Shown: positions 1 through 64,000 of the stretch, piece after piece | Position numbering within the stretch: the stretch's first letter is position 1 | How the letters are laid out: each line of letters begins with the position of its first letter | Assembly (NCBI RefSeq): GCF_003019035.1 | Contig: NZ_CP027447.1 | Direction: 5' to 3' (one strand) | DNA length: 64,000 nt | DNA from: Escherichia coli | GTDB taxonomy: Bacteria > Pseudomonadota > Gammaproteobacteria > Enterobacterales > Enterobacteriaceae | Program-made: the position numbers and the translations under genes | The notes under the pieces: generated by a model | Seen by the model: only the letters and a program-made list of their open reading frames with translations | What the model was told of the DNA's origin: nothing | Database searches by the model: none

Positions 1-52
1 ACTGACGGTCAGCGATCCGTTCCTCGGTCAGTACCAACAACTGGTCCGCGAC

Positions 53-1951
53 GTGGTGATTCCTTATCAGTGGGATGCCTTGAACGATCGTATCCCAGAA
101 GCGGAACCCAGCCATGCGATTGAAAACTTTCGCATTGCCGCCGGACTTCAGGAGGGTGAATTTTACGGGATGGTGTTTCAGGACAGCGACGTCGCCAAAT
201 GGCTGGAAGCGGTAGCCTGGTCGCTGTGCCAGAAGCCGGACGCCGAACTGGAAAAAACCGCCGACGAGGTGATTGAACTGATCGCTTCCGCCCAGTGCGA
301 AGATGGCTATCTCAATACTTACTTTACGGTAAAAGCGCCCGAAGAACGCTGGAGCAATCTGGCGGAGTGCCATGAACTTTACTGCGCCGGTCATCTGATT
401 GAAGCCGGAGTCGCCTTCTTCCAGGCCACGGGCAAGCGGCGCTTGCTGGAAGTGGTTTGCCGTCTGACCGATCATATCGACAGCGTATTTGGTCCAGGTG
501 AAAGTAAGTTACACGGTTATCCTGGTCACCCGGAAATTGAACTGGCACTAATGCGCCTGTATGAAGTGACCGAAGAGCCGCGCTACCTGGCGCTGACGAA
601 CTATTTTGTCGAACAGCGTGGTGCGCAACCGCACTATTACGACCAGGAATATGAAAAGCGCGGGCAGACCTCGCACTGGCACACCTACGGCCCGGCGTGG
701 ATGGTGAAAGACAAAGCCTACAGCCAGGCACATTTGCCCATCGCACAGCAGCAAACCGCCATTGGTCACGCGGTACGTTTTGTCTACCTGATGACCGGCG
801 TCGCGCATCTCGCCCGTTTAAGTCACGATGAAAGCAAGCGTCAGGATTGCTTGCGGCTGTGGAACAATATGGCCCAGCGTCAGTTATATATTACCGGCGG
901 CATTGGCTCACAAAGCAGCGGCGAAGCGTTCAGCAGCGATTACGATCTGCCGAATGACACGGTTTACGCCGAAAGTTGTGCTTCCATCGGCCTGATGATG
1001 TTCGCCCGACGAATGCTGGAAATGGAAGGCGACAGTCAATATGCCGATGTGATGGAGCGCGCGCTGTACAACACTGTGCTCGGCGGCATGGCACTGGATG
1101 GCAAACATTTCTTCTATGTGAATCCGCTGGAAGTACATCCAAAATCGCTGAAATTCAACCATATCTACGATCACGTTAAGCCGATCCGCCAGCGTTGGTT
1201 TGGCTGCGCTTGTTGTCCGCCAAATATCGCCCGCGTACTGACCTCGATTGGTCATTATCTCTACACGCCGCGTGAAGATGCGTTGTATATCAACATATAC
1301 GCAGGAAACAGCATGGAAGTGCCGGTAGAAAATGGCACGTTGCGCCTGCGGGTTAGCGGGAACTATCCGTGGCAGGAACAGGTGACAATTGCGGTTGAAT
1401 CGCCCCAGCCGGTGCGTCATACGCTGGCTTTACGTCTGCCGGACTGGTGCACACAGCCGCAGATCATATTGAATGGGGAAGAGGTCGAGCAGGATATTCG
1501 TAAAGGGTATTTGCACATTACCCGCGAATGGCAGGAGGGCGACACGCTGAATCTAACTTTGCCAATGCCAGTACGTCGCGTTTACGGTAACCCGCTGGTG
1601 CGTCACGTCGCCGGAAAAGTGGCGATTCAGCGCGGCCCGCTGGTGTATTGCCTGGAACAGGCCGACAACGGCGAGTCACTGCATAACCTGTGGCTGCCCG
1701 CCGATGCGCCATTTACGACATTTGAAGGCAAGGGATTGTTCCGCCATAAGATCTTAATCCAGGCACCGGGTTACCGGTATGAACAGAGCAATCCAGAGCA
1801 GCAACCGCTGTGGCATTACGACAGTGCGCCAGCCAAACGCCAGCCGCAAACTCTGACGTTTATTCCGTGGTTTAGCTGGGCTAACCAGGGTGAAGGCGAA
1901 ATGCGGATCTGGGTGAATGAGGAAAAGCATTGCCATCCGGAGGTTGGATAA
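53..1951 (+). CDS. Glycoside hydrolase family 127-like (DUF1680, beta-L-arabinofuranosidase-type) protein; true N-terminus may lie upstream of the window
   Basis: 632-aa ORF; frame is open back to position 2 with no in-frame stop, and position 53 is a GTG, so the start is uncertain. Cys-rich segment FGCACCPPNIARV resembles the Cys-containing active-site region of GH127 enzymes. Family assignment is from memory. Confidence 0.65.
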   Translation: MVIPYQWDALNDRIPEAEPSHAIENFRIAAGLQEGEFYGMVFQDSDVAKWLEAVAWSLCQKPDAELEKTADEVIELIASAQCEDGYLNTYFTVKAPEERWSNLAECHELYCAGHLIEAGVAFFQATGKRRLLEVVCRLTDHIDSVFGPGESKLHGYPGHPEIELALMRLYEVTEEPRYLALTNYFVEQRGAQPHYYDQEYEKRGQTSHWHTYGPAWMVKDKAYSQAHLPIAQQQTAIGHAVRFVYLMTGVAHLARLSHDESKRQDCLRLWNNMAQRQLYITGGIGSQSSGEAFSSDYDLPNDTVYAESCASIGLMMFARRMLEMEGDSQYADVMERALYNTVLGGMALDGKHFFYVNPLEVHPKSLKFNHIYDHVKPIRQRWFGCACCPPNIARVLTSIGHYLYTPREDALYINIYAGNSMEVPVENGTLRLRVSGNYPWQEQVTIAVESPQPVRHTLALRLPDWCTQPQIILNGEEVEQDIRKGYLHITREWQEGDTLNLTLPMPVRRVYGNPLVRHVAGKVAIQRGPLVYCLEQADNGESLHNLWLPADAPFTTFEGKGLFRHKILIQAPGYRYEQSNPEQQPLWHYDSAPAKRQPQTLTFIPWFSWANQGEGEMRIWVNEEKHCHPEVG

Positions 1952-2062
1952 GGCGCTCGCGCCGCATCCAACGTAGGGAGCACATTGCCTGATGCGACGC
2001 TTAACGCGTCTTATCAGGCCCACGAGTCGGTGCAGTTGCCCGCTAACCATCGAAACGCGAGA

Positions 2063-2473
2063 TTAAACGCCCGGCAATACACGCCGGGCAGCTTCTGCCA
2101 GAAACGCACTTCTGTTGGCGTAGTCTGGGTTATTGCGCACGTAGGTATCAATCTTGTTCAGTAACCTTTTCGGCATCGTAATATTGATACGTTCAGCCCG
2201 ACCTTCGAACTGATTCATATTGATATCCACCAGCAACCATTGCCCGCCAATAAAGTCCTGCGCACGCTGGACCAGATGTGTTTCCACAGAGCCTGGAAGC
2301 GGCAACTCTTCATCCATCTCGCATAAGGTTTCGAAGTGCGCGACCAGTGCACTTCGCGCATCCTGGAAAGCGTTGTCCAGCGTATCACCAGCAAAATAAC
2401 AGCCTGGAACATCAGGGAAAAAACCGCTGGCGCTGCCGTCAGGATCACTGTGGATATAGGCGGGATAAAACAT
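2063..2473 (-). CDS. hicB: HicB-family antitoxin with C-terminal ribbon-helix-helix-like tail
   Basis: 136-aa ORF 16 bp downstream of hicA on the same strand; strong AGGAGG Shine-Dalgarno 5 nt before the ATG; C-terminal NRSAFLAEAARRVL resembles an RHH DNA-binding motif. Confidence 0.75.
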   Translation of the reverse strand: MFYPAYIHSDPDGSASGFFPDVPGCYFAGDTLDNAFQDARSALVAHFETLCEMDEELPLPGSVETHLVQRAQDFIGGQWLLVDINMNQFEGRAERINITMPKRLLNKIDTYVRNNPDYANRSAFLAEAARRVLPGV

Positions 2474-2489
2474 ATTGCCTCCTGAAATT

Positions 2490-2675
2490 TTAAAATGTTA
2501 AACCAGCCTGACGCCCAATTTGCGCCAGCGTACCGGGCTTAATATCTTTTTTAGGGTGCGGAACCGTCACCAGACCCGGATGAACAGGGTGGCGGAACTG
2601 ATGATGACTGCCACGGGTTCGAATATGTTCCCAGCCATGCTGCTTCAGGATGGCGATCACGTCTGCACTTTTCAC
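2490..2675 (-). CDS. hicA: HicA-family mRNA-interferase toxin
   Basis: 61-aa ORF with GTG start; MKSADVIAILKQHGWEHIRTRGSHHQF matches the HicA pattern (KxxELIKxLEKNGW...GSH with conserved His); toxin-first, antitoxin-second order typical of hicAB. Confidence 0.75.
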   Translation of the reverse strand: MKSADVIAILKQHGWEHIRTRGSHHQFRHPVHPGLVTVPHPKKDIKPGTLAQIGRQAGLTF

Positions 2676-2717
2676 ATCCCTGCCCTTCCATGATTATACA
2701 CACGATACACACAATTA

Positions 2718-2731
2718 GTGATAACAATCAC
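2718..2731. promoter_or_regulatory. Short palindrome GTGAT-AACA-ATCAC upstream of hicA (candidate HicB operator)
   Basis: 5-bp inverted arms about 43-56 nt upstream of the hicA start codon; position fits an autoregulatory operator, but the palindrome is short. Confidence 0.25.
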
Positions 2732-2950
2732 GATAGCGCGATTTATATGGGCCGTCAGGGGGATAAAGTTGACTCAGGAATGCCGCTCGGAAGAAGAATA
2801 ACGGTGTGCAGTAACTTGTTGAAAAGATGCGAGGAGACTCGTAATTAAGTTCAATCAATATTCAGTCATTCAAGACGTAGACATTTGAATTGGTAAAACG
2901 CGTAAGCGTCGCATCAGGCAATGAATACCCAATGCGACCAGCTTCTTATA

Positions 2951-4489
2951 TCAGAACAGCCCCAACGGTTTATCCGAGTAGCTCACCAGCAGGCACTTGG
3001 TTTGCTGGTAATGCTCAAGCATCATCTTATGGGTTTCGCGTCCGATGCCCGACTGTTTGTAGCCGCCAAACGCCGCATGTGCCGGGTAAGCGTGATAACA
3101 GTTGGTCCACACGCGCCCGGCCTGAATGCCGCGCCCCATCTTATAGGCCAGATTACCGTTGCGGCTCCAGACACCCGCGCCCAGGCCATATTGCGTGTCG
3201 TTCGCCAGCTCCAGCGCTTCTTCCATAGTTTTGAAGGTGGTCACCGCCAGCACCGGACCAAAAATTTCTTCCTGGAACACGCGCATATTATTCTGACCAA
3301 ACAGAATCGTCGGTTCGAGGTAGTAGCCGTCTTTCAGTTCGCCTTCCAGCAGCTTGCGCCGCCCGCCGGTGAGCACGTCTGCGCCCTCTTTTTTACCAAT
3401 ATCAATGTAGTTGAGGATGGTTTCCAATTGCCCGTGCGAAACCTGCGCCCCCATTTGCGTCACGCTGTCGAGCGGGTTACCGCTACGAATGCTTTCGACA
3501 CGGCGGATGGCGCGTTCCATAAAGCGTTCGTAGATAGACTCCTGCACTAAAGCACGGCTTGGACAGGTGCAAACTTCGCCCTGGTTAAAGGCAAACAGTG
3601 CAAAGCCTTCCAGCGCTTTATCGAAAAAGGCATCTTCTTCATCCATCACATCAGCAAAGAAGATATTTGGCGACTTGCCGCCCAGTTCCAGGGTTACCGG
3701 AATAATATTTTGCGTGGCGTACTGCATAATTTGTTGGCCCACTTCCGTTGATCCGGTAAACGCCACTTTGGCGATGCGTTTCGAGGTCGCCAGATATTCG
3801 CCAATTTCCCCACCAGCGCCGTTAACCACGTTCACCACGCCCGGCGGCAGTAAATCACCGACGATTTCCATTAGCAGCAGTACAGAAAGCGGGGTAAGAC
3901 GTGCGGGTTTCAGCACCACACAGTTGCCCGCCGCCAGCGCGGGAGCCATTTTCCAGCTCGCCATCAGCAGCGGGAAGTTCCACGGAATAATCTGCCCCAC
4001 CACGCCTAACGGTTCGTGGAAGTGATAAGCCACAGTTTCGCTATCCACTTCACTAATACCGCCTTCCTGTGCCCGGATACACGAGGCGAAATAGCGGAAA
4101 TGGTCAATCGCCAGCGGTACATCAGCAGCACTGGTTTCGCGAATGGGTTTGCCGTTATCCCAGGTTTCAGCCGTCGCTAACAGTTCAAGGTTTTGTTCCA
4201 TTCGATCGGCAATCTTAAACAGAATTGCCGCGCGATCCTGCACCGAGGTATGTGCCCATTTATCTTTCACTTTATGCGCGGCATCCAGCGCCAAATCGAT
4301 GTCTCGTTTGCCCGAAGACGCCACTTCGCACAGCAGCTGCCCGGTCACCGGCGTCAGGTTCTGGTAATACTCGCCGTCGGCAGGGGCTACCCACTCGCCG
4401 CCGATAAAGTTGTCATAACGGGCTTTTAACTTAAGAGGAAAACCATACTCGCCGGGCTTAATCTGTGCTGAAGGGGGATTATTGGTCAT
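2951..4489 (-). CDS. aldB: Aldehyde dehydrogenase B (NADP-dependent)
   Basis: Translation begins [34 protein letters not shown]... (512 aa), recognisable as AldB. The ORF-track start at 4579 is an upstream in-frame extension; ATG at 4489 confirmed in sequence. Confidence 0.93.
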
Positions 4490-4596
4490 GATCGTCTCCT
4501 TGCGGTGTGAGGTATAACAAGGGTAGACGTGACTGGCGAAATCTTCGCCAGTCGATAACAGCTTTACGACGGCTATCACGAATTTACGGGCAAGGG

Positions 4597-5892
4597 TTAC
4601 AGCGGATAATGCGCGAAGTACACGGCTTGCTGGTCATTAATTTTCTTCTCTTGCGCAAACCCTTCTTTAACAATTGTCCGTAAATCAGCTCGAGCCGTAT
4701 TATCAGAGACGCCCAGGCTCGCGCTAATTTCAGCAACTGTGTACTCTTTCCCCGGATTGGCGAGCATCACATTCAGGAGCGTTACCTGGCGCGGATTCAG
4801 GCGTTTAAGCACACCAGAGCTAAACAGCACACTATCGAGTTTTGCGCTTCGTTGTGTAATTTCATCGATATGCTGCTGCCAGTTTTGCAGAGCACGTTTA
4901 ATGACACCCGCCTGATATTCAAGGAAATAAGTCAGATCCATACCATCTGATTCAGTGTACTGGTAGCTGGCGGCATATTTGACCGGTGCAGCATGAAGCA
5001 AACGGCTGATGGAAATATATTTAAAGACATCGTAGCCCGATTTCAGCATATACCAGTAAAACAGCGCCCGACTGGTGCGCCCGTTGCCATCCCGAAACGG
5101 ATGTTCATGGGCCAGCATAAAATGCAGAATGCAGGCACGGACCAACGGATGAATATACCCTTCATGGCTGTTTAACCACTGGCAAACTTTTTCCAGCCGT
5201 TCCGGTAACAATGCCGCAGCGGGCGGTTGATGCACTATACTGCCATCATAGTCGGCGATCACAACATCATCTGTTTCACGAAATTCTCCCGGACGATATT
5301 TCGCGTCATTGATTCCACCCATACCAATGGCATGTAACTGGCGAATAAGCGCAGGTGTCAGCGGTTCTGCGAGTAAGTGCGGAATTTCCGCCATCAGCCG
5401 GGCATTTCCCGCAATCATATGCTCGTCTTCAGTGCGTGGCGACCGCCCTGTTTCCAGCATTTTTCTCGCCACCAGCGTTGTAGTATTCGCACCCTCCAGC
5501 TGGGAGCTGGTGATCGGCTCTTCCAGGCGTAACTGGCTTAACTCGGCTCCGGCCCCGCGTAACCGTTCAGTCTGATCTTTCAGCGCCAGCGCGGTAGCAC
5601 GTTTGTCGACAAGCTCGCACGCTTCTGCAATCACCGGGGTAATGTTGAATCCGGCCTGTTCACCCGCTTCATTGCAATAATTAATTCGTTGGATCGCCGC
5701 GTTGCGCGCCAGACGGGTAAGCGTCCACGCCACATCGACGTTTTCTCCTTTTTTGATGCGGTACTGCAACTCATCAAAAGGCAGATAACGTCCTTTTTCA
5801 TCGGTAACCCGGTTAAAGCGCAGGTGGGCCAGGAGTTCCTCACCCGATAAGTGTGATAAAGGAATAAGTCCGGGAGGTGATTTGATAGCCAT
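4597..5892 (-). CDS. Fic/Doc-family protein (putative AMP-transferase) with N-terminal inhibitory-helix motif and C-terminal winged-helix-like domain
   Basis: 431-aa ORF, ATG start. Fic motif [12 protein letters not shown] at residues 264-275 (nt 5068-5103); SSQLEG at residues 129-134 (nt 5491-5508) matches the (S/T)xxxE(G/N) auto-inhibition motif; C-terminal ~70 aa look like a wHTH. Confidence 0.85.
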
Positions 5893-5897
5893 GTGCT

Positions 5898-5978
5898 TAT
5901 CTCAAAAAAGCGCAATATTGAGATAGTGTATAGCAGGAAAGAGAAACTATCTCAAAAAAAGCAAGTTTTGAGATAGTT
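5898..5978. promoter_or_regulatory. Two related palindromes between yiaY stop and the fic start (candidate operator pair and/or yiaY terminator)
   Basis: Palindrome A 5898-5925: TATCTCAA / TTGAGATA arms with 12-nt spacer. Palindrome B 5945-5978: AACTATCTCAAAA / TTTTGAGATAGTT arms with 8-nt spacer. Both share the core CTATCTCAAAAAAGC...TTGAGATAG. Confidence 0.35.
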
Positions 5979-6021
5979 GAAAAAGCGGCTGACAACTCGC
6001 CAGCCGTTGTGGGAATGATGA

Positions 6022-7173
6022 TTACATTGCGGCGCGATAAATCGCCACAATTTCTTCGTGAGTTGCCTGGATCGGGTTAGTAAAGCCACAGGCATCTTTC
6101 AGGGCATTAGTCGCCAGTACCGTGAAATCTTCTTCTTTCACGTTCAGATCGCGTAGGCCTGCCGGGATATCCACTTTCTTCGCCAGTTCACGGATGGCGT
6201 TAATGCAGGCTTCAGCCCCTTCCGCGTCATTTTTGCCTGTCACGTTCACGCCCATAGCAGCAGCACAGTCACGCAGACGCGCAGCGGCGACTTTGCTGTT
6301 GAATACCTGAACATGCGGCAGCAGAACAGCATTACATACACCGTGTGGCAGGTTGTAGAAACCGCCCAGCTGGTGCGCCATCGCATGAACATAACCCAGA
6401 GAAGCATTATTGAACGCCATACCGGCGAGGAACTGGGCATAAGCCATTGCTTCACGCGCTTTAGCATTGCTGCCATCTTCAACGGCTAACGGCAGATTTT
6501 CGGCAATCATGGTCACCGCTTTCAGTGCGCAAGCGTCAGTGATCGGCGTGGCGGCAATAGAAACATACGCTTCGATAGCGTGCGTTAAGGCATCCATACC
6601 CGTTGCGGCGGTCAGTGACTTCGGCATACCGATCATCAGAGAGGAGTCATTGACAGAAAGCAACGGAGTTACATGTTTATCAACAATCGCCATTTTGATA
6701 TGACGCGCTTCGTCAGTGATGATGCAGAAACGGGTCATTTCAGAGGCCGTACCCGCCGTGGTATTGATGGCGATCATCGGCAGCTGCGGTTTTGCAGAGC
6801 GGTCAACGCCTTCGTAATCGCGAATATCGCCGCCATTGGCTGCCACCAGCGCAATACCTTTTGCGCAGTCGTGCGGAGAACCACCGCCTAAGGAGATCAC
6901 GCTATCGCAATTATTTTCTTTAAGTAATTTCAAACCTGCGGCGACGTTTTCCGTGGTGGGGTTAGGTTGGGTGCCATCATAAATAACGCTAAAAATATTG
7001 CGTTCTTCCAGTGCTTTTTGCACATCACCCGCCATACCCAATTTCGTTAACATATTGTCGGTGACAATTAAGGTACGGGTAAATCCATAATCTGCCATCA
7101 TATTCATTGCATCATTCAATGAATCAGCACCAATAACATTCACGGAAGGAATAAAAAAGGTTGAAGCTGCCAT
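6022..7173 (-). CDS. yiaY: Iron-containing (group III) alcohol dehydrogenase
   Basis: 383-aa [22 protein letters not shown]... with GGGSPHD and Fe-ADH signature regions; sits between aldB and selB as in E. coli. Confidence 0.9.
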
Positions 7174-7363
7174 AACACACTCCTGAAAGTGTAAAAAAGG
7201 GCGGGCAGCTTACTGAGGATTTTCATTTGAAAATATGATCAACATTACCGTTTATTAAAATATTTTTAATAAAAAGCACGTTACATTCATCAAATAACGT
7301 GCCTTCTTAACATTAATAAGAAATTTTGTATTAATTCATATTTATTATGAATTAATCATTTCC

Positions 7364-9208
7364 TTATTTTTCCGGAAATAATAATGCGTCGCGCAATAAA
7401 TGATCATTTCCACGACGACGCGTAAAGCCAATGCGGTCAAAATATTCCAGAATCTGAATTGCCAGCTTTCGGCCTACGCCTAAGCGATCGCGGAAATCCG
7501 CCGCGCAGGTTGAACCACACTCCTGATCGAGATCGCGGATCATATTGGCAAATTCGACAATCCGATCGTTACGGTAATAACGATCTTTAACGATCGCGGT
7601 AATTATCCCCTGCTGCGCCGCCTGGCGTAGAGTCAGGCGCATTGCCTGCTCGTCGGTTCCCGTCTCTTTTGCCAGATCACGCACCCACCACGGTTCGTCA
7701 CCAAACAGCGGCTCTGCTTTTTGCCAGATGGCCTGCTGCTCTTCGCTGAAGCCCGCTTTGTGATCCGGCAGATGCAGCCAGCCGTGATGACTGAGGATGT
7801 CGCCGCTTTCGCGCATCTTTTCAATCAGCAACAGTACCAGCGCTTCATCTTCCATTGGCAACGCCATACGTCGCAGACGTTCGCGCCCAGGACCAGGCTC
7901 ATCGCGATGTTGCTCATGATAAGTCGCTAATGTGTCGATAATTTTCCGCTGCCAGCGGGCGGCAACTGGCGCATTCAACAAGCTGTAACCAGCCTGAATA
8001 TAGCCAGGCTGTTGCAGCAGTTCGCGCATCCCTTCGCCGTTGAGCTGCCGTGCCCAGGCGAAATCCGCAAGGTTAACCGCGCCGCGTTCCAGATGAACAG
8101 ATAACGCATCGGCATCGCTCTGCGCCCGTGCAAGAGACGCCAGCCATTGCAGATATTCCGGCTTACGCTTACCGCGACGCGGCGGGTTAAGCATCACCAC
8201 ACGCGCCCCCGCCAGCGTGTTGCGGGCCGAGATATCGCGCAGCACTATGCGATCGTTATCCGCCAGCCACAGCGGCGTGTCGAACACCAGCTCGGCAAGG
8301 TTATCTTCCAGCAGCGAAACGCGTCCCGTAACGTGGCTGGCGGCGTGGTGAATATGCAGCGGCTGCCACTGGGTCAGCGGTGTATGGGTTTGAAGCTCAA
8401 CTATCACCCGCGTAAACGGCTCCGGCGGCGCATCGGCAAGCAACCAGTCGCCACGGTTAATCTGTTCTTTTTCCGCATCACCCGCGATGTTAAGCGCAAT
8501 ACGCTGCCCGGCATGAGCTGCATCTGTTGGCTGATTTTGCGCATGTAGCGCACGCACGCGCATCGGTTTATTTACACCAGTCAGCCAGATTGAATCGCCT
8601 ACCTTCACTTCCCCGCTTAACGCCGTACCGGTGACGACCAGCCCGGCACCTTTTACGGTAAATGCGCGGTCGATCGCGAGGCGGAAACTATGTTGGCTGG
8701 CGTGTTCGCGTTCTGGTAACTGAAGCAGATGCTCGCGCAGGGCATCAATTCCCCGACCTTCGGTTGCTGCGGTGATAAACAGTTTTGCCTCAGCAAAACC
8801 GTATTCCCGCAGCACCTCCTTTACCTGGCGTTCAACCTCATCAACACGCGCTTCGTCCACGCGATCGGCTTTGGTCAGCGCCACTGTCAGCATCGGATTA
8901 CCGGTCAGCTGCAAAATCGCCAGATGCTCACGGGTCTGTGCCATCACGCCGTCATCGCACGCCACCACCAACAGCGCGTGATCGATACCACCAACGCCCG
9001 CCAGCATGTTGGAAAGAAACTTTTCATGACCGGGTACGTCGATAAAACCAGGCACGCGACCATCCGGCTGCGGCCAGTAGGCATAGCCGAGATCGATGGT
9101 CATGCCGCGCTTTTTTTCTTCCGGCAGACGGTCGGCATTTACGCCAGTAATCGCCTGCAATAAGGTTGTTTTGCCGTGGTCAACGTGTCCGGCAGTCGCA
9201 ATAATCAT
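7364..9208 (-). CDS. selB: Selenocysteine-specific translation elongation factor
   Basis: 614-aa [25 protein letters not shown]... with GTP-binding motifs; overlaps selA stop by 4 nt (ATGA). Confidence 0.95.
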
Positions 9209-10596
9209 TTCAACAACATCTCCAAAAACCGTTGCTCATCTTCAAGGCAGCGTAAATCCAGCCACAATCGTCCGTCATAAATACGACCAATCACCGGCAC
9301 TGGCAATTCACGCCAGCGGGCGGCTAATGACTCAAGGTGGCTACCGCGTCCATCATGGGGTGTAAACGTTAATGCCGCGCTCGGCAGGCGATCAACCGGC
9401 AGCGAACCACTGCCAATCTGCGAAAGACATGGCATAACCTGTACCGCAAACTCCGCGCCGTAATGTGCGGCAAGGGGAGCCTGTAAACGTTGTGCCTGGA
9501 TTTGAATGACCTCTGCGCTGCGGGTAAGCAGGCGCAGGGTCGGTAATTTTTTACTCAGAGCTTCAGGGTGTAAATAAAGACGCAACGTGGCTTCCAGCGC
9601 CGCAAGGGTCATTTTATCCGCGCGTAATGCACGCTTCAGCGGGTGGCTTTGCAGGCGGGCGATCATCTCTTTTTTACCAACGATAATCCCTGCCTGCGGC
9701 CCGCCTAACAACTTGTCGCCGGAGAAACTCACCAGACTGACGCCCGCCGCAATCAACTCCTGCGGCATTGGCTCTTTCGGCAAACCGTACTGGCTAAGAT
9801 CGACCAGCGAGCCACTGCCTAAATCAGTCACCACGGGAATATCCAGTTCTTTGCCAAGCGCCACCAGTTCAGCTTCGTCTATCGCTTTGGTGAACCCCTG
9901 AATGCTGTAGTTACTGGTATGTACTTTCATCAACAGTGCGGTATTTTCATTCACCGCCTGACGATAATCATTCGCGTGCGTGCGGTTGGTGGTCCCTACT
10001 TCGTGTAGGGTGCAGCCTGCCTGACGCATAACATCGGGAATACGAAACGCGCCGCCAATCTCCACCAGTTCGCCGCGAGAAACCACCACCTCTTTCCCGC
10101 TGGCAGTGGCCGCCAACATCAATAACACCGCCGCCGCATTGTTATTAACGATACAGGCATCTTCCGCCCCCGTAATACGGCACAGCAGCTGCGCCAGCGC
10201 ACGATCGCGATGTCCGCGTCCGGCGTCGTCCAGATCGTACTCGAGGGTCACTGGCGAACGCATAGCCTTCGTAACGGCTTCCACCGCGGCTTCCGCCTGT
10301 AAAGCTCGCCCAAGGTTGGTATGCAGCACGGTTCCCGTCAGGTTGATCACCGGACGCAGCGCGCTTTGCGCCTCTTTCGTCAACCGGGCATCAACTTCTT
10401 GCGCCCAGTTTTCACACCATGCGGGCAGCGTCTGGCTGCCACGAATCACTTCTCGCGCTTCGTCGAGCATCTGACGCAACAATTCCACCACGCGGGTGTG
10501 ACCATAAGTATCACGCAAAGAAAGGAAGGAGCTATCGCGCAATAAGCGATCAATAGCCGGAAGTTGACTATAGAGGGAACGCGTTTCGGTTGTCAT
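9205..10596 (-). CDS. selA: L-seryl-tRNA(Sec) selenium transferase
   Basis: 463-aa [24 protein letters not shown]...; ATG confirmed at 10594-10596. Confidence 0.95.
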
Positions 10597-10693
10597 AGGA
10601 AACCTGGCTGATCAAGGCCCTCTCACACGGAGAAGGGCGTTTAACATAACCACGGATTGTAACGTGAGATGGGTCAGGAGGACATATCGCGCA

Positions 10694-11302
10694 TCAAGCC
10701 TTTGGCGGTTCGGTGCGAGCAAAACTTTCGCGGCTAAAGAGGTTTTCGACCAGTTTGACTAAGTGTGGGCGGTCGACACACCAGCCTGGCGCAACGCGGC
10801 GGAAATTGAGATATCCAACGGCACAGGCAATGGCGATAGTCGCCAGATTGACCGTATCGGTTTTGAGCGTGCCATCGACCAGATATCCTTCCAGCACATC
10901 CAGACTGCGGTTGATTTTCTCCCGCTGGCGTAACAATTCATCTTCAGACTGCTGCGCCGCCGGACGCGCCTGTTCACGCACCGATACCAGCCCGGCATCC
11001 ATAATGCCATCCGCCAGCGCCTCAATTTTGCGCACCCGCAACGACTCCAGCGGATCACGCGGCAACATCGCCGGAGCAACATTCATTAATTCAATATATT
11101 CGGCGATGATCGGCGAATCAAACCAGCATTCGCCCTCTTCGGTCACCAGCACCGGCACTTTTCCTAACGGGTTAAATTGCGCCACGCCGTTATCCGCGTT
11201 ATAGGGCAGTTCATTAATAAATTCGAAAGTTATGCCCTTTTCTAACAACAGAATAGAAAGTTTGCGTACAAACGGGCTGGTGTAGCTACCGACGAGTTTC
11301 AT
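10694..11302 (-). CDS. yibF: Glutathione S-transferase family protein
   Basis: 202-aa [31 protein letters not shown]...; GST N-terminal thioredoxin-like fold signature. Confidence 0.9.
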
Positions 11303-11530
11303 GCCGAGTCCTTTGTGCGAGGAAAAATATCAGTATGGCCTGGTGATGGGAAAAAGGGCAGAAAATGTTGATGGTTTGTTACTTCCCAATAAATCACATA
11401 TTTATCATGGTGATATAAATATTTTCCTAATTGTTCTTATCTGACAGATATCTCACTTAAGGCTTTCTTATAAATCTGTAGGGTTTCGCCTGTCAGCAGA
11501 CAAATAACCCGATAAAACAAGGATGAGCAG

Positions 11531-14500
11531 ATGAGCGGAAAACCGGCGGCGCGTCAGGGCGACATGACGCAGTATGGCGGTAGCATTGTTCAGGGTTCTG
11601 CCGGGGTGCGTATTGGTGCCCCCACCGGTGTGGCCTGTTCGGTGTGCCCCGGCGGGGTGACGTCCGGCCATCCGGTCAATCCGCTGCTGGGTGCAAAGGT
11701 CCTTCCCGGCGAAACCGACCTTGCCCTGCCCGCCCCGCTGCCGTTCATTCTCTCCCGCACCTACAGCAGTTACCGGACAAAAACGCCCGCGCCGGTGGGG
11801 AGCCTCGGCCCCGGCTGGAAAATGCCTGCGGATATCCGCTTACAGCTGCGCGATAACACTCTGATACTCAGTGATAACGGCGGCAGAAGCCTGTATTTTG
11901 AGCACCTGTTTCCCGGTGAGGACGGTTACAGCCGCAGCGAGTCACTCTGGCTGGTGCGCGGCGGCGTGGCGAAACTGGATGAAGGTCACCGGCTGGCCGC
12001 ACTCTGGCAGGCGCTGCCGGAAGAGCTTCGCCTGAGTCCGCATCGTTATCTGGCGACGAACAGTCCACAGGGGCCGTGGTGGGTACTCGGCTGGTGTGAG
12101 CGGGTGCCGGAGGCGGAGAAGGCCACTTCCGGCGGGACGGAACCGTCCGCTTTTCCTGATACCCTGCCGGGTTACACCGAATATGGCCGGGACAACGGCA
12201 TCCGTCTGTCTGCCGTGTGGCTGACGCACGACCCGGAATACCCGGAGAATTTACCTGCCGCGCCGCTGGTGCGCTATGGCTGGACGCCACGCGGCGAACT
12301 GGCGGTGGTGTATGACCGCAGCAATACACAGGTGCGCAGCTTTACTTACGATGATAAATACCGGGGCCGGATGGTGGCGCACCGCCGCGCGGGCCGGCCG
12401 GAAATCCGTTACCGTTACGACAGCGACGGGCGGGTGACAGAACAGCTAAACCCGGCAGGCTTAAGCTACACGTATCAGTATGAGAAAGACCGCATCACCA
12501 TCACCGACAGCCTGGACCGCCGTGAAGTGCTGCACACGCAGGGCGAAGGCGGGCTGAAGCGGGTGGTGAAAAAGGAACACGCGGACGGCAGCGTCACGCA
12601 GAGTCAGTTTGACGCGGTGGGCAGGCTTAAGGCACAGACGGATGCCGCAGGCCGGACGACTGAGTACAGCCCGGATGTGGTGACGGGACTCATCACGCGC
12701 ATCACCACGCCGGATGGCAGGGCATCGGCGTTTTACTATAACCACCACAACCAGTTAACGTCAGCCACCTGGCCTGACGGGCTGGAAATACGCCGGGAAT
12801 ATGATGAATCCGGCCGTCTGATTCAGGAAACCGCACACAACGGCGATATCACCCGCTACCGTTATGATAATCCACACAGTGACTTCCCCTGCGCAACGGA
12901 CGATGCCACCGGCAGCCGGAAAACCATGACGTGGAGCCGTTACGGTCAGTTGCTGACCGTCACTGACTGTTCCGGTTATGTAACCCGTTATGACCATGAC
13001 CGCTTCGGGCAGATGACGGCGGTGCACCGCGAGGAAGGCCTGAGCCAGTACCGCGCATACGACAGCCGTGGACAGTTAATTGCGGTGAAAGACACGCAGG
13101 GCCATGAAACGCGGTATGAATACAACGCCGCCGGTGACCTGACCGCCGTCATTGCCCCGGACGGCAGCAGAAACGGGACACAGTACGATGCGTGGGGAAA
13201 GGCCGTCCGTACCACGCAGGGCGGGCTGACCCGCAGTATGGAATACGATGCTGCAGGACGGGTCATCCGCCTGACAAACGAAAATGGCAGCCACACCACC
13301 TTCCGTTACGATGTACTCGACCGGCTGATACAGGAAACCGGCTTTGACGGCCGCGCACAGCGTTATCACCACGACCTGACCGGCAAACTTATCCGCAGCG
13401 AGGATGAGGGGCTGGTCACCCACTGGCACTATGACGAAGCAGACCGCCTCACGCAGCGCACCGTGAATGGCGAAACCGCAGAGCGGTGGCAGTATGACGA
13501 ACGCGGCTGGCTGACAGGCATCAGCCATCTCAGCGAAGGGCACCGGGTGACGGTGCATTACAGGTATGATGAGAAAGGCCGCCTGACCGGTGAGCGCCAG
13601 ACGGTGCATCACCCGCAGACGGAAGCACTGCTCTGGCAGCATGAAACCAGACATGCGTACAACGCGCAGGGGCTGGCGAACCGCTGTATACCGGACAGCC
13701 TGCCCGCCGTGGAATGGCTGACTTATGGCAGTGGTTACCTGGCAGGGATGAAGCTGGGTGACTCGCCCCTGGTGGAGTACACCCGCGACCGCCTGCACCG
13801 GGAAACGCTGCGCAGCTTCGGCCGTTATGAACTCACCACCGCTTATACCCCTGCCGGGCAGTTACAGAGCCAGCACCTGAACAGCCTGCAGTATGACCGC
13901 GATTACACCTGGAACGACAACGGCGAACTCATTCGCATCAGCAGCCCGCGCCAGACCCGGAGTTACAGCTACAGCGACTCCGGCAGGCTGACCGGCGTTC
14001 ACACCACCGCAGCGAACCTGGATATCCGCATCCCGTATGCCACGGACCCGGCAGGTAACCGCCTGCCCGACCCGGAGCTGCACCCGGACAGCACCCTCAG
14101 CATGTGGCCGGATAACCGTATCGCCCGTGACGCGCACTATCTTTACCGGTATGACCGTCACGGCAGGCTGACGGAGAAAACCGACCTCATCCCGGAAGGG
14201 GTTATCCGCACGGATGATGAGCGGACTCACCGGTACCATTACGACAGCCGGCACCGGCTGGTGCACTACACGCGGACACAATATGCAGAGCCGCTGGTCG
14301 AAAGTCGCTATCTTTACGACCCGCTGGGCCGCAGGGTGGCAAAACGGGTATGGCGACGTGAACGGGACCTGACGGGCTGGATGTCGCTGTCACGGAAACC
14401 GGAAGTGACCTGGTACGGCTGGGACGGCGACCGGCTGACCACGATACAGAACGACAGAACCCGCATCCAGACGATTTATCAGCCGGGGAGCTTCACGCCA

Positions 14501-15571
14501 CTCATCAGGGTCGAAACCGCCACCGGTGAGCTGGCGAAAACGCAGCGCCGCAGCCTGGCGGATGCGCTTCAGCAGTCCGGCGGCGAAGACGGTGGTGATG
14601 TGGTGTTCCCGCCGGTGCTGGTGCAGATGCTCGACCGGCTGGAAAGTGAAATCCTGGCTGACCGGGTGAGTGAGGAAAGCCGCCGCTGGCTGGCATCGTG
14701 CGACCTGACGGTGGCGCAGATGCAAAACCAGATGGAACCGGTGTACACGCCGGCGCGAAAAATTCACCTGTACCACTGCGACCATCGCGGCCTGCCGCTG
14801 GCGCTTGTCAGCACGGAAGGGGCAACAGCGTGGTACGCAGAATACGATGAATGGGGCAACCTGCTGAATGAAGAGAACCCGCACCAGCTGCAGCAGCTCA
14901 TCCGCCTGCCGGGTCAGCAGTATGATGAGGAGTCCGGCCTGTATTACAACCGCCACCGCTATTATGACCCGCTGCAGGGGCGGTATATCACTCAGGATCC
15001 GATTGGGCTGAAGGGGGGATGGAACCTGTATGGATATCAATTGAATCCGATATCAGACATCGACCCCCTGGGTTTATCTATGTGGGAGGATGCAAAATCG
15101 GGGGCATGTACTAATGGTCTTTGCGGCACACTATCCGCTATGATAGGTCCAGATAAGTTTGATTCTATAGATAGCACCGCATATGACGCCTTAAATAAAA
15201 TAAATAGCCAATCTATTTGCGAAGATAAAGAGTTCGCTGGTTTAATATGTAAGGATAATAGTGGCAGATATTTCTCAACAGCACCTAACCGAGGGGAAAG
15301 AAAAGGATCATATCCATTCAATAGCCCTTGCCCTAATGGTACTGAGAAAGTATCAGCTTATCATACTCATGGTGCAGATAGTCATGGAGAATATTGGGAC
15401 GAAATATTTTCAGGCAAAGATGAGAAAATAGTTAAAAGTAAAGATAACAATATCAAGTCATTTTATTTGGGCACGCCCAGTGGTAATTTTAAAGCAATAG
15501 ATAACCACGGGAAGGAAATAACAAACGGAAAAGGATTACCTAATGTCTGCAGAGTTCATGGTAATATGTAA
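11531..15571 (+). CDS. rhsA: Rhs-family polymorphic toxin (PAAR-like N-terminus, YD-repeat core, variable C-terminal toxin tip)
   Basis: 1346-aa ORF; N-terminal [17 protein letters not shown]...; many YD/RYxYD repeats; core ends at DPxGL (DPLGL, nt 15062-15076) followed by an AT-rich ~164-aa C-terminal domain with several Cys; located between yibF and yibA. Confidence 0.9.
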
Positions 15572-15926
15572 AAAAATATTGTTTAGGAACTGTGTCATTG
15601 TATCTTTGTTTGTTTTTACATACAACACATGGGCGCAGTGTAATAATAATATTAAAATAATGCGCAAGTATGAAAGTGAGGGTAAATATACCGTTAGAAA
15701 TTTGGTTAAAAATAAAGCTATAGCATTGGAATTAGCTGAGATATATGTTAAGAATCGTTATGGGCAGGATGCCGCAGAAGAAGAAAAACCATATAAAATC
15801 ACTGAGTTAACAACAAGTTGGGTTGTTGAAGGCACCATTCACTCAGACCAAATTGCTGGTGGGGTTTTTATTATAGAAATAGGCAAAAATGATGGGGGAA
15901 TTCTGAATTTTGGCCACGGAAAATAA
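15543..15926 (+). CDS. Candidate Rhs immunity protein (hypothetical)
   Basis: 127-aa ORF overlapping the last 29 nt of the rhs gene; AAGGA Shine-Dalgarno about 7 nt before the ATG; hydrophobic N-terminus; AT-rich like the toxin tip. Assigned by position only. Confidence 0.45.
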
Positions 15927-16030
15927 GTATGTAAGGATAATCAAACATCGTGTGCGCTGATGGCAGAGTAGGTGGAGGACTCCAGACAGTCAAACGATAA
16001 AAAAAGATAGCCTTTATGGAGGTTCCTGCA

Positions 16031-16873
16031 ATGTCAAATACATACCAGAAAAGAAAGGCAAGTAAAGAGTATGGTTTATATAATCAATGTAAGAAACTAA
16101 ATGATGATGAATTATTTCGCTTACTTGATGATCACAATTCCTTGAAAAGGATTTCATCTGCCAGAGTATTACAGTTAAGAGGTGGGCAAGACGCTGTTAG
16201 ATTGGTAATTGAGTTCTGCTCTGATAAAAATTATATCCGTAGAGATATCGGAGCATTTATACTCGGGCAAATAAAAATTTTCAAAAAATGCGAAGATAAT
16301 GTGTTTAATATTTTGAACAATATGGCATTGAATGATAAGAGCGCTTGCGTTCGAGCTACGGCAATCGAGTCAACGGCTCAGCGATGCAAGAAAAACCCAA
16401 TTTATTCACCTAAAATAGTAGAACAATCTCAAATTACTGCTTTTGATAAATCGACTAATGTCAGACGTGCTACAGCATTTGCTATTTCTGTTATCAATGA
16501 TAAAGCAACAATTCCACTATTGATTAATCTGTTAAAAGATCCAAATGGAGATGTCAGAAACTGGGCCGCATTTGCAATAAATATCAATAAATATGATAAT
16601 AGTGATATTAGGGATTGTTTTGTGGAGATGCTTCAGGATAAAAATGAGGAAGTCCGTATTGAAGCAATAATCGGACTTTCCTACAGAAAAGATAAAAGGG
16701 TTTTATCTGTTTTATGCGATGAGTTAAAAAAAAATACTGTTTATGATGATATCATTGAAGCTGCGGGTGAATTAGGTGATAAAACGCTACTTCCTGTTTT
16801 AGATACTATGTTGTACAAGTTTGATGACAATGAAATTATAACTTCCGCTATTGATAAGCTGAAGCGTTCATAG
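16031..16873 (+). CDS. yibA: HEAT/armadillo-like repeat protein
   Basis: 280-aa product from ATG 16031 (MSNTYQKRKASKEYGLYNQ...), GGAGG Shine-Dalgarno 8 nt upstream; ORF-track start 16016 is 5 codons further up. Matches my recollection of E. coli YibA. Confidence 0.8.
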   Translation: MSNTYQKRKASKEYGLYNQCKKLNDDELFRLLDDHNSLKRISSARVLQLRGGQDAVRLVIEFCSDKNYIRRDIGAFILGQIKIFKKCEDNVFNILNNMALNDKSACVRATAIESTAQRCKKNPIYSPKIVEQSQITAFDKSTNVRRATAFAISVINDKATIPLLINLLKDPNGDVRNWAAFAININKYDNSDIRDCFVEMLQDKNEEVRIEAIIGLSYRKDKRVLSVLCDELKKNTVYDDIIEAAGELGDKTLLPVLDTMLYKFDDNEIITSAIDKLKRS

Positions 16874-16920
16874 CGTGAGTTGCCTATGCACAGTGGGGTA
16901 TTCCCGCCGGCACGGTGCAG

Positions 16921-17040
16921 ATGCTCGATCGGCTGGAAAGTGAAATCCTGGCTGACCGGGTGAGTGAGGAAAGCCGCCGCTGGCTGGCATCGTGCGGCCT
17001 GACGGTGGCGCAGATGAAAAAACAGATGGAACCGGTGTAC
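16921..17040 (+). pseudogene. 5' portion of an orphan rhs core-end ORF, separated from its 3' part by an ISAs1-family insertion
   Basis: nt ~16901-17040 nearly duplicate rhsA nt ~14618-14746 (encoding [40 protein letters not shown]); reading frame runs into the IS left end and stops there. Confidence 0.7.
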
Positions 17041-18331
17041 CAGGGAAAGATCACGTAACGCTGCTTTTTTGTACTAAACAATTCGCATTTTATGTTTAAA
17101 AATTGAGATATTCCTCATTACCTGAAGCTGTTTTTTATTGCTTATACATGATCAAATACTCCTTACATAATTAAGGAGAACAAAATGGTACTTAAAAAAT
17201 TGATGGAACATATTTCTATTATCCCCGATTACAGACAAGCCTGGAAAGTGGAACATAAATTATCGGATATTCTACTGTTGACTATTTGCGCCGTTATTTC
17301 GGGTGCAGAAGGTTGGGAAGATATAGAGGATTTTGGGGAAACACATCTCGATTTTTTGAAGCAATATGGTGATTTTGAAAATGGTATTCCTGTTCACGAT
17401 ACCATTGCCAGAGTTGTATCCTGTATCAGTCCTGCAAAATTTCACGAGTGCTTTATTAACTGGATGCGTGACTGCCATTCTTCAGATGATAAAGGCGTCA
17501 TTGCAATTGATGGAAAAACGCTCCGGCACTCTTATGACAAGAGTCGCCGCAGGGGAGCGATTCATGTCATTAGTGCGTTCTCAACAATGCACAGTCTGGT
17601 CATCGGACAGATCAAGACGGATGAGAAATCCAATGAGATTACAGCTATCCCGGAACTTCTTAACATGCTGGATATTAAAGGAAAAATCATCACAACTGAT
17701 GCGATGGGTTGCCAGAAAGATATTGCAGAGAAGATACAAAAACAGGGAGGTGATTATTTATTCGCTGTAAAAGGAAACCAGGGGCGGCTAAATAAAGCCT
17801 TCGAGGAAAAATTTCCGCTGAAAGAATTAAATAATCCAGAGCATGACAGTTACGCAATTAGTGAAAAGAGTCACGGCAGAGAAGAAATCCGTCTTCACAT
17901 TGTCTGCGATGTCCCTGATGAACTTATTGATTTCACGTTTGAATGGAAAGGTCTGAAGAAATTATGCGTGGCAGTCTCCTTTCGGTCAATAATAGCAGAA
18001 CAAAAGAAAGAGCCCGAAATGACGGTCAGATATTATATCAGTTCTGCTGATTTAACCGCAGAGAAGTTCGCCACAGCAATCCGAAACCACTGGCACGTGG
18101 AGAATAAGCTGCACTGGCGTCTGGACGTGGTAATGAATGAAGACGACTGCAAAATAAGAAGAGGAAATGCAGCAGAATTATTTTCAGGGATACGGCACAT
18201 CGCTATTAATATTTTGACGAATGATAAGGTATTCAAGGCAGGGTTAAGACGTAAGATGCGAAAAGCAGCCATGGACAGAAAGTATCTGGCGTCAGTCCTT
18301 GCGGGGAGCGGGCTTTCGTAATCTTTCCCTG
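17041..18331 (+). mobile_element. ISAs1-family insertion sequence (H-repeat element), apparently intact
   Basis: Imperfect terminal inverted repeats CAGGGAAAGATCACG... (left) and ...CGTAATCTTTCCCTG (right; first 11 nt identical); flanked by 9-bp direct repeat CCGGTGTAC (17032-17040 and 18333-18341); carries a full-length transposase ORF. Confidence 0.85.
17185..18321 (+). CDS. ISAs1-family transposase (H-repeat-associated protein)
   Basis: 378-aa [54 protein letters not shown]..., recognisable as the H-repeat (YhhI/YdcC-type) transposase found in E. coli Rhs elements. Confidence 0.9.
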
Positions 18332-18335
18332 CCCG

Positions 18336-19109
18336 GTGTACACGCCGGCGCGAAAAATCCACCTGTACCACTGCGACCATCGCGGCCTGCCGCTGGTGCT
18401 TATCAGCACGGAAGGGGCAACAGCGTGGTACGCAGAATATGATGAATGGGGCAACCTGCTGAATGAAGAGAACCCGCACCAGCTGCAGCAGCTCATCCGC
18501 CTGCCGGGTCAGCAGTATGATGAGGAGTCCGGCCTGTATTACAACCGCCACCGCTATTATGACCCGCTGCAGGGGCGGTATATCACTCAGGATCCAATTG
18601 GGCTGAAGGGGGGATGGAATTTTTATCAGTATCCGTTGAATCCGATAACTGATATTGACCCGTTGGGATTAGCGACCTGTTTATACAGCATAACTTTAGG
18701 TATGCTTTCATGCGTTTCAGATACGCCAAGTGATGATAATTCTTATGGTGTGCTTACTATTTCAGTCGCCTCTGATAATAATGGTAATAATATGCAATGT
18801 AAAAATAATCCTGGTTGTACACACTTACAAAATAGAGGCCCAATACCTCAAGGGGTATGGAGCTGGAATGTTAATGGTCCTGGAGCAACCAATAGAAAAC
18901 CTAATGGTATACGTTTAGTACCGTCAGCAAATACAGAAACGTATAATCGTGATGGATTTTTAACACATAGTTGTTTAAACGCTTTTGGTCCATCTTTAGG
19001 ACCTCGATTCTGTTCCGAGGGTTGTATAACTGGTTCATCTAATGACATGCAAAAATTAAATGAGCTAATATTTTCAGAGCCAGATAGCACATTAACAGTG
19101 ACGGACTAG
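18336..19109 (+). CDS. Orphan Rhs C-terminal fragment: core end plus a distinct toxin tip (3' part of the disrupted orphan)
   Basis: 257-aa ORF, GTG first codon; N-terminal 105 aa nearly identical to the rhsA core end (…[19 protein letters not shown]…[10 protein letters not shown]…), DPLGL at 18657-18671, then an unrelated AT-rich tip ([17 protein letters not shown]...). Confidence 0.8.
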
Positions 19110-19113
19110 AAAT

Positions 19114-19635
19114 ATGGCAAGGTTATTAACAATTGTGCTTTTTTTCTCTATTTCTGCGAATGCAGTTACTGTAAACCAATTTCAGAGAGAGTTGGATTTG
19201 GCAGACAAGGCAATATTATGGGCACTAATATCAGCCAGTACCCAAGAGGGACGAAAAGCGTGTTCACTTAGCTATTTTTCATGTAAAGCCGCAGAGGCTG
19301 AACTCGGACTGGCATATATGGCTGCTAATGATAACAAGGCATTTCTCACATCCTTATCTAGAATAATGATGTACAAAATAGATGCTGGACTTTCCGAATC
19401 CTATACATGCTATTTATTAAGCAAGGGAAAGATCATAAGACCATATCTGAAGAATCTAAATCCACACCAACTTGTCGCTGATTGCATTGAAACTGTAAAT
19501 AAAATAAAAGATAAAAATAAAAAAATCATTGATATAGATTCAGTTAATATTTGCAATGATAATAAAAATATAAATTGGAGAGTTAATAGTACTATTGTAG
19601 CCATTGATGATTCTATAAAATGCATCGATGAATAA
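19114..19635 (+). CDS. Candidate immunity protein for the orphan Rhs toxin tip (hypothetical)
   Basis: 173-aa ORF starting 5 nt after the orphan stop; very AT-rich; signal-peptide-like N-terminus MARLLTIVLFFSISANA. Assigned by position only. Confidence 0.45.
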   Translation: MARLLTIVLFFSISANAVTVNQFQRELDLADKAILWALISASTQEGRKACSLSYFSCKAAEAELGLAYMAANDNKAFLTSLSRIMMYKIDAGLSESYTCYLLSKGKIIRPYLKNLNPHQLVADCIETVNKIKDKNKKIIDIDSVNICNDNKNINWRVNSTIVAIDDSIKCIDE

Positions 19636-19796
19636 TAACTTAATTATATTTAAAAATATATTAATAACTCACTCTCCAGGAGTTTTTTTAACTTAGTGTT
19701 ATAATGAATACGATAATTAAAAGTGAAGAGAAAAATAGTTGTATACATATATTCCATGAACCTACATTGTGATCTATAAATTATATATTTTTAAAT

Positions 19797-20081
19797 GTGA
19801 CTGTCATCCTTCAGATAATAAAGCCATCATCGCAATAGATGGAAAAGCACTCCTGCTCTTTTTTGATTAGAGCCGTGGCAGAGGAACAACTCATATCATC
19901 ATTGCGATCTCGACAATGTATAGTCTGATCCTTCGGCAGATCAAGACGGATAAAAATCCAATGAGTTCACACTCATCCCGAACTTCTTAACATAATGGAT
20001 ATTAACGAAAAATCATCACAGCCGATGAAATAATATGCAAAAATAATTAGTCCTTGCAGGGAGCAAAGTTCCATAATCTCC
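19797..20081 (+). pseudogene. Degenerate, internally deleted ISAs1-family (H-repeat) remnant
   Basis: nt 19797-~20027 align with indels to the central part of the intact transposase gene (e.g. TCATCCTTCAGATAATAAAGCCATCATCGCAATAGATGGAAAAG versus CCATTCTTCAGATGATAAAGGCGTCATTGCAATTGATGGAAAAACG); ~20045-20081 resemble the IS right end; no intact ORF. Confidence 0.6.
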
Positions 20082-20091
20082 CCCGCCCCCC

Positions 20092-21228
20092 TCAATGATC
20101 CAAATAAAGATAATGCATCCAGCTGGTCATTCTTAGCAGCACTTTCCGCATCACCGAAACATGGCTGAAATGGTCGGAGTAAACTGCCACCTGGGCGTAG
20201 ATGCCGTCGGGTAAAGCATCGATATCATCGTTAGGGTCCAGTTCAATGGTTCCCAGCACACCGTCCGTGCCGGGCACGACCGTTAATGATTGCAATACCC
20301 CTTGCGCCTGATACGAACCGCCTGGCACGACAGGTAAAATACTAGTCAGTTTGCCGTGGAACACCTGCCCAGGTAGCGCGTTAAACACCACTTCCGCATC
20401 ATCGCCGGGTTTCAGACGTAACAGCGAGTTCTGCCGAAATTGGGCGACAATTTGCCGTTTTTGCTCGGGGATGAAAACCATCACCGGACGTAGCGGCAAG
20501 GCAGCTGCGTATGTACCTGGGCGGATCAGTACCTGAGTGACGTAGCCATTGCTCGGTGCGCGAATGACAGTCTGCTCAAGGTTATATTTTGCTTCAGTAA
20601 GTTGCGCTCTTAAGCTCACAATCTGCGACTGCTCGCCGTTAACCATACTGTCGAGCTGGCTCTGGATCTGCGCCTGCTCCGCCACCGAGCCTTTCACCAG
20701 CGCGTCCTGCGCGAGGAAGTTTTGCCGCGCATCGTCGATGTCACGTTCCGAGAACGGATTCACTGCCGCCTGGCTGCCTATCAGGTAACGTTGATAATTT
20801 TTAAACAGACGGTCGCGCTCCGCTGAAACCTGGGTGGTGTTGGCCTGCGCTTCAGTGAGCTGCGCGCGCAGCGTCTTTATATTATGCGTCGCCGTCATCA
20901 GGTCAGCCTGAAGTCTGTCAACTCGCGCCTGGTAACGAACCGGGTCGAGCTTAAAAAGCACCTCGCCCTTCTGAATAAGCTGATTATTTTTGTCGGTGAC
21001 TTCAGTAACAATTCCCGTCACCTGTGGCGTGATGGGGATCGCTATCACTGCCTTTTGCGCGGTAAAAGTGTAAGGGTGGTTGTAGTTCATCAACAAAATC
21101 AAACCACTCACCAGAAACACGCCTCCCAGCGCCGCCGTCGCCAGCGTCCACTGATTTACCGGAATGCGGAAGATTTTAAAGACCGCCCACGCCAGCGCCA
21201 CGTAAGTTAAAACAATCAATAGATCCAT
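20092..21228 (-). CDS. yibH: HlyD-family membrane-fusion / secretion protein
   Basis: 378-aa ORF with N-terminal transmembrane helix and long coiled-coil region ([29 protein letters not shown]...); ATG confirmed at 21226-21228. Confidence 0.85.
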
Positions 21229-21230
21229 AT

Positions 21231-21593
21231 TTAGATCTCCGGGAACGTGGAATAGTCAGTCTTTTTCTCGGCGGCGAGTTGATGCTCCAGCCGGGAAATT
21301 CGGTCAGAAAGTGCGGCGATTTCCGGGTCAGTCGCTTTCTCCTGCGACGCAACATGTGACTGCATGCCCCAGCCGCGCTCCGGTTGGTAGAGCGTCGCCC
21401 AAATCCACAGGAACGGCCAAATTACATGGAGGGTAAAAAGGCTCACCCAGCCCGCAGTATGGATCGCATCGGCATGGGGATGATTACGCTTTTTGGCAAT
21501 CAGATAAGGGATGTCATGTATCGCGATGATTCCATAAAAAATCACCAGAAAGACGAAGATCAGCACTCCCAACGCGAAGTAGTTTAGAAACAT
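21231..21593 (-). CDS. yibI: Small inner-membrane protein (DUF3302-like)
   Basis: 120-aa product from ATG 21593 ([24 protein letters not shown]...), GAGG Shine-Dalgarno upstream; ORF-track start at 21695 is an upstream extension; 3 bp from the yibH start. Confidence 0.8.
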
Positions 21594-21808
21594 ATCTGCC
21601 TCGGATTCACGTTTATCAGTGTTGTTTTTGGCTGGCAGCCAGATGGGAGTCGGGCTGATATTTTGACAATAATCCGGGTTGGCGATTCTCGCCATAACAC
21701 CGAAGAATAATTTTTAGAGGTGATGAGTTGCTTAGTTACATAACGATTTTATGACGAAGGCATAACATGCTGCAGATCACATCAGGTGAACGCCGTAAGA
21801 AAATATCT

Positions 21809-33178: not shown

Positions 33179-33195
33179 AATTGGCAGTGCCACTT
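33179..33195. promoter_or_regulatory. Second LldR operator-like site (O2 candidate)
   Basis: AATTGGCAgTGCCActt with central palindrome TGGCA-G-TGCCA, about 75 nt upstream of the lldP ATG. Confidence 0.35.
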
Positions 33196-33267
33196 TTACA
33201 CAACGTGTGACAAGGAGATGAGCAACAGACTCATTACACGGCGTGTGTGGACTGCAGGAGACCTGCA

Positions 33268-34923
33268 ATGAATCTCTGGCAACAAAACTACGATCCCGCC
33301 GGGAATATCTGGCTTTCCAGCCTGATAGCATCGCTTCCCATCCTGTTTTTCTTCTTTGCGCTGATTAAGCTCAAACTGAAAGGATACGTCGCCGCCTCAT
33401 GGACGGTGGCAATCGCCCTTGCCGTGGCTTTGCTGTTCTATAAAATGCCGGTCGCTAACGCGCTGGCCTCGGTGGTTTATGGCTTCTTCTACGGGTTGTG
33501 GCCCATCGCGTGGATCATTATTGCAGCGGTGTTCGTCTATAAGATCTCGGTGAAAACCGGGCAGTTTGACATCATTCGCTCGTCTATTCTTTCGATAACC
33601 CCTGACCAGCGCCTGCAAATGCTGATCGTCGGTTTCTGTTTCGGCGCTTTCCTTGAAGGAGCCGCAGGCTTTGGCGCACCGGTAGCAATTACCGCCGCAT
33701 TGCTGGTCGGTCTGGGCTTTAAACCTCTCTACGCCGCCGGACTGTGCCTGATTGTTAACACCGCACCAGTGGCATTTGGCGCGATGGGTATTCCGATTCT
33801 GGTCGCCGGGCAGGTAACAGGCATCGACAGCTTTGAGATTGGTCAGATGGTGGGGCGTCAGCTGCCGTTTATGACCATTATCGTGCTGTTCTGGATCATG
33901 GCGATTATGGACGGTTGGCGCGGTATCAAAGAGACGTGGCCTGCGGTCGTGGTTGCAGGTGGTTCGTTTGCCATTGCTCAATACCTCAGCTCTAACTTCA
34001 TTGGGCCGGAACTGCCAGACATTATCTCTTCGCTGGTATCACTGCTCTGCCTGACGCTGTTCCTCAAACGCTGGCAACCAGTGCGCGTATTCCGCTTCGG
34101 TGACTTAGGGGCGTCACAGGTTGATATGACGCTGGCTCACACAGGTTACACGGCAGGTCAGGTGCTGCGCGCCTGGACACCGTTCCTGTTCCTGACCGCC
34201 ACCGTAACGCTGTGGAGTATCCCGCCGTTTAAAGCCCTGTTCGCTTCAGGCGGTGCGCTGTATGAGTGGGTGATCAACATTCCGGTGCCGTACCTCGATA
34301 AACTGGTTGCCCGTATGCCGCCAGTGGTCAGCGAAGCGACAGCGTATGCCGCCGTGTTTAAGTTTGACTGGTTCTCTGCCACCGGTACCGCCATTCTGTT
34401 TGCTGCCCTGCTCTCGATTGTCTGGCTGAAGATGAAACCATCTGACGCTATCAGCACCTTCGGCAGCACGCTGAAAGAACTGGCTCTGCCTATCTACTCC
34501 ATCGGTATGGTGCTGGCGTTCGCCTTTATCTCGAACTATTCCGGACTATCATCAACGCTGGCGCTGGCACTGGCGCACACCGGCCATGCATTCACCTTCT
34601 TCTCGCCGTTCCTCGGCTGGCTGGGGGTATTCCTGACCGGGTCGGATACCTCATCTAACGCCCTGTTCGCCGCCCTGCAAGCCACTGCAGCACAACAAAT
34701 TGGCGTTTCTGACCTGTTGTTGGTTGCCGCCAACACCACAGGTGGTGTCACCGGTAAGATGATCTCTCCGCAATCTATCGCTATCGCCTGTGCGGCGGTA
34801 GGCCTGGTAGGCAAAGAGTCAGATCTGTTCCGCTTTACCGTCAAACACAGCCTGATCTTCACCTGTATGGTGGGCGTGATCACCACGCTTCAGGCTTATG
34901 TCTTAACGTGGATGATTCCTTAA
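33268..34923 (+). CDS. lldP: L-lactate permease
   Basis: 551-aa product from ATG 33268 ([29 protein letters not shown]...); ORF-track start 33247 is a GTG extension. Confidence 0.95.
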
Positions 34924-35699
34924 TGATTGTTTTACCCAGACGCCTGTCAGACGAGGTTGCCGATCGTGTGCGGGCGCTGATTGATGAAAAAAACCTGGAG
35001 GCGGGCATGAAGTTGCCCGCTGAACGTCAACTGGCGATGCAACTCGGCGTATCGCGTAATTCACTGCGCGAGGCGCTGGCAAAACTGGTGAGCGAAGGCG
35101 TGCTACTTAGTCGACGCGGCGGCGGGACGTTTATTCGCTGGCGTCATGACACATGGTCGGAGCAAAACATCGTCCAGCCGCTGAAAACGCTGATGGCCGA
35201 TGATCCGGATTACAGTTTCGATATTCTGGAAGCCCGCTACGCCATTGAAGCCAGCACCGCGTGGCATGCGGCAATGCGCGCCACACCTGGCGAAAAAGAA
35301 AAGATTCAGCTTTGCTTTGAAGCAACGCTAAGTGAAGACCCGGATCTCGCCTCACAAGCGGACGTTCGTTTTCATCTGGCGATTGCCGAAGCCTCACATA
35401 ACATCGTGCTGCTGCAAACCATGCGCGGTTTCTTCGATGTCCTGCAATCCTCCGTGAAGCATAGCCGCCAGCGGATGTATCTGGTACCCCCGGTTTTTTC
35501 ACAGCTGACCGAACAACATCAGGCAGTCATTGACGCCATTTTTGCCGGTGATGCTGACGGGGCGCGTAAAGCAATGATGGCGCACCTTAGCTTTGTTCAC
35601 ACCACCATGAAACGATTCGATGAAGATCAAGCTCGCCATGCACGCATTACCCGCCTGCCTGGTGACCATAATGAGCATTCGAGGGAGAAAAACGCATGA
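34923..35699 (+). CDS. lldR: GntR-family L-lactate operon regulator
   Basis: 258-aa product from ATG 34923 ([28 protein letters not shown]...), overlapping the lldP stop; ORF-track start 34908 adds 5 codons. Confidence 0.9.
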
Positions 35700-36886
35700 T
35701 TATTTCCGCAGCCAGCGATTATCGCGCCGCAGCACAACGCATTCTGCCGCCGTTCCTGTTCCACTATATGGATGGGGGTGCATATTCTGAATACACACTG
35801 CGCCGCAACGTGGAAGATTTGTCAGAAGTGGCGCTGCGCCAGCGTATTCTGAAAAACATGTCTGACTTAAGCCTGGAAACGACGCTGTTTAATGAGAAAT
35901 TGTCGATGCCGGTGGCGCTGGCTCCGGTGGGTTTGTGTGGCATGTATGCGCGTCGTGGCGAAGTTCAGGCTGCCAAAGCGGCGGATGCGCATGGCATTCC
36001 GTTTACTCTCTCGACGGTTTCCGTTTGCCCGATTGAAGAAGTCGCTCCAGCCATTAAACGTCCGATGTGGTTCCAGCTTTATGTGCTGCGCGATCGCGGC
36101 TTTATGCGTAACGCGCTGGAGCGAGCAAAAGCGGCAGGCTGCTCGACGCTGGTTTTCACCGTGGATATGCCGACACCGGGCGCGCGTTACCGTGATGCAC
36201 ACTCGGGTATGAGCGGCCCAAATGCGGCAATGCGCCGTTACTTGCAGGCGGTGACGCATCCGCAATGGGCGTGGGATGTGGGCCTGAACGGTCGTCCACA
36301 TGATTTAGGTAATATCTCGGCTTACCTCGGCAAACCGACCGGACTGGAAGATTACATCGGCTGGTTGGGGAATAACTTCGATCCGTCCATCTCATGGAAA
36401 GACCTTGAGTGGATCCGCGATTTCTGGGATGGTCCGATGGTGATCAAAGGGATCCTCGATCCGGAAGATGCGCGCGATGCAGTACGTTTTGGTGCTGATG
36501 GGATTGTGGTTTCTAACCACGGTGGCCGCCAGCTGGACGGTGTACTCTCTTCCGCTCGTGCATTGCCCGCTATTGCGGATGCGGTGAAAGGTGATATTGC
36601 CATTCTGGCAGATAGCGGGATTCGTAACGGGCTTGATGTCGTGCGTATGATTGCGCTCGGTGCCGACACCGTACTGCTGGGTCGTGCTTTCCTGTATGCG
36701 CTGGCAACAGCGGGCCAGGCGGGTGTAGCTAACCTGCTGAATCTGATCGAAAAAGAGATGAAAGTGGCAATGACGCTGACTGGCGCGAAATCGATTAGCG
36801 AAATTACGCAAGATTCGCTGGTGCAGGGGCTGGGTAAAGAATTGCCTGCGGCACTAGCTCCGATGGCGAAAGGGAATGCGGCATAG
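35696..36886 (+). CDS. lldD: FMN-dependent L-lactate dehydrogenase
   Basis: 396-aa [41 protein letters not shown]...; start overlaps the lldR stop (ATGA). Confidence 0.95.
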
Positions 36887-36958
36887 TTGGGGGTGAGGGG
36901 AAAAGGCCGTACCAATCACCAATTTTCTGCTATCCTGCCCCCGCACTAAGGGGGCAGT

Positions 36959-37432
36959 ATGCTAAACATCGTACTTTACGAACCAGAAATTCCGCCAAAT
37001 ACTGGCAACATCATCCGTCTTTGCGCTAATACCGGCTTTCGTCTGCATATCATCGAACCGATGGGATTTGCCTGGGACGATAAGCGCCTGCGCCGCGCGG
37101 GGCTGGACTATCACGAGTTTACCGCCGTTACGCGTCATCATGACTATCGCGCGTTCCTCGAAGCAGAAAATCCCCAGCGCCTGTTTGCCCTCACCACGAA
37201 AGGTACGCCTGCTCACAGCGCCGTAAGCTATCAGGATGGCGATTATCTGATGTTCGGCCCGGAAACACGCGGCCTGCCAGCAAGCATTCTTGATGCCCTG
37301 CCCGCTGAACAAAAAATTCGCATTCCAATGGTGCCGGACAGCCGCAGCATGAACCTGTCCAATGCGGTGTCGGTCGTGGTGTATGAAGCCTGGCGGCAGC
37401 TGGGATATCCGGGAGCGGTGTTGAGAGATTAG
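36959..37432 (+). CDS. trmL: tRNA (cytidine/uridine-2'-O)-methyltransferase (SpoU family)
   Basis: 157-aa [44 protein letters not shown]... Confidence 0.92.
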
Positions 37433-37440
37433 TTACTGTA

Positions 37441-37471
37441 TGCCGGATAGATGATTACATCGCATCCGGCA
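37441..37471. terminator. Candidate bidirectional terminator / REP-like hairpin between convergent trmL and cysE
   Basis: TGCCGGAT-(15 nt)-ATCCGGCA inverted repeat, 9 nt after the trmL stop and 14 nt after the cysE stop. Confidence 0.45.
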
Positions 37472-37484
37472 CAATCACAGGACG

Positions 37485-38306
37485 TCAGATCCCATCCCCA
37501 TATTCAAACGTATGGTTAATACCGTTGAAATGCTGATCCATATCCATTGACGGTTTATCGCTATCCGGCTTGCCGACAATGCGTGCCGGAACGCCAGCGG
37601 CGGTGGTATGCGGCGGCACCGGTTGCAGCACCACGGAACCTGCGCCAATCTTCGCGCCGCGCCCAACTTCAATATTGCCGAGAATTTTCGCGCCCGCGCC
37701 AATCATCACACCTTCACGAATTTTCGGATGACGGTCGCCACCAGATTTACCCGTACCGCCAAGCGTCACAGATTGCAGAATCGACACGTCGTTTTCAATC
37801 ACCGCCGTTTCACCCACAACGATGCCCGTGGCGTGGTCGAGCATAATGCCACGGCCAATTTTTGCTGCCGGGTGAATATCAACCTGGAACGTTACAGAAA
37901 CCTGGTTTTGCAGAAATATTGCCAGTGCGCGGCGGCCCTGATTCCACAGCCAGTGACCGATACGATAGGCCTGCAAGGCATGAAAACCTTTCAGATATAA
38001 CAATGGAGTCGAGTATTTATCCACCGCCGGGTCGCGGGTACGCACTGCCTGAATATCACAGGCCGCAGAGGCGATCATTTCCGGGTCGGCGGCGTAGGCT
38101 TCTTCGACCACTTCACGGATAGCAATAGCAGGCATAATGGGCGATGACAGCTTGTTCGCCAGCATGTAGCTCAGTGCACTGCCAAGGTTTTCGTGCTTGA
38201 GTAGCGTCGCGTGGTAAAAACTGGCCAGCATTGGCTCACAATCCGCCAGCGTTCTGGCTTCGGCTTTAATATTGTTCCAGACAATTTCCAGTTCTTCACA
38301 CGACAT
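37485..38306 (-). CDS. cysE: Serine O-acetyltransferase
   Basis: 273-aa ORF MSCEELEIVWNNIKAEARTLADCEPMLASFYHATLLKHENLG... with hexapeptide-repeat region. Confidence 0.95.
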   Translation of the reverse strand: MSCEELEIVWNNIKAEARTLADCEPMLASFYHATLLKHENLGSALSYMLANKLSSPIMPAIAIREVVEEAYAADPEMIASAACDIQAVRTRDPAVDKYSTPLLYLKGFHALQAYRIGHWLWNQGRRALAIFLQNQVSVTFQVDIHPAAKIGRGIMLDHATGIVVGETAVIENDVSILQSVTLGGTGKSGGDRHPKIREGVMIGAGAKILGNIEVGRGAKIGAGSVVLQPVPPHTTAAGVPARIVGKPDSDKPSMDMDQHFNGINHTFEYGDGI

Positions 38307-38385
38307 TGCTTACTCCACACGATGAGATAATGACCGGCCCGTTCTGCGCGGGCCGGGTCATAGTGGTAACAAAGGTTCCCTGGTT

Positions 38386-39405
38386 TTAGTGGCTACTGCG
38401 CTCGTCCTTGCGTGCACGACCTAGTAAAGTCAATGCTGCCTCGCGCGCGTTTTTTCCGCAATATAATACTTGATAAATTTCCTCGGTTATTGGCATTTCA
38501 ACGCCGAAGCGATGCGCCAGTTCGCGGACTTCTTTCGTATTGCGGTAGCCTTCCACCACCTGACCAATCTTCTCCTGCGCGCTTTGTACATCCATGCCCT
38601 GACCGAGCATCATGCCAAAACGGCGGTTACGCGACTGGTTGTCGGTACAGGTAAGCACCAGATCGCCCAGCCCCGCCATGCCCATAAAGGTGGCAGGATC
38701 GGCACCCAGCGCAGCGCCAAGACGCGACATTTCAGCCAGCCCACGGGTGATCAGTGCCGTACGCGCATTCGCACCAAAACCGATACCGTCGGACATCCCC
38801 GCGCCAATGGCAATGACGTTTTTCACCGCGCCGCCAAGCTGCACACCGATGAAATCCGGGTTGCTGTAAACGCGGAAACTTTTGCCACAGTGCAGCAATT
38901 GCTGGAGATCATCGGCAAAGGTCTGGTCGGTCGAGGCCAGCGAAATGGCCGTCGGTAAACCTGCCGCCAGTTCTTTCGCAAACGTTGGGCCAGAGATAAC
39001 CGCCAGCGGAATTTGATCGCCTAACGCCTCACGCGCCACGTCCTGCAACAGACGCCCGGTTTCCGCTTCCAGCCCTTTGGTCGCCCACACCAGACGCGCA
39101 TCAGGACGCATCAGCGGTTTAATCTGACGCAGCACTTCACCAAAGACATGGCTGGGTACGACGACGAGAATATTACGGCTGGCTGCCAGCGCAGTGGCGA
39201 GATCGCTTTCAAGATGGAGCGTATCGGGAAAAGGCACATCGGGGAGAAACGCGGCGTTACAGCGGTCGCGTTCAAGCGTTGCGATATGTTCAGGGTCATG
39301 GCCCCAGAGGACAACCTCGTGGCCATTTCTTGCCAGGGTGATGGCAAGAGCGGTGCCGTACGAGCCGGCACCGATCACAGTCATTGAAGCATTACGTTGG
39401 TTCAT
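38386..39405 (-). CDS. gpsA: NAD(P)H-dependent glycerol-3-phosphate dehydrogenase
   Basis: 339-aa [40 protein letters not shown]... Confidence 0.95.
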
Positions 39406-39872
39406 CAGGCATCCTGATGTTCTTCAGTACCTTCGCCAGCCTGCTGCTGCAAATAGTTCATGAACAGCGCATCGAAGTTAACCGGCGCAAGGTTCAGTTG
39501 CGGGAATGTACCGCGGGATACCATGCTGGTGATGCACTCACGAGCATACGGGAACAGAATGTTCGGGCAGTATGCGCCCAGGCAATGTGCCATCTGGGTG
39601 CCTTCGATACCCGCGATGGAGAAAATACCGCCCTGCTGAACTTCACACAGGAACGCGGTTTCTTCGCCCAGGGAGGCCGTTACGGTAACACGCAGTACCA
39701 CTTCGTAAACGTCATCTGCCAGTTGAGAAGATGCCGTATCCAGATCAAGTTTAACTTCTGGCTGCCAATCTTTCTGGAAAACGTGCGGCGCGTTCGGCGC
39801 TTCGAAAGAAATATCCTTGGTATAAATACGTTGGATCTGGAAAGTCATTTCGGTGTTGTTTTGTTCTGACAT
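39405..39872 (-). CDS. secB: Protein-export chaperone SecB
   Basis: 155-aa [42 protein letters not shown]...; 1-nt overlap with gpsA. Confidence 0.95.
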
Positions 39873-39934
39873 GTGTAGAAAACCCTTAAGTGTTGTCCTT
39901 AAATACTGCGCAATGTAATGCCAACGCTCACACG

Positions 39935-40186
39935 TTATTTCAGCAGGGGATCCAGTCCACCACGTGCATCCAATGCATACAAGTCATCACAGCCGCCAAT
40001 GTGCTGTGCGTCAATAAAAATCTGGGGAACCGTGGTGCGACCGCTGCGTTTGATCATCTCTTCACGCTTAGCGGCGTTGCCATCGATCGGCAACTCCTGA
40101 AAACTCACGCCCTTGCTGCTCAGCAGTGCTTTCGCACGATGGCAATACGGGCAGGTTTCTTTGGTATAGATTTCAACATTGGCCAT
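39935..40186 (-). CDS. grxC: Glutaredoxin 3
   Basis: 83-aa [25 protein letters not shown]... with CPYC active site. Confidence 0.95.
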
Positions 40187-40327
40187 AACTTAGCTCCTGT
40201 TTTTTTACCCTGAAATTTCTTGTTGCAGGGCGGCTGCAAAATGGAGTGTCCCCAGAAGCTTATAACAATAAGTCGCTGGGGGCCTAATTGCAGCTAACGG
40301 CCTGCATCATGAAAGACGACAGGTAAA

Positions 40328-40759
40328 TTATTTGCCGCGCACCAGAGGTAAGTTTTCGCCAGCCCAGCCAGCAACGCCCTCTTTCAGCACGAATACTTGC
40401 GCAAAACCAGCTTTCGTCAGCGCGTTTGCAGGCTCCTGGCACTGCATGCCAGAACCGTCTACCACGATAACCGGTTTGTCTTTGTGCTTCTCAAGCTCAC
40501 CAACATTGTTGGCTTTGATTTCGCTCGGCAACAGGTTGATAGAACCTGCGATATGGCCTTTACGGAAGTCATCACGCTGACGTAAATCCACAACCACAGC
40601 GTCTTCTTTGTTGATCAGACGCGTAGCTTCACCACGAGTAATCACCTTCACTTTCGAGGTCAGGCTCTTAAACGTAGTCACAAGAACCGCCACCAGTAAC
40701 GCGATCCAGGCGATACTCAGTATGGGATGACGGCCAACAAATTGCATAATTTCTTGCAT
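40328..40759 (-). CDS. yibN: Rhodanese-domain membrane-anchored protein
   Basis: 143-aa product from ATG 40759 ([27 protein letters not shown]...); ORF-track start 40771 adds 4 codons. Confidence 0.85.
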
Positions 40760-41003
40760 GGGGGGTAACAACTCCCGACGTAGTGATTAAAAAAACCAGG
40801 AAAGGAGTATACCTGCGCAGTGCGGCAAATACAGCCAGCGCGTTAACTGGAATGCAATTTTGCGGGGCGCGACGAAAAAAAAGCGTAAATCTGGCATCGG
40901 CTTGCCGCGAGCGGTCGTATATTTTGATCTTCAGAGGCTATTTTATCGATTCAGCTGTAGTAAAATTACGCAAATTTTGACTCTTGAGTATGAGGTTGTC
41001 GCA

Positions 41004-42548
41004 ATGTCGGTTTCTAAAAAACCTATGGTACTGGTGATTCTGGATGGCTATGGCTATCGCGAAGAACAGCAGGATAACGCCATTTTTAGTGCTAAAACCC
41101 CGGTAATGGATGCACTGTGGGCCAATCGTCCGCATACCCTGATCGACGCTTCCGGTTTGGAAGTCGGTCTGCCTGACCGTCAGATGGGTAACTCCGAAGT
41201 AGGCCACGTTAACCTGGGTGCCGGCCGCATCGTGTATCAGGACCTGACTCGTCTGGACGTTGAAATCAAAGATCGCACTTTCTTTGCTAATCCGGTGCTG
41301 ACTGGTGCGGTAGATAAAGCGAAAAACGCAGGCAAAGCAGTACACATTATGGGTCTGCTCTCCGCAGGCGGCGTACACAGCCACGAAGATCACATCATGG
41401 CGATGGTAGAACTGGCAGCTGAACGCGGCGCAGAAAAAATTTACCTGCACGCATTCCTTGACGGTCGCGACACTCCGCCGCGCAGTGCTGAATCCTCGCT
41501 GAAAAAATTCGAAGAGAAATTTGCCGCGCTGGGTAAAGGCCGCGTAGCGTCTATCATTGGTCGTTACTACGCCATGGATCGCGATAACCGTTGGGATCGC
41601 GTTGAAAAAGCTTATGACCTGCTGACTCTGGCGCAGGGTGAGTTCCAGGCCGATACCGCCGTTGCTGGTTTGCAGGCAGCTTATGCTCGCGACGAAAACG
41701 ACGAGTTCGTGAAAGCGACCGTTATTCGTGCAGAAGGTCAGCCAGACGCGGCAATGGAAGACGGCGATGCGCTGATTTTCATGAACTTCCGTGCTGACCG
41801 CGCGCGTGAAATCACTCGTGCATTCGTGAACGCTGATTTCGATGGCTTCGCGCGTAAAAAAGTGGTTAACGTCGATTTCGTGATGCTGACCGAATACGCC
41901 GCTGACATCAAAACTGCGGTTGCTTACCCACCAGCTTCCCTGGTTAACACCTTCGGCGAGTGGATGGCGAAAAACGACAAAACTCAGTTGCGTATTTCCG
42001 AAACCGAAAAATATGCCCACGTCACTTTCTTCTTTAACGGTGGCGTAGAAGAGTCGTTCAAAGGCGAAGATCGCATTCTGATCAACTCACCGAAAGTGGC
42101 TACCTACGATCTGCAACCGGAAATGAGCTCCGCAGAGCTGACCGAAAAACTGGTTGCGGCAATCAAGAGCGGCAAATACGACACCATTATCTGTAACTAT
42201 CCGAACGGCGACATGGTAGGTCACACCGGGGTGATGGAAGCGGCGGTTAAAGCGGTTGAAGCGCTGGATCACTGCGTGGAAGAAGTCGCGAAAGCGGTTG
42301 AGTCCGTGGGTGGACAACTGCTGATCACCGCTGACCACGGTAACGCTGAACAGATGCGCGATCCGGCAACGGGTCAGGCACACACAGCACACACCAACCT
42401 GCCAGTTCCGCTGATTTACGTTGGTGATAAGAACGTGAAAGCGGTTGAAGGCGGCAAACTTTCTGACATCGCGCCGACCATGTTGTCGCTGATGGGTATG
42501 GAAATCCCGCAAGAGATGACTGGTAAGCCGCTGTTCATCGTGGAATAA
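41004..42548 (+). CDS. gpmM: 2,3-bisphosphoglycerate-independent phosphoglycerate mutase
   Basis: 514-aa product from ATG 41004 ([28 protein letters not shown]...); ORF-track start 40860 is an upstream extension. Confidence 0.93.
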
Positions 42549-42581
42549 TCCCTCCCCATGAGGGGAAAGGCGATTAATACC

Positions 42582-43841
42582 ATGACACGGGCCGTGAAAC
42601 CGCGCAGGTTTGCAATCAGGCCCATCATCTACGCCAGCGTTCTGAGCGCTGGCGTATTGTTGTGCGCCTTTTCCGCCCACGCGGATGAGCGTGACCAACT
42701 CAAATCCATTCAGGCTGACATCGCCGCGAAAGAGCGCGCGGTACGCCAAAAGCAACAACAACGCGCAAGCCTGCTCGCACAATTGAAAAAGCAGGAAGAA
42801 GCGATCTCGGAAGCCACCCGTAAGCTGCGTGAAACGCAAAACACCCTCAATCAACTGAATCAACAGATTGATGAGATGAACGCGTCGATTGCGAAGCTGG
42901 AGCAGCAAAAAGCCGCCCAGGAACGCAGCCTCGCCGCACAACTGGATGCCGCATTCCGTCAGGGCGAGCATACTGGTATTCAGCTGATTCTTAGCGGTGA
43001 AGAAAGCCAGCGCGGTCAGCGCTTACAGGCTTATTTCGGCTATCTCAACCAGGCGCGACAAGAAACCATTGCTCAGTTGAAGCAAACGCGTGAAGAAGTC
43101 GCTATGCAGCGTGCCGAACTGGAAGAGAAACAGAGCGAGCAACAAACGCTTTTATATGAGCAGCGCGCCCAACAAGCGAAGCTAACCCAGGCGCTGAGCG
43201 AGCGTAAAAAGACGCTGGCAGGGCTGGAGTCTTCCATCCAGCAAGGTCAGCAACAGTTGAGCGAGCTGCGCGCCAACGAATCCCGCCTGCGTAACAGCAT
43301 TGCCCGTGCGGAAGCTGCGGCGAAAGCGCGTGCTGAACGTGAAGCGCGCGAAGCCCAGGCGGTTCGCGACCGCCAGAAAGAAGCGACGCGCAAAGGCACC
43401 ACCTACAAACCGACCGAAAGCGAAAAATCGCTGATGTCCCGAACTGGTGGCCTGGGTGCGCCGCGTGGTCAGGCATTCTGGCCGGTTCGCGGGCCGACGC
43501 TGCATCGCTATGGTGAACAGCTACAGGGCGAACTACGCTGGAAAGGAATGGTTATCGGTGCCTCTGAAGGTACTGAAGTTAAAGCGATTGCCGACGGCCG
43601 GGTGATTCTGGCTGACTGGCTGCAAGGCTACGGTCTGGTGGTGGTGGTTGAGCACGGTAAAGGCGACATGAGTCTTTACGGCTATAATCAGAGCGCACTG
43701 GTGAGCGTTGGTTCGCAGGTTCGCGCGGGCCAGCCAATTGCACTGGTGGGCAGCAGTGGCGGTCAGGGTCGGCCTTCACTCTATTTCGAAATTCGCCGCC
43801 AGGGTCAGGCGGTCAATCCACAGCCGTGGTTGGGAAGATAA
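42582..43841 (+). CDS. envC: Murein hydrolase activator EnvC (coiled-coil plus LytM domain)
   Basis: 419-aa product from ATG 42582 (MTRAVKPRRFAIRPIIYASVLSAGVLLCAFSAHA...); long coiled coil then C-terminal LytM-like domain. Confidence 0.92.
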   Translation: MTRAVKPRRFAIRPIIYASVLSAGVLLCAFSAHADERDQLKSIQADIAAKERAVRQKQQQRASLLAQLKKQEEAISEATRKLRETQNTLNQLNQQIDEMNASIAKLEQQKAAQERSLAAQLDAAFRQGEHTGIQLILSGEESQRGQRLQAYFGYLNQARQETIAQLKQTREEVAMQRAELEEKQSEQQTLLYEQRAQQAKLTQALSERKKTLAGLESSIQQGQQQLSELRANESRLRNSIARAEAAAKARAEREAREAQAVRDRQKEATRKGTTYKPTESEKSLMSRTGGLGAPRGQAFWPVRGPTLHRYGEQLQGELRWKGMVIGASEGTEVKAIADGRVILADWLQGYGLVVVVEHGKGDMSLYGYNQSALVSVGSQVRAGQPIALVGSSGGQGRPSLYFEIRRQGQAVNPQPWLGR

Positions 43842-43844
43842 GTT

Positions 43845-44804
43845 TTGTTTCCATTTCGTCGTAACGTTCTTGCATTTGCCGCTCTGTTGGCGCTCTCCTC
43901 CCCCGTAATTGCTGGCAAACTTGCCATCGTCATTGATGATTTTGGGTATCGCCCGCACAACGAAAACCAGGTGCTGGCGATGCCTTCCGCTATCTCCGTC
44001 GCTGTATTACCCGATTCACCGCACGCCAGAGAGATGGCGACCAAAGCGCATAACAGCGGTCACGAAGTGTTGATTCATCTCCCGATGGCACCGTTGAGTA
44101 AACAGCCGCTGGAGAAAAATACGCTGCGCCCGGAGATGAGCAGCGACGAAATTGAGCGCATTATTCGTAGTGCGGTCAATAACGTGCCCTATGCCGTGGG
44201 GATCAATAACCACATGGGCAGCAAGATGACCTCTAACCTGTTTGGTATGCAGAAAGTGATGCAGGCGCTGGAGCGTTACAATCTTTACTTCCTCGACAGC
44301 GTAACCATCGGTAATACCCAGGCGATGCGCGCCGCGCAAGGCACTGGCGTGAAGGTGATCAAACGGAAGGTGTTCCTCGACGATTCGCAGAACGAAGCGG
44401 ACATCCGTGTACAGTTTAATCGCGCAATTGACCTGGCGCGTCGCAACGGATCAACCATTGCCATTGGGCATCCTCACCCTTCAACGGTACGCGTGCTACA
44501 ACAGATGGTTTATAACCTGCCGCCAGACATTACGCTGGTGAAAGCCAGCAGCTTGCTGAATGAACCGCAGGTTGATACGTCTACACCGCCGAAAAACACT
44601 GTGCCCGACGCACCGCGTAATCCGTTCCGTGGCGTGAAGCTCTGCAAACCGAAGAAACCGCTGGAACCTGTTTATGCTAATCGCTTCTTTGAAGTATTAA
44701 GCGAAAGCATCAGCCAGAGCACGCTGATCGTTTACTTCCAGCATCAGTGGCAAGGCTGGGGCAAACAGCCTGAAGCGGCGAAGCTTAACGCTAGCGCAAA
44801 TTAA
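43845..44804 (+). CDS. yibQ: Divergent polysaccharide deacetylase family protein
   Basis: 319-aa ORF with TTG start 4 nt after envC; signal peptide MFPFRRNVLAFAALLALSSPVIAG. Confidence 0.8.
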   Translation: MFPFRRNVLAFAALLALSSPVIAGKLAIVIDDFGYRPHNENQVLAMPSAISVAVLPDSPHAREMATKAHNSGHEVLIHLPMAPLSKQPLEKNTLRPEMSSDEIERIIRSAVNNVPYAVGINNHMGSKMTSNLFGMQKVMQALERYNLYFLDSVTIGNTQAMRAAQGTGVKVIKRKVFLDDSQNEADIRVQFNRAIDLARRNGSTIAIGHPHPSTVRVLQQMVYNLPPDITLVKASSLLNEPQVDTSTPPKNTVPDAPRNPFRGVKLCKPKKPLEPVYANRFFEVLSESISQSTLIVYFQHQWQGWGKQPEAAKLNASAN

Positions 44805-45825
44805 AGGCGCTACGCGTAATGCGATGGTGCGACCGCGTTTTGTCGCGCCATTGCCATAAGCGAAAAGACCACAGTAACGCCTGATAACCCACCTTCACGC
44901 TGCGCACATTGGTAATCAGGCGCTTATACATACCGGAAGTAAATATCTCGGCAATCATCCGTTGGCGGGTAAGAATATCCGGCTCTTTGCGCACCGCATG
45001 GCAAACACGCAATGCTTCGTAAGTTATTTGCTGATGAAATTCCGGATAAATCGTAATTTTGTCAGCATAATTTCGATTTAATTTCTCCAGCAGGCGGGTA
45101 ATCTTAATATAGTGACGTTGATAATTAAGGTTTTTGTTCCCTTGTCTGTTCAACCGACTCACTGACGTATTATGCAGATAATATTTATATAATGATTGCT
45201 CGGTATATCGCGCACGCAGCGCGTTAAACATAAATTCTGTTGTCCAGACAATATCCTGATGATGTAATCCGGCAATAAATTTAATGTTATTTTTAACAAT
45301 AACATCGCGGCGATAAACCCCCATCCAGACCACGTGTGTCCAACGGCGGGAAGAAAGCCCCATCCGCAGCCAGTCCGGACCGGTTAATACACCGGTTGAG
45401 CGAAGGCGATCGGTAGGGATGGATTGCCAGGTTTCACCCGTTTCACGAAAACACCAATCAGCGTTGCACTGCGCCACGTCGAGGTCGTCCTCTAACGCCA
45501 TGGTCATCAGCGTTTCGTACATGGTGGGATACACCTCATCGTCAGCATCGACAAAAGCGACATATTTTCCCGTTGCCACCTCGATCCCACGATTACGCGC
45601 CACCGATGCGCCAGCATTCGCCTGATGCAACAAACGAACGTGCGGATAGTTTTCTGCGTAATGCTTTGCTATTTCAACAGAATTATCCGTTGAACCATCG
45701 TTAATAATAATGATTTCCAGAGCAGTCCATGTTTGCGCAATTAAAGATTCCATACAAGTGCGGAAATCATTGCCCGCATTATATAACGGAATAATAACAC
45801 TAAGTTTATTGGTGCTGTTCATCAT
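44791..45825 (-). CDS. waaH: Family-2 glycosyltransferase (LPS core modification)
   Basis: 344-aa ORF MMNSTNKLSVIIPLYNAGNDFRTCMESLIAQT... with DxD (FVDADD); convergent with yibQ, overlapping its 3' end by 14 nt. Confidence 0.85.
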   Translation of the reverse strand: MMNSTNKLSVIIPLYNAGNDFRTCMESLIAQTWTALEIIIINDGSTDNSVEIAKHYAENYPHVRLLHQANAGASVARNRGIEVATGKYVAFVDADDEVYPTMYETLMTMALEDDLDVAQCNADWCFRETGETWQSIPTDRLRSTGVLTGPDWLRMGLSSRRWTHVVWMGVYRRDVIVKNNIKFIAGLHHQDIVWTTEFMFNALRARYTEQSLYKYYLHNTSVSRLNRQGNKNLNYQRHYIKITRLLEKLNRNYADKITIYPEFHQQITYEALRVCHAVRKEPDILTRQRMIAEIFTSGMYKRLITNVRSVKVGYQALLWSFRLWQWRDKTRSHHRITRSAFNLR

Positions 45826-46031
45826 AAATTACCGACGACCTCTGAAGTTATCCTGACGTTTTACAGGCTTTGTATTAAGAAACTATTAAGCCTGTGAGAT
45901 ATTATTTTTACCGGTGAGAGAGTCACGTCAGGGTAGAGAGATAATGAGAGCAGCTATATAAGAGATCAGCGCAATTACGATATCTTGATTACACTGACAG
46001 GATTTTACATATTTAACGGATTATCCTCAGG

Positions 46032-46054
46032 CAAAAGGGCTGGAATACCAGCCC
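46032..46054 (-). terminator. Rho-independent terminator after tdh
   Basis: GGGCTGG-aatacc-CCAGCCC hairpin 10 nt beyond the tdh stop, followed on the transcribed strand by UUUUG. Confidence 0.55.
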
Positions 46055-46063
46055 TTGTTCGTG

Positions 46064-47089
46064 TTAATCCCAGCTCAGAATAACTTTCCCGGACTGGCCC
46101 GAACGCATAGCGTCAAAGCCCTTCTGGAAATCATCGATAGAGAAACGATGGGTAATGATCGGCGAGAGATCGAGGCCAGACTGAATCAGCGCCGCCATCT
46201 TGTACCAGGTTTCAAACATCTCACGACCGTAAATACCTTTAATGAACAAGCCTTTAAAGATTACTTTGGTCCAGTCGATAGACATATCGGACGGTGGAAT
46301 ACCCAGCATCGCAATACGACCGCCGTGGTTCATGGTGTCGAGCATGGTACGAAACGCTGGCGGCGCACCGGACATTTCCAGACCGACATCAAAGCCTTCG
46401 GTCATGCCCAGTTCTGTCATCACATCATTAAGGTTTTCTTTCGCGACGTTAACCGCACGGGTGATACCCATTTTACGCGCCAGCTCAAGGCGGTATTCGT
46501 TAACATCAGTAATCACCACGTTACGTGCACCAACGTGTTTCGCCACCGCCGCCGCCATAATACCAATCGGGCCTGCACCAGAGACCAGCACATCCTCGCC
46601 CACCAGATCAAACGACAGCGCGGTATGCACGGCGTTACCGAAGGGATCAAAAATGGAAGCCAGATCATCGGAGATATTGTCGGGGATTTTGAAAGCGTTG
46701 AACGCCGGAATCACCAGATACTCGGCGAAGCAGCCCGGACGGTTAACGCCGACGCCGATCGTGTTGCGGCACAGATGGGTACGACCGCCACGACAATTGC
46801 GACAGTGACCGCAGGTGATATGGCCTTCGCCAGAAACGCGATCGCCAATCTTGAAGCCTTTCACTTCCTGACCAATACCTACCACTTCACCGACATATTC
46901 ATGGCCCACGACCATCGGCACCGGGATGGTTTTTTGCGACCACTCATCCCAGTTATAGATGTGAACGTCAGTCCCGCAGATGGCTGTTTTACGGATTTTA
47001 ATCAGCAGATCGTTATGCCCGAGTTCCGGTACAGGAACGTCGGTCATCCAGATGCCCTCTTCCGCTTTCAGTTTGGATAACGCTTTCAT
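46064..47089 (-). CDS. tdh: L-threonine 3-dehydrogenase
   Basis: 341-aa [48 protein letters not shown]...; Zn-ADH signatures. Confidence 0.95.
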
Positions 47090-47098
47090 CTCACATCC

Positions 47099-48295
47099 TC
47101 AGGCGATAACGCCCAGTTGTTTACCAATACGCGTGAATGCTTCTACTGCACGCGTAATTTGCTCAGGGGTATGCGCCGCAGACATCTGGGTACGAATACG
47201 CGCCTGACCTTTCGGAACGACCGGATAGAAGAAACCGGTGACGTAAATGCCCTCTTTTTGCAGCTCACGGGCAAATTTCTGCGCCACTACCGCATCGCCA
47301 AGCATGACCGGAATAATGGCGTGATCGGCTCCCGACAGGGTAAAGCCCGCCGCCGACATTTGCTCACGGAACTGACGCGCGTTCGCCCACAGACGGTCAC
47401 GCAGCTCGCTACCCGCTTCAACCATCTCCAGCACTTTGATGGAAGCGGCAACAATGGCCGGTGCCAGCGAGTTGGAGAACAGGTACGGACGAGAACGCTG
47501 GCGCAGCCACTCAACCACTTCTTTGCGCGCCGCGGTATAACCACCAGAAGCCCCGCCCAATGCTTTACCCAACGTACCGGTAATGATGTCTACACGCCCC
47601 ATCACATCGCAGTATTCATGGGAACCACGACCATTTTCACCGACAAAACCGACCGCGTGGGAGTCGTCTACCATCACCAGGGCATCGTATTTATCTGCCA
47701 GATCGCAAACGCCCTTCAGGTTGGCAATCACGCCGTCCATCGAGAACACACCATCGGTGGCAATCAGCACATGACGCGCACCGGCTTCACGCGCTTCTTT
47801 CAGACGTGCTTCCAGCTCCTGCATATCGTTGTTGGCATAGCGATAGCGTTTAGCTTTACACAGACGCACACCATCAATAATAGACGCGTGGTTCAGTGCG
47901 TCGGAGATAATGGCGTCTTCCGCGCCCAACAGCGTTTCAAACAGGCCACCGTTAGCATCAAAGCAGGAAGAGTAGAGAATCGCATCTTCCATCCCCAGGA
48001 ATGCCGCCAGTTTCTGTTCAAGCTCTTTATGGCTGTCCTGAGTGCCGCAAATAAAACGCACCGAAGCCATGCCGAAACCGTGAGAATCCATTCCCGCCTT
48101 TGCCGCCGCAATCAGATCCGGATGATTCGCCAGCCCGAGATAGTTGTTGGCACAAAAGTTAATGACGTGGCTTCCATCAGCCACAGTGATATCTGCTTGC
48201 TGCGCAGACGTAATAATGCGCTCTTCTTTAAACAACCCTTCCGCCCGTGCGGTTTCCAGATCGTTGGTTAACTGCTGATAAAATTCTCCACGCAT
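47099..48295 (-). CDS. kbl: 2-amino-3-ketobutyrate CoA ligase (glycine C-acetyltransferase)
   Basis: 398-aa [41 protein letters not shown]...; 9 nt upstream of tdh. Confidence 0.95.
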
Positions 48296-48508
48296 TGCGA
48301 TTCTCCAGACAGGGCAAATTCCAGCACATATTACCCAAACTTATAGGTCGCGACGAGATGACGCATTAACACTTCTGCAAAATTCAGGATAAATAACGTC
48401 CATCAATCTCACTTTTGGCGAATGGCTGAAGCCAACGCCGTGTAGTGATATGATAGAAGTATTCGTGTCTGAGATTGTCTCTGACTCCATAATTCGAAGG
48501 TTACAGTT

Positions 48509-49441
48509 ATGATCATCGTTACCGGCGGCGCGGGCTTTATCGGCAGCAACATCGTTAAGGCCCTGAATGATAAAGGCATCACCGATATTCTGGTGGTGGA
48601 CAACCTGAAAGACGGCACCAAGTTTGTGAACCTGGTGGATCTGGATATCGCGGACTATATGGATAAGGAAGACTTCCTGATCCAGATTATGGCTGGCGAA
48701 GAGTTCGGCGATGTCGAAGCGATTTTCCACGAAGGCGCGTGCTCTTCCACCACCGAGTGGGACGGCAAGTATATGATGGATAACAACTATCAATACTCCA
48801 AAGAGCTGCTGCACTACTGCCTGGAGCGCGAAATCCCGTTCCTGTACGCCTCTTCTGCAGCCACTTACGGCGGTCGCACCTCCGACTTTATTGAATCCCG
48901 CGAATATGAAAAACCGTTGAATGTCTACGGTTACTCAAAATTCCTGTTTGATGAATATGTTCGCCAAATCCTGCCGGAAGCCAACTCGCAGATTGTTGGC
49001 TTCCGCTATTTCAACGTTTATGGACCGCGTGAAGGCCATAAAGGCAGCATGGCGAGCGTCGCTTTCCATCTCAACACTCAGCTTAACAACGGTGAATCGC
49101 CGAAGCTGTTCGAAGGTAGCGAGAACTTCAAACGCGACTTCGTTTACGTAGGCGACGTGGCAGATGTAAACCTGTGGTTCCTGGAAAATGGCGTTTCCGG
49201 TATCTTCAACCTCGGTACTGGTCGTGCGGAATCCTTCCAGGCGGTAGCCGATGCAACGCTTGCTTATCACAAGAAAGGCCAGATCGAATACATTCCGTTC
49301 CCGGATAAACTGAAAGGCCGCTATCAGGCGTTCACTCAGGCAGATCTGACAAATCTGCGCGCGGCGGGTTACGACAAACCGTTCAAAACCGTTGCTGAAG
49401 GTGTAACGGAATACATGGCCTGGCTGAATCGCGACGCATAA
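48509..49441 (+). CDS. hldD: ADP-L-glycero-D-manno-heptose 6-epimerase
   Basis: 310-aa [36 protein letters not shown]...; Rossmann GxGxxG. Confidence 0.95.
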
Positions 49442-49450
49442 GAGCTCTGC

Positions 49451-50497
49451 ATGAAAATACTGGTGATCGGCCCGTCTTGGGTTGGCGACATGATGATGTC
49501 GCAAAGTCTCTATCGCACGCTCCAGGCGCGCTATCCCCAGGCGATAATCGACGTGATGGCACCGGCATGGTGCCGTCCATTATTATCGCGGATGCCGGAA
49601 GTTAACGAAGCGATCCCTATGCCTCTCGGTCACGGAGCGCTGGAAATCGGCGAACGCCGCAAACTGGGTCATAGTCTGCGTGAAAAGCGCTACGACCGCG
49701 CCTACGTCTTACCTAACTCCTTCAAATCCGCATTAGTGCCTTTCTTCGCAGGTATTCCTCATCGCACCGGCTGGCGCGGCGAGATGCGCTACGGTTTACT
49801 CAACGATGTACGCGTGCTCGATAAAGAAGCCTGGCCGCTAATGGTGGAACGCTATGTCGCGCTGGCCTATGACAAAGGCATTATGCGTACAGCACAAGAT
49901 CTGCCGCAGCCATTGTTATGGCCGCAGTTGCAGGTGAGCGAAGGTGAAAAATCATATACCTGTAATCAGTTTTCGCTCTCATCAGAACGTCCGATGATTG
50001 GCTTTTGCCCCGGAGCGGAGTTTGGTCCGGCAAAACGCTGGCCACACTACCACTATGCGGAGCTGGCAAAGCAGCTGATTGATGAAGGTTATCAGGTGGT
50101 TCTGTTTGGCTCGGCGAAAGATCATGAAGCGGGCAATGAGATTCTTGCCGCTTTGAATACCGAGCAGCAGGCATGGTGTCGGAATCTGGCGGGAGAAACA
50201 CAGCTCGATCAAGCGGTTATCCTGATTGCAGCCTGTAAGGCCATTGTCACTAACGATTCTGGTCTGATGCACGTTGCGGCGGCGCTCAATCGTCCGCTGG
50301 TTGCCTTGTATGGTCCGAGTAGCCCGGACTTCACACCGCCGCTATCCCATAAAGCACGCGTGATCCGCCTGATTACCGGCTATCACAAAGTGCGTAAAGG
50401 TGACGCAGCGGAGGGTTATCACCAGAGCTTAATCGACATTACTCCCCAGCGCGTACTGGAAGAACTCAACGCGCTATTGTTACAAGAGGAAGCCTGA
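49451..50497 (+). CDS. waaF: LPS heptosyltransferase II
   Basis: 348-aa ORF MKILVIGPSWVGDMMMSQSLYRTLQARYPQAIIDVMAP... Confidence 0.93.
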   Translation: MKILVIGPSWVGDMMMSQSLYRTLQARYPQAIIDVMAPAWCRPLLSRMPEVNEAIPMPLGHGALEIGERRKLGHSLREKRYDRAYVLPNSFKSALVPFFAGIPHRTGWRGEMRYGLLNDVRVLDKEAWPLMVERYVALAYDKGIMRTAQDLPQPLLWPQLQVSEGEKSYTCNQFSLSSERPMIGFCPGAEFGPAKRWPHYHYAELAKQLIDEGYQVVLFGSAKDHEAGNEILAALNTEQQAWCRNLAGETQLDQAVILIAACKAIVTNDSGLMHVAAALNRPLVALYGPSSPDFTPPLSHKARVIRLITGYHKVRKGDAAEGYHQSLIDITPQRVLEELNALLLQEEA

Positions 50498-50500
50498 CGG

Positions 50501-51460
50501 ATGCGGGTTCTGATCGTTAAAACATCGTCGATGGGCGATGTTCTCCACACGCTGCCCGCACTCACTGATGCCCAGCAGGCAATCCCAGGGATTAAGTTTG
50601 ACTGGGTGGTGGAAGAAGGGTTCGCACAGATTCCTTCCTGGCACGCCGCCGTTGAGCGAGTTATTCCTGTGGCAATACGTCGCTGGCGTAAAGCCTGGTT
50701 CTCGGCCCCCATAAAAGCTGAACGCAAAGCGTTTCGTGAAGCGCTACAAGTAGAGAACTATGACGCAGTTATCGATGCTCAGGGGCTGGTAAAAAGCGCG
50801 GCGCTGGTGACGCGTCTGGCGCATGGCGTAAAGCATGGAATGGACTGGCAAACCGCTCGCGAACCACTGGCAAGCTTGTTTTACAATCGTAAGCATCATA
50901 TTGCAAAACAGCAGCACGCCGTAGAACGCACCCGCGAACTGTTTGCCAAAAGTCTGGGCTATAGCAAACCACAAACCCAGGGCGATTATGCTATCGCACA
51001 GCATTTCCTGACGAACCTGCCTACAGATGCTGGCGAATATGCCGTATTTCTTCATGCAACAACCCGAGATGATAAACACTGGCCGGAAGAACACTGGCGA
51101 GAATTGATTGGTTTACTGGCTGATTCAGGAATACGGATTAAACTTCCGTGGGGCGCGCCGCATGAGGAAGAACGGGCGAAACGACTGGCGGAAGGATTTG
51201 CTTATGTTGAAGTATTGCCGAAGATGAGTCTGGAAGGCGTTGCCCGCGTACTGGCTGGGGCTAAATTTGTAGTGTCGGTGGATACGGGGTTAAGCCATTT
51301 AACGGCTGCACTGGATAGACCCAATATCACGGTTTATGGACCTACCGATCCGGGACTAATTGGTGGGTATGGGAAGAATCAGATGGTTTGTAGGGCTCCG
51401 GGGAAAAGTTTAAATAATCTCAACGGTCAAGCAGTTTTGGAAAAGTTATCATCATTATAA
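50501..51460 (+). CDS. waaC: LPS heptosyltransferase I
   Basis: 319-aa ORF MRVLIVKTSSMGDVLHTLPALTDAQQAIPGIKFDWVVEEGF... Confidence 0.93.
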   Translation: MRVLIVKTSSMGDVLHTLPALTDAQQAIPGIKFDWVVEEGFAQIPSWHAAVERVIPVAIRRWRKAWFSAPIKAERKAFREALQVENYDAVIDAQGLVKSAALVTRLAHGVKHGMDWQTAREPLASLFYNRKHHIAKQQHAVERTRELFAKSLGYSKPQTQGDYAIAQHFLTNLPTDAGEYAVFLHATTRDDKHWPEEHWRELIGLLADSGIRIKLPWGAPHEEERAKRLAEGFAYVEVLPKMSLEGVARVLAGAKFVVSVDTGLSHLTAALDRPNITVYGPTDPGLIGGYGKNQMVCRAPGKSLNNLNGQAVLEKLSSL

Positions 51461-51469
51461 AGGTAAAAC

Positions 51470-52735
51470 ATGCCAACCTTCATTAAACTTCATTCATGGA
51501 AACCTTACACTCTGAAATCATCTATGATTTTAGAGATAATAACTTATATATTATGTTTTTTTTCATTAATAATTGCATTCGTCGATAACACATTCAGCAT
51601 AAAGATGTATAACATCACTGCTATAACTTGCTTATTGGCGCTAATTTTACGTGGCAGACAAAAAAATTACAATATAAAAAATCTTATTCTGCCCCTTTCT
51701 ATAATTATTATAGGCTTGCTTGATTTAATTTGGTATTCTATATTTAAAGTAGATAACTCGCCATTTCGTGCTACTTACCATAGTTATTTAAATACTGCCA
51801 AAATATTTATATTTGGTTCTTTTATTGTTTTTTTAGCACTAACTAGTCAGCTAAAATATAAAAAAGAGAGTGTATTATACATTTTATATTCTCTGTCATT
51901 TATAATTGCTGGATATGCAATGTATATTAATAGCATTCATGAATATGACCGTATTTTTTTTGGTGTAGGAACGGCAACAGGAGCGGCATATTCAACAATG
52001 CTAATAGGGATAGTTAGTGGTGTTGCGATTCTTTATACTAAGAAAAACCATCCTTTTTTATTTTTATTAAATAGTTGCGCGGTACTTTATATTCTGGCGC
52101 TGACACAAACCAGAGCAACACTACTCCTGTTTCCTGTAATTTGTGCTGTTACATTAATAGCTTATTATAATAAATCACCTAAGAAATATACTTCCGCTAT
52201 TGTTCTTCTAATTGCTATATTGGCTAGTATTGTAATTATATTTAATAAACCAATACAGAATCGCTATAATGAAGCATTAAATGATTTAAACAGTTATACC
52301 AATGCTAATAGCGTGACTTCCTTAGGTGCAAGGCTGGCAATGTACGAAATTGGTTTGGATATATTCAAAAAGTCACCTTTTTCATTTAGATCTGCAGAGT
52401 CGCGCGCTGAAAGTATGAATTTGTTAGTTGCAGAACACAACAGGCTAAGAGGGGCATTGGAGTTTTCTAACGTACACCTACATAATGAGATAATTGAAGC
52501 AGCGTCACTAAAAGGTCTGATGGGGATTTTTTCCACCATTTTCCTCTATTTTTCACTATTTTATACAGCATATAAAAAACGCGCATTGGGTTTGTTGATA
52601 TTAACGCTTGGCATAGTGGGGATTGGACTCAGTGATGTAATCATATGGGCACGCAGCATTCCAATTATCGTTATATCCGCTATAGTCCTCTTGCTTGTTA
52701 TTAATAACCGCAACAATACTATTAATCAAGAATAG
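51470..52735 (+). CDS. waaL: O-antigen ligase
   Basis: 421-aa polytopic membrane protein, very AT-rich; position after waaC; sequence resembles the K-12-type WaaL as I recall it. Confidence 0.85.
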   Translation: MPTFIKLHSWKPYTLKSSMILEIITYILCFFSLIIAFVDNTFSIKMYNITAITCLLALILRGRQKNYNIKNLILPLSIIIIGLLDLIWYSIFKVDNSPFRATYHSYLNTAKIFIFGSFIVFLALTSQLKYKKESVLYILYSLSFIIAGYAMYINSIHEYDRIFFGVGTATGAAYSTMLIGIVSGVAILYTKKNHPFLFLLNSCAVLYILALTQTRATLLLFPVICAVTLIAYYNKSPKKYTSAIVLLIAILASIVIIFNKPIQNRYNEALNDLNSYTNANSVTSLGARLAMYEIGLDIFKKSPFSFRSAESRAESMNLLVAEHNRLRGALEFSNVHLHNEIIEAASLKGLMGIFSTIFLYFSLFYTAYKKRALGLLILTLGIVGIGLSDVIIWARSIPIIVISAIVLLLVINNRNNTINQE

Positions 52736-52760
52736 ACAAGTTTAAGAAGTGAGTTTTAAC

Positions 52761-53834
52761 TCACTTCTTATCTATACAAATTAATCTCTTTACTGAATCA
52801 GTTAAAATTTCAGTATCGATATCTTTTATCGTAAATGTTGGAGATACTATTTGTATAGATTGATGATTATTCGGGGCCCAAATTAAATGTGAGGGATATT
52901 CTGGTGTACGTGAATTAGGATAAAATGCAAGAGTTGGTTTATGATAAGCAGTAGCGATATGAACAAGAGCAGTATCAACAGAAATGACAAAATCACTATA
53001 CTTAGTCAACGCAACAGTATAAATAAACTCGTCAAATGGTAGTGTTTCAATTTCAGGTATTGGTATTGTCAATAAATCTTGCGGTAACCCAGTAAATATC
53101 ACTCGATAATTCTCAAACTGGACTTTCACTTCTTGATATATAACTTTTATTTGCTCAAACGTAAGTCGGCATATTTTTTTTGCACCTAATGGATTAATGA
53201 TGACTATCCTTGTATTTCCAATAAAATCTATTATTTTATTTTCAACATCTACAGGCAAATGCAAGTCGTAGTCGGTGGAAAATTCACCCTCACCATAAAT
53301 ATGCTTCAGTATTTCTATTGCTCGTGTACTCATATGTTCTTTTAAACATTCATCATGGGGATGGTAAAATGAATAGTAACGCTTATACCATTGATCAAAA
53401 CCCAGAATGTAAGAATATTTTAAACTTGATAATATTAAACTATGCTTAAATGAGGGCATAGTTTCAAAGGGGTCTAATACAATATCGAACTGTAAATCCC
53501 GCAGATGCTTACATAGAGTAAGCATTTTAAGGGAACCTGTTGATTCTTTAATACAGAATCCAAATATATTTTTATTGTTAGAGAGAAACTCCCCACCCTT
53601 TCTATTTGTGAGAATAGTTATTTTAACTCCTTTACTGTAAAGCTCACGATAAATCGAACTTAATACAATTAAATCACCGAGTTTATTATTATCATGAATG
53701 ATAAGGCATGATTTAACTTGTGCGAGATCTGTAACTTGGTTATTGATTTTTTTACGAAATAAAAAAGAAAGAAAATTAATCTTGATTTTGTTTATATAAA
53801 ATCTTTTCTTTTTGTGAAAAGTTCCTAAACGCAT
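52761..53834 (-). CDS. waaU: LPS core heptosyltransferase IV (GT9 family)
   Basis: 357-aa ORF with heptosyltransferase-like C-terminal region (…ISVDTALVHIATA…); last gene of the waaQ operon in the K-12-type arrangement. Confidence 0.75.
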   Translation of the reverse strand: MRLGTFHKKKRFYINKIKINFLSFLFRKKINNQVTDLAQVKSCLIIHDNNKLGDLIVLSSIYRELYSKGVKITILTNRKGGEFLSNNKNIFGFCIKESTGSLKMLTLCKHLRDLQFDIVLDPFETMPSFKHSLILSSLKYSYILGFDQWYKRYYSFYHPHDECLKEHMSTRAIEILKHIYGEGEFSTDYDLHLPVDVENKIIDFIGNTRIVIINPLGAKKICRLTFEQIKVIYQEVKVQFENYRVIFTGLPQDLLTIPIPEIETLPFDEFIYTVALTKYSDFVISVDTALVHIATAYHKPTLAFYPNSRTPEYPSHLIWAPNNHQSIQIVSPTFTIKDIDTEILTDSVKRLICIDKK

Positions 53835-53866
53835 TTTTATACCATAATATTTTAGTTACAGGATGA

Positions 53867-54724
53867 TTAATTAGCATAAGAATCAGTTGAAGCTTTATAT
53901 TCCATTTTTTTCCTTATCTTATCCTGTGACTTTGACTCTTCTGAACTGATATCGAGAGGCTTAATAAATGGAATTACATCGTAAGAAATAGCCGTATCAT
54001 CTGACAAATTATAAATATTAATATCTTCTACATTATCACGCATAAAACGGAAAAATGGTAAGATTTTAAACAAATCCCTACTCAATTCCGAGGGCATAGG
54101 ATTGTTACTTTCGTCATAGAAACGAGTACAACTACCAGTTAAATCAAGACCAGAACAAATAATCCGCGCATACTTCAGCGAATAGGCTATTTGGATTGCA
54201 GCAAAGGCAACGGTATGGCATGAACAATAACCGAGATTAATATCCTTGCAAAAGCCAACCAGACGACCTTTTTTAGAAAAAGGTACAGAAATCAGGAGCT
54301 CTTTATGAATTCGGCTCAAAATATTAAACTTAATCTTCTTAATCAATCCACCTTTTTCTCTGCGGTAAAATGAACGTAGTACCAGGCAGTTTTGAAGGAT
54401 GTACCGTTTATCTTCTTCAGAAGCATGTTCATAAACATCAACATTTACGATGGTATAACGACTTCTCTGGCTAAATTTATAAAAATCATCACGTCGTTGA
54501 TGTAAAAAGCGAACATCAGTAAGTACATAAATATACGGAATAATATTATGACTTAATAGATATTGCGCAGAACCATTGACAGCAATAACATCCCTTGTCT
54601 GCAGCACTGACAATGGTGTTTTTTGCGATGTGGGGCCGGAAAGAAAAATAATAACATCATCAGACGTTTTACTTTCTATCAGGTTCTCAACATCTTTTTT
54701 GCCAATGTATCTAATATTCTTCAT
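53867..54724 (-). CDS. waaZ: LPS core biosynthesis protein WaaZ
   Basis: 285-aa ORF MKNIRYIGKKDVENLIESKTSDDVIIFLSG...; position between waaY and waaU. Confidence 0.8.
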   Translation of the reverse strand: MKNIRYIGKKDVENLIESKTSDDVIIFLSGPTSQKTPLSVLQTRDVIAVNGSAQYLLSHNIIPYIYVLTDVRFLHQRRDDFYKFSQRSRYTIVNVDVYEHASEEDKRYILQNCLVLRSFYRREKGGLIKKIKFNILSRIHKELLISVPFSKKGRLVGFCKDINLGYCSCHTVAFAAIQIAYSLKYARIICSGLDLTGSCTRFYDESNNPMPSELSRDLFKILPFFRFMRDNVEDINIYNLSDDTAISYDVIPFIKPLDISSEESKSQDKIRKKMEYKASTDSYAN

Positions 54725-54795
54725 GATAAACCTGTGAAATAAGAACTCCGCATAGAAATGTCCTGATGAAGACGTTTAAACGTAAGACGTTTACA

Positions 54796-55494
54796 TTATC
54801 GTGCTGGCTTCCCTTTCAAACGCCGCATAAGATTACGTATTTTTTTACGATAAACTAAAATATAATAACCGAGATCTTTAATCTCATTCTTAATACCATA
54901 ATGTCGCTCTAAATCAATACGATCTTTCGCTTTACGTTGTGCAGATGCCCGTTTTCCTGAAAGATCAATAATACGTACTTCACCATTTTCAATAATAAAA
55001 TTACCGCGGTGAGGATCACCAGATACCATACCATGTTTGTGCAATGAACGGATTGATTGTTGAATTTTATTTTTTAACGTTTCATCAATGTCGGGGATAT
55101 CACACAACTCTACGCCATCGATATATTCGATAAGCATGATATAAGTATGGACAAAACGTAATGTTTTCCGTTCTGCCAATAAATAAAAATCATTGAGTGT
55201 ATTTAACCCTTCATTTCTTACTTTTTGGGTTTGCTCAAAAAGGCGTTCGTAATAATCACCTTTTAACAGAGACTTAAAGAAACGTTCGTTACGCTTAACT
55301 TTCGGAGAAAAAACCTTAAGAATCAATTTGCCGTAATCGGTATCAATAAGCATAACTTTTGTATCATCAATAGAACGAAAAACCTTGATGATATTTATAT
55401 TATAAGACAAGAAGTCATTTAATACATTGAGATACTTTGAATTGTTTTCATCGGTAAAAACAACCAAGTCTTTGATCTTGCTCTTCTGAATCAT
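54796..55494 (-). CDS. waaY: LPS core heptose(II) kinase
   Basis: 232-aa ORF with kinase-like motifs (HGMVSGDPHRGNFI). Confidence 0.85.
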   Translation of the reverse strand: MIQKSKIKDLVVFTDENNSKYLNVLNDFLSYNINIIKVFRSIDDTKVMLIDTDYGKLILKVFSPKVKRNERFFKSLLKGDYYERLFEQTQKVRNEGLNTLNDFYLLAERKTLRFVHTYIMLIEYIDGVELCDIPDIDETLKNKIQQSIRSLHKHGMVSGDPHRGNFIIENGEVRIIDLSGKRASAQRKAKDRIDLERHYGIKNEIKDLGYYILVYRKKIRNLMRRLKGKPAR

Positions 55495-55511
55495 AATAAA
55501 CCAGTTAAGTG

Positions 55512-56528
55512 TTATTTACGGTAATACTTTCGGCAAAGATAACAGACTCCTGCTATAATTCCTGAGATATAGTTATGCTGCACTAAAAGGTGTTTATATC
55601 TTTTTTTAAATTCAATAATTGATTTTGCATCTCGTGGAGAGTCATCTTTCCATGGTGAATTTTCTAAAGCTATTTTATAGTATTTTACCGATGGATAAAT
55701 TGCCCATTTGTGCCACGGTTTAGTTGCACCTGTATAATGAATAAGCAGAGTACTTTCTGTAATCAGTTTTTTATAGTTTTGATGTGTTTTGTCTTTTAAT
55801 TCACTTTTAATTGTATAAATTGTATTGTACTCACGAGGCAAAAATATTGTCATCCCTTTCAGTAAGACATTCATAACATCCTGATCAGGGTATTTATAAA
55901 CATTATCTTTACTCATAAGAATAGACAACGCTTTTTCGGTTAGTTTTGCGTTAGCCCATTTTTTTAAATCTAAATAAACGACACCGGAATTAAAGTACTG
56001 CCCAAGTAATTCAGGATCAGACAACCTGGATGCCGCCTTTTCCTGCATTGGGTCAACATCTTTAACAACAGCAGCAACCGCTCCGTTTAAATCCAGATAC
56101 AATAGTTGGCTAATATCGCCTTTACAAACAACATCTGCATCAAGATAAAGCAAACGATCAAGCGTTAAACCCAATAATTGAAATGCAAATAAACGGAAGT
56201 ACATTGCTCTTGACCAGACTTGTGTACAAGGCAAGCACTGAAGATTATCAGTATTTATTCTATAAAGTGTGATTCTTAATTGGTATTGCTCAGCAAGTTT
56301 TGCGACTTTTTGAAAGAAATCGTCGCTATAAACATCAGCAATAATATAAAAATCAAGATTAACATGTCGATTATTGATGACAATTGAAGTAATGGATACA
56401 CCTACAGCATCAAGATAATTTGCATCGACACCATAGGCAACATTTAAACTTTCAGCAGTATTTTCATCAATAAGCCTAAAATCCCAAGCTTTAACTTTAT
56501 CTATCTCTATGGCAGGAAATGAGTCCAC
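55512..56528 (-). CDS. waaJ: LPS outer-core alpha-1,2-glucosyltransferase (GT8)
   Basis: 338-aa ORF with GT8 features (DADVV DxD-type motif, YFNSGV); paralogous to the adjacent waaO; also called waaR in K-12-type clusters. Confidence 0.8.
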   Translation of the reverse strand: MDSFPAIEIDKVKAWDFRLIDENTAESLNVAYGVDANYLDAVGVSITSIVINNRHVNLDFYIIADVYSDDFFQKVAKLAEQYQLRITLYRINTDNLQCLPCTQVWSRAMYFRLFAFQLLGLTLDRLLYLDADVVCKGDISQLLYLDLNGAVAAVVKDVDPMQEKAASRLSDPELLGQYFNSGVVYLDLKKWANAKLTEKALSILMSKDNVYKYPDQDVMNVLLKGMTIFLPREYNTIYTIKSELKDKTHQNYKKLITESTLLIHYTGATKPWHKWAIYPSVKYYKIALENSPWKDDSPRDAKSIIEFKKRYKHLLVQHNYISGIIAGVCYLCRKYYRK

Positions 56529-56567
56529 AAGGCTACCCTTATATCATTACTTTATAGTTTCCCAGTT

Positions 56568-57587
56568 TTAATTCTTTATCTTTTCAATAAAATAAAAAAG
56601 ATAGTTGCTAAATCCTTTTAGATATCTATGCTTTTTAAGCATATGTTTTGCGCTATATCTTAATTGATTGCTATTATTCGGTTTCAGCAACGCCGTACTC
56701 TTCCATGGCGAAGCATTTTTTGCCTCCACAAAGGCTTGTGATACAGGATAATCCCAAGCCCAATCATGCCAGGGCTTGGTTGGACCGATATAGTGGATAA
56801 AAATAGTATCGTTGGTTACTGGGTTTGTAAAACTTTCTTTGAGTTGATAGTTTAAGCTAAACTGGGTGTTATATTTAATATCAGCAAAAATAAGTCTGTC
56901 TGCCAGCAACATATTTAATACATCCTGATCAGGATGTGTTATTTTTTTGACTATTTCCGGATCATTTAGCATTGCAATGGCTCGTGCAGAAACCTGCTGA
57001 GCCGCCCATTGGTCAGTATTAATCAATAAAAAACCGGAGTTAAAGTAACCTTTAGCAATTCCCGCAACACCTAACGAATGTGCGCGTTTTTCCCACCAGT
57101 CAGCTTGCCCTTCTGTAACAACCATTGCGACTTTATCGTCAGGAAATGAGAATTTAATTAGGGGCTCAATAGTCCCCTGACAAATGATATCTGCATCCAG
57201 ATAAAGGACTTTAGCCGCCTTATTAATAAAGTAATCTGCAATAACAAAACGAAAATATATTGCATGAGTCCAGTTCTTTGTGCTAGGCAATGAGCGCAGT
57301 CGATCACCATTAATCAGATATATTTTAATTCTGGTTTTATACTGCAACGCCAGTGCATCAAAATATTTACGATCATCATCACCAAAATAATCAGTAAAAA
57401 TATGGAAACACAATCGACTTCCTTCATTATACTTTAATATTGAAGCAATCGAAATTCCGCAACCAAATAGAAAATTTTTGTCAGTTCCATAAGCGATGTC
57501 CAGACAAAGATTTTCTGTTTCTACTTTATGATTATAATCAATAACTGAATTAAGAAACTCAGTCTCCTGGAAAAACACCTGCTGCAT
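56568..57587 (-). CDS. waaO: LPS outer-core alpha-1,3-glucosyltransferase (GT8)
   Basis: 339-aa ORF with GT8 motifs (LDADIICQG, YFNSGFLLIN); formerly rfaI. Confidence 0.85.
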   Translation of the reverse strand: MQQVFFQETEFLNSVIDYNHKVETENLCLDIAYGTDKNFLFGCGISIASILKYNEGSRLCFHIFTDYFGDDDRKYFDALALQYKTRIKIYLINGDRLRSLPSTKNWTHAIYFRFVIADYFINKAAKVLYLDADIICQGTIEPLIKFSFPDDKVAMVVTEGQADWWEKRAHSLGVAGIAKGYFNSGFLLINTDQWAAQQVSARAIAMLNDPEIVKKITHPDQDVLNMLLADRLIFADIKYNTQFSLNYQLKESFTNPVTNDTIFIHYIGPTKPWHDWAWDYPVSQAFVEAKNASPWKSTALLKPNNSNQLRYSAKHMLKKHRYLKGFSNYLFYFIEKIKN

Positions 57588-58666
57588 TATTTCCTCCGGG
57601 AAATAGCAGAAATAATTATCTTATGTAATCTATCGTAATACTTCGATTTATAAAACTTATCGATCGACTCAGGAATTTTTTCATGTTCGATATGAATTTC
57701 ACCTGCTATATATTTATTGAGAAGAGTTACAAAACCAGCAATATCTCCCGGTTGATACAGATGACCATTAACATCAGGTTGAATAATGTCAGCAGGCCCG
57801 GAGACACAATCGGCGCTGATGCAAGGAATTCCCCATGACAAGGCTTCAAGTAGGGTCATTGGGAAACCTTCAAAAGATGACGTGAGCAATAACGCACTCA
57901 CTTTTTTAATATCTTGCTGGACCAATTCCCAGGGATGTTGTTGCCAACCATACCAGACAACTCGATCATCAATATTTAATTCTCTACCATAAGCCTGGCA
58001 TTTTTCGAAATCGGAGCCATCTCCCAATACATGAAGTTTCCAGTCACCTTGCACTTGTGATAAGCCATCAAGGAGGTCTTTAACCCGCTTCTGGCCCTCG
58101 AATTTCATACGCCCAACATAAATGAACGTTGCCGTTTCGCCTTCCTCAGGCCCAGGAATAACTGTGTCTTTAGCTTCGACTGGATTAAAAATAACATTTA
58201 TCGTCGATTCTGGTACACCCCGATTAATCATTTGCTGTTTAATGCCAGAGCTGATGGCTAAATGATAATCGGCACAGGTGATATATTCATCATGTTTTTT
58301 GTGATCTAAAGAAAAATGCGGCCATGAAAATACAGGTACATCAATTCCCGATTTTTTACGAGCTTTGGCCGCATACAAACACGAGATCACGTCAATACAA
58401 ATAACAACATCTGGCTGATAATCCTGAAGCCATTTGCTTAAAGCATGAATATGTTTCGCCCGACGCAAACAACCTAAGCGAATATTGGAAAATGAACACG
58501 AGTACTTAATACCGTCCAGCCATCCCTTATCCATTTTGTCATTACGACAAAAGAAAAACATTTCACTATGGATATGTTGTTGCCTGAAGGTAGTAATAAC
58601 ATCACGAATGACTGTTTCCATGCCGCCAAATCCAGAAACAGCTTCGCCGATAAATGCTATTTTCAT
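57587..58666 (-). CDS. waaB: LPS core alpha-1,6-galactosyltransferase (GT4)
   Basis: 359-aa product from ATG 58666 (MKIAFIGEAVSGFGGMETVIRDVITTFRQ...); ORF-track start 58696 adds 10 codons. Confidence 0.88.
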   Translation of the reverse strand: MKIAFIGEAVSGFGGMETVIRDVITTFRQQHIHSEMFFFCRNDKMDKGWLDGIKYSCSFSNIRLGCLRRAKHIHALSKWLQDYQPDVVICIDVISCLYAAKARKKSGIDVPVFSWPHFSLDHKKHDEYITCADYHLAISSGIKQQMINRGVPESTINVIFNPVEAKDTVIPGPEEGETATFIYVGRMKFEGQKRVKDLLDGLSQVQGDWKLHVLGDGSDFEKCQAYGRELNIDDRVVWYGWQQHPWELVQQDIKKVSALLLTSSFEGFPMTLLEALSWGIPCISADCVSGPADIIQPDVNGHLYQPGDIAGFVTLLNKYIAGEIHIEHEKIPESIDKFYKSKYYDRLHKIIISAISRRK

Positions 58667-58709
58667 TGAAACTCTCATTAATTGAGTAAAACTCACTGTT
58701 TTAATGGTT

Positions 58710-59645
58710 TTATTTTTCTATAAAATCAGAAACAATTGTTGACATCATTTTATCAGGGCTGAATTTATATAAACTATCATAATCCATTGGTTTAACAGAT
58801 GAATTAATAAAATACTCTAACTTATCCCAATCATCATGCCCCATTATAAAAAAGCGAGATTCACTATAGATTTCTGAACCAAGGATATTTATATTATTAG
58901 TAATTAATTTTTTATTGAAAAATAGTGCCTCAAGTATACGAAGAGTCCAGCCAGATTGGTTTTCTTTAGTTATATCAATAATTATATTAGCATTTAATGT
59001 TCTGTTAATATTCTCTTCATAAGGTAATTGCTTTTCAATCAAATACTTTGAAGTCGGAGATGATGTCTTATCTTTGACAACATTAAAATCTAGCTTACAT
59101 CCTAGTGCTGTTAATCTATCGGCTAATTCATTAATTATTTGAAGACGTCCTTTATCACGACCAAGAAAAAAACATATTGGCTGACTGTTATTTTTGTCAG
59201 ATAAACTATAATTTATAACTTCATCCATTCCTATAGGAAAAAATTGTTTTATTGCCTTGGTCTTTTCATTCCCTATAAATCTATGCTCAAAATCATAGAT
59301 AATATCAAAATAATTAGAGTTATCAAAAATAAAATCTTCGCTGACAGTATTCCTTAGAAGTAATACTTTACGACAATTAATATTTCTTAATATTTGCTTG
59401 TTAATACCTTTATTAATGACACTGTCATTAAAGATAATTATATCATCCTTTTTTACAGCATTTAGGTGATGTTTGATAAATAATCGCCCCAACCATGCAT
59501 TATCCATCCCTAATTTCGAAATTTTCTTATTAACCCAGTTGTATTTGTTTGGTGTTGTTATATTTTTTATCTTGTACTTTTTTTTCAGGTACTGGATCAT
59601 CTTTAATTCATAATCTGCAACCCAGTTTATAAAATAAATAGTCAT
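58710..59645 (-). CDS. waaS: LPS core biosynthesis protein WaaS
   Basis: 311-aa [35 protein letters not shown]...; very AT-rich. Confidence 0.8.
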
Positions 59646-59681
59646 AATGAAGTTAATTCCAGTACATACTGATAAATATTT

Positions 59682-60479
59682 TTATAATCCTTTGCGTTGT
59701 GTTCGCTCTTTAATATGCTCGGCCTTAACACTTGCCATGTTCAATAAATTCCGTTCAAGAGATAATATCTTACGTAAAGGTATCCCAAAATAAACCTTCA
59801 TAAATCGCCAGATATCTCTCTGTGTTAGACCAATATTCATTGATGAGAAATATAAACCAATCAAATCTTTATCCCGCCAACGACGTGGTACTTTTGCCCG
59901 TATCTGCGCGCGATGCAGGTCTATTACCGAAATTTTTAACCCATCTTCCCGGCCAGTAAATGGCAAATGGAGCAAAAAGTGGCAAATATAACAGTCGCGG
60001 TGATTTATCCCTGCGGCGTGCATTTTGTGCACCATGGTTGCCACACGCGCGATCAGCATACGCTTAATATGTACATCAGGCGGGTTGACCGCCCAATCTG
60101 CACAATAATCTTCAAGGCTAATCGTGGGAGTGAGATCTTCGGTAATAATAAATGATGTGCGAGTTAATGGATTTAACCCTTTTTCACCAAACCCTATTCC
60201 GTGCATCGTATCAACACCGACATCATGCAGTCGATGAATAGCGTGCCACTCTCTGTCTGCGCCTAAAACGGGCATCCGCAATGAGAGCAGGTTTTTTATA
60301 ATTTCTTTTAAAGTCGTCCCTTTGTGCCACTTGAGGAAATAGCTTTTCCCGGCCAGTTCAAAGCGTAATGTGCGACGCGTCTCGAGTTCACGAAAGACCT
60401 CGCCATTCAGTTTTTTAACTTCTGCAAAGGCATCTTTACCACGCCAGAGTGTGGCAAGTGGCTCTTTTAATTCAACCAT
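59682..60479 (-). CDS. waaP: LPS core heptose(I) kinase
   Basis: 265-aa [40 protein letters not shown]...; kinase catalytic region [11 protein letters not shown]. Confidence 0.93.
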
Positions 60480-61596
60480 CTAAACCACCTGTAATGATAT
60501 CTGCCGCTTTCTCCGGCAAGCTATACAAATCCTGAGTATCGGCGTAATACCGAGCATTCTCCGCCCAAGCCATGCGCAATGGAGATTGAGTTAACGCTTT
60601 ACGTAAAACGTCATTTAATTGTTCCTGGGAGAAAGGTTCAGCGATGACCGTTCCACAATTAGCATCCGCAATATAATGCGCGTACCCACATACCGCTGTT
60701 GTTAAAACAGGTAATCCAGCAGTGATCGCTTCAAGAAGAACGATACCCGCGGCTTCCTGATAAGCGGGATGCAGTAATAAATCAGCGGCTGCCATTAATT
60801 CTGACACATCATTGCGACCGGAGAAGAAATGCACATTGCTCCGCACGCCGAGTTTTTCTGCCAGCGCTTCAAACTTTCGCGGTTTATCCTGCCCAACAAC
60901 AAATAACAGCGTATTGTGACGTAATGATTCCGGTAACGATGCCAAAGCTTCAATTGAGCGATCCACACCCTTACGGCCAAAATCTGATCCAACCTGCAGT
61001 AATAAGTTTTGTTGTTCAGTGATGCCATTTTTCTGGCGATAAATTTCACGACTGTTTGGGATTTGCGCGCTGTATTTTCTGTCCGGGTAGATACCAGGAG
61101 GAAGAATTTGAAAACGTTCTGGTTCAGTTTGGTAATGCTTCTGGAAATCGGCGATTTGCTTATCCGTCAGCATCATGAGTTTCGTCGGTTTACCATGCTC
61201 GAAAGTCGCTCGCTCAAATGCAGCATAATGGCGATAGCGTGATGTTAAACGATAGAACAAGCCCTTTTCTTGCGCCACTTTCTCGGCATAACAGACATCA
61301 GCGGCAAAATAAACATCCAGCCCTGGCATCTTATTAAAGCCAACAACCCGATCAGCGGGATGTGCCTTCAGATGGTTTTGAACCCAGGCATAATATTCTG
61401 CATTACGTCCATGGTTAGTATGGGATTTAACCGGTACGCGAATAAGCTCAAATGCATCCGGGCAATCGCCTTCCCACGACTGTGTATATACCCGAACATG
61501 GTGGCCCCGTGTGGCAACTGTTGAGGCTATACGCATAAAGTCACGCTGTAGCCCACCAAATGGAAAATATTTATATAAGCAAAACGCCACGATCAT
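60472..61596 (-). CDS. waaG: LPS core alpha-1,3-glucosyltransferase I (GT4)
   Basis: 374-aa [44 protein letters not shown]...; overlaps waaP by 8 nt. Confidence 0.95.
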
Positions 61597-62627
61597 AATT
61601 GTGCATTCCTGTCAGCTGAAGGGGCATCTTCTGGCAACAGCTTTTCCGTAGCGGCAATGACATCTTCCGCTGGAATAACAGAAAGATATTTTTTGTTGCG
61701 GTCAAGTTCGTGCCGGGTAGGCATTTTTTGATAATTCCCCGCCCAGAACTGAATAATATTCTCGGTCCATGGACGCCAGAATACATGATCAGTAGCCCCA
61801 AACAGGCTAATAACTGGCGTCTTCACCGCCGCCGCAATATGCCCCGGCGCAGAATCCACACCAATAAAGAGCACGGCATGATCAATTAATGCGCCCAGTT
61901 CAGGAAAACGTGTTTTACCGGCAAGGCCGGTAATAGGTTTTATTTGGCAGCCTCGTGCAATTTCATCTACGCAAGCGAGATCATCTGCCGAAGGGCCACA
62001 AGTCAGCACAACCTGATAACCACGATGTTGCAACGCATCGATAACCATAGAAAATTTATCGTTGTCCCAGCACTTAAATAGCTGTCGGGCTGTCGGCTGG
62101 ATAACGACATAATGATCTTTCACGCCCAGTGCATCTAATTCCTGGCGCATTTTCTTCCAGCAATCATCAGCATAACTCATTGTTGTTTCAGTATAAAAAT
62201 CGGTAATACCTAATGGCTCAAGGACCGACAAATTACGCTCAACAATATGTGTACCGTGTATAGGCGCTAAGTGTGTAAAGCTTTTTTTCCAAATGCCATG
62301 CTGCCGATGACCATAAAGCTGCGATATTTTCATCCGTGCAGGTAAACAACGTACCAGCAGGGCCACCATCCACTGATCCGTAAGATTAATGACTAGGTCG
62401 TAATCATTCGCACGCAGAGTTTTTATCAGTGAAAGTGCATTTTTAATTTTATCGAATGTTCCCGCACCTTTATTGCTTATACCATAGAGTGCATTAATTT
62501 CTGGGTTTTCAGATAAAATCGGAATTGTATCCTGGTAAAGCAGCATATCGATTTTAGCGTCGGGATAATTCTGCTTGAGTGTACTGATTACAGGAGTAGT
62601 TAATAACATATCTCCGTGATATCGCAT
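61593..62627 (-). CDS. waaQ: LPS heptosyltransferase III
   Basis: 344-aa product from ATG 62627 (MRYHGDMLLTTPVISTLKQNYPDAKIDMLLYQD...); ORF-track start 62663 is a GTG 12 codons upstream; true start not resolved. Confidence 0.88.
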   Translation of the reverse strand: MRYHGDMLLTTPVISTLKQNYPDAKIDMLLYQDTIPILSENPEINALYGISNKGAGTFDKIKNALSLIKTLRANDYDLVINLTDQWMVALLVRCLPARMKISQLYGHRQHGIWKKSFTHLAPIHGTHIVERNLSVLEPLGITDFYTETTMSYADDCWKKMRQELDALGVKDHYVVIQPTARQLFKCWDNDKFSMVIDALQHRGYQVVLTCGPSADDLACVDEIARGCQIKPITGLAGKTRFPELGALIDHAVLFIGVDSAPGHIAAAVKTPVISLFGATDHVFWRPWTENIIQFWAGNYQKMPTRHELDRNKKYLSVIPAEDVIAATEKLLPEDAPSADRNAQL

Positions 62628-62710
62628 CTTTATGACCAGGATTTTTCGAAATGGCTTTTCCACTAGCGACTCTTTTGTGTGATTGTCTGGTTAAGTTAAG
62701 CAGAAAAAAG

Positions 62711-62722
62711 CACGCTACCGCC
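62711..62722 (-). promoter_or_regulatory. ops element (RfaH recruitment site) within the JUMPStart sequence in the waaQ 5' leader
   Basis: Plus strand reads CACGCTACCGCC, i.e. GGCGGTAGCGTG on the transcribed (minus) strand; lies 85-95 nt upstream of the waaQ start. Confidence 0.85.
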
Positions 62723-63067
62723 CCAGGCTCAACAGCTACCCGAATACTGATAACGCACTTACTTTGACGCGCTAGTGTATCATTTCTTTCGCAGCAATCC
62801 GACCCGAATGATTTTTATACACAAAATATGATTTAATTATAAAAATCATATAGATAAAATTTTGTATACAGAGAATCCAGATATTGTCTATGTAAAGTTG
62901 CAATCCTGGCTGAAATTCAATGAATCGCATAAAAATACAAAAAAATGAAGATCTAGCAGCAGATCAGCTCAAACAGAGACTATTTAAGTCAAAAACGGGA
63001 AAAGTAATGGTAAAGCCACAGCTAAATACATAGAATCCCCAGCACATCCATAAGTCAGCTATTTACT

Positions 63068-64000
63068 ATGCTCGAATTGCTTTACACCGCCCTTCTCTAC
63101 CTTATTCAGCCGCTGATCTGGATACGGCTCTGGGTGCGCGGACGTAAGGCTCCGGCCTATCGAAAACGCTGGGGTGAACGTTACGGTTTTTACCGCCATC
63201 CGCTAAAACCAGGCGGCATTATGCTGCACTCCGTCTCCGTCGGTGAAACTCTGGCGGCGATCCCGTTGGTGCGCGCGCTGCGTCATCGTTATCCTGATTT
63301 ACCGATTACCGTTACAACCATGACGCCAACCGGTTCGGAGCGCGTACAATCGGCTTTCGGGAAGGATGTTCAGCACGTTTATCTGCCGTATGACCTGCCC
63401 GATGCACTTAATCGTTTCCTGAATAAAGTCGACCCTAAACTGGTGTTGATTATGGAAACCGAACTATGGCCTAACCTGATTGCGGCGCTACATAAACGTA
63501 AAATTCCGCTGGTGATCGCTAACGCGCGACTCTCTGCCCGCTCGGCCGCAGGTTATGCCAAACTGGGTAAATTCGTCCGTCGCTTGCTGCGTCGTATTAC
63601 GCTGATTGCTGCGCAAAATGAAGAAGATGGTGCACGTTTTGTATCACTGGGCGCAAAAAATAATCAGGTGACCGTTACCGGTAGCCTGAAATTCGATATT
63701 TCTGTAACGCCGCAACTGGCTGCTAAAGCAGTGACGCTGCGCCGCCAGTGGGCACCACACCGCCCGGTATGGATTGCCACCAGCACTCACGAAGGCGAAG
63801 AGAGTGTGGTGATCGCCGCACATCAGGCATTGTTACAGCAATTCCCGAATTTATTGCTCATCCTGGTACCCCGTCATCCGGAACGCTTCCCGGATGCGAT
63901 TAACCTTGTCCGCCAGGCTGGACTAAGCTATATCACACGCTCTTCAGGGGAAGTCCCCTCCACCAGCACGCAGGTTGTGGTTGGCGATACGATGGGCGAG
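63068..64000 (+). CDS. waaA: Kdo transferase (3-deoxy-D-manno-octulosonic acid transferase), 3'-truncated by the window edge
   Basis: Open frame from ATG 63068 to the window end; translation MLELLYTALLYLIQPLIWIRLWVRGRKAPAYRKRWGERYGF...; absent from the ORF track because no stop is in the window. Confidence 0.9.
   Translation, partial: MLELLYTALLYLIQPLIWIRLWVRGRKAPAYRKRWGERYGFYRHPLKPGGIMLHSVSVGETLAAIPLVRALRHRYPDLPITVTTMTPTGSERVQSAFGKDVQHVYLPYDLPDALNRFLNKVDPKLVLIMETELWPNLIAALHKRKIPLVIANARLSARSAAGYAKLGKFVRRLLRRITLIAAQNEEDGARFVSLGAKNNQVTVTGSLKFDISVTPQLAAKAVTLRRQWAPHRPVWIATSTHEGEESVVIAAHQALLQQFPNLLLILVPRHPERFPDAINLVRQAGLSYITRSSGEVPSTSTQVVVGDTMGE

Follow-up and report, generated by a model that had tools for sequence, protein, structure and literature searches.

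A GH127 glycoside hydrolase gene next to hicAB in Escherichia coli: last gene of a variable regulator-symporter-hydrolase unit with the predicted active site of a beta-L-arabinofuranosidase

The window analysed here, a stretch of 64,000 nucleotides from contig NZ_CP027447.1 of an Escherichia coli genome (RefSeq assembly GCF_003019035.1), opens inside a gene for a protein of glycoside hydrolase family 127 (GH127), which is followed by two REP-like hairpins and, on the opposite strand, by hicB, hicA and aldB (Table 1). The original prediction had described the hydrolase gene as an ORF at 53..1951 (+) coding for 632 amino acids. This frame is present, but it begins at an internal GTG and the full protein comprises 659 amino acids, so the smaller size is an artefact of the internal GTG and of the window edge. 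As had been anticipated, the frame is open toward the window start and can be followed back to window position 2, such that window 2..1951 (+) encodes residues 11-659 of the protein. The context further upstream was read from E. coli SCU-301 (NZ_CP051751.1), whose sequence is 100% identical to window positions 1-2900 and 99.83% identical over 20.9 kb, which points to the same strain or a very close one as the source of the window. In SCU-301, the true ATG lies 29 nt to the left of the window and is preceded by an AAGGAG ribosome-binding site, and the corresponding RefSeq CDS (WP_096986800.1, 659 aa) carries the label 'glycoside hydrolase family 127 protein'. The gene is routinely annotated as GH127 in RefSeq and is an ordinary E. 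coli gene.

Table 1. Coordinates of the GH127 gene, of the codons for its predicted active-site residues and of the downstream features in the window.
Feature	Position	Strand	Basis or remarks
GH127 CDS, 3' 1950 nt	1..1951	+	codons 11-659, frame from position 2, TAA 1949-1951
His134-Glu-Leu-Tyr137, aligned to HypBA1 His142 and Tyr145, predicted sugar-binding site	371..382	+	alignment, PMC10850190
His186, aligned to HypBA1 His194, predicted sugar-binding site	527..529	+	alignment, PMC10850190
His266-Ala-Val-Arg269, aligned to HypBA1 His270 and Arg273, predicted sugar-binding site	767..778	+	alignment, PMC10850190
Glu318, aligned to HypBA1 acid/base Glu322	923..925	+	alignment, PMC8106489
Glu334-Ser-Cys336, aligned to HypBA1 zinc ligands Glu338 and Cys340	971..979	+	alignment, PMC10728902, PMC8106489
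Cys412-Ala-Cys414-Cys415; Cys414 aligned to HypBA1 nucleophile Cys417, Cys415 to zinc ligand Cys418	1205..1216	+	alignment, PMC8106489, PMC10728902
Two REP-like hairpins (1943-1972 and 1987-2019)	1943..2019		inverted repeats; straddle and follow the hydrolase stop
hicB	2063-2473	-	Pfam PF15919, E 7e-36
hicA	2490-2675	-	Pfam PF07927, E 2e-23
aldB	2951-4489	-	follows hicAB

The assignment to GH127 (DUF1680), which had originally been suggested by a cysteine-rich GCACCPPN segment, agrees with the domain composition of the protein, as all three GH127 Pfam domains are matched above their gathering scores. These are the (alpha/alpha)6 catalytic domain PF07944 (E 1.1e-111, 374 bits against a cut-off of 24.9), the middle domain PF20736 (E 7e-24, 84.2 bits against 24.2) and the C-terminal domain PF20737 (E 2e-24, 85.3 bits against 23.7), the latter two representing the beta-sandwich part. 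The segment itself was found as WFGCACCPPN at window 1199-1228, with GCACCPPN beginning at residue 411 in the 659-aa numbering; the full motif reads WFGCACCPPNIARV, and its three Cys codons lie in one short run of the gene (Table 1). Among solved structures, the best match is PDB 4QJY from Geobacillus stearothermophilus (E 2e-234, 783 bits, about 54% identity over 630 aligned residues), followed by HypBA1 from Bifidobacterium longum (3WKW; E 4e-151, 508 bits, full length). Both of these closest solved relatives were deposited as beta-L-arabinofuranosidases, while the distant GH127 structures 6EX6 and 5MQO reach only 387 and 322 bits, and structures of GH146 enzymes score much lower than 4QJY and HypBA1. 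No signal peptide was found at the N-terminus of the 659-aa protein (MNISEVDLHKLTVSD), and the enzyme should therefore be cytoplasmic. Separately, the top NCBIfam match of the protein is the aceric acid hydrolase model NF049879 (BT1003 type), yet its 455 bits do not reach half of the equivalog cut-off (950), and the match is confined to residues 252-649; this identification was rejected.

A view on the individual residues was obtained by alignment with HypBA1, whose residue roles were drawn from reviews and later papers (PMC8106489, PMC10728902, PMC10850190). In HypBA1, three Cys and one Glu coordinate the zinc, with Cys417 acting as nucleophile and Glu322 as acid/base (PMC8106489, PMC10728902); the zinc ligands are E338, C340, C417 and C418 (PMC10728902), and the sugar is bound by H142, Y145, H194 and R273 (PMC10850190). 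For the E. coli protein, the alignment predicts a Zn2+ site of the same composition, made up of E334, C336, C414 and C415, as well as a putative Cys nucleophile C414 and a putative Glu acid/base E318 at the positions of C417 and E322. The sugar-binding set of the HypBA1 type is likewise kept (H134, Y137, H186 and R269, contained in the motifs CHELYCAGH, GHPEIE and GHAVR), and all five enterobacterial orthologues compared, from E. coli, Salmonella, Klebsiella and Kosakonia, have C412, C414 and C415 unchanged. One region differs: about 12 residues of loop A of HypBA1 (aa 35-49), which covers the active site (PMC10850190), are absent from the E. coli protein, a gap shared with Ara127N from Geobacillus. 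The plus-side subsites of the E. coli enzyme may therefore differ from those of HypBA1.

Linked transporter or regulator genes, which the original prediction had proposed to look for upstream, are both present just to the left of the window, as read from SCU-301. The transporter (466 aa) is encoded immediately left of the window, and its stop codon lies 10 nt before the hydrolase ATG, overlapping the AAGGAG site of the hydrolase gene. The protein passes the model of the GPH (glycoside-pentoside-hexuronide):cation symporter family, TIGR00792, scoring 333.8 bits where 231.35 are required, and also matches Pfam MFS_2 (E 2e-73). Its nearest subfamily model is that of YagG, but the score of 356 bits stays below the subfamily cut-off of 610, and the symporter should therefore be regarded as a paralogue and not as YagG. 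Further upstream, a divergently oriented gene codes for a regulator of 271 aa with AraC ligand-binding and helix-turn-helix domains. The unit thus consists of a divergent AraC-family regulator gene and a two-gene symporter-hydrolase operon, in which the GH127 gene comes last. No promoter was found when the operon and the stretch between the regulator and transporter genes were scanned for sigma-70 consensus sequences. The regulator-symporter intergenic region contains blocks that are invariant across four genera, and these appear to include a CRP-like element (CCTGA-N6-TCACA) and a weak TTGTTG/CAGAAT pair. The lack of a consensus promoter would fit an activator-dependent promoter, although it proves nothing. 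Near the unit in SCU-301, no other glycosidase and no secreted partner enzyme is encoded.

The arrangement may be compared with several known systems. The closest solved relative, Ara127N (the araN product of G. stearothermophilus T6; 4QJY/4QK0), matches the E. coli protein from end to end. The two agree in their three-domain layout, carry both the GCACCPPN and the E-x-C motif, and have an N-terminal loop that is shorter than that of HypBA1. Ara127N is reportedly intracellular and encoded in an arabinan-utilisation cluster, and araN forms part of a large multi-enzyme set of genes there that also includes ABC transporters. Its host is a Gram-positive thermophile, whereas the E. coli gene resides in a minimal unit of regulator, symporter and hydrolase. 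Within E. coli itself, the K-12 gene pairs yicJ-yicI and yagG-yagH each combine a GPH symporter with an intracellular glycoside hydrolase acting on an imported plant-derived oligosaccharide. The design of symporter followed by hydrolase is the same in the unit described here, but the hydrolases of these pairs belong to GH31 and GH43 and not to GH127. HypBA1 (Bll1HypBA1, BLLJ_0211; 3WKW/3WKX/7DIF), finally, shares the catalytic, zinc and sugar-binding residues with the E. coli protein. In B. longum it is an intracellular enzyme cleaving imported beta-Ara2, and it works alongside an ABC importer and a GH121 beta-L-arabinobiosidase that acts outside the cell (PMC8106489). The E. coli unit differs from this system in having a GPH symporter in place of the ABC importer and in lacking a secreted enzyme.

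The best explanation for what was observed, namely the family, the active-site residues, the missing export signal, the gene order, the conservation and the purifying selection (see below), is that the GH127 gene codes for a cytoplasmic, retaining, zinc-dependent beta-L-arabinofuranosidase (a 'cysteine glycosidase'), which acts as the last member of the regulator-symporter-hydrolase unit and feeds L-arabinose catabolism. We assign a probability of about 0.7 to this reading, in which the substrate, the inducer, the regulation and any cross-feeding are the parts that we infer. According to the proposed scheme, the GPH symporter would import a small beta-L-arabinofuranoside, candidates being Araf-beta1,2-Ara or short arabino-oligosaccharides capped with beta-Araf. 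Such compounds might originate from plant extensins, arabinogalactan proteins or arabinan, and would probably be released by other microbes; as no gene for a secreted partner lies close by, the scheme leaves their extracellular release to other organisms. In the cytoplasm, Cys414 would attack the anomeric carbon, with Glu318 serving as acid/base, and the freed L-arabinose would enter the araBAD pathway. A literature search for GH127 in connection with enterobacterial genera or O157 yielded no activity assay or functional study.

A rather unlikely, though not negligible, alternative is that the gene encodes a GH127 enzyme with another substrate, such as a different furanoside, a plant-derived or dietary small-molecule glycoside or a sugar of the aceric acid type. 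More than one specificity occurs within GH127, since BT1003 is an aceric acid hydrolase (PMC10850190), and the corresponding model is the one that gives the best NCBIfam match, while the loop covering the active site of HypBA1 is shortened here. However, the aceric acid score falls far below the cut-off of its model and covers only part of the protein, all four sugar-binding residues of HypBA1 are conserved, and the nearest solved relatives are those deposited as beta-L-arabinofuranosidases, which argues for an enzyme of the latter type.

The distribution of the unit among E. coli strains is uneven. Of 5426 complete E. coli genomes, 2313 (43%), among them those of O157:H7 and O145, carry the three-gene unit intact, with at least 80% of its 4.4 kb covered; about 2470 retain a scar alone, and the unit is undetectable in another 641. 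According to the original prediction, K-12 is not known to have such a gene at this position and has other genes flanking aldB on this side; both statements are correct, as K-12 has no intact copy and keeps only the remnants ysaC and ysaD. These two pseudogenes of MG1655 (b4648 and b4649) are located between sgbE and yiaT, at the same site as the intact unit, and are 90-93% identical to it. ysaC corresponds to the final 102 nt of the AraC-family gene, of whose 3' end the scar keeps 104 nt, and ysaD to an internal piece of 190 nt from the GH127 gene, close to its 3' end (window 1645-1834). Nothing of the symporter gene survives the deletion of 4021 bp between the remnants (L001 15624-19644), which also took out 85% of the hydrolase gene and the greater part of the regulator gene. 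The absence from K-12 is thus a deletion, which is already catalogued in the form of the pseudogenes ysaC and ysaD; a literature search on these found no functional study.

Outside E. coli, orthologues with 83-87% identity are found in Salmonella, Kluyvera, Klebsiella, Kosakonia, Scandinavium, Citrobacter and Enterobacter. Klebsiella michiganensis carries the three-gene unit in the same slot, after a gene for an sgbE-type aldolase. In one Salmonella genome, the regulator and hydrolase genes occupy the slot after sgbE, but the transporter gene is missing; a tblastn search of this locus for a transporter remnant found none, and the alignment indicates a clean, in-frame-like deletion that left only the first five codons. 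Kosakonia contains the same three genes at another chromosomal site, near an integrase-arm fragment. The implied oddity of the gene at this position is contradicted by its presence at the same site in K. michiganensis, in Salmonella and in the large carrier fraction of E. coli. The original prediction had also named a core gene conserved at this location as a finding that would speak against it, and of these two properties the gene has the second, but not the first. The GC content of the unit (0.54-0.55) lies close to that of the flanks (0.55-0.58). The GH127 gene is under strong purifying selection, with dN/dS values of 0.035-0.083 for all pairs; the comparison within E. coli gives 0.059, and comparisons across genera give about 0.07. 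Its loss from more than half of the complete E. coli genomes, and that of the transporter alone from one Salmonella genome, show that it is dispensable; the unit is an old and vertically inherited, yet dispensable, locus and no strain-specific insertion.

These losses also bear on the question of whether the locus is cryptic or decaying, with no present physiological role in E. coli and on its way to being lost. The many genomes with either the scar or nothing detectable, the K-12 remnants ysaC and ysaD, the precise transporter deletion in the Salmonella genome and the promoter scan without a consensus match are all compatible with such a fate. However, the reading frames are intact in every carrier examined, the catalytic residues are all retained, the low dN/dS values hold within E. 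coli as well as between genera, and the intergenic blocks upstream of the transporter are invariant in four genera, which makes a decaying locus improbable.

The neighbourhood of hicAB, as given in the original prediction, is supported by Pfam matches to both HicB and HicA (Table 1). Adjacent on the minus strand with a spacing of 16 nt, they form a HicAB type II toxin-antitoxin pair, and hicBA (2063..2675) is a convergent neighbour that lies outside the sugar unit. An intact hicAB at the site near aldB is present in 505 of the 5426 complete E. coli genomes, and the GH127 gene is directly followed by hicAB in 489 of the 5426. About 3400 further genomes, including K-12, contain a hicB tail of 38-84 nt (mostly 49 nt) that adjoins aldB, whereas O157:H7 has the intact GH127 unit followed by yiaTUVW and not by hicAB. 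A strain-specific island acquired horizontally together with hicAB, as might be imagined from the absence of the unit from K-12, its proximity to a toxin-antitoxin pair and the different site in Kosakonia near an integrase-arm fragment, is highly improbable, because E. coli, Salmonella and K. michiganensis all have the unit in one and the same slot behind sgbE, K-12 shows deletion scars and no empty site, the GC content of about 55% is that of the flanking genes, and O157:H7 and most other carriers have the unit without hicAB (2313 genomes with the unit against 489 with the hicAB junction). The features looked for as marks of an island, namely absence from this site in related genera, an empty site and atypical composition, were thus contradicted by slot, scars and GC content.

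The discovery value of the gene is small, as its membership of GH127 is a matter of routine annotation and the pieces left in K-12 are catalogued pseudogenes. The unit does, however, represent a variable sugar-utilisation locus that separates E. coli lineages, being carried by O157:H7 and the present strain and deleted in K-12. If the beta-L-arabinofuranosidase reading is extended to ecology, the AraC-GPH-GH127 unit might be a cross-feeding device scavenging beta-L-arabinobiose or oligosaccharides capped with beta-Araf, a tentative idea that we hold with considerable reserve. If true, about 40% of the strains of E. coli, together with several further enteric genera, would use it to pick up sugars that bifidobacteria or Bacteroides free from dietary extensins and arabinogalactan proteins with their secreted enzymes, and carrying or lacking the unit would influence which niches are occupied in the gut or on plants. 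In a pangenome study of isolates from inflammatory bowel disease (IBD), an accessory E. coli GH127 gene, which may or may not be the one described here, co-segregates with invasion of epithelial Caco-2 cells, a relationship that is a correlation only (PMC11879602); the function of this GH127 was assigned there by homology to HypBA1 (PMC11879602; see also the commentary PMC11954838). With the unit and its natural deletion variants now defined, the reported correlation with invasiveness (PMC11879602) should be easy to examine.

At its 3' side, the operon probably ends with the REP-like hairpins that straddle and follow the hydrolase stop codon. A similar REP-like unit, in inverted orientation, adjoins aldB in K-12 and O157.

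The AraC-family regulator gene and the divergent operon of GPH symporter and GH127 hydrolase are separated by an intergenic region carrying blocks of sequence that are invariant in Escherichia, Klebsiella, Kosakonia and Salmonella, and which may be regarded as candidate operator and promoter elements (feature table). One of them, GATC-N5-TCACA, corresponds to a CRP-like half-site arrangement, which takes the form CCTGA-N6-TCACA in E. coli. Salmonella enterica CP022663.1 retains the regulator together with the promoter region and the hydrolase, but its GPH transporter gene is cleanly deleted, leaving a junction in which the five initial codons of that gene (ATGACCTCTACAGCC) are fused directly to the ribosome-binding site TTAAGGAGCAC and the start codon (ATG) of the hydrolase gene.

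Gene loss further extends to the surroundings of the unit. The yiaK-sgbE operon (2,3-diketo-L-gulonate) is entirely missing from E. coli O157:H7 F3113, and a remnant of yiaJ abuts the AraC-family gene there; the two sides of the locus have thus been hit by independent deletions in different lineages. As judged from the 5426 complete E. coli genomes of the collection, hicAB was common beside aldB in former times and has since been lost from most genomes, because the intact gene pair is found at this position in 505 genomes, while about 3400 have kept only a hicB tail of 38-84 nt (mostly 49 nt). A short hicB remnant is present between yiaW and aldB in both K-12 and O157:H7; it consists of 27 C-terminal codons with 74% amino acid identity to the hicB product of the window. 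On the other side of aldB, a gene for a Fic-domain protein lies between aldB and yiaY, as it does in O157:H7; in K-12 this gene is absent and aldB directly adjoins yiaY.

The C-terminus of the GH127 protein is variable and shaped by a repeat element, since the stop codon and the final three codons (Glu-Val-Gly) are contained in the first REP-like hairpin, and the O157:H7 allele ends three codons sooner (HCHP*).

Positions of the features in the window and in the loci of SCU-301 (L001), O157:H7 F3113 (L003), K-12 MG1655 (L004) and Salmonella enterica CP022663.1 (L005)
Feature	Window	Other loci	Remarks
Regulator-symporter intergenic region		L001 16336-16560	left of window
Invariant intergenic blocks		L001 16336-16560	TTTGATTATT; GATC-N5-TCACA; GGTCGGAATCG; CTTGT
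Transporter deletion		L005 7738-8015	
yiaJ remnant		L003 7859-8001	141 nt
GH127 final codons and stop	1940-1951		
hicB 3' end or remnant	2063-2146	L004 8727-8823; L003 16149-16247	
Fic-domain protein	4597-5892 (-)		431 aa; Pfam Fic, E 1e-19
RHS region downstream of yibF	about 11531-18900	L001 29531-36902	RefSeq annotation of near-identical SCU-301

Across 20.9 kb, window positions 1-20917 differ from L001 18001-38900 by 23 gap openings but only 11 mismatches. That indels outnumber substitutions points to sequencing errors at homopolymers in one assembly or the other, and not to true divergence. In SCU-301, the genes annotated in the RHS region are those for an RHS core protein and an ISAs1 transposase, both of them frameshifted, along with an Imm57 immunity gene and an additional piece of RHS; the region also contains internal repeats of 148-339 nt with ~93% identity.

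Follow-up and report, generated by a model that had tools for sequence, protein, structure and literature searches.

The hicA-hicB toxin-antitoxin (TA) pair that lies to the left of aldB in the Escherichia coli genome studied here (assembly GCF_003019035.1, contig NZ_CP027447.1) raises the question of whether it came to this site recently, together with an accessory block, or whether it is a long-standing resident that most strains of the species no longer carry. The stretch of this contig that we analysed, 64,000 nucleotides in length, is called the window throughout, and all positions without an accession refer to it. From the evidence set out below, the pair is very probably an intact chromosomal type II TA operon of Class 4 and an old, vertically inherited neighbour of GH127 and aldB, which has been lost independently in most E. 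coli.

Organization of the hicA-hicB operon

Both genes are read from the minus strand (Table 1), and the individual elements that were listed in the initial annotation are all seen there, namely a GTG-initiated 61-aa HicA with the motif GSHHQF (G22-S23-H24-H25-Q26-F27), a 136-aa HicB, a gap of 16 nt between the two genes, and an AGGAGG ribosome-binding site (RBS). Such a bicistronic, toxin-first arrangement, with same-strand genes in close linkage across a 16-nt spacer, is that of the Class 4 hicAB systems, and the spacer likewise measures 14–16 nt in most of 16 orthologous loci. The GTG start of hicA, for which RefSeq gives identical coordinates, is invariant across 18 orthologous loci. The pair is already annotated in public data, where RefSeq names the two products "type II toxin-antitoxin system HicA family toxin" and "HicB family antitoxin", and it is an ordinary module of a known, structurally characterised class. 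In fact, E. coli SCU-301 has a 100%-identical stretch whose RefSeq annotation carries identical coordinates for both genes. As a gene pair, it matters little beyond its correct annotation.

Here, we noticed that the GTG of hicA sits in the hexamer ATGTGA (2672–2677, minus strand), in which an out-of-frame ATG runs directly into TGA. This start-stop is kept in 15 of the 18 orthologous loci, and the hicA start of K-12 has one too; translation of the toxin might be damped by it.

Table 1. Positions of the hicAB genes and of the repeats and candidate regulatory elements around them in the window
Feature	Position	Strand	Description
hicA toxin gene	2490..2675	-	GTG start at 2675; 61 aa; RefSeq WP_000833473.1
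hicB antitoxin gene	2063..2473	-	136 aa; N-terminal HicB fold and C-terminal RHH; RefSeq WP_000499742.1
hicB RBS AGGAGG	2478..2483	-	inside the 16-nt intercistronic spacer, 4 nt before the ATG
Terminator-like hairpin	2068..2090	-	9-bp stem with 7 G-C pairs, then TTTAATCT; overlaps the last hicB codons
REP/BIME	1942..2020	+	between GH127 and hicB; Rfam naRNA4, 71.6 bits against a gathering score of 59.5
REP	2903..2923		between the aldB stop and the hicAB promoter region; inverted-repeat pair I1
P2, proximal promoter candidate	2693..2698	-	perfect -10 TATAAT, 17 nt before the GTG
Tandem GTGTGTAT-n-GTGTGTAT repeat	2696..2712	-	9-nt period; overlaps the P2 -10
P1, distal promoter candidate	2730..2758	-	-35 CTGACG (2758..2753), 17-nt spacer, -10 TATCGT (2735..2730)
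Palindrome GTGAT-AACA-ATCAC	2718..2731		present, at chance frequency
CRP-S-like motif TCCGA-GCGGCA-TTCCT	2776..2791	-	speculative; 2 mismatches in the window copy
Second CRP-S-like motif, palindromic TACGA-N6-TCGCA	2828..2843	-	~48 nt further upstream

Family, fold and class of HicA and HicB

In profile searches against Pfam, HicA matched PF07927 (HicA_toxin) with 82.7 bits (E = 1.9e-23; cut-off 27) over profile positions 2–58 of 58, and residues 3–129 of HicB matched PF15919 (HicB_lk_antitox) with 123.6 bits (E = 6.6e-36); a scan of both proteins against NCBIfam matched no family. With solved structures as targets, HicA aligned with B. pseudomallei HicA (PDB ID: 4c26/6g26_E) at ~53% identity across 59 of 61 residues (E = 1e-16), and phmmer aligned HicB in full length with both 6g1n (E = 4e-25) and 4p78 (E = 5e-21). 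Moreover, an AlphaFold2 model of HicB, built with 20 orthologues as input, had a mean pLDDT of 89.5, and Foldseek returned 6g26_A and 4p7d as its best matches (134 columns), with K-12 HicB (6hpb_B) being aligned over 88 N-terminal columns only. The superposition of the model on 6g1c_B gave a target-normalised TM-score of 0.85 with a rmsd of 2.0 Å, from which the N-terminal HicB fold, a partial RNase H-like one, is recognised. The C-terminal ribbon-helix-helix (RHH) part is recognised from the full-length alignment to the RHH-type HicBs (6g1n, 4p78, 6g26_A, and 4p7d); here, the residues R95-I96-N97-I98-T99 are invariant or nearly so and are followed by helices at 102–114 and 121–135.

With regard to the toxin, Gly22 and His24 are both present under the same numbering as in 4c26, and the conserved positions G14, W15, G22, S23, H24, P39, P41, D44, and G48 are all intact. 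In B. pseudomallei HicA, the substitutions H24A and G22C each abolish toxicity (PMC3969222).

According to the published classification of hicAB systems, those of Class 4 have a HicB with a C-terminal RHH and those of Class 3, to which K-12 belongs, have a helix-turn-helix (HTH) instead (PMC10865869). Judged by its sequence and its modelled fold, the window pair is an RHH-type Class 4 HicAB, like the systems of B. pseudomallei and Y. pestis, and Pfam, the alignments with solved structures, and AlphaFold and Foldseek agree with the first reading of these genes as a hicA-hicB type II TA operon with an RHH-type HicB. A K-12-type assignment (Class 3, Xre-type HTH HicB) is ruled out; the similarity with K-12 HicB ends at residue 66.

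Comparison with other HicAB systems

The HicAB system of B. pseudomallei (6g26, 6g1n, and 4c26) is toxin-first too and has the same Gly22/His24 site in HicA, and its HicB, with 35–36% identity over the full length, has in common with window HicB both the N-terminal fold and the C-terminal RHH. The host and the genomic context nonetheless differ from those of the E. coli pair. HicA3-HicB3 of Y. pestis (4p78 and 4p7d) likewise has an RHH-type HicB that aligns in full length (E = 5e-21), whereas its HicA3 is a weak match to window HicA (E = 1e-4) and its two genes are separated by 174 bp (PMC11594946), as against 16 nt in the window pair.

K-12 HicAB (b4532/b1438; 6hpb) shares the family and the gene order with the window pair. 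Both hicA genes have GTG starts within ATGTGAAA, with GGCAGGGA before, and their leaders have GGCAGGGA...GATGTGAAA around the GTG in common. In contrast, K-12 HicB ends in an HTH (Class 3) where window HicB has an RHH, and the loci are different ones. As had been stated in the initial annotation, K-12 hicAB lies elsewhere on the chromosome (NC_000913.3 1509286–1509924) and is a different pair, to judge from BLASTP similarities that are weak or partial: 32% identity between the two HicBs over the N-terminal residues 1–66 only, and a marginal similarity between the two HicAs (E = 0.011). The K-12-type hicAB is moreover matched in 5350 of the 5426 genomes (over at least 80% of its length in 4254), compared with ~505 for the window pair.

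Forms of the locus within E. coli

The ~505 genomes in which the window pair is intact make up ~9% of the 5426 complete E. coli genomes, which bears out the supposition that its presence in the species is variable. Here, the interval between sgbE/araD and aldB takes several forms. The form seen in the window, AraC-MFS-GH127-hicBA-aldB, accounts for ~489 genomes, and in 16 others, such as Z0117EC0005, yiaTUVW is found between GH127 and hicB; this GH127-yiaTUVW-hicBA-aldB order is the full ancestral-like arrangement. In ~3,800 genomes, including K-12 and O157, GH127 or a remnant of it is followed by yiaTUVW, a hicB relic, and aldB, and in ST131 JJ1886 the form is GH127-REP-aldB, without hicAB and yiaTUVW. 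No match to yiaW or hicAB was found in ~1,100 of the 5426 genomes.

K-12 has an unannotated relic of hicB between yiaW and aldB. This relic, at NC_000913.3 ~3754726–3754822 (~6727–6823 of locus L004 in our set), corresponds to positions 2038–2146 of the window, with 91 identities over 109 bp when a 12-bp gap is counted, and it consists of the last ~28 hicB codons together with the 3' flank. A 12-bp deletion in K-12 falls within the terminator-like hairpin of the hicB 3' end, and the annotation of NC_000913.3 has nothing at the relic. The same relic is found in O157:H7, E. whittamii, and Escherichia sp. MOD1-EC7003, the latter two having the relic only.

Two REP sequences, at 1983–2003 and 2903–2923, form a perfect 21-nt inverted repeat that brackets hicAB. 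The one at 2903–2923 is kept in K-12, O157, and JJ1886, and the hicAB deletions end beside it. Across distant E. coli backgrounds that retain the pair, the identical HicA (WP_000833473.1) is kept.

Orthologues in other genera and origin of the pair

Orthologues of the pair, with identities of 68–85% for HicB and 54–83% for HicA, are known from at least 10 genera in convergent orientation to GH127-MFS, often in a position just downstream of aldB. The syntenic pair is found in Yokenella, Enterobacter, Lelliottia, Pseudocitrobacter, Trabulsiella, Pluralibacter, Phytobacter, and Citrobacter, as well as in cryptic Escherichia, and the order in Yokenella, yiaY-aldB-hicA-hicB-GH127-MFS, is the one in the window. 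The synteny comparison of the region left of aldB that had been proposed at the outset, once run, gives a pair that is kept at the same site across genera and is variable in E. coli. Pairwise dN/dS values have medians of 0.10 (hicA) and 0.075 (hicB), dS being saturated, and by this sequence-based measure the pair evolves under purifying selection.

A competing view to be weighed at this point is that the pair is a mobile accessory TA module of recent arrival, which would have come in with the accessory block as an addiction element. Such a module might well be present in only the ~9% of complete E. coli genomes mentioned above and be flanked by inverted REPs, and family relatives with less than 58% identity are in fact frequent among plasmids and are found in phages too. 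However, the same position is occupied in at least 10 genera with a divergence comparable to that of the flanking genes, and K-12, O157, E. whittamii, and Escherichia sp. MOD1-EC7003, whose site is empty, still bear hicB relics there. Moreover, mobility genes are missing, none of the 5426 E. coli genomes has a plasmid-borne copy of the pair, and matches to the locus number one or two per genome only. Among plasmids in general, no copy exceeded 58% identity (two matches of 99% were chromosomes filed as plasmids), and among phages none exceeded 43%. Recent arrival as a mobile element is thereby largely refuted, and we give it a very slight chance. The view of the pair as a second, horizontally acquired module, which the initial annotation had favoured, is abandoned for the same reasons, and so is that of an acquired islet, given the multi-genus synteny, the relics at empty sites, and the lack of close plasmid or phage copies. 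Rather, because of the synteny, the relics, the selection, and the lack of mobile copies, the pair is taken to be ancestral at this site and not imported. TA modules that vary between strains need not be recent imports, and this one is ancestral to its locus.

Several relatives have independently lost the toxin, either through a substitution of the catalytic histidine (H24R in L008 and H24P in L017) or a frameshift (L009), or because hicA is missing or truncated (L010, L018, and L032). With the exception of L032, in which hicB is disrupted as well, hicB is usually intact in such toxin-decayed relatives. Since inactivated toxins are carried by several relatives, the toxin, and with it the system, is dispensable and prone to decay. 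On this basis, the pair could also be regarded as a decaying or domesticated remnant, with a HicB that acts mainly as a transcription factor and a HicA that is inactive in the window strain; relatives with a lost toxin or a substituted His24 next to an intact hicB (L008, L009, L010, L017, and L018) are in line with this, as are the GTG start and weak RBS of hicA. Such a state is nevertheless highly improbable for the window, where the conserved HicA residues are all intact, with a hicA dN/dS of ~0.1 across genera and one identical HicA (WP_000833473.1) in distant E. coli backgrounds.

Conserved elements upstream of hicA

Footprinting across genera singles out specific sequences as candidate regulatory sites of an RHH-type HicAB in E. 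coli. The two promoter candidates, P1 and P2, derive solely from this cross-genus conservation; a consensus promoter scan of 1900–3000 gave no match, with neither of them reaching the threshold. P2 was missed by the scan because it is without a recognisable -35, though its region, TGTGTATAAT, is nearly invariant across 18 loci that represent at least 10 genera. P1 scores 8/12 against the consensus, and across loci the T, the A, and the final T of its -10 (TAnnGT) are invariant, with cTGaC being kept at a fixed 17-nt spacing.

Foremost as the most conserved non-coding block (alignments A3 and A4) is the tandem GTGTGTAT repeat. The full unit, GTGTGTAT-n-GTGTGTAT-AAT, spans 2712..2693 and contains the TATAAT of P2 (2698..2693). 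HicB3 of Y. pestis, a tetramer in the crystal, has two operators that flank the promoter, with the main one over the -10, and in B. pseudomallei hicAB the operator overlaps the -10 box, where a CRP-S motif is also predicted (PMC11594946). Because the operators of both these HicBs overlap the -10 box, we regard the tandem GTGTGTAT repeats as the best candidate for the HicB operator, and by this sequence conservation and analogy we would put the chances of it being so at about even.

Alternatively, the operator had been placed by the initial annotation at a short palindrome somewhat further upstream. The sequence GTGATAACAATCAC does occupy 2718–2731, so the palindrome as such is real, yet the window has 1.5 perfect inverted repeats with 5-bp arms (0–10 nt spacers) in every 100 nt, and 59% of shuffles of 2676–2800 hold at least one. 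Moreover, in the 18-locus alignment only the GTGAT arm, which overlaps the -10 and the start region of P1, is conserved; the two closest relatives already have ATCGC in place of the ATCAC arm, and the other genera have unrelated sequences there. With its chance frequency and a right arm that is not conserved, the palindrome is rejected as the HicB operator.

Further from hicA lie two motifs that resemble CRP-S sites, for which the consensus is TGCGA-N6-TCGCA and the E. coli form TGCGA-N6-TTCCA, with class-I-like distances (PMC6728893). The nearer motif, TnCGA-N6-TTCCT, has a TTCC and a CG that are nearly invariant across loci, and its centre precedes the start predicted for P1 by 60.5 nt, a spacing that is identical in 10 of 16 loci; in the window copy (2776..2791), the two mismatches include G5, and as a single-sequence match it is not significant. 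The second motif reads TTGCGA-N6-TCGCAA in other genera. Here, 6 of 16 loci have a site with at most two mismatches at the identical offset, where shuffles would lead one to expect 0.2, although in the window taken alone the motif is not significant (4 matches, 3.6 expected). In the upstream region of K-12 hicA, the palindromic CRP-S pattern had no match with two or fewer mismatches. From conservation and likeness to known sites, CRP-S control of the window hicAB is a tentative possibility to which we give rather less than even chances. If true, the connection of hicAB with the competence regulon would extend to a second class.

The TTGCGA/TCGCAA arms (5–6 bp) were also considered as an RNA hairpin, and this was rejected; it is the sequence that is conserved, not the pairing, with no compensatory changes. 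A search of 1900–3000 against Rfam gave only the REP-derived naRNA4, with no match in the hicA leader.

Proposed mechanism

Under the mechanism that we propose, HicA would be a small RNase of the dsRBD fold with an intact His24 and Gly22 site, and HicB would neutralise it via the N-terminal domain. HicB would also bind the promoter, as a dimer or tetramer, via its RHH domains and in this way autorepress the operon. With a GTG and a weak RBS for hicA, and an AGGAGG and an ATG for hicB, synthesis would probably be biased to the antitoxin despite the toxin-first order. Transcription of both genes could come from P1, possibly in a CRP- and Sxy-dependent manner, while P2, situated under the tandem GTGTGTAT repeats, would be the HicB-repressed promoter, whose ~11-nt leader would favour HicB. 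P2 may nevertheless not give HicB only, since the ~11-nt leader still has an AGGG.

In K-12, an upstream CRP-S/Sxy promoter expresses both genes of hicAB. Two-promoter TA circuits under Sxy and CRP-S are represented by K-12 hicAB and by toxTA of H. influenzae, and in these a second, antitoxin-repressed promoter is located near the toxin start. By analogy, the conserved blocks upstream of the window pair appear to resemble the two-promoter layout of K-12 hicAB. A broader version of this would have RHH-type hicAB follow the two-promoter logic of K-12, Sxy/CRP-S competence control be ancestral in enterobacterial hicAB, and the window pair be a vertically inherited module that K-12 has lost, all of which taken together we consider doubtful. 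If the two-promoter reading is true, the pair would be a housekeeping-like TA module that was lost by K-12.

Possible role and neighbouring genes

Searches of the literature on hicAB with aldB, and on PPECC42, turned up nothing that is specific for this locus. One conceivable role is that of an anti-phage abortive-infection module, in which HicA would be freed on infection and the pair would belong to a small defence neighbourhood; this concerns the role and not the mechanism, and is compatible with an old, vertically inherited operon. A comparative study has proposed an anti-phage role for HicA systems generally (PMC10865869), and a SoFic-like Fic protein (PADLOC, E = 1.3e-43) is encoded 1.9 kb away, beyond aldB. 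Yet no family in PADLOC-DB v2 matched HicA or HicB at E <= 0.01, the context of the pair is metabolic (GH127, MFS, and aldB) and, unlike that of defence islands, stably syntenic, and no phage-related trigger is evident. For the window pair, we thus judge such a role to be improbable.

The protein that matches the PADLOC SoFic model is a Fic-domain protein of 431 aa, with a C-terminal winged-HTH-like region, encoded at 4597–5892 (minus strand) between aldB and yiaY; O157 and ST131 have this gene, but K-12 and Z0117EC0005 do not. On the other side of hicAB, the window lineage has intact genes for an AraC-family regulator and for the GH127 beta-L-arabinofuranosidase-like protein (53–1951, plus strand), of which K-12 has remnants in the form of the pseudogenes ysaC and ysaD; in ST131 JJ1886, GH127 is frameshifted. 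In the Enterobacter and Lelliottia loci L015, L017, L020, L022, and L026, yiaT-yiaU lies between aldB and hicA, whereas in Escherichia it lies between hicB and GH127, and from this difference in position it follows that the surroundings were rearranged around a fixed hicAB-GH127 junction.

A conserved gene for a 108-aa hypothetical protein (WP_129707915.1; L007 9301–9627, plus strand) is convergent with hicB in some lineages and is also found in L009, L019, L025, and L034; Enterobacter sp. kpr-6 and Pseudocitrobacter have it at 51–58% identity, and the window lacks it. In K-12, RefSeq has a 47-aa hypothetical protein just upstream of the hicB relic, and this may be the truncated remnant of a gene of the WP_129707915.1 type.

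Follow-up and report, generated by a model that had tools for sequence, protein, structure and literature searches.

We found that the gene lying between aldB and yiaY in the window (the whole 64-kb stretch of Escherichia coli DNA that was analysed) is predicted to encode a Fic AMP-transferase of class II, self-inhibited and ending in a C-terminal winged helix, and that its promoter carries a conserved pair of putative operators. By sequence comparison, its presence/absence polymorphism in the species is the deletion of an ancestral gene, old in the genus Escherichia. With rather better than even confidence, we take the product to be a SoFic-like Fic enzyme that is self-contained and both represses and inhibits itself, the mechanism and role proposed below included.

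Gene and protein architecture

The fic gene (4597..5892, minus strand) opens with ATG and encodes 431 aa. The initial annotation had read from it a textbook Fic motif at residues 264-275 (5068..5103, minus) with H264 as the predicted catalytic histidine, and both ORF and motif stand as direct readings of the sequence; Pfam Fic matches residues 177-281 (E 3.4e-19), with the HxFx(D/E)GNGRxxR signature of the Fic fold. It had also taken SSQLEG (residues 129-134; 5491..5508, minus) as the inhibitory-helix motif of a class II, SoFic-like enzyme, with E133 the predicted inhibitory glutamate, and this is borne out: both motifs are unchanged across 35 homologues with identity down to 40% (the H, F, D, G, N, G, R and R of the catalytic motif being invariant), phmmer aligns E133-G134 with the inhibitory glutamate E234 of FICD, and in the AlphaFold model (mean pLDDT 89, pTM 0.84) the motif sits on or at a predicted helix, 114-132, N-terminal to the Fic core. 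No partner ORF able to supply an inhibitory helix was found between yiaY, fic and aldB, in keeping with the earlier description of a single-gene unit.

The last ~70 residues, previously described as winged-helix-like, do model as a winged helix-turn-helix (residues 361-427; 4612..4812, minus), with helices 367-378, 386-393 and 397-409, the last being the predicted recognition helix (~397-409), followed by strands 413-417 and 423-427. At E<=0.001, HTH_DeoR is found in 18 of the 35 family members and SoFic-like_C in four (14 at E<=0.1), and HTH_11 and HTH_20 matches are also present across the family. The recognition helix carries an N-T-A triplet in which N398 is kept in at least 90% of the 35 homologues and T399 and A400 are invariant. 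The order of domains, Fic and then C-terminal winged helix, is that of the SoFic-like Fic-wHTH architecture (InterPro IPR048770).

Ahead of the Fic core lies an N-terminal domain (residues 1-99; 5596..5892, minus) that matches no solved fold. By sequence this conserved domain of ~100 aa is restricted to the aldB-yiaY Fic family, and it is new here. It and the conserved operator pair had both been overlooked in the initial annotation.

The full-length fold matches SoFic, CbFic2 and 7xux. Foldseek probability is 1.0 to CbFic2, SoFic and FICD, and many solved Fic structures are matched, with identity of 17-23% to every characterised relative in the Foldseek alignments. The NCBIfam SoFic equivalog NF046030 scores 39.4 bits against a curated cut-off of 550. 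As candidate names for the protein, SoFic, XopAC, Doc and VbhT all gave weak, sub-threshold NCBIfam matches, which argues against orthology to any named enzyme. Judged by sequence, the aldB-yiaY Fic is a distant paralogous subfamily, not a SoFic orthologue. The suggestion that the gene represents an undescribed system has nevertheless to be withdrawn, since characterised relatives of the same architecture exist (SoFic, EcSofic, CccR and CbFic2) and the PADLOC SoFic profile PDLC03963 matches residues 96-428 at E 1.3e-43, over positions 30-351 of 361 (89%), an assignment that rests on the E value and not on PADLOC acceptance thresholds. Many genome surveys list Fic-wHTH proteins among the 'SoFic' defence genes.

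SoFic of Shewanella oneidensis (SO_4266/MloA; PDB 3EQX, 3ZCN) shares the class II inhibitory helix, (S/T)xxxE(G/N), and the C-terminal winged helix (SoFic-like_C), and superposes with a target-normalised TM of 0.66-0.71 over ~350 columns, yet is only 17-18% identical and has no counterpart to the extra ~95 N-terminal residues, which lie ahead of the aligned region. SoFic AMPylates and deAMPylates EF-Tu, and as a dimer it binds its own promoter, within the first 100 bp (bioRxiv 10.64898/2026.07.09.737422). Foldseek ranked Coxiella burnetii CbFic2 (PDB 8CIL) first by E-value (7.4e-12, 21% identity); CbFic2 has the same plan of Fic plus DNA-binding domain, and contact with DNA stimulates both its AMPylation and its deAMPylation (PMC10628234). 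For CbFic2, however, DNA-induced binding is described and not operator-specific autoregulation, the reported target is eukaryotic histone H3, and the N-terminal domain is absent. By sequence, the Fic core was closest to metazoan FICD/HYPE (E 3e-12, E133 corresponding to E234), an ER-resident regulator of BiP in which TPR and transmembrane regions take the place of the N-terminal domain and winged helix.

The same PADLOC profile picks up EcSofic, the 'SoFic' single-gene anti-phage system of E. coli H397 (Millman et al., 2022), which has the Fic and C-terminal domains in common with the aldB-yiaY Fic, for which toxicity would likewise be expected unless it is restrained. Toxicity and structure of EcSofic have been reported, together with its neutralisation by AS1, a 47-aa protein encoded downstream (PMC12249575). 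The 9vjc chain, which appears to be EcSofic, aligns with the core only (E 4.6e-7), H264 falling on position 194. The two differ in that EcSofic has a downstream AS1-like ORF and fic does not, and in that fic is ancestral in Escherichia and lies outside any defence island.

Putative operators at the fic promoter

Two palindromes overlie the predicted fic promoter. The proximal putative operator, O1 (TATCTCAA-N12-TTGAGATA; 5898..5925, unstranded), stops 5 nt short of the start codon and spans the predicted transcription start (near 5920); the distal one, O2 (AACTATCTCAAAA-N8-TTTTGAGATAGTT; 5945..5978, unstranded), shares its core and lies 50 bp from it. Between them we read from the sequence an extended -10, TGcTATACA in the sense direction (5927..5935, minus), separated by a 17-nt spacer from a predicted -35, TTGAGA (5950-5955), that falls inside the promoter-proximal arm of O2. 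This -10 is missing from the promoter-scan list, the scan demanding T at hexamer position 6, and we infer it by eye; a TGcTAnnnT-like element stands directly 5′ of O1 in most homologous loci.

The O1/O2 pattern occurs twice in the window against 0.17 expected, both times at the fic promoter, and a regulon scan of the 64 kb found no other operator copies. Homologous loci conserve the O1-type motif at -26 to -36. A generic palindrome test (7/8 arm matches, any sequence) was passed by 32% of control windows and was for that poor discrimination replaced by a motif-specific one: xyzTCA-N13-15-TGAz'y'x' occurs within 170 nt upstream in 60 of 80 homologous loci, compared with 188 of 7226 control windows (2.6%). 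Two motifs are present at 34 of the 80, against 2 of the 7226 control windows, and in 31 of these 34 the second lies 49-51 bp upstream of the first. The palindromes upstream of fic homologues range from enterobacteria to cyanobacteria. Six symmetric arm variants were found (ATCTCA, GTCTCA, ATTTCA, ACCTCA, AACTCA and TTTTCA), each altered in both arms. The residues preceding the recognition helix vary together with these variants, and the invariant N-T-A of the helix parallels the invariant TCA core of the arms.

The conserved operator pair at the fic promoter, as identified from sequence, is new here. Palindromes that overlap a predicted -35/-10/start region and that recur with arm-matched changes point to autorepression by the Fic protein, by analogy with CccR of Yersinia pseudotuberculosis (YPK_0951), a dimer that represses its own promoter through inverted repeats near -35 and -10 (PMC9755527); fic has by sequence the same placement of palindromic putative operators near its own predicted -35 and -10. 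CccR has the Fic-HTH plan in common with the aldB-yiaY Fic, whose fold matches 7xux, probably CccR itself, at probability 1.0. The operators differ, that of CccR being AGATAATCAT-N26-ATGATAATCT whereas fic has two TATCTCAA-N12-TTGAGATA sites 50 bp apart, and so do the proteins, CccR having no N-terminal domain and its catalytic histidine at 192 instead of 264. For SoFic the operator sequence is undefined, while fic has a specific double palindrome. In principle, some other factor could be what binds the palindromes, and O1 could also work at the RNA level, as a hairpin in the 5′ leader.

Distribution and history of the locus

The fic gene is present in 1572 of 5426 complete E. coli genomes (~29%), so the comparison of the aldB-yiaY spacer across genomes that the initial annotation had proposed finds it in a minority. 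The remaining ~70% carry a deletion allele, and the sampled empty sites are all of 433-434 nt. The statement that aldB and yiaY are nearly adjacent in K-12 was right, the two lying 164 nt apart in genomes without fic; K-12 is naturally empty at this site, whereas SCU-301 is a carrier. A variable segment in the ~1.5-kb spacer (4490-6021) is also real, although smaller than was proposed: alignment of filled and empty sites gives 1368 bp, 4603..5970, with a junction microhomology of 1 nt.

The same segment had been described as a small accessory island inserted between the two genes, and here the evidence runs the other way. Still present in the empty allele are 8 nt from the outer end of the distal operator arm (AGATAGTT, 5971-5978) as well as the last Leu codon and the stop of the fic ORF, which indicates that empty sites were made by a 1368-bp deletion. 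E. albertii has fic at the same aldB-yiaY site, and the figures for nucleotide divergence from E. albertii are 91.8% for fic and 92.5% for the flanking aldB. The GC content of fic is native (50.9%), and its dN/dS against E. albertii, 0.073, indicates strong purifying selection. Relic, synteny, aldB-like divergence, GC and dN/dS together favour deletion, and the first three rule out insertion.

In Escherichia, fic is flanked by core genes, vertically inherited and outside any defence island. Linkage with the neighbouring hicAB was considered and rejected, since that pair is found in 447 genomes against 1572 for fic and the two are not co-distributed. A literature search returned no paper combining aldB, yiaY and Fic.

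The setting varies among homologues. A Klebsiella relative is cargo of a satellite-like element with integrase, AlpA and DUF927-primase, a Salmonella relative is cargo of an ICE, and a Photorhabdus relative adjoins parDE and a hicAB homologous to the pair near E. coli fic; lone chromosomal copies among core genes occur in P. syringae and Pseudescherichia. Relatives are encoded on 37 predicted viral contigs, and prophage-end copies were also seen. Among sequenced phages (INPHARED) there was no full-length match, the only hits being SoFic-like cores in Gram-positive phages. A defence-island or mobile setting is a feature of the Klebsiella, Salmonella and Photorhabdus genes and not of those in Escherichia, Pseudomonas and Pseudescherichia; the mobile homologues recall the setting of EcSofic-type genes.

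Proposed mechanism, role and alternatives

In the self-repressing, SoFic-like reading, a Fic dimer would use its pair of winged helices to occupy each palindrome, with half-sites 20 bp apart and sites 50 bp apart, and would in this state keep its own transcription low; CccR is the experimental precedent and the promoter binding of SoFic is suggestive. At rest, E133 would prevent productive ATP binding, leaving the enzyme inactive or acting as a deAMPylase. A cue, which the N-terminal domain may sense or which may act via an altered oligomeric state, would then make it AMPylate an essential protein of the GTPase type, for which EF-Tu (SoFic) and FtsZ (CccR, which is toxic through FtsZ AMPylation; PMC9755527) are precedents, and growth would stop. 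As to role, we rank as most likely, with EcSofic as the precedent, either phage defence of the abortive-infection type or the defence of a mobile element, and a purely physiological stress switch as nearly as likely.

In favour of this reading stand the invariant catalytic and inhibitory motifs, the predicted Fic and SoFic-like folds, the PADLOC SoFic match, the conserved putative operators, the strong purifying selection, the relatives on mobile elements and predicted viral contigs, and the precedents of CccR, SoFic and EcSofic. Several observations count against it. The gene is absent from ~70% of E. coli. By sequence, the identity of 17-23% to characterised relatives and the SoFic score of 39 bits against 550 tell against it as well, and vertical inheritance between core genes in Escherichia and the lone chromosomal copies in Pseudomonas and Pseudescherichia argue against a defence role. 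Deletion of a SoFIC called by PADLOC/DefenseFinder in NILS69, a natural isolate of E. coli, brought no change for 10 phages (PMC12409345), although that gene may or may not be the aldB-yiaY fic.

Much of the same evidence gives a real if clearly minority chance to a housekeeping-type reversible switch, in which the enzyme would add AMP to a host protein (EF-Tu or FtsZ, for example) and remove it again as stress or growth conditions change, without taking part in phage defence, the winged helix only steadying dosage. Vertical inheritance, dN/dS of 0.07 and native GC in Escherichia are what this would predict, as are the lone copies in P. syringae and Pseudescherichia and the phage-neutral NILS69 deletion; class II Fic enzymes with an inhibitory glutamate (FICD, SoFic) do both add and remove AMP. 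Such a switch sits less easily with a gene missing in ~70% of E. coli, unusual for a core regulator, with relatives on satellites, an ICE and prophage ends, with the PADLOC SoFic match, or with EcSofic, which is toxic and, as cited in PMC12249575, protective against T5.

It is improbable that the protein is a T6SS-delivered inter-bacterial effector in the manner of CccR, toxic to competitors through FtsZ AMPylation and a regulator in kin. CccR-like domain logic, the autorepression design and the 7xux fold match would suit this, and an rhs-type ORF (11531-15571) stands about 5.6 kb off in the window; but yiaY, selB, selA and other core genes intervene. CccR is secreted by a T6SS and encoded beside an effector cluster, whereas fic has no such context: T6SS-related neighbours, including VgrG/PAAR, adaptor and immunity genes, were found neither in the window flanks nor at the homologous loci inspected, and no similarity was found between the N-terminal domain and known T6SS delivery domains.

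We think it very improbable that the protein is essentially a transcription factor, its Fic domain ligand-binding or vestigial and the palindromes its sole functional output. The operator is kept across phyla, and a few family members (P0235, P0267) have lost both catalytic histidine and inhibitory glutamate with the rest of the protein intact; but all catalytic and inhibitory residues are invariant in the aldB-yiaY Fic and 34 other homologues, HPFx[DE]GNGRxxR is kept in 34 of 41 full-length representatives, and the only operator copies in the 64 kb are those of the fic promoter itself.

In spite of the AS1 precedent, it is hardly credible that fic is the toxin half of a toxin-antitoxin pair whose small antitoxin has escaped notice, on the pattern of Sofic-AS1 or FicT-FicA: the gap from fic stop codon to aldB start is only 107 nt, the yiaY-fic-aldB interval holds no AS1- or FicA-like partner gene and its small ORFs all overlap fic, aldB, yiaY or the operators, none being conserved, the deletion allele removes fic alone, and the internal inhibitory helix is the class II arrangement.

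Returning to the self-repressing, SoFic-like enzyme, a more specific and rather doubtful version, taken as a whole, makes its N-terminal domain the sensor, so that one polypeptide would be sensor, repressor and effector. A phage or stress cue acting on this domain would free both operators and lift the E133 block, so that an expression burst would coincide with AMPylation of a translation or division GTPase, and the TCTCAA code, recognised by the invariant N-T-A helix, could be carried from phylum to phylum.

The locus carries the caution that an apparent small island may be an ancestral gene lost by most strains. One precise deletion at the same site in ~70% of E. coli is a natural experiment, and with the intact gene in ~29% it makes isogenic comparison, and complementation with the native 1.5-kb module, straightforward. 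With its sharply defined putative operator and the arm variants, the subfamily lends itself to direct tests of autoregulation and of DNA-coupled control over AMPylation, and the private N-terminal domain is a candidate for the missing sensor of Fic-wHTH proteins.

The Fic protein and its N-terminal domain

The fic gene between aldB and yiaY (4597-5892, minus strand; 431 aa) was described correctly in the initial annotation, since the ORF, both motifs read from the sequence (inhibitory SSQLEG, residues 129-134, and the 12-residue catalytic Fic motif, residues 264-275), the Fic domain and the winged helix were all found. Pfam places the Fic domain at residues 177-281 (E 3.4e-19), with weak HTH matches at residues 361-414. 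Matches to PDB sequences with phmmer include FICD, Dde_2494, SoFic and other Fic proteins, and the inhibitory-glutamate position of FICD aligns with E133-G134. Across 35 aligned homologues (40-76% identity), I127 and S129-A135 of the inhibitory motif and H264, P265, F266, D268-R272 and R275 of the catalytic motif are invariant. With this alignment as input, AlphaFold gave a confident model (pLDDT 89, pTM 0.84) in which the N-terminal domain (1-99) precedes the Fic core. A long helix (321-359) then leads to a canonical winged helix made of helices 367-378, 386-393 and 397-409 with strands 413-417 and 423-427. HTH_DeoR matches 18 of these 35 family members and SoFic-like_C matches 4 (14 at E<=0.1). 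A 94-aa TTG-start ORF (5631-5915, minus) that overlaps the 5′ end of fic in a different frame is most likely spurious.

The SoFic model of PADLOC matches residues 96-428 (E 1.3e-43), PHROG 5978 is also matched (E 2.8e-53), and the NCBIfam SoFic equivalog reaches 39 bits, below its cut-off of 550. Foldseek matches, all at 17-23% identity, are CbFic2 (8cil), Dde_2494 (4rgl), SoFic (3zcn and 3eqx, target-normalised TM 0.66-0.71), 7xux (probably CccR), FICD and a Mycobacterium marinum Fic protein (7cb8); 9vjc, which appears to be EcSofic, matches in the core only (E 4.6e-7), its position 194 aligning with H264. These profile and fold matches support the class II, SoFic-like architecture that had been proposed, and automated defence finders would label the protein SoFic, so that the accompanying suggestion of an undescribed system does not stand. 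Although it shares this architecture with SoFic, the E. coli protein falls below the equivalog cut-off and is, as judged from sequence comparison, a distant subfamily and the orthologue of no studied protein. New for a SoFic-like Fic-wHTH protein are the private N-terminal domain and a putative double operator that is well defined and widely conserved.

The N-terminal domain (residues 1-95 are outside the PADLOC match) is conserved, with a D-x-KGRYLxxDE motif and invariant Y36, R45, W56 and R63, and scores pLDDT 93 when modelled by itself. When 1.84 billion representatives were searched with a profile, 264 clusters had the domain, always at the N-terminus, in proteins of ~430-500 aa or shorter; 44 of the 107 short proteins are clearly fragments because they align to the 431-aa protein up to their own ends. 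The AFDB50 search returned almost exclusively Fic family proteins, plus a handful of short entries that carry an uncharacterised label. The catalytic motif is kept in 34 of 41 full-length representatives, and a few lack both the catalytic histidine and the inhibitory glutamate. Two full-length representatives, P0235 and P0267, have degenerate catalytic motifs (EKMFVDGNGRIAR; DAPFARGNGRIAR) and no inhibitory glutamate, P0267 reading SAQLSG there; such degenerate members may be regulator-only pseudoenzymes. The domain itself is a candidate sensor.

Palindromes and predicted promoter upstream of fic

The stretch from the yiaY terminator (5986-6006) to the fic start codon holds two palindromes with a common core, 50 bp apart: the proximal O1 (5898-5925; TATCTCAA-N12-TTGAGATA) and the distal O2 (5945-5978; AACTATCTCAAAA-N8-TTTTGAGATAGTT). 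The 64-kb window has no further copy of this pattern (chance expectation 0.17). We fetched 80 loci encoding homologues, from enterobacteria, Pseudomonas, Marinomonas, Cellvibrio, Aeromonas, cyanobacteria and others, and the arrangement returns directly upstream of the gene. Scored as xyzTCA-N13-15-TGAz'y'x' with at least 2 of 3 outer positions complementary, at least one motif is present in 60/80 loci vs. 188/7226 control windows, and at least two in 34/80 vs. 2/7226, separated by 49-51 bp in 31 of the 34 two-motif loci. Symmetric arms are ATCTCA/TGAGAT (32), GTCTCA/TGAGAC (12), ATTTCA/TGAAAT (8) and, more rarely, ACCTCA/TGAGGT (2), AACTCA/TGAGTT (2) and TTTTCA/TGAAAA (1). The conserved half-site, the fixed-length spacer of free sequence and the helical phasing are jointly the mark of recognition by a dimeric protein rather than of a free RNA hairpin.

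The promoter-proximal arm of O2 contains, on the sense strand, a putative -35 (TTGAGA, 5955-5950), followed 17 nt downstream by a putative extended -10 (TGcTATACA, 5935-5927); O1 covers the predicted start site and short leader. We infer this promoter from sequence; the pair was unlisted by the promoter scan under its rule, and most homologous loci have a TGcTAnnnT-like element ahead of O1. No intrinsic-terminator-like site was found between the fic stop and the aldB start (4490-4597), so transcripts from the fic promoter may continue into aldB in carrier strains. The aldB start is 107 nt downstream of the fic stop on the same strand.

The sole gene consistently linked to the palindromes is fic. 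An invariant N-T-A in the recognition helix parallels the invariant TCA core of the arms, and the residues immediately preceding this helix vary with the arms (CAYNTA with ATTTCA, SENTAR with ACCTCA, S(D/Y)NTA with ATCTCA or GTCTCA), a correlation confounded by phylogeny. Our best reading is autorepression through the protein's own winged helix at these putative operators. Autorepression has been demonstrated experimentally for CccR, with dimer-dependent binding to palindromes near -35 and -10 (PMC9755527). For SoFic, the authors deduced autoregulation from binding of the dimer to the first 100 bp of the protein's own promoter (bioRxiv 10.64898/2026.07.09.737422).

History of the aldB-yiaY site

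The segment is present in 1572 of 5426 complete E. coli genomes, always chromosomal and in one copy. In most of the others the site is empty, with 164 nt from aldB to yiaY. Filled and empty alleles differ by 1368 bp (4603-5970) with 1 nt of junction microhomology. The segment had been taken for a small inserted island. Empty sites, however, retain the last Leu codon and stop of the ORF (TTACAG, 4597-4602) and, from the distal arm of an inverted repeat, its outer 8 nt (AGATAGTT, 5971-5978); the other arm of that repeat is within the missing segment. Insertion would require this half-arm to pre-exist in the target by chance (~4^-8), whereas deletion accounts for it directly. The E. albertii gene (95% identical in amino acids) is followed directly by aldB, as in the window, on a contig that stops 90 nt upstream of the gene and leaves the yiaY side outside it; the other 79 homologous loci lack aldB/yiaY synteny. 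Nucleotide identity between the two species is 91.8% for fic and 92.5% for flanking aldB, with fic at 50.9% GC, dS 0.33, dN 0.024 and dN/dS 0.073; sampled filled E. coli alleles are 95.4-100% identical to the window. Together these comparisons show fic to be an ancestral Escherichia gene at this site, strongly constrained, which ~70% of E. coli have lost through what looks like a single deletion allele. Minor further variants are an empty site that contains IS200C and a loss linked to IS1.

Neighborhoods of relatives and possible role

In Klebsiella, an integrase/AlpA/Bro-AntA element resembling a phage satellite carries a homologue (48% identity) as cargo behind its DUF927 primase. Klebsiella loci L082-L087 have such elements (integrase, AlpA or HTH_17, Bro-N or AntA, DUF927-primase) with a 453-aa Fic homologue at differing chromosomal insertion sites, some also with tail-fibre and tail-fibre-assembly genes (Gp53-like_C, Caudo_TAP). 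The Salmonella homologue is at an ICE edge with AcaB and TraG, the Photorhabdus gene follows parDE and hicAB, and the P. syringae and Pseudescherichia copies are solitary among core genes. In P. syringae (L090-L092) the homologue adjoins, on the opposite strand, an iron-containing alcohol dehydrogenase gene of the yiaY enzyme family, probably a coincidence. Relatives are encoded by 37 IMG/VR viral contigs, and at least six contigs predicted as viral or prophage (L098, L100, L104, L110, L113, L114) end with the homologue as their last gene, which could reflect prophage-end cargo or a prophage boundary drawn too far out; INPHARED phages yielded no full-length family member. No small partner ORF was found in the window. 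A hicA/hicB pair (61 and 136 aa; 2063-2675, minus; HicA/HicB in RefSeq) lies between a GH127-like gene (53-1951) and aldB, an arrangement in only 447/5426 E. coli genomes, and shares 44-49% identity with the hicAB pair immediately preceding the Photorhabdus homologue (L095).

The analysis establishes the motifs, the fold, the conservation of the palindromes, the selection and the distribution. From these we infer a mechanism in which a dimer would bind O1 and O2 and repress its own promoter. E133 would prevent AMPylation and may, as in FICD and SoFic, support deAMPylation; some cue would turn the enzyme on, and an essential protein would then be AMPylated. Reported targets are EF-Tu for SoFic (bioRxiv 10.64898/2026.07.09.737422) and FtsZ for CccR (PMC9755527). 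Some evidence favors a role in defence: the SoFic profile match, homologues as mobile-element cargo, and the protection against T5 reported for EcSofic, as cited in PMC12249575. Some favors a physiological switch: the vertical, core-like behavior in Escherichia, and a SoFIC deletion in natural isolate NILS69 that gave no phage phenotype, that gene being perhaps another locus. The system is of value for an operator code that can be tested, for a candidate sensor domain and for the natural variation among E. coli strains in whether the gene is present.

Follow-up and report, generated by a model that had tools for sequence, protein, structure and literature searches.

Twin palindromes upstream of a variably present Escherichia coli fic gene as a candidate operator pair for autoregulation by a Fic-winged-helix protein

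CccR (YPK_0951, Yersinia pseudotuberculosis; PDB 7XUX) belongs to the class II Fic-HTH proteins and, acting as a dimer, represses its own promoter (PMC9755527). Its operator PcccR, AGATAATCAT-N26-ATGATAATCT, is located near the -35 and -10 elements, and this assignment is based on footprinting, EMSA, ITC, and reporter assays (PMC9755527). For SoFic (SO_4266, Shewanella oneidensis), AMPylation depends on dimerization, and the dimeric protein binds DNA within the 100 bp that precede its own start codon (bioRxiv 10.64898/2026.07.09.737422). For CbFic2 (Coxiella burnetii; PDB 8CIL), the available part of the report describes dimerization driven by DNA binding of the HTH and a switch between AMPylation and deAMPylation of a host histone; the binding experiments presented there used generic dsDNA oligonucleotides of defined length, and that part identifies no operator (PMC10628234). 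The role of the HTH in the Pseudomonas fluorescens protein Fic-2 was stated to be unknown (PMC7479194). Among toxin modules, the title of a 2018 report by Hampton, cited in PMC9755527, announces cooperative binding and DNA bending by AbiEi.

We analyzed a 64,000-nucleotide stretch of E. coli DNA (NZ_CP027447.1, GCF_003019035.1; hereafter the window), in which yiaY (6022-7173, stop codon at 6024-6022), fic (4597-5892, 431 amino acids, ATG at 5892), and aldB (beginning near 4490, directly 3' of fic) all lie on the minus strand. The yiaY-fic gap of 129 nt contains, in this order, a GC-rich hairpin with a T tract, palindrome B, a 19-nt filler, palindrome A, the pentamer AGCAC, and the ATG. The hairpin and T tract constitute the intrinsic terminator of yiaY (5980-6006, minus strand; CGGCTGGC...GTCAGCCG then CTTTTT at 6006-5986; nine pairs, six of them G-C), which sits between the yiaY stop codon and B, outside the fic control region, and is retained in the fic-less K-12-like and N96-like genomes.

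Palindrome A, the candidate proximal operator (O_P; 5898-5925, minus strand), reads TATCTCAA-N12-TTGAGATA, with arms of 8 nt each (5898-5905 and 5918-5925) that are 100% complementary across a gap of 12 nt. Palindrome B, the candidate distal operator (O_D; 5945-5978, minus strand), has arms of 13 nt each (5945-5957 and 5966-5978) that are 100% complementary across a gap of 8 nt, and contains the core TCTCAA-N12-TTGAGA at 5950-5973. An earlier description of this region made from the DNA alone (the sequence-only reading) had placed two palindromes with these boundaries and with 8-bp and perfect 13-bp arms, respectively, between the yiaY stop at 6022 and the fic start at 5892, and our analysis confirmed this placement, with both genes on the minus strand. 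It had also taken A and B to be two copies of one element, and this holds: in the TATCTCAA-N12-TTGAGATA frame, B occupies 5948-5975 and shares its geometry with A, and the two palindromes are direct repeats of each other (30 nt, 80% identity, 50 bp from start to start), with the resemblance extending to ACTATCTCAA. As it had further noted, A lies just upstream of the fic ATG and no canonical Shine-Dalgarno sequence is present 5' of fic; the gap between A and the ATG is 5 nt (AGCAC), and the sole SD-like purines are the GAGA within the right arm of A.

The pattern TATCTCAA-N(5-15)-TTGAGATA matched twice in the window, compared to zero matches in 100 dinucleotide-preserving shuffles. Across the 64 kb, no further credible dyad sites beyond chance were found at up to two mismatches, and hence no regulon was seen there. 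The 8-mer TATCTCAA itself occurred nine times in the window, compared to 1.6 expected and a shuffle maximum of 5. Five of these occurrences, at 308, 10806, 17103, 43041, and 55427, are extra lone copies with no N12 partner half-site. As RNA, the region forms three hairpins (z = -5.8), which correspond to the yiaY terminator (-13.5 kcal/mol), B (-13.6 kcal/mol), and A (about -8 kcal/mol), and no Rfam family was matched at E values up to 1. A dispersed or REP-like repeat was ruled out, as the element occupies a single place in each genome, invariably on the chromosome. True plasmids contained no dyad element (two matches in the plasmid collection were 4.9-Mb records), and the twin-dyad cassette was not found on viral contigs.

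The domain searches and the structural model place the fic product among the class II Fic enzymes that carry a winged helix at the C-terminus, the architecture of SoFic, CccR, and CbFic2. The Pfam Fic domain was detected with an E value of 1.1e-19, and HTH_DeoR gave a weak match to the C-terminus (0.001, under the cut-off), where homologues do carry HTH Pfam domains. The Fic motif, of the HxFx(D/E)GNGRxxR type, comprises residues 264-275 (5068-5103, minus strand), in which H264, P265, F266, D268, G269, N270, G271, R272, and R275 are invariant across 26 homologues. On the same chain, N-terminal of the Fic motif, lies S129-S-Q-L-E133-G134 (5491-5508, minus strand), corresponding to the class II inhibitory motif (S/T)xxxE(G/N) as defined in PMC9755527; the S129, E133, and G134 columns are invariant among the same 26 homologues. 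In the AF2 model (pLDDT 89.8), the C-terminus consists of helices at residues 367-378, 386-393, and 397-409 and strands at 413-417 and 423-427, from which the winged helix was assigned to residues about 365-431 (4600-4800, minus strand), with the recognition helix SDNTARADL.

Full-length Foldseek matches to the protein were CbFic2, SoFic, and CccR (entries 8cil, 3zcn, 3eqx, and 7xux). The PADLOC SoFic model matched with 1.3e-43, and the NCBIfam SoFic equivalog model NF046030 gave 39.4 bits, compared to its cut-off of 550. Since the fold is shared but the equivalog model is not matched at its cut-off, the protein would belong to a separate subfamily within the Fic-winged-helix architecture; it has approximately 95 extra N-terminal residues. 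In the literature, we found no description of the yiaY/aldB-flanked E. coli fic gene or of its operator.

Compared with CccR, the E. coli protein has the same N-terminal inhibitory helix, C-terminal HTH, and palindrome at its own promoter, and by analogy it may also act as a dimer and a repressor. The DNA-binding helices of CccR are reported to be about 70 Å apart, close to the roughly 68 Å between half-site centers here. However, CccR has 380 residues, compared to 431 for E. coli Fic, and the two proteins resemble each other in sequence only within the Fic domain (1.4e-11, residues 122-289). Furthermore, CccR uses a single site with N26, whereas two TATCTCAA-N12-TTGAGATA sites lie 50 bp apart here, unrelated in sequence and spacing to PcccR; and binding and repression were determined experimentally for CccR, whereas they are inferred for E. 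coli Fic.

For SoFic, the region that is bound is the one in which the dyads lie here, although the SoFic site is defined only to a 100-bp fragment. The overall folds are similar (Foldseek TM 0.6-0.72 over about 350 columns), but the E. coli protein is not an equivalog (NF046030) of SoFic, whose family functions in anti-phage defense. EcSofic from E. coli H397 is not the same protein: it is shorter, and its gene is followed by that of an antitoxin, AS1; no AS1-like gene lies downstream here, because aldB directly follows fic. CbFic2 is the top structural match to E. coli Fic, with a Fic domain and a winged helix in both; the available part of the CbFic2 report describes neither an operator nor autoregulation, whereas twin dyads are found here at the protein's own gene. 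The operators of AbiEi and of type II antitoxins follow the same logic, in which a toxin module represses itself through repeated promoter dyads. In those systems, however, the DNA binder is a separate antitoxin, whereas here the toxin-like enzyme has its own DNA-binding domain and its inhibitory element is intramolecular.

The position of the dyads relative to a candidate promoter was examined on the minus strand. The right half-site of the distal operator doubles as the candidate -35 hexamer TTGAGA (5950-5955; 5/6 matches to TTGACA) and is followed at a spacing of 17 nt by the candidate extended -10 element TGcTATACA (5927-5935). The E. coli -10 is weak, as TATACA lacks the T at position 6; the alternative register TACACT at 5930-5925 has a poor -35. 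A scan for a strict sigma-70 consensus called no promoter in 5600-6300, and the promoter assignment therefore rests on the comparison of anchored sequences across taxa. In that comparison, a -10-like hexamer, defined by at least 4/6 matches including A2 and T6 and by an end 1-4 nt before the proximal core, was present in 21 of 29 distinct loci (shuffle mean 8, maximum 15), and in 16 of the 29 it was accompanied by a -35-like hexamer 16-18 nt further upstream (shuffle mean 1.3, maximum 6). The -10 often takes the form TGnTATnnT and is TATAAT in Leptolyngbya, and the -35-like box coincides with the distal dyad's right half-site, as TTGAGA or the shifted GAGACA. The Klebsiella and Pectobacterium relatives, which have no distal dyad, carry a perfect TTGACA at the equivalent place. 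Among the Escherichia alleles, substitutions are found in the B spacer and the filler, and the arms and TGCTATACAC, the -10 box region, are invariant. In silico, the dyads thus appear to flank a conserved promoter-like layout, that is, the palindrome overlaps the gene's own -35/-10 region. Transcription of fic is predicted to start at about 5918-5921, inside the 5' arm of A, so that A spans the predicted start and the whole of the short leader.

To which gene the dyads belong was addressed in other taxa, using 80 fic loci obtained by a genome scan with the family alignment, supplemented with Salmonella, Klebsiella, Rahnella, and Pectobacterium loci from protein look-ups. Of the 80 loci, 32 have the core TCTCAA-N12-TTGAGA (at most one mismatch) in the 400 nt preceding fic, and 16 of these carry at least two copies, compared to only six matches in the remaining 471,556 nt. 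The core was found in E. albertii, Pseudescherichia, Photorhabdus, Buttiauxella, Pseudomonas, Marinomonas, Alteromonadales, and the cyanobacterium Leptolyngbya, as well as in the fic loci of Salmonella, Klebsiella, Rahnella, and Pectobacterium. The universal element is the proximal dyad: in 30 loci with 29 distinct upstream sequences, 1-9 nt separate its end from the start codon, and its core begins 23-33 nt before that codon. In the 17 dyad pairs, the distance from the proximal core up to the distal core is 49-52 nt. At every dyad-bearing locus other than that in the window, yiaY is missing and the upstream neighbors are all different. These results suggest that the dyads belong to fic and not to yiaY; the assignment of the dyads to yiaY was ruled out, as yiaY is absent from the other dyad loci and has its own terminator.

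The locus of Alcanivorax quisquiliarum (L040) carries three dyads, at -125, -75, and -25 from the fic start, in exact 50-nt steps, an arrangement that suggests higher-order phased binding. Only 32 of the 80 family loci have this core, and many Pseudomonas members had no detected dyad. No N12 dyad is present in L023, L050, L067, and other Pseudomonas loci encoding the N-terminus MKKPP..KGRSD, some of which carry ACTCAA...TTGAGT arms approximately 19 nt apart with an inner palindrome. In these loci, the operator geometry or the start site may be different. With respect to genomic context, the Salmonella orthologue (L085/L086) adjoins an autotransporter gene and genes for AcaB and DUF3158, the latter two of which we take to be ICE-associated, and the Klebsiella orthologue (L087/L088) adjoins a gene for a DUF927 protein. 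The Salmonella and Klebsiella orthologues are thus in mobile contexts, and the E. coli copy lies between housekeeping genes.

In the reverse test, in which metagenomes were searched with the exact twin-dyad pattern alone, 80 sites on 79 stretches were recovered. At 68 of the 80 sites, a Fic-family ORF began 1-25 nt downstream of the twin dyads, and at no fewer than four (L094, L145, L099, and L133), a fic pseudogene or deletion relic came after them. Five sites, including L133, which is also counted among the relics, lay at the end of a stretch and were not assessable, and four were unexplained (the first site of L097, L147, and the identical sequences L160 and L168). The sites with no adjacent Fic ORF are at 1483-1556 of L097, 233-306 of L147, and 3944-4016 of L160; the orphan pair of L097 lies approximately 925 nt upstream of a second pair, which precedes fic. 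Twin dyads of this kind could represent additional sites of a regulon or cassettes that have decayed. In L133 (147-221 and flank), the Fic N-terminus (MIKRPP...) is joined in frame to the recognition-helix region (...YNTASTVLNGLVE), and the contig stops 46 codons into the fusion ORF. The fusion could be a natural derivative consisting of the winged helix only, or a deletion relic.

The operator consensus is T-Y-R-TCTCAA-WW-N8-WW-TTGAGA-Y-A-R. In 46 distinct sites, the core is nearly invariant as sequence, the edges are A/T-rich, and the spacer center carries no information and is not self-complementary. The arms are kept as sequence, and not merely as pairs, over protein identities down to about 40%. 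The variant clades keep CAA/TTG and alter the outer bases symmetrically, as in TTTCAA/TTGAAA, CCTCAA/TTGAGG, and AC[TG]CAA at N10-11. These variants track the recognition helix of the cognate protein: helices starting with S[DY]NTA pair with TCTCAA half-sites; helices starting with AYNT pair with TTTCAA in 4/4 cases from four different genera (L030, L037, L038, and L028); and the clade of approximately 445 amino acids with the helix x[EA]NTAR pairs with AC[TG]CAA at N10-11. If the cognate protein reads the DNA directly, such tracking would be expected. Base 2 of the half-site changes with the residue that opens the recognition helix (S versus A), a candidate specificity determinant. The positions -2 and -3 flanking the core are symmetric beyond shuffles; flank symmetry is predicted by both an RNA hairpin and protein binding, and was therefore not used as a discriminator.

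The distribution of the cassette in E. coli was examined in the 5,357 complete genomes that matched an aldB-fic-yiaY query. The fic gene (at least 80% of the query) is carried by 1,572 genomes (29%), including O157:H7 and Nissle 1917, and the full 93-nt control region by 1,575. As a pair, the dyads were found in E. coli only in these 1,572-1,575 fic-bearing genomes, in single copy and on the chromosome. About 3,280 genomes have neither fic nor the control region, and about 504 have only a B-like piece (44% cover, 85-88% identity), the absence of fic from this last group having been checked in N96 and 14EC020. The K-12-like genomes contain the scar CAAC-TATCTC-TGTAA-CCC, in which the first six bases of the dyad arm are joined to the last five bases of fic. 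The scar looks like the remnant of a deletion of approximately 1,368 bp (5969-4602) that extended from the dyad arm to the last fic codons. In E. albertii, the fic cassette is likewise located upstream of aldB, and its presence is therefore probably ancestral and its absence derived.

The sequence-only reading had held that palindromes downstream of yiaY in strains lacking fic would belong to yiaY. Such a copy does exist, namely, the B-like piece of the about 504 genomes, but it is best read as a relic of fic-cassette deletion and not as a yiaY element, since elsewhere the dyads occur with fic and without yiaY. Two alleles of the relic were distinguished by comparing 14EC020 (L092, 401-441) with N96 (L002): in one allele, a single arm is changed (TATCTC...GAGAGA), and in the other, a matching change in the second arm (TCTCTC...GAGAGA) restores a perfect palindrome. 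This arm change could be due to hairpin-templated quasi-palindrome correction or to selection on a hairpin at the yiaY 3' end. In E. coli 366_BP0076 (L093, 440-560), an IS200C copy adjoins the relic dyad, in the place usually occupied by the yiaY terminator.

Three other explanations of the palindromes were weighed. The first is that B also, or instead, functions as a Rho-independent terminator or insulator that shields a toxin gene from upstream read-through, which could coexist with operator function. A terminator scan flagged 5978-5945 (13 pairs, a loop of 8, and the tail TCTCTTTCCT), the B hairpin is equal in energy to the yiaY terminator (-13.6 kcal/mol), and the perfect distal stem of locus L019 is followed by T7. 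In addition, a B-like hairpin has been kept in the about 504 fic-less genomes, in one allele of which the second-arm change restores its symmetry. However, the GC-rich yiaY terminator already lies 8 nt upstream of B, only three of the 13 pairs of B are G-C, its tail is mixed T/C, a T-rich tail after the distal dyad is missing in most taxa, and about 3,280 E. coli genomes have no B at all. Furthermore, a terminator needs neither the conserved core sequence, nor the N12 spacing, nor the distance to the -10. We regard this explanation as unlikely, and give a similarly small probability to a secondary insulating role for B alongside its operator function. The proposal of the sequence-only reading that B is the terminator of yiaY is not supported, as yiaY has its own stronger terminator and the T-rich tail is not conserved in other taxa.

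The second explanation is that A acts at the RNA level, forming a leader hairpin 5' of fic that would mask a weak ribosome-binding site and thereby control translation; the sequence-only reading had proposed a translational-control hairpin of this kind and had suggested folding of the minus-strand transcript. In read-through RNA, both A and B do form hairpins, and the 3' arm of A, which ends 5 nt from the AUG, holds the sole SD-like purines. In a hand tally of base counts, 10 of 12 one-sided core transitions were still G-U compatible in the sense-strand RNA; this wobble-compatible drift is a residual hint of RNA-level constraint on the core, and it was given little weight, as the cases are not independent. 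Conversely, the conserved -10 ends 1-4 nt before the core, and with the predicted start inside the 5' arm of A, the fic mRNA would not contain hairpin A: a transcript from about 5920 has no hairpin A, folds with only -3.9 kcal/mol, and is unstructured around the AUG. The A-type arms are moreover conserved as sequence to about 40% protein identity with no Rfam match, and the same element recurs 50 nt further up, upstream of the promoter and outside the fic mRNA. Translational control by A is thus very improbable.

The third explanation, in which the dyads are read by a factor other than Fic, either a host regulator or a recombinase that uses them as cassette ends or attachment sites, is scarcely credible: the cassette is present or absent at one E. 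coli site with a junction inside the dyad (CAAC-TATCTC-TGTAA in K-12-like genomes), and relatives are found in mobile contexts (Salmonella, with genes presumed to be of ICE origin, and Klebsiella, with the DUF927 protein), but both dyads are on one side of fic with nothing comparable at its 3' end, no recombinase travels with fic, no host regulator is common to the enterobacteria through the cyanobacteria, the half-site variants follow the Fic recognition helix, and the element is not dispersed, being confined to one place per genome and absent from plasmids and viral contigs.

A and B therefore remain, as a pair, probable operators for negative autoregulation by the winged helix of a Fic dimer, a reading based on sequence comparison. 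Autoregulation through the Fic wHTH, as the sequence-only reading had suggested, is supported by the observed association of the dyads with fic across taxa, by the observed anatomy of the sites and position of the promoter boxes, by the observed co-variation of operator and recognition helix, and, by analogy, by the CccR precedent (PMC9755527).

In the proposed mechanism, the cassette would be self-contained, with the order O_D, promoter, O_P, weak ribosome site, and fic. Fic would function as a dimeric class II AMP-transferase that places one recognition helix in each half-site, the half-site centers being 20 bp apart (about 68 Å) over an A/T-rich spacer. O_D would overlap the -35, and O_P the transcription start and the leader, so that their occupancy would exclude or trap RNA polymerase. 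We infer that Fic itself is the binding protein and that the outcome is repression rather than activation. Through its operators, Fic, a potentially toxic enzyme, would thus limit its own level and keep it low. The conserved phasing of 50-51 bp suggests that the two sites are bound cooperatively, from one face of the helix.

A further idea concerns the activity of the enzyme. By analogy with the DNA-driven switching of CbFic2 and with the dimerization-dependent AMPylation by SoFic, operator occupancy could set the activity state of the enzyme, and the cassette could then be a one-gene sensor-effector that functions as an abortive-infection or growth-arrest switch. Displacement of Fic by phage DNA, decoy sites, or damage would cause derepression together with the release of active toxin. 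We consider this extension of the repression model speculative and decidedly improbable.

Given the CccR precedent, the proposed mechanism of self-repression is one already known, in that a toxin-like enzyme repressing itself has been described. What is new is the subfamily, the consensus defined for it, the layout of two operators phased at 50 bp with the promoter sandwiched between them, and the conservation of this layout across phyla. Within this architecture, a binding site had been defined only for CccR, and SoFic binding had been mapped to a 100-bp fragment. For the large, uncharacterized Fic-winged-helix subfamily, the present analysis offers an operator consensus and a promoter map with candidate sites, and the pairing of the helix residue S or A with TCTCAA or TTTCAA, respectively, would be a ready-made candidate specificity code. 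For E. coli, it supplies the probable control region of an unstudied and variably present Fic gene that about 1,570 of the 5,357 complete genomes carry between aldB and yiaY.

Follow-up and report, generated by a model that had tools for sequence, protein, structure and literature searches.

The window analysed here, a stretch of 64,000 nucleotides from Escherichia coli (NCBI RefSeq contig NZ_CP027447.1), carries an rhs gene with an RhsA/RhsB-type core at positions 11531-15571 (1346 amino acids, from the list of open reading frames); this gene and all window genes described below lie on the forward strand. The rhs reading frame is unbroken across all 1346 codons, and protein alignment with E. 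coli K-12 RhsB found 1301 of 1346 aligned residues to be identical. Pfam placed DUF6531 at residues 46-123 (E 2e-17) and RHS repeats from residue 253, while a match to PAAR_motif at the N-terminus was weak (E 0.18). The product has the organisation that defines Rhs proteins, namely a YD/RHS repeat core ending in PxxxxDPxGL and followed by a variable tip of lower GC content; only two PxxxxDPxGL sites occur in the window, at 15047 and 18642.

The core/tip boundary, DPLGL, was located at 15062-15076 by direct reading of the sequence and is presumably the self-cleavage site described for Rhs proteins in general. The toxin tip starts directly after it (15077-15571, 164 codons plus stop) and runs from SMWEDAK to VHGNM, with a TAA stop at 15569-15571. 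GC content is 0.60-0.66 in the core, drops to 0.46-0.37 across the tip and stands at 0.32-0.39 in the open reading frame (ORF) that follows. The tip contains six cysteines (tip residues 11, 16, 48, 58, 85 and 158) and a 16-residue patch (letters not shown). Direct reading therefore bore out the boundary, the GC drop and the 164-codon tail with six cysteines reported by the first-pass annotation of this DNA.

The tip was found to be identical to that of K-12 RhsB at 163 of 164 amino acids and matches Pfam DUF4329 (PF14220; E 1.3e-39, model positions 2-112 of 116), a family described as Tox-JAB-2 with a conserved E, H[ST]H, S and D motif (Zhang et al. 2012, PMC3482391). These residues are all present in the tip, in a JAMM-type motif spanning 15230-15421: E52 (15230-15232), H96-T97-H98 (15362-15370), S112 (15410-15412) and D115 (15419-15421). 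Among 114 family domains, and again in an alignment of 69 sequences, E52, S112 and D115 are invariant and H96, T97 and H98 are 97-99% conserved. The tip is also placed as is typical of Tox-JAB-2, at the C-terminus of a polymorphic-toxin carrier and behind the Rhs core. Its structural model adopts a JAB (deaminase-like alpha+beta) fold that matches JAMM/MPN proteins, the best structural neighbours being peptidases and isopeptidases. The tip is accordingly predicted to be a small hydrolase of the JAB/MPN fold in which the JAMM-type motif for metal binding and catalysis is complete. It shares the catalytic motif and fold of JAMM/MPN+ isopeptidases, and is claimed here as JAMM-hydrolase-like rather than as a deubiquitinase because residues that line the tunnel for the ubiquitin tail are not conserved in the toxin JAB clades (Zhang et al. 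2012, PMC3482391). A nucleic-acid deaminase was rejected as a candidate, as the tip shares the fold only and the H/C-x-E and PCxxC zinc-binding motifs are absent.

The first-pass annotation had assigned the tip to an unrecognised toxin family. NCBIfam HMMs did give zero matches for either the tip or the product of the following ORF, and a phmmer search of the PDB with the tip returned chance matches only (internalin C, E about 0.9), such that no solved structure was detectable by sequence. However, the DUF4329 match, the description of the family in 2012, the near-identity to the K-12 RhsB tip and the 753 cluster representatives at 50% identity recovered by protein search refute this assignment, to which we give practically no credence. 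Phage versions are mentioned by Zhang et al. 2012 (PMC3482391); a tblastn search of phage genomes with the tip core gave no match. No experiments on the tip or on YhhH were found in the searchable literature.

The ORF following the tip is yhhH (15543-15926, 127 amino acids), the putative cognate immunity gene, which overlaps rhs by 29 nt and is preceded by an AAGGA ribosome-binding site (15531-15535, direct reading) 7 nt upstream of its ATG. RefSeq annotates it as yhhH, the name being assigned via a BLAST rule, and its product is identical to K-12 YhhH at 125 of 127 residues. It matches Pfam Imm-NTF2-2 (PF15631) over the entire model (E 4.9e-25, positions 1-68 of 68), and residues 60-127 (15720-15923) form an NTF2/cystatin-like domain with the alpha+beta cone fold. 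Most structural neighbours of YhhH are extracytoplasmic proteins, and protease-inhibitor folds are among them. The N-terminus is hydrophobic (maximum 11-residue Kyte-Doolittle mean 2.38, residues 17-27), and the ORF, overlap, ribosome-binding site and hydrophobic N-terminus were thus all as first described, as was the toxin-tip/overlapping-immunity layout, now assignable to DUF4329 and Imm-NTF2-2. Codons 1-31 (15543-15635) are predicted to encode an export signal, with a KK/R n-region, a hydrophobic core and T-W-A before Q; signal peptides were judged throughout by hydropathy and by eye, and AlphaFold2 confidence is low for residues 1-50. Among YhhH homologues the hydrophobic character of the N-terminus is conserved while the sequence diverges. 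Met40 was considered as the true start and rejected, as there is a Shine-Dalgarno site ahead of the first ATG but none ahead of Met40, and as the hydrophobic N-terminus is conserved. YhhH is most likely exported to the periplasm, and its translation probably goes hand in hand with that of the toxin, given a Shine-Dalgarno site of its own and the 29-nt overlap with rhs.

Comparison with K-12 by blastn revealed that the window matches K-12 rhsA up to position 15024 and again from 15979, and that the intervening segment (15024-15979) is collinear with K-12 rhsB-yhhH; collinearity of the window as a whole extends over rhsB-yhhH-yrhC. Immediately beyond lies a scar (15981-16010; tblastn, blastn) consisting of the last nine codons (SRQSNDKKR) and TAG stop of a displaced K-12-type RhsA (Ntox34) tip, 100% identical to residues 127-135 of that tip (tblastn). 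The scar is followed by yibA (16031-16873), which shows 98.96% DNA identity to K-12 yibA and encodes a HEAT-repeat protein (NCBIfam PRK09687, E 4e-138). In K-12, rhsA carries an Ntox34 tip, which differs from the window tip, and is directly followed by yibA, as the first-pass annotation had stated; its suggestion of module replacement was also correct given the two breakpoints, the collinearity with rhsB-yhhH and the scar. On this comparison, an rhsB-yhhH-type cassette is read as having replaced most of the Ntox34 tip of a K-12-type rhsA, leaving yibA as an orphan immunity gene, and the K-12 rhsB locus derives by truncation from the fuller layout seen in the window. Exchange of C-terminal tips between rhs loci, the mechanism behind this layout, was reportedly described in 2009.

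As yibA adjoins just downstream, it could itself be proposed as the immunity gene for the window tip, with the small ORF unrelated, the more so as its ability to neutralise one Rhs tip, the C-terminal region of RhsA, has been proven (Vlazny and Hill 1995, as cited in PMC3150448). The proven pairing is, however, with the K-12 RhsA tip, a different sequence (Ntox34); the K-12 rhsB locus keeps yhhH intact and retains yibA only as the yrhC remnant; and Imm-NTF2-2 genes follow DUF4329 tips at loci without yibA. We therefore regard yibA as a very improbable partner and retain yhhH in that role. The tip does match a catalogued family, one half of what the first-pass annotation had named as evidence against its pairing, but the other half, a different partner, was not found: the immunity partner listed for Tox-JAB-2 is Imm-NTF2 family 2 (Zhang et al. 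2012, PMC3482391), the family of the 127-amino acid ORF itself. Nor is the ORF missing from other loci with the tip, as that annotation had said would count against it.

Downstream of yibA the window contains a short displaced rhs core fragment (16891-17040), 92.7-93.2% identical to core sequences including window positions 14599-14746, and an ISAs1-family (H-repeat) transposase gene (17185-18321; NCBIfam transpos_ISAs1, E 6e-125), 97.3% identical to the K-12 yhhI region (blastn). An orphan rhs C-terminal fragment with a Tlde1-domain tip follows (18336-19109; Pfam RHS E 3.9e-16, Tlde1_dom E 1.5e-6) and contains the second DPLGL site, at about 18642. The last gene of the group (19114-19635) encodes Imm57 (Pfam Imm57, E 2e-44), the immunity protein for the orphan tip, which has an export-type N-terminus (hydropathy 2.54).

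The 865-nt stretch comprising tip and yhhH was searched by megablast against 5426 complete E. coli genomes and matched 3007 of them; RefSeq annotates it as rhsB/yhhH in thousands of genomes. Given these matches and the Pfam matches at E 1e-39 and 5e-25, the assignment is not due to chance. Tip and yhhH occur together in 2683 of the 5426 genomes, and the tip-swapped layout ahead of yibA was present in 1184, about 22% of complete E. coli; as it is found in about a fifth of complete genomes, the layout is ordinary among E. coli. Strain C21 has the same layout at the yibF locus with an intact 1411-amino acid Rhs. Even where the DUF4329 tip is only 43-55% identical (loci L007, L011, L013 and L014), the gene that comes next belongs to Imm-NTF2-2.

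Relative to both K-12 RhsA and RhsB, the window rhs carries a 195-nt in-frame deletion (65 amino acids) with its junction at 12114-12117 (blastn breakpoints, protein and DNA alignments). The deletion lies after ...CERVPEA, between DUF6531 and the first RHS repeats, and the N-terminus before it is collinear with K-12 RhsA/RhsB at approximately 96% DNA identity. The core is thus 65 residues short of the full length found in K-12 (RhsA 1377 and RhsB 1411 amino acids); judged by sequence, the product is still a member of the RhsA/B subfamily, its function as a carrier is in doubt, and this copy may not be deployable. The module may be no more than a decaying remnant in this strain, the core deletion having disabled the Rhs carrier so that the immunity genes (yhhH, yibA and Imm57) alone still matter against neighbours. 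Consistent with this, the deletion sits between DUF6531 and the first RHS repeats, and its junction sequence is present in only 1 of the 5426 genomes, that of strain SCU-301, a near-identical strain in which the same rhs is annotated as a frameshifted pseudogene and the surroundings of the locus show no annotated vgrG, hcp or other type VI secretion system (T6SS) genes; downstream of the window rhs there are also an IS element and orphan fragments. Against it, all 1346 codons are in an intact frame, tip and yhhH are essentially the same as widespread functional-looking copies, and the SCU-301 frameshifts may have arisen in assembly, given the 23 gaps between SCU-301 and the window over 9.5 kb (blastn). 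On balance we think decay the less probable account, though one to be taken seriously.

Very probably, then, the region makes up the 3' module of a polymorphic-toxin gene of the Rhs type, a Tox-JAB-2 tip with its YhhH immunity protein, and represents an rhsB-yhhH module that has moved onto the yibF/rhsA locus. This interpretation is carried by the identity to RhsB and YhhH, family membership, motif conservation, predicted fold, gene linkage and recombination breakpoints. Under the proposed mechanism, rhs would encode a Tox-JAB-2 (DUF4329) hydrolase tip after the DPLGL boundary, the overlapping yhhH would be co-translated with it, and YhhH would pass to the periplasm, there to bind and block toxin delivered by sister cells; delivery would presumably be by a T6SS. 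A K-12-type rhsB-yhhH module would have replaced most of the Ntox34-type tip at yibF/rhsA, with yibA left an orphan. Because other Rhs tip/immunity pairs behave in this way, the tip is expected to be toxic and YhhH to neutralise it. From the predicted export of YhhH we infer an extracytoplasmic site of action, and with it a peptide-type rather than a nucleic-acid substrate.

Genes immediately downstream of DUF4329 toxins were surveyed at 11 loci, and in 10 of the 11 the product has a charged n-region followed by a hydrophobic stretch (hydropathy 2.4-3.3); that of locus L008 gains its hydrophobic segment only with an upstream start, and in that of locus L010 the segment is absent. Two proteins of the window offer a comparison: YibA, as a control, has no export-type N-terminus, and Imm57, the partner of a Tlde1-domain tip, has one. 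In the toxin, Cys58 and Cys85 co-vary (both present in 50 cases, neither in 49, one only in 15), and Cys11 and Cys16 never occur one without the other. The export-type N-termini in 10 of 11 downstream proteins together with the co-varying cysteine pairs suggest that the target of DUF4329 is periplasmic, and we somewhat favour a periplasmic site of action for Tox-JAB-2 tips when this is taken as a claim by itself.

The rival to be weighed is that the tip is a nuclease or RNase acting in the cytoplasm, with YhhH then also cytoplasmic, for example through translation from the internal Met40 start without the hydrophobic segment. Published in-silico surveys of T6SS effectors, several in number, label DUF4329 an RNase. 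Its apparent source is Ma et al. 2017. In one Salmonella survey the immunity partner of a DUF4329 Rhs is CdiI-like and without a signal peptide, and a nuclease role for Tox-JAB-2 was favoured by Zhang et al. 2012 (PMC3482391). On the other hand, no nuclease assay was found in the literature searched, the Shine-Dalgarno site stands before the first ATG and not before Met40, in four sub-lineages of Imm-NTF2-2, as well as in unrelated proteins encoded downstream, the N-terminus is likewise hydrophobic, the co-varying cysteine pairs fit an oxidising compartment, and the best structural neighbours are peptidases and isopeptidases. A cytoplasmic nuclease is in our view unlikely; the sequence evidence gathered here points to the periplasm and seems to give the circulating RNase label no support.

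The periplasmic reading may tentatively be taken further, to a proposal that we hold with rather less than even confidence. Tox-JAB-2 tips, including those of K-12 RhsB and RhsD, would be periplasm-acting, disulfide-stabilised JAMM metallopeptidases rather than RNases or other nucleases, and would cut an envelope peptide or isopeptide bond, for example the peptidoglycan cross-link or the Lpp-peptidoglycan link; YhhH and YbbC would be secreted cystatin/PepSY-like peptidase inhibitors. The proposal is made because export-type N-termini occur in 10 of 11 partners across distant lineages, the cysteines co-vary, the best structural neighbours of the toxin are peptidases and the neighbours of YhhH are as described above.

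Tip and yhhH are already known, as the K-12 genes rhsB and yhhH whose families were named in 2012, and as a finding of a sequence scan this one carries little weight, being known genes in a layout common to about 22% of genomes. The locus does illustrate tip replacement clearly: its breakpoints could be mapped, nine codons of the old tip remain as a scar and the former immunity gene has been orphaned. The toxin family is very widespread.

Among known systems the closest is K-12 RhsB/YhhH (b3482/b3483), essentially the same genes with the same 29-nt overlap, in which collinearity of the DNA with the window runs from the core across yhhH as far as the start of yibA. The K-12 pair is situated at the nikR-yhhJ locus, where yibA is cut to the yrhC remnant beside an ISAs1 element, whereas the window pair occupies the yibF/rhsA locus, alongside a complete yibA, and its rhs core lacks 65 residues. 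K-12 RhsD/YbbC is a paralogous Tox-JAB-2/Imm-NTF2-2 pair with the same motif, and the RhsD tip shares the N-terminal SGAC..G.C element and cysteine pattern of the window tip, although it is visibly diverged in alignment. YbbC, with about 48-51% identity to the window YhhH, has a hydrophobic, lipobox-like N-terminus; rhsD and ybbC do not overlap, and their core subfamily and chromosomal locus differ from those of the window. The name ybbC in the literature refers mostly to an unrelated gene of Bacillus subtilis.

K-12 RhsA/YibA, alone among E. coli Rhs pairs in having experimental data on toxin and neutralisation, shares with the window its locus, core family and downstream yibA, but its tip is unrelated, the nine last codons alone remaining in the window, and YibA is a HEAT-repeat protein without an export signal. 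The JAMM/MPN+ metalloproteases (AfJAMM, PfJAMM1, Rpn11, CSN5, BRCC36, AMSH and bacterial Cap3) are only 12-20% identical to the tip, which differs from them in its extra N-terminal helices, cysteine pairs, fusion to an Rhs carrier and probably exported inhibitor. Tlde1 is a periplasm-acting effector. The Tlde1-type tip in the same window is unrelated in fold and chemistry (L,D-transpeptidase-like) and its copy is a displaced fragment without a full core, but like the window tip it is Rhs-borne and, as with YhhH, its immunity protein Imm57 has a predicted export signal, making the Tlde1/Imm57 pair a working analogy for a periplasm-acting Rhs toxin.

The rhs element lies in an E. coli chromosome segment with the gene order selB-selA-yibF, rhs element, yibH-yibI-mtlA, onward to the waa cluster. 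The rhs open reading frame (11531-15571 in the ORF list, 1346 aa) carries its DPLGL codons at 15062-15076; a further 164 codons lead to the TAA stop (15569-15571). The core has a GC content of 0.60-0.66, which drops to 0.46-0.37 along the tail, and the sequence past the tail stands at 0.32-0.39. A 127-codon ORF (yhhH, 15543-15926) overlaps the end of rhs by 29 nt, and AAGGA lies 7 nt ahead of its start. The tail has the six cysteines and the His-rich patch described in the first-pass annotation, and direct reading confirmed the observation in every detail.

Megablast matched 15062-15926 in 3007 of the 5426 complete E. coli genomes searched; in 2683 of these, coverage of the query reached 80% or more. 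The matches were annotated almost without exception as rhsB (rhs element protein RhsB) and yhhH (protein YhhH). The tail is identical to that of K-12 MG1655 RhsB at 163 of 164 residues and the small ORF to K-12 MG1655 YhhH at 125 of 127; they belong to Pfam DUF4329 (E 1.3e-39) and Imm-NTF2-2 (E 4.9e-25), respectively. In Zhang et al. 2012 (PMC3482391) DUF4329 appears as Tox-JAB-2, characterised by E, H[ST]H, S, D, and the same study gives its immunity protein as "Imm-NTF2 family 2", noted as restricted to E. coli. The earlier statement that the tip is of unrecognised family is therefore wrong; the proposed layout of toxin tip and immunity gene is right, and had been catalogued before as Tox-JAB-2 with Imm-NTF2-2.

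A full scan of 1.84 billion cluster representatives identified 753 relatives of the tip at E <=1e-3. It was observed that E52, S112 and D115 (tip numbering) were invariant and H96-T97-H98 97-99% conserved across 114 aligned domains, with the same motif conservation in a 69-sequence alignment, from which an AlphaFold2 model was obtained (mean pLDDT 90, pTM 0.84). On this conservation and modelling, the tail has a predicted JAB/MPN fold and contains every residue of the JAMM catalytic set. No solved structure for the tip was detectable by sequence alone. A deaminase reading of the tail was rejected, as the HxE and PCxxC motifs are absent.

Tip and yhhH co-occur in 2683 of the 5426 complete genomes. 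In K-12, RhsD ends in a paralogous DUF4329 tip and YbbC, the YhhH paralogue, is encoded behind it; Imm-NTF2-2 genes were also found behind DUF4329 tips of just 43-55% identity from other enteric and freshwater sources (loci L007, L011, L013 and L014, the L014 copy being frameshifted). At the K-12 rhsB locus yhhH is intact and yibA truncated. Taken together, these associations indicate that YhhH, not YibA, is the predicted cognate partner of the tip.

Comparison with the K-12 rhsA locus using blastn showed homology to 15024, resuming at 15979 and extending, at 98.96% identity, across yibA as far as the downstream core fragment. The stretch 12114-16381 is collinear with K-12 rhsB-yhhH, running on through the pseudogene yrhC, which is therefore the first part of yibA (window 16032-16381 against NC_000913.3 3623887-3624132; 6888-7133 in the K-12 rhsB locus record, L003). 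Collinearity with the K-12 rhsB locus breaks off at 16381, where that locus passes straight into the ISAs1/H-repeat (yhhI) element (window 17040-18331); its layout is that of the window minus 16382-17039. The K-12 locus is hence a truncated version of the fuller layout in the window. The K-12 RhsA tip, named polymorphic toxin type 34 (Ntox34) in RefSeq, is unrelated to the window tip; its nine C-terminal codons (SRQSNDKKR) and the stop after them remain as an untranslated scar at 15981-16010, just upstream of yibA. The suggestion of module replacement was thus borne out by the rhsA breakpoints, the rhsB-yhhH collinearity between them and the scar. The simplest history would be that a Tox-JAB-2 and yhhH cassette replaced most of the Ntox34 tip, leaving yibA as an orphan immunity gene. 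A passage in PMC3150448 cites Vlazny and Hill 1995 for neutralisation of the RhsA C-terminal region by yibA, and tip exchange between rhs loci has already been described as a process (Jackson et al. 2009, PMC2935791).

The order yhhH then full-length yibA was found in 1184 of the 5426 genomes, and in strain C21 it lies downstream of an intact 1411-aa Rhs, likewise at the yibF locus. In another strain, a yhhH-like gene and yibA are present as displaced modules at the rhsB locus; the stack of several displaced modules at the rhsB (yhhJ-side) locus in L017 (NZ_CP098197.1 343509-358770), comprising two NTF2-fold immunity genes, a DUF6258 gene, yibA and IS3/IS630/ISAs1 remnants, shows how such cassettes accumulate. 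In the window, a 150-nt rhs core fragment (16891-17040) and an intact ISAs1-family (H-repeat) transposase gene (17185-18321) are wedged between yibA and an orphan rhs C-terminal fragment. The latter has a Tlde1-domain tip (Pfam E 1.5e-6), and behind it lies an Imm57 immunity gene whose product has an N-terminus resembling a signal peptide, the pair (18336-19635) being a displaced module at the same locus as the rhs tip and yhhH. A 1648-codon ORF on the + strand (28024-32970) differs in length from its counterpart in the near-identical strain SCU-301, annotated there as a YadA-like family protein of 1570 aa.

Relative to K-12 RhsA and RhsB, the window's rhs core has an in-frame deletion of 195 nt (65 residues) after ...CERVPEA, with its junction at 12114-12117 (within 12081-12150), which places it downstream of the DUF6531 domain and ahead of the first RHS repeats. 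The junction sequence occurs in only one of the 5426 complete genomes, SCU-301, whose tip region is also the sole match at 100%. In SCU-301 the rhs gene carries the annotation of a frameshifted pseudogene, and the annotation of the region around it lists no T6SS genes. This raises the possibility that the window's copy cannot be deployed and that what is useful in it is the immunity genes.

In studied Rhs systems the tip lies inside a YD-repeat shell, is freed after DPLGL and is carried into neighbours by the type VI system, while an immunity protein shields kin cells. By analogy, the DUF4329 tip would share this packaging and route of delivery, and its immunity protein would protect kin.

At its N-terminus YhhH combines a charged n-region with a hydrophobic core and a T-W-A/Q site, an architecture which recurs without sequence similarity in YbbC (lipobox-like LFAC) and other Imm-NTF2-2 sub-lineages. 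When a small set of distant DUF4329 toxins was surveyed, 10 of the 11 genes directly downstream began with an export-type segment, in Imm-NTF2-2 and non-Imm-NTF2-2 proteins alike; one of the 11 needed an upstream start, another was frameshifted and a third was negative. Of two in-window controls, YibA is without such a segment and Imm57, partner of the Tlde1-domain orphan tip, has one; the Tlde1 family is known for periplasm-acting effectors. In L008 (8526-9700), a metagenome contig with a distant SpvB-Rhs-DUF4329 toxin, the first downstream ORF is hydrophobic N-terminally only from an upstream ATG, and the second encodes a clear lipoprotein (MKKISILFLIFLLGC...), both being candidate immunity genes. 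Among the toxins, C58 and C85 were both present in 50, both absent in 49 and found singly in 15, and C11 and C16 were always both present or both absent; this paired co-variation fits disulfides made outside the cytoplasm. From the partners' N-termini, the two controls and the cysteines, a periplasmic site of action is moderately favoured, as is, with less assurance, a peptide or isopeptide substrate. Against a periplasmic site, a Salmonella survey reports that the partner of its DUF4329 Rhs is CdiI-like and lacks a signal peptide.

DUF4329 is labelled an RNase in published in-silico surveys, and its nuclease role is a guess of Zhang et al. 2012 (PMC3482391); no assay was found in the searchable literature. 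The sequence evidence assembled here points away from an RNase or nuclease, and the circulating label may be wrong, a doubt which bears on two K-12 genes and is the sole lead with some reach. The feature itself is real and was correctly described, its layout and history having been correctly guessed, and the tip and yhhH are an already known gene pair, of known families in a common arrangement.

Follow-up and report, generated by a model that had tools for sequence, protein, structure and literature searches.

The 64,000-nucleotide stretch of Escherichia coli DNA analysed here, called the window throughout, contains the rhsA locus. The gene order, read from the list of open reading frames and from the annotation of the near-identical genome SCU-301 (99.7% identity over positions 15000-19700 of the window), is selB-selA-yibF, then rhsA with its trailing modules, then yibH-yibI-mtlA. 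The rhsA gene (11531-15571, plus strand, 1346 codons) encodes a conserved Rhs core, 96% identical to that of K-12 rhsA up to position 15048, followed by a toxin tip of the K-12 RhsB type (Pfam DUF4329, 8e-40). Its 3' end is overlapped by 29 nt by a yhhH-like gene (15543-15926, plus strand), which codes for the cognate immunity protein of the DUF4329 tip (Imm-NTF2-2; Pfam PF15631, 3.5e-25) and is annotated as yhhH in SCU-301. The next gene on the same strand is yibA (16031-16873). The preliminary description of this DNA had located yibA after the tip/immunity pair of rhsA and before an orphan rhs core-end fragment starting at about 16901. This arrangement is confirmed, the upstream pair being the DUF4329 tip and the Imm-NTF2-2 gene, and homology to the core end begins slightly earlier, at 16891. 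The G+C content falls from ~62% in the rhs core to 32-38% over the tips and immunity genes, yibA included.

Two features of rhsA itself were recorded. At 12116/12117, an in-frame segment of 195 nt (65 codons) that K-12 rhsA and rhsB share is missing from the gene of the window, whose product accordingly has 1346 residues, compared with the 1411 expected for an RhsB-type gene. In SCU-301, the closest complete genome (L001 2540-6571), rhsA is annotated as frameshifted, and so are the ISAs1 transposase and the orphan tip further downstream, whereas the corresponding open reading frames are intact in the window. These discrepancies may reflect a strain difference or an assembly error.

The yibA open reading frame comprises 280 codons and a stop, with no internal stop codon, and an RBS-like GGAGG (16018-16022) lies 8 nt 5' of its ATG. 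RefSeq annotates the same gene as yibA in SCU-301. The window matches the K-12 locus at 99% from 15979 to 17040 (L002 8286-9347), with yibA aligned base for base; the two yibA genes are 99.6% identical in DNA, and the proteins share 278 of their 280 residues. The two substitutions are A59V and C84F. At codon 59 (16205-16207), the window and the identical SCU-301 copy have Val, and Ala occupies this column in 12 of the 13 aligned family members, K-12 among them; residue 84 falls in a variable column of the family alignment. YibA is a HEAT-repeat protein (Pfam HEAT_2, 5.2e-23; HEAT, 1.9e-17), and a structural-genomics crystal structure deposited under the name 'hypothetical protein yibA' (PDB 1OYZ) matches residues 1-280 with E = 5e-181. 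Its match to HEAT_PBS is weak and at the level of the repeats (1.3e-05, 25.7 bits), far below the generic HEAT matches.

The window copy is thus the same gene as K-12 YibA (b3594; PDB 1OYZ), and it shares with it the 20-nt spacer, the RBS and the orphan rhs fragment further downstream. What differs is the upstream partner. In K-12, yibA begins 20 nt past the rhsA stop codon, and the RhsA tip that precedes it belongs to Pfam Ntox34 (7.7e-44). In the window, the gene is preceded by a DUF4329 tip and an Imm-NTF2-2 gene. In a blastn comparison with the K-12 locus, the window falls into three segments: homology of the core extends to 15048, the block 15049-15978 is unmatched, and homology resumes at 15979. 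The unmatched block is 930 nt long and 98.7% identical to the rhsB-yhhH region of many E. coli. It consists of the last ~15 core codons, the DUF4329 tip, the Imm-NTF2-2 gene and a 52-nt tail, and it stands in place of 389 nt of the K-12 Ntox34 tip.

Homology resumes within the tip and not at yibA. Positions 15979-16010 (ACTCCAGACAGTCAAACGATAAAAAAAGATAG, plus strand) reproduce exactly the end of the Ntox34 tip of K-12 rhsA (32 nt, comprising its last 10 codons and the TAG). A tblastn search matched the peptide SRQSNDKKR (9/9 residues), a three-way alignment placed the right junction exactly at 15978/15979, and the alignment with the Salmonella Ntox34 tip begins at the same base, 15979. The stub is followed by the 20-nt spacer of the ancestral tip-yibA junction (16011-16030), identical to that of K-12 and containing the GGAGG. 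Hence, the suspicion voiced in the preliminary description that the ~100 bp between 15927 and 16030 hold a remnant of an older tip proved well founded. The remnant is small, since 389 of the 421 nt (~92%) of the old tip-specific sequence are gone and 32 nt are left. Searches with tblastn and with a small Ntox34 HMM on six-frame translations revealed no further Ntox34 sequence in the 64-kb window, and blastn found no homology to the rhs core between 15049 and 16030, i.e. no core-end fragment in front of yibA.

An immunity role of YibA is already in the literature. According to a passage of Poole et al. 2011 (PMC3150448) that cites Vlazny & Hill 1995, the C-terminal region of RhsA inhibits growth and blocks recovery from stationary phase, and yibA, the open reading frame directly downstream, neutralises this effect. 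Zhang et al. 2012 (PMC3482391) described Ntox34 as an all-alpha toxin found on RHS proteins and gave Imm-HEAT as the matching immunity family. The YibA protein of the window is a HEAT-repeat protein of the group encoded directly downstream of Rhs Ntox34 tips, and it differs from this published pairing in that the toxin half is gone from the locus, where the 32-nt stub alone precedes yibA.

The same pairing was found outside K-12. The preliminary description had proposed to look for rhs tips immediately followed by yibA homologues in other genomes, and such tips are present in K-12-type E. coli, Salmonella enterica, Snodgrassella alvi and related contigs. In Salmonella enterica (L010-L012), a homologue with 74% identity lies ~21-22 nt past an orphan RHS+Ntox34 open reading frame. 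In Snodgrassella alvi (L015) and in related bee-gut metagenome contigs (L005, L006), homologues with 43-44% identity overlap the end of the Ntox34 open reading frame. Ntox34 is thus encoded directly upstream of a YibA homologue in three genera, and the assignment of yibA as the cognate immunity gene of an Ntox34 Rhs tip is supported. A profile search of genome contigs with the YibA family alignment returned four loci, two of which are E. coli-like contigs binned into unrelated metagenome-assembled genomes, so that this search yields no useful cross-species statistic. One of the Salmonella loci (L010 5897-9271) contains both types of modules in the order opposite to that of the window: the orphan RHS+Ntox34/HEAT module comes first, and an orphan DUF4329 tip (47%) with its Imm-NTF2-2 gene (51%) follows ~700 nt further on.

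Other observations might suggest a function of YibA unrelated to Rhs, such as stress protection or a lyase activity, in which case its adjacency to an rhs tip would be incidental. A Tn5 insertion in K-12 yibA was published to render cells easier to kill with nalidixic acid, UV, H2O2 and SDS, membership of the sigma-32 regulon has been suggested in the literature, and databases label the protein a 'putative lyase'. In addition, two homologues with 44-51% identity (L007 6001-6855 and L009 2947-3837) are solitary genes in housekeeping surroundings that contain no toxin. We nevertheless regard an unrelated function as very improbable. Immediate adjacency to Ntox34 recurs in three genera, and both the neutralisation of the RhsA C-terminus, in the passage of PMC3150448 that relies on Vlazny & Hill 1995, and the Imm-HEAT assignment (PMC3482391) have been published. 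The 'lyase' name appears to derive from the HEAT_PBS repeat similarity, and the gene is missing from ~42% of E. coli genomes. As for the stress phenotypes, they come from a K-12 strain that still encodes the toxin, and they are therefore what loss of an antidote could produce. Together with an Rhs locus that lacks Ntox34 and has two HEAT genes in tandem (L008 5955-7879), the two solitary homologues form a set of Ntox34-less relatives with 43-51% identity overall; these could represent additional orphan immunity genes or serve a different purpose.

The yibA gene of the window is best explained as an orphan immunity gene that outlasted an exchange of the rhsA toxin tip, with the Ntox34 tip lost and protection against Ntox34-armed rivals probably retained. 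We put the probability of this reading at roughly three in four. The ancestral order would have been that still seen in K-12, namely Rhs core, Ntox34 tip, 20-nt spacer and yibA. Immunity proteins of polymorphic toxins generally bind their toxin directly, and YibA, a HEAT-repeat alpha-solenoid, would presumably neutralise the Ntox34 toxin in the same manner. Recombination would then have imported a DUF4329 tip together with its own Imm-NTF2-2 immunity gene. The left crossover probably took place in the conserved core end, ~15 codons before the DPLGL sequence (DPxGL motif), near 15048/15049, and the right junction, at 15978/15979 just upstream of the yibA RBS, appears to be illegitimate. Such an exchange would have removed 389 nt of the Ntox34 tip and left in place its terminal 32 nt as well as yibA with its RBS. 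The cell would now fire a DUF4329 toxin and, provided that yibA is still expressed, would probably remain protected against Ntox34-armed Rhs toxins from K-12-type E. coli or Salmonella.

This scenario departs from the classical model of C-terminal displacement, developed for orphan rhs-CT/rhsI and cdiA-CT/cdiI modules (Jackson et al. 2009, PMC2935791; Poole et al. 2011, PMC3150448), in which the old tip is pushed downstream as a whole, preceded by a second copy of the core fragment, through a single crossover that involves a circular intermediate. The window has in common with that model an rhs locus in which a newer tip/immunity pair is followed by an immunity gene of older origin. However, classical orphans keep a core-end fragment and a whole tip, whereas yibA of the window keeps 32 nt of tip. 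The missing core-end fragment in front of yibA and the loss of 389 of 421 nt indicate that the old tip was deleted or replaced rather than shunted intact. The preliminary description had presented yibA as a possibly displaced orphan immunity gene. Its status as an orphan immunity gene is supported by the pairing with Ntox34 and by the stub, but displacement in the classical sense is not.

A textbook orphan of the displacement model does exist in the window, immediately downstream of yibA. The module at 16891-19635 has kept its core-end fragment, its tip and its immunity gene, all on the plus strand. The first part of the core-end fragment (16891-17040) corresponds to the 5' part of K-12 yibJ, with 92.7% identity to the core end of K-12 rhsA and 99% to the K-12 yibJ region. 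It is interrupted by an ISAs1-family element (ISEc1/H-rpt; 17041-18332) with a transposase open reading frame at 17185-18321 (Pfam DDE_Tnp_1_assoc and DDE_Tnp_1), and the 9-bp direct repeat CCGGTGTAC is present at both edges of the element (17032-17040 and 18333-18341). The second part of the core end, identified by blastn and by Pfam, carries a Tlde1-like toxin tip (18333-19109; RHS 1.9e-16, Tlde1_dom 2.9e-07), and the immunity gene of this tip belongs to the Imm57 family (19114-19635; Pfam Imm57, 1.4e-44). Relative to K-12 (L002 9222-12147), the corresponding stretch of the window (18333-19635) is devoid of the yibJ tip and of the yibG (Sel1) module: the core-end fragment runs straight into the Tlde1-like tip and a full-length Imm57 gene of 173 residues. 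The K-12 counterparts of this module are the pseudogenes yibS and yibW and a shorter yibV. Scanning 14800-19800 against Rfam with a permissive threshold gave zero matches.

The junction upstream of yibA is not restricted to rhsA. The K-12 rhsB locus (rhsB-yhhH-yrhC-yhhI) has the same DUF4329 tip, Imm-NTF2-2 gene, 52-nt tail and 32-nt stub, followed by the 5' end of yibA. In contrast with the full-length, intact gene of the window, however, the yrhC copy at the rhsB locus is truncated by ISEc1 at nt 347; it contains a nonsense codon and has accumulated eight changes in 347 nt. The IS end that cuts yrhC is the same as that of the element found in the orphan module of the window. A test based on informative sites addressed whether the core and the yibA 5' end came from an rhsA- or an rhsB-type source; the K-12 rhsA and rhsB cores are almost identical, and decay private to yrhC confounds the yibA part.

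The close association of yibA with the new tip might also suggest that YibA acts as an additional or accessory immunity protein against the DUF4329 toxin and hence is no orphan at all. The gene has the same orientation as the DUF4329/Imm-NTF2-2 pair and starts 104 nt past it with no predicted terminator in between, and hundreds of genomes carry all three genes together. Against this, the DUF4329/Imm-NTF2-2 pair forms a module of its own in Salmonella, and the Ntox34 stub identifies replacement as the origin of the linkage. Moreover, the rhsB loci of K-12 and ST540 keep an intact DUF4329-tipped rhsB and yhhH next to a yibA copy truncated at nt 347 with a nonsense codon. We therefore rejected this explanation, which we find hardly credible.

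We determined how widespread the orphan arrangement is among 5426 complete E. coli genomes, for which summary counts were obtained feature by feature rather than as a per-genome cross-table of tips and yibA. The K-12 layout, in which an Ntox34 tip is contiguous with yibA, is present in 1757 of the 5426 genomes. The toxin-less layout of the window, with the NTF2 immunity gene, the stub and a full-length yibA, accounts for 1184/5426. A sensitive blastn search detected Ntox34 tip DNA anywhere in the genome in 1799/5426, which is so close to the number of contiguous loci that K-12-type loci account for nearly all Ntox34 tips. In the toxin-less genomes that were sampled, each record had one match place and no tip. 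The junction itself was found in 2972/5426 genomes, more than the toxin-less layout, because the K-12-type rhsB locus has the same tip, yhhH, tail and stub.

Sampling of individual records documents the state of the orphan gene. In 12 of the 13 sampled toxin-less records, yibA is annotated as intact; it is frameshifted in the remaining one. An intact yibA is found next to a frameshifted NTF2 immunity gene in five loci (L017, L018, L021, L027 and L028) and next to a broken rhs tip in another (L024). In three of the sampled toxin-less records, the yibA DNA is identical to that of K-12.

These data bear on whether the orphan still serves the cell. It could instead be a functionless relic that was stranded recently, offers no protection and has disabling mutations still to come. 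The cognate toxin is missing from the window, yibA is frameshifted in one of the sampled records, and yrhC at the rhsB locus has clearly decayed. Among close orphan yibA copies, we counted five nonsynonymous and two synonymous variants, near the neutral expectation and indistinguishable from relaxed constraint, and A59V alters a nearly invariant column. A diverged orphan copy (L018) gave a dN/dS of ~0.17, a value that is not assignable to its orphan period, and the orphan copies in general offer too few substitutions for dN/dS. The evidence on selection for orphan yibA is equivocal.

Expression of the orphan was considered in the same light. In a scan for promoters and terminators, the interval from the NTF2 gene to yibA was free of terminator-like sites, and no convincing promoter or terminator specific to yibA emerged. 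A SELEX RNA-polymerase peak has been reported inside K-12 rhsA upstream of yibA; by a coordinate estimate, it maps to the deleted part of the tip, and the promoter may therefore have been lost together with the tip, as would suit a relic. On the other side, the yibA open reading frame is intact in 12 of the 13 sampled toxin-less records even where the NTF2 gene or the rhs tip is broken, and three of these records match K-12 yibA exactly in DNA, in contrast to the decay of the truncated yrhC. The junction is common to the rhsA and rhsB loci and to 2972 genomes, and thus it is not very recent. Furthermore, the Ntox34 weapon is carried by about a third of E. coli genomes and is a plausible selective agent. 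On balance, we consider the relic reading plausible but unlikely. Retained immunity to Ntox34 is the more probable reading, although both continued expression and continued benefit are points that we infer.

The sampled records also revealed a third layout (L017 5486-6867, L018 5011-6395, L021 2514-3895 and L028), consisting of an 87-nt DUF4329 stub, a frameshifted Imm-NTF2-2 gene, a 32-nt Ntox34 stub and an intact yibA. These elements lie downstream of stacked, toxin-less immunity-like genes, including those for a hypothetical protein of 189 residues, an Imm-NTF2-2 protein, a DUF6258 protein and a pentapeptide-repeat fragment. The third layout represents the replacement process repeated. Judging from 273 records in the 80-90% identity band, it may occur in ~270 genomes.

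Earlier work had already described yibA, the toxin with which it pairs, its structure and the idea of orphan immunity, and a tip swap that leaves an orphan antidote is an ordinary outcome for rhs loci. The significance of the present case beyond correct annotation is therefore small, the specific stub and the population counts being a tidy but unsurprising addition. For annotation, yibA at this locus should be described as a toxin-less Rhs immunity gene, and the labels 'lyase' and unknown function should be avoided. The locus offers a clean, dated case of tip exchange in which the old toxin was discarded and the old antidote kept. With 1757 armed and 1184 immune-only genomes out of 5426, it also provides a ready natural system for asking whether selection keeps orphan immunity genes in E. 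coli.

More speculatively, Ntox34 and YibA might constitute a three-state polymorphism across the species E. coli, with ~32% of genomes armed and immune, ~22% immune only and ~46% neither, possibly maintained by frequency-dependent Rhs warfare. Tip replacements might in addition be selected to break just 5' of the translation start of the resident immunity gene, which would build toxin-less immunity arrays such as those of L017, L018, L021 and L028. We offer this as a tentative proposal, conceivable but with the odds against it.

A final observation concerns the end of the Ntox34 tip, which contains a run of seven A residues (15999-16005). One extra A would fuse the tip in frame to YibA (...SNDKKKIALVEVPAMSNTY...). 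Such a form could result from real slippage or from a homopolymer sequencing error, and a fused tip-YibA protein of 483 residues (P0001) is indeed present in the database, with 15 member sequences.

Follow-up and report, generated by a model that had tools for sequence, protein, structure and literature searches.

The orphan Rhs cassette downstream of rhsA carries a recent ISEc1 insertion. Within the window, i.e. the whole stretch of 64,000 nucleotides of Escherichia coli DNA that was analyzed, this cassette spans positions 16894-19635 on the plus strand, downstream of and co-oriented with rhsA (11531-15571, plus strand). It combines a core end of about 480 bp with a predicted Tlde1-family toxin tip and a gene for a putatively periplasmic immunity protein of the Imm57 family. 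The preliminary description of this DNA had proposed an orphan rhs-CT/immunity module split by an intact ISAs1-family element, and both parts of this proposal were borne out. It had also viewed the element as a means of silencing or regulating the toxin, and on this point we arrive at a different reading: with a probability of about 0.8, an orphan tip/immunity cassette was recently struck by ISEc1, an event that is neutral or mildly deleterious, and the element is not its regulator.

Table 1. Features of the rhsA locus and of the interrupted orphan cassette.
Feature	Position	Strand	Basis or details
Full-length rhs of the rhsA locus, RhsB-type tip	11531..15571	+	1346 aa
rhsA core-end tract, duplicated in the orphan, substrate for tip displacement	14599..15076	+	blastn
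Immunity gene of the resident rhsA tip, yhhH-like, 127 aa	15543..15926	+	position and length as annotated yhhH in L001/L002/L004
yibA, HEAT-repeat protein	16016..16873	+	NCBIfam NF007244, 459 bits (cut-off 275); annotated yibA in L001-L004 and K-12
Left (5') orphan core-end piece, ending in the left target copy	16894..17040	+	93.9% identity to rhsA 14599-14746 (blastn)
ISEc1 / H-rpt, ISAs1 family, 1291 bp, CAGGG...CCCTG	17041..18331	+	inverted repeats 17041-17051 / 18321-18331
ISAs1-family transposase gene, intact, 378 aa, no internal stop	17185..18321	+	NCBIfam NF033564
Right (3') orphan core-end piece, from the right target copy to PxxxxDPxGL	18332..18671	+	RHS_core, TIGR03696, Pfam RHS
Predicted toxin tip, Tlde1 family, YkuD / L,D-transpeptidase fold, 145 aa + stop	18672..19109	+	PF10908, fold
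Imm57-family immunity gene, 173 aa	19114..19635	+	Pfam PF15596, E 2e-44, model positions 2-100 of 100
Diverged old H-rpt remnant 3' of the orphan module, equivalent to K-12 yibU	19797..20027	+	79.5% identity to IS positions 428-661

The gene order is that of the E. coli rhsA locus, namely yibF, rhsA, a yhhH-like immunity gene, yibA, the orphan and yibH. The segment spanning yibA and the left orphan piece (15979-17040) is 99.0% identical to yibA-yibJ of K-12. The H-rpt remnant is also present in every IS-free allele (L003-L005 of our L-series of comparison loci) as well as in K-12, there overlapping the yibU pseudogene. Enterobacterial orphan rhs-CT/rhsI modules (Poole et al. 2011, PMC3150448; PMC7043789) likewise consist of a 5'-truncated core end, a variable tip and an immunity gene located downstream of a co-oriented full-length rhs; the former paper (PMC3150448) does not discuss IS elements. 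A local example is the K-12 array rhsA-yibA-yibJ-yibG-yibS-yibW-yibV-yibU, in which yibS-yibW-yibV-yibU is a 90%-identical decayed copy. Judged by sequence, the cassette described here is the intact counterpart of yibS-yibW-yibV. The window differs from K-12 in that its core-end tract is interrupted by an intact IS, and in that the yibJ tip and yibG are absent, as they are in L004. As with known orphan modules, the same tip/immunity pair also occurs on a full-length rhs: in L003 (Ec73552), a 4179-nt gene at the same locus ends in this tip and is followed by Imm57 (98.76% identity).

The core-end tract of the orphan represents only a small part of an rhs gene. It matches only positions 1151-1261 of the 1261-position RHS_core profile, and both the N-terminal region and the YD-repeat shell are missing. 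Homology to rhsA continues across the junction on both sides of the IS, as had been presumed, since the left piece is 93.9% identical and the right one (18333-18671, 339 bp) 94.1% identical to rhsA, the latter to positions 14738-15076 with a longest perfect block of 155 nt (blastn). When position 17040 is joined to 18342 in silico, a single open frame results that runs through DPLGL into the tip. The claim that excision would restore an ORF therefore stands as far as the frame is concerned, but its product is another matter. At 16921, the ATG encodes a Met inside the rhs core, and inspection showed no obvious Shine-Dalgarno sequence ahead of it; the restored ORF would thus be a core fragment and not a stand-alone gene.

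The interrupting element is an intact copy of ISEc1 (H-rpt). Its boundaries were set by comparison with K-12 H-rptB and two further copies; its identity is 97.3% to H-rptB (1291 nt compared) and 99.4% to the L002 copy. The element ends in CAGGGAAAGAT and ATCTTTCCCTG, and its terminal inverted repeats (CAGGGAAAGAT) are perfect at 11/11 positions, or agree at 16/18 when extended. Members of the ISAs1 family, as described in ISfinder and in reviews, are about 1.2-1.5 kb long with terminal inverted repeats starting with CAGGG. The present element has this length and these ends, together with a target duplication in the 8-10 bp range and a full-length profile match, as its transposase scored 416.6 bits (cut-off 70) over positions 1-314 of 314 of the NCBIfam ISAs1 model NF033564. 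A frameshifted transposase gene would have argued against the original interpretation, yet the ORF is intact, of the same length as K-12 YhhI and 98.7% identical to it. In its size, ends, transposase and location within an Rhs element, this copy is like the H-rpt/ISEc1 elements known from Rhs loci (K-12 H-rptB, yhhI).

The flanks of ISEc1 point to a simple insertion event. The sequence CCGGTGTAC is found at 17032-17040 and again at 18333-18341, and the chance of an identical 9-mer at both IS ends is about 4e-6 by arithmetic. In uninterrupted alleles the two IS flanks are adjacent and overlap by exactly 10 bp (L004 7152-7161; K-12 yibJ 5838-5847), so the repeat is a true target duplication, as originally proposed. 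The element length of 1291 bp and the exact 9-bp repeats were also given correctly, but the spacing between the two 9-mers is 1292 nt, the extra C at 18332 being a part of the target and not of the IS. Because IS-free alleles read GGA-CCCGGTGTAC-ACG, the duplication is 10 bp long, and its left copy (17031-17040, ACCGGTGTAC) matches the right copy (18332-18341, CCCGGTGTAC) at 9/10 positions. Three private C-to-A changes are located in the last 20 nt of the left flank, beside the left IS end; an uninterrupted rhs with this exact left-flank variant, GATGAAAAAACAGATGGAA, was found in none of 5,426 genomes (best match 97.6%). After in-silico removal of the IS, one HSP spans the junction in alignments to L003 (98.76%), L005 (98.69%) and L004 (95.4%), and the resulting sequence is collinear with uninterrupted alleles at the same locus (98.7% identity). 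These comparisons indicate that ISEc1 recently transposed into the cassette, in a single clone, with a 10-bp target duplication.

One could also imagine that the junctions did not arise by simple transposition, but by recombination of IS copies or rhs fragments in an array similar to that of L002 (yibA-orphan1-...-ISEc1-truncated rhs-Tlde1-Imm57). Both the flanks and the IS of the window are closest to the L002 lineage (98-99.4% identity), the L002 element is located in the same tract of rhs, 230 bp further in, and has no target duplication, and the right flank (18332-18645) is just 97.1% identical to L002 orphan 1. Nevertheless, a 9/10-bp duplication is the hallmark of an insertion when, as here, its two copies lie side by side in all uninterrupted alleles. 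Moreover, a one-step derivation of the window from the commoner L002 architecture had to be rejected, as no single L002 crossover gives the order A, IS, B-C-Tlde1. An earlier homologous deletion of an orphan 1, by way of two core-end tracts, may well have occurred, but it creates no IS junctions, and we consider the recombination scenario very unlikely.

The cassette is widespread, whereas the insertion is restricted to one clone. Among 5,426 complete genomes, the IS-free module was matched in about 3,358 when matches covering at least 80% of the IS-free query were counted; DSM 103246 is one relative with the IS-free allele. Both IS junctions in one piece were present in only one other genome of the 5,426, SCU-301, an independent assembly which shows 11 mismatches to the window over 16.8 kb and thus belongs to the same clone. 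The same clone bears a second private change, this time in rhsA. Although rhsA scores 2448 bits against NCBIfam RHS_core (cut-off 2000), the match falls into two stretches with profile positions ~200-273 absent, and alignment to the rhs genes of L002 and L004 revealed a 65-codon (195-nt) in-frame deletion near codon 196. Its junction was found in one piece only in SCU-301, and the deletion is therefore clone-private as well. The module is thus a common component of E. coli genomes, of which K-12 has a decayed form, and the IS insertion is a one-clone event. The case is of a known kind, in which the IS hit is real but ordinary, and looks like recent decay rather than a switch.

The tip, which initially remained unrecognised, can now be assigned to the Tlde1 family. 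An ORF at 18336-19109 (257 aa, GTG start) carries the right core-end piece together with the tip, and residues 153-241 match PF10908 (Tlde1; i-Evalue 1.5e-6, 29.0 bits). Homologues of the tip carry a precomputed PF10908 assignment, and near-identical copies are named Tlde1 in RefSeq, with the L002 copy called 'tlde1 domain-containing protein'. A phmmer search of the tip against PDB chains gave no match at E up to 10, and a profile built from 11 tip homologues matched, among PDB chains, just the Rhs DPxGL stretch of other Rhs/Tc proteins. A fold comparison was thus needed, and in it the tip model (pLDDT 72.6, moderate confidence) showed the YkuD / L,D-transpeptidase fold. The Tlde1 catalytic motif is H-x(14-17)-(S/T)-H-G-C-h (PMC9638812), and the tip reads H99-x15-S115-E116-G117-C118-I, i.e. 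S-E-G-C in place of (S/T)-H-G-C. Of the motif residues, the first His as well as Gly and Cys occur in the tip and do not vary among the 11 homologues, which have an invariant Glu in place of the second His. The tip has many invariant cysteines and no signal peptide of its own. As in the Tlde1a/Tldi1a pair of Salmonella Typhimurium, a T6SS effector with L,D-carboxypeptidase/transpeptidase-exchange activity (PMC9638812; PDB 7UMA) and its immunity protein, the tip has the His...Gly-Cys arrangement with the right spacing and a partner immunity protein with a signal peptide. It differs from Tlde1a in having ~14% identity, the S-E-G-C motif, the position of a C-terminal Rhs tip instead of a stand-alone effector, and an Imm57-family immunity protein. 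Taken together, fold and family predict a Tlde1-family peptidoglycan toxin with L,D-carboxypeptidase/transpeptidase chemistry. This Rhs-linked Tlde1 branch, with its invariant S-E-G-C active-site variant and Imm57 partner, is possibly useful to specialists.

The gene following the tip belongs to the Imm57 family. It starts 5 nt past the tip stop codon, and the earlier suggestion of a 173-codon immunity ORF with a signal-peptide-like N-terminus fits the full-length Imm57 match (Table 1) and the RefSeq label 'Imm57 family immunity protein' on identical or near-identical copies. A Sec-type signal peptide, MARLLTIVLFFSISANA/VT, was recognized by inspection only. A search of the immunity proteins (yhhH-like, Imm57) against NCBIfam HMMs returned zero matches, and a literature search for Tlde1 together with Imm57 found no paper that mentions both and no experimental paper on the pairing. 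Given the families involved, the tip is probably neutralised by the adjacent Imm57 product.

Such a pair might be thought to act as an internally expressed type II toxin-antitoxin system, as reported for Salmonella rhs orphans, in which case the IS would be irrelevant. According to PMC7043789, transcription from an internal promoter, P2, starts in Salmonella 89 nt before PxxxxDPxGL, and E. coli has similar sequences. In the window the homologous position, ~18553, is located to the right of the IS, but when P2 was mapped onto the orphan the -10 hexamer read TACAAC, without the terminal T, so that activity cannot be assumed. Furthermore, the tip has a periplasm-acting fold and invariant cysteines but no signal peptide, while the immunity protein is predicted to be exported. 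Cytoplasmic production of such a tip should be harmless, leaving no toxin-antitoxin logic, and we find this explanation hardly credible.

It is also difficult to see the IS as a switch that keeps the orphan toxin off until the transposase acts, or the element is precisely excised at its 9-bp repeats, and the toxin is re-activated. The exact 9-bp repeats, the intact transposase and the frame restored by in-silico excision would all agree with such a role. However, orphans of this module that are free of the IS can be expressed no better: they comprise the same shortened core fragment, are annotated by PGAP as partial pseudogenes, and the N-terminal delivery region, the Rhs shell and a start codon context are missing from them as well, which weakens the notion of an IS-regulated toxin. 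The ATG at 16921 is the internal core codon noted above, and a DDE-type IS is, in general, very rarely lost precisely through slippage between 9-bp repeats. Excision is not even needed for reactivation, as the 339 bp of homology on the right side of the IS, including a 155-nt perfect block, suffice for fusion to rhsA. Finally, a recurring role of the IS is not supported, given its restriction to one clone among 5,426 genomes. Together with the private rhsA deletion in the same clone, this is more in keeping with drift or decay than with a switch, which we regard as highly improbable.

A milder possibility is that the IS has been co-opted as a promoter, with transposase read-through driving the tip fragment and, above all, Imm57, which would strengthen immunity against Rhs-Tlde1 attackers. 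The transposase and the cassette are co-oriented, the GTG of the 257-aa ORF follows the transposase stop after only 14 nt, and a scan found no terminator-like site on the plus strand between 17185 and 19635. In addition, the site homologous to Salmonella P2 has a weakened -10 (TACAAC vs TACAAT), so an extra promoter could matter. IS read-through could change the transcription of the tip or the immunity gene. On the other hand, these arguments are purely positional, and the promoter/terminator scan of 15500-20200 gave counts at chance level (17 promoter sites vs 16.2 expected), which speaks neither for nor against an orphan promoter or one directed outward from the IS. The match to at least 80% of the IS-free module in so many genomes, against an insertion in a single clone, does not favor co-option either, and we consider it unlikely.

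We thus return to the orphan cassette recently struck by ISEc1 without regulatory consequence. Whether interrupted by the IS or not, the cassette would not be expressed as a toxin by itself, as a start, the N-terminal delivery region and the Rhs cage are all missing from it. It might rather provide immunity against Rhs-Tlde1-delivering neighbours and serve as a reservoir tip. The tip would become active only once RecA-type recombination between rhsA 14738-15076 and orphan 18333-18671 fused it to rhsA, an event that would delete the IS and the left fragment along with yibA and the resident tip/immunity pair. A passage in PMC7043789, citing Koskiniemi 2014, offers a precedent for the mobilisation of orphan tips by recombination with the main rhs. 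The related suggestion of the preliminary description, that recombination with rhsA can attach the tip to a full-length Rhs, has a natural example at the same locus in L003. Once delivered, the toxin would act in the periplasm of the target cell, where it would cut or exchange the D-Ala4 of peptidoglycan stem peptides and where, in kin, Imm57 would neutralise it. The IS would shorten the usable homology from ~480 bp to 339 bp and turn crossovers in the left 147 bp into rhsA knock-outs. At its N-terminus, rhsA has DUF6531 and a weak PAAR motif match (E 0.15); no vgrG adjoins it, and a T6SS delivery route is not visible within the window. Given the 65-aa deletion in rhsA, even a recombinant with the orphan tip might be non-functional.

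The insertion also bears on the association between H-rpt and Rhs elements. Transposition of H-rpt has been reported as never observed (PMC3032704), and our literature search for ISEc1/H-rpt with Rhs yielded little that was directly relevant. The H-rpt copies of K-12, L002 and L007 that we examined lack a target duplication, whereas the copy in the window has a clean one together with empty sites. At the level of genome comparison, the filled and empty alleles and the insertion private to one clone are population evidence that H-rpt transposes. Two other junction classes exist: in the L002 type (~85 genomes) the IS abuts the position equivalent to window 18563, and in the L007 type (~42 genomes) a position ~30 bp upstream of the insertion site in the window. 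The transposase points in the same direction as rhs in each of the three classes. A further, rather doubtful idea is that ISEc1/H-rpt is active, prefers the conserved 3' tract of the rhs core and helps to make and move orphan cassettes. The window would then show an initial stage, in which the element has simply inserted and its duplication is still in place, and the 5'-truncated core fragments that start exactly at the right end of H-rpt, as in the L002 and L007 types, would be left by later rearrangements between IS copies or next to one. The value of the present case is mostly a settled annotation and, for H-rpt/ISEc1 specialists, a clean pair of filled and empty sites with a 10-bp duplication. 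If true, the idea of an active ISEc1/H-rpt that makes and moves orphan cassettes would explain the long-noted and so far unexplained association of H-rpt with Rhs elements.

The window covers the Escherichia coli rhsA locus, whose features are collected in the table. Aligned with it over 16.8 kb, the nearest complete genome, that of SCU-301, shows 11 mismatches and 25 gap positions and thus represents the same clone, with many small indel differences between the SCU-301 assembly and the window.

Features of the rhsA locus (window positions)
Feature	Position	Strand	Remark
selB-selA-yibF		minus	upstream of the rhs gene
Full-length rhs gene (rhsA)	11531-15571		
yhhH-like immunity gene	15543-15926		
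P2-homologous site in rhsA	14908-14958		
yibA	16016-16873		followed by the IS-split orphan region
Copies of CCGGTGTAC	17032-17040 and 18333-18341		flanking the IS
ISEc1 (H-rpt)	17041-18331		1291 bp
P2-homologous site in the orphan	18503-18553		
Diverged H-rpt remnant	19797-20027		between the Imm57 gene and yibH
yibH-yibI and mtlA			downstream of the orphan region
ORF of 1648 aa	28024-32970	plus	about 8 kb downstream of mtlA-mtlD-mtlR

The orphan module is split by an intact ISEc1 element, which starts with CAGGGAAAGAT, ends with ATCTTTCCCTG and shares 97.3% identity with the K-12 copy H-rptB and 99.4% with the copy in strain EC476. Its transposase ORF of 378 aa is uninterrupted, matches the full length of the NCBIfam model for ISAs1 transposases, and is 98.7% identical to K-12 YhhI. 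The preliminary description gave the element 1291 bp, a length which comparison with H-rptB and two other copies bears out, and a 9-bp flanking repeat, which proved one base too short. As IS-free alleles read GGA-CCCGGTGTAC-ACG, base 18332 is target sequence lying outside the IS, and the duplication is therefore 10 bp, its left copy now reading ACCGGTGTAC. Three C-to-A differences at 17016-17031 (GATGAAAAAACAGATGGAA versus GATGCAAAACCAGATGGAC) are clustered within the final 25 nt on the left side of the IS; in 5,426 genomes the GATGAAAAAACAGATGGAA variant was found in no uninterrupted rhs, the best match being 97.6%.

Homology to rhs continues across the insertion, as had been claimed: the left flank (16894-17040) is 93.9% identical to rhsA 14599-14746, and the right flank (18333-18671) is 94.1% identical to rhsA 14738-15076. 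When the flanks are joined in silico, a single open frame is restored, running through PVYTPARK to DPLGL and then into the toxin tip. This excised sequence aligns as one block spanning the junction, at the same chromosomal site, with Ec73552 (98.76%), strain 6409 (98.69%) and DSM 103246 (95.4%). In DSM 103246 and K-12 yibJ the left and right flanks overlap, the overlap being exactly the 10 bp of the duplication, and from these pairs of filled and empty sites we conclude that the duplication was made by transposition. Origin by recombination from the commoner EC476-type array, in which the IS adjoins the equivalent of position 18563 and lacks a duplication, was rejected, as this route fails to yield the observed junctions. 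Of 5,426 complete genomes, SCU-301 alone has both junctions in one piece, and thus the insertion is recent and clonal.

At least three classes of junction, that of the window included, have the right end of an H-rpt directly next to a 5'-truncated rhs core fragment, and in each of them the transposase points the same way as rhs. The other two architectures are commoner, and both lack a target duplication: in the EC476 type (about 85 genomes; L002, the EC476 locus, 7024-10174) the ISEc1 right end directly abuts a fragment starting at the 18563 equivalent, while in the K_EC180 type (about 42 genomes; L007, the K_EC180 locus, 4769-6964) it begins about 30 bp upstream of where the IS is inserted in the window. 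Speculatively, these three classes hint that the core tract is a target of H-rpt and that the element helps to form orphans. The old H-rpt remnant downstream of the Imm57 gene (79.5% identity to IS positions 428-661), the counterpart of K-12 yibU, is kept in every IS-free allele. EC476 has a further such remnant (IS positions 217-350; L002 8643-8776), which adjoins the intact IS at its left end.

Right of the IS, the rhs fragment covers just the final 111 positions of the RHS core model and also matches the Rhs-associated core domain; it is thus an orphan core end. The 145-residue tip, initially left unrecognised, is by sequence a Tlde1-family domain (PF10908, E 1.5e-6). Homologues over the whole tip (49-66% identity) come from Ralstonia, Paraburkholderia and an acidobacterial metagenome assembly. 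Several carry an RHS annotation, and in alignment some have rhs core-end sequence upstream of the tip. All 11 aligned tips have H99, C101, C114, E116, G117 and C118, as well as several other invariant cysteines, and S115 is kept in 10 of them. Whereas the Tlde1 motif has been published as H-x(14-17)-(S/T)HGC (PMC9638812), the tip reads H-x15-SEGC, and Cys118 is thus the presumed catalytic nucleophile. A conserved Glu replaces the second His, E-G-C standing for H-G-C in all Rhs-linked Tlde1 homologues, including those of Ralstonia, Paraburkholderia and the acidobacterial assembly. The neighbouring 173-codon ORF, proposed earlier as an immunity gene with a signal-like N-terminus, encodes a full-length Imm57 protein (PF15596, E 2e-44); by inspection it has a Sec-like N-terminus (MARLLTIVLFFSISANA/VT), as would be expected of immunity to a toxin that acts in the periplasm.

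The IS-free module is matched over at least 80% of the query in 3,358 genomes, mostly at 90-95% identity. K-12 retains a decayed copy (90% identity) as yibS, yibW, yibV and yibU, of which yibV bears a PF15596 family annotation, and in Ec73552 the same tip forms the C-terminus of a 1392-aa Rhs, with Imm57 coming directly after it. From the family literature (PMC3150448; PMC7043789, the latter citing Koskiniemi 2014) we infer that an orphan tip such as this one is not delivered independently and gains activity when it is joined to the main rhs by homologous recombination. A crossover in the 339 bp of rhsA homology remaining right of the IS, which include a 155-nt perfect block, would eliminate the IS and yield an rhs::Tlde1 gene like that of Ec73552, so that excision would not be needed; a crossover in the left 147 bp, in contrast, would leave rhsA with the IS inside it. 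The IS would therefore reduce and bias the reservoir function without abolishing it. Of the two proposed routes of reactivation, recombination with rhsA is thus supported and the need for excision is not.

It is unlikely that the IS acts as a switch silencing or regulating the orphan toxin, as the preliminary description suggested, given that fusion to rhsA can proceed without excision, that the insertion is clonal, and that IS-free alleles are already annotated as partial pseudogenes. Moreover, the orphan frame opens immediately after the TGA at 16876, and ATG 16921 is a codon inside the core, for which inspection revealed no obvious ribosome-binding site. Read-through from the IS may possibly feed Imm57, as both lie in the same orientation and a scan found no plus-strand terminator-like site, but the promoter scan remained at chance level. 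On one hand, the position homologous to the internal promoter P2 of Salmonella rhs (PMC7043789), about 18553, falls right of the IS, which could allow a cytoplasmic toxin-antitoxin role; on the other hand, the -10 hexamer is degenerate in the window and a periplasmic toxin is ill-suited to such a role, which thus makes little sense. The site reads ATGATG at the -35 equivalent and TACAAC at the -10 equivalent, the same as in resident rhsA. The original observation is thus confirmed and its interpretation partly supported.

Resident rhsA itself carries a 195-nt (65-codon) in-frame deletion at 12114-12117 relative to the same-locus rhs of EC476 and DSM 103246, removing RHS_core profile positions ~200-273. 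Of 5,426 genomes, only that of SCU-301 has the junction of the deletion in one piece, and this private deletion suggests relaxed selection on the whole locus.

Every component described here belongs to a known family, and H-rpt inside Rhs elements, as well as orphan tips downstream of rhs, have long been described in E. coli (PMC3032704). Our literature search found no papers on Rhs-linked Tlde1 paired with Imm57. The new points are small: a clean ISEc1 target duplication with empty sites, whereas H-rpt transposition had been stated as not observed (PMC3032704); the variant Tlde1 motif, SEGC, of the Rhs-linked branch; and the pairing of this branch with Imm57.
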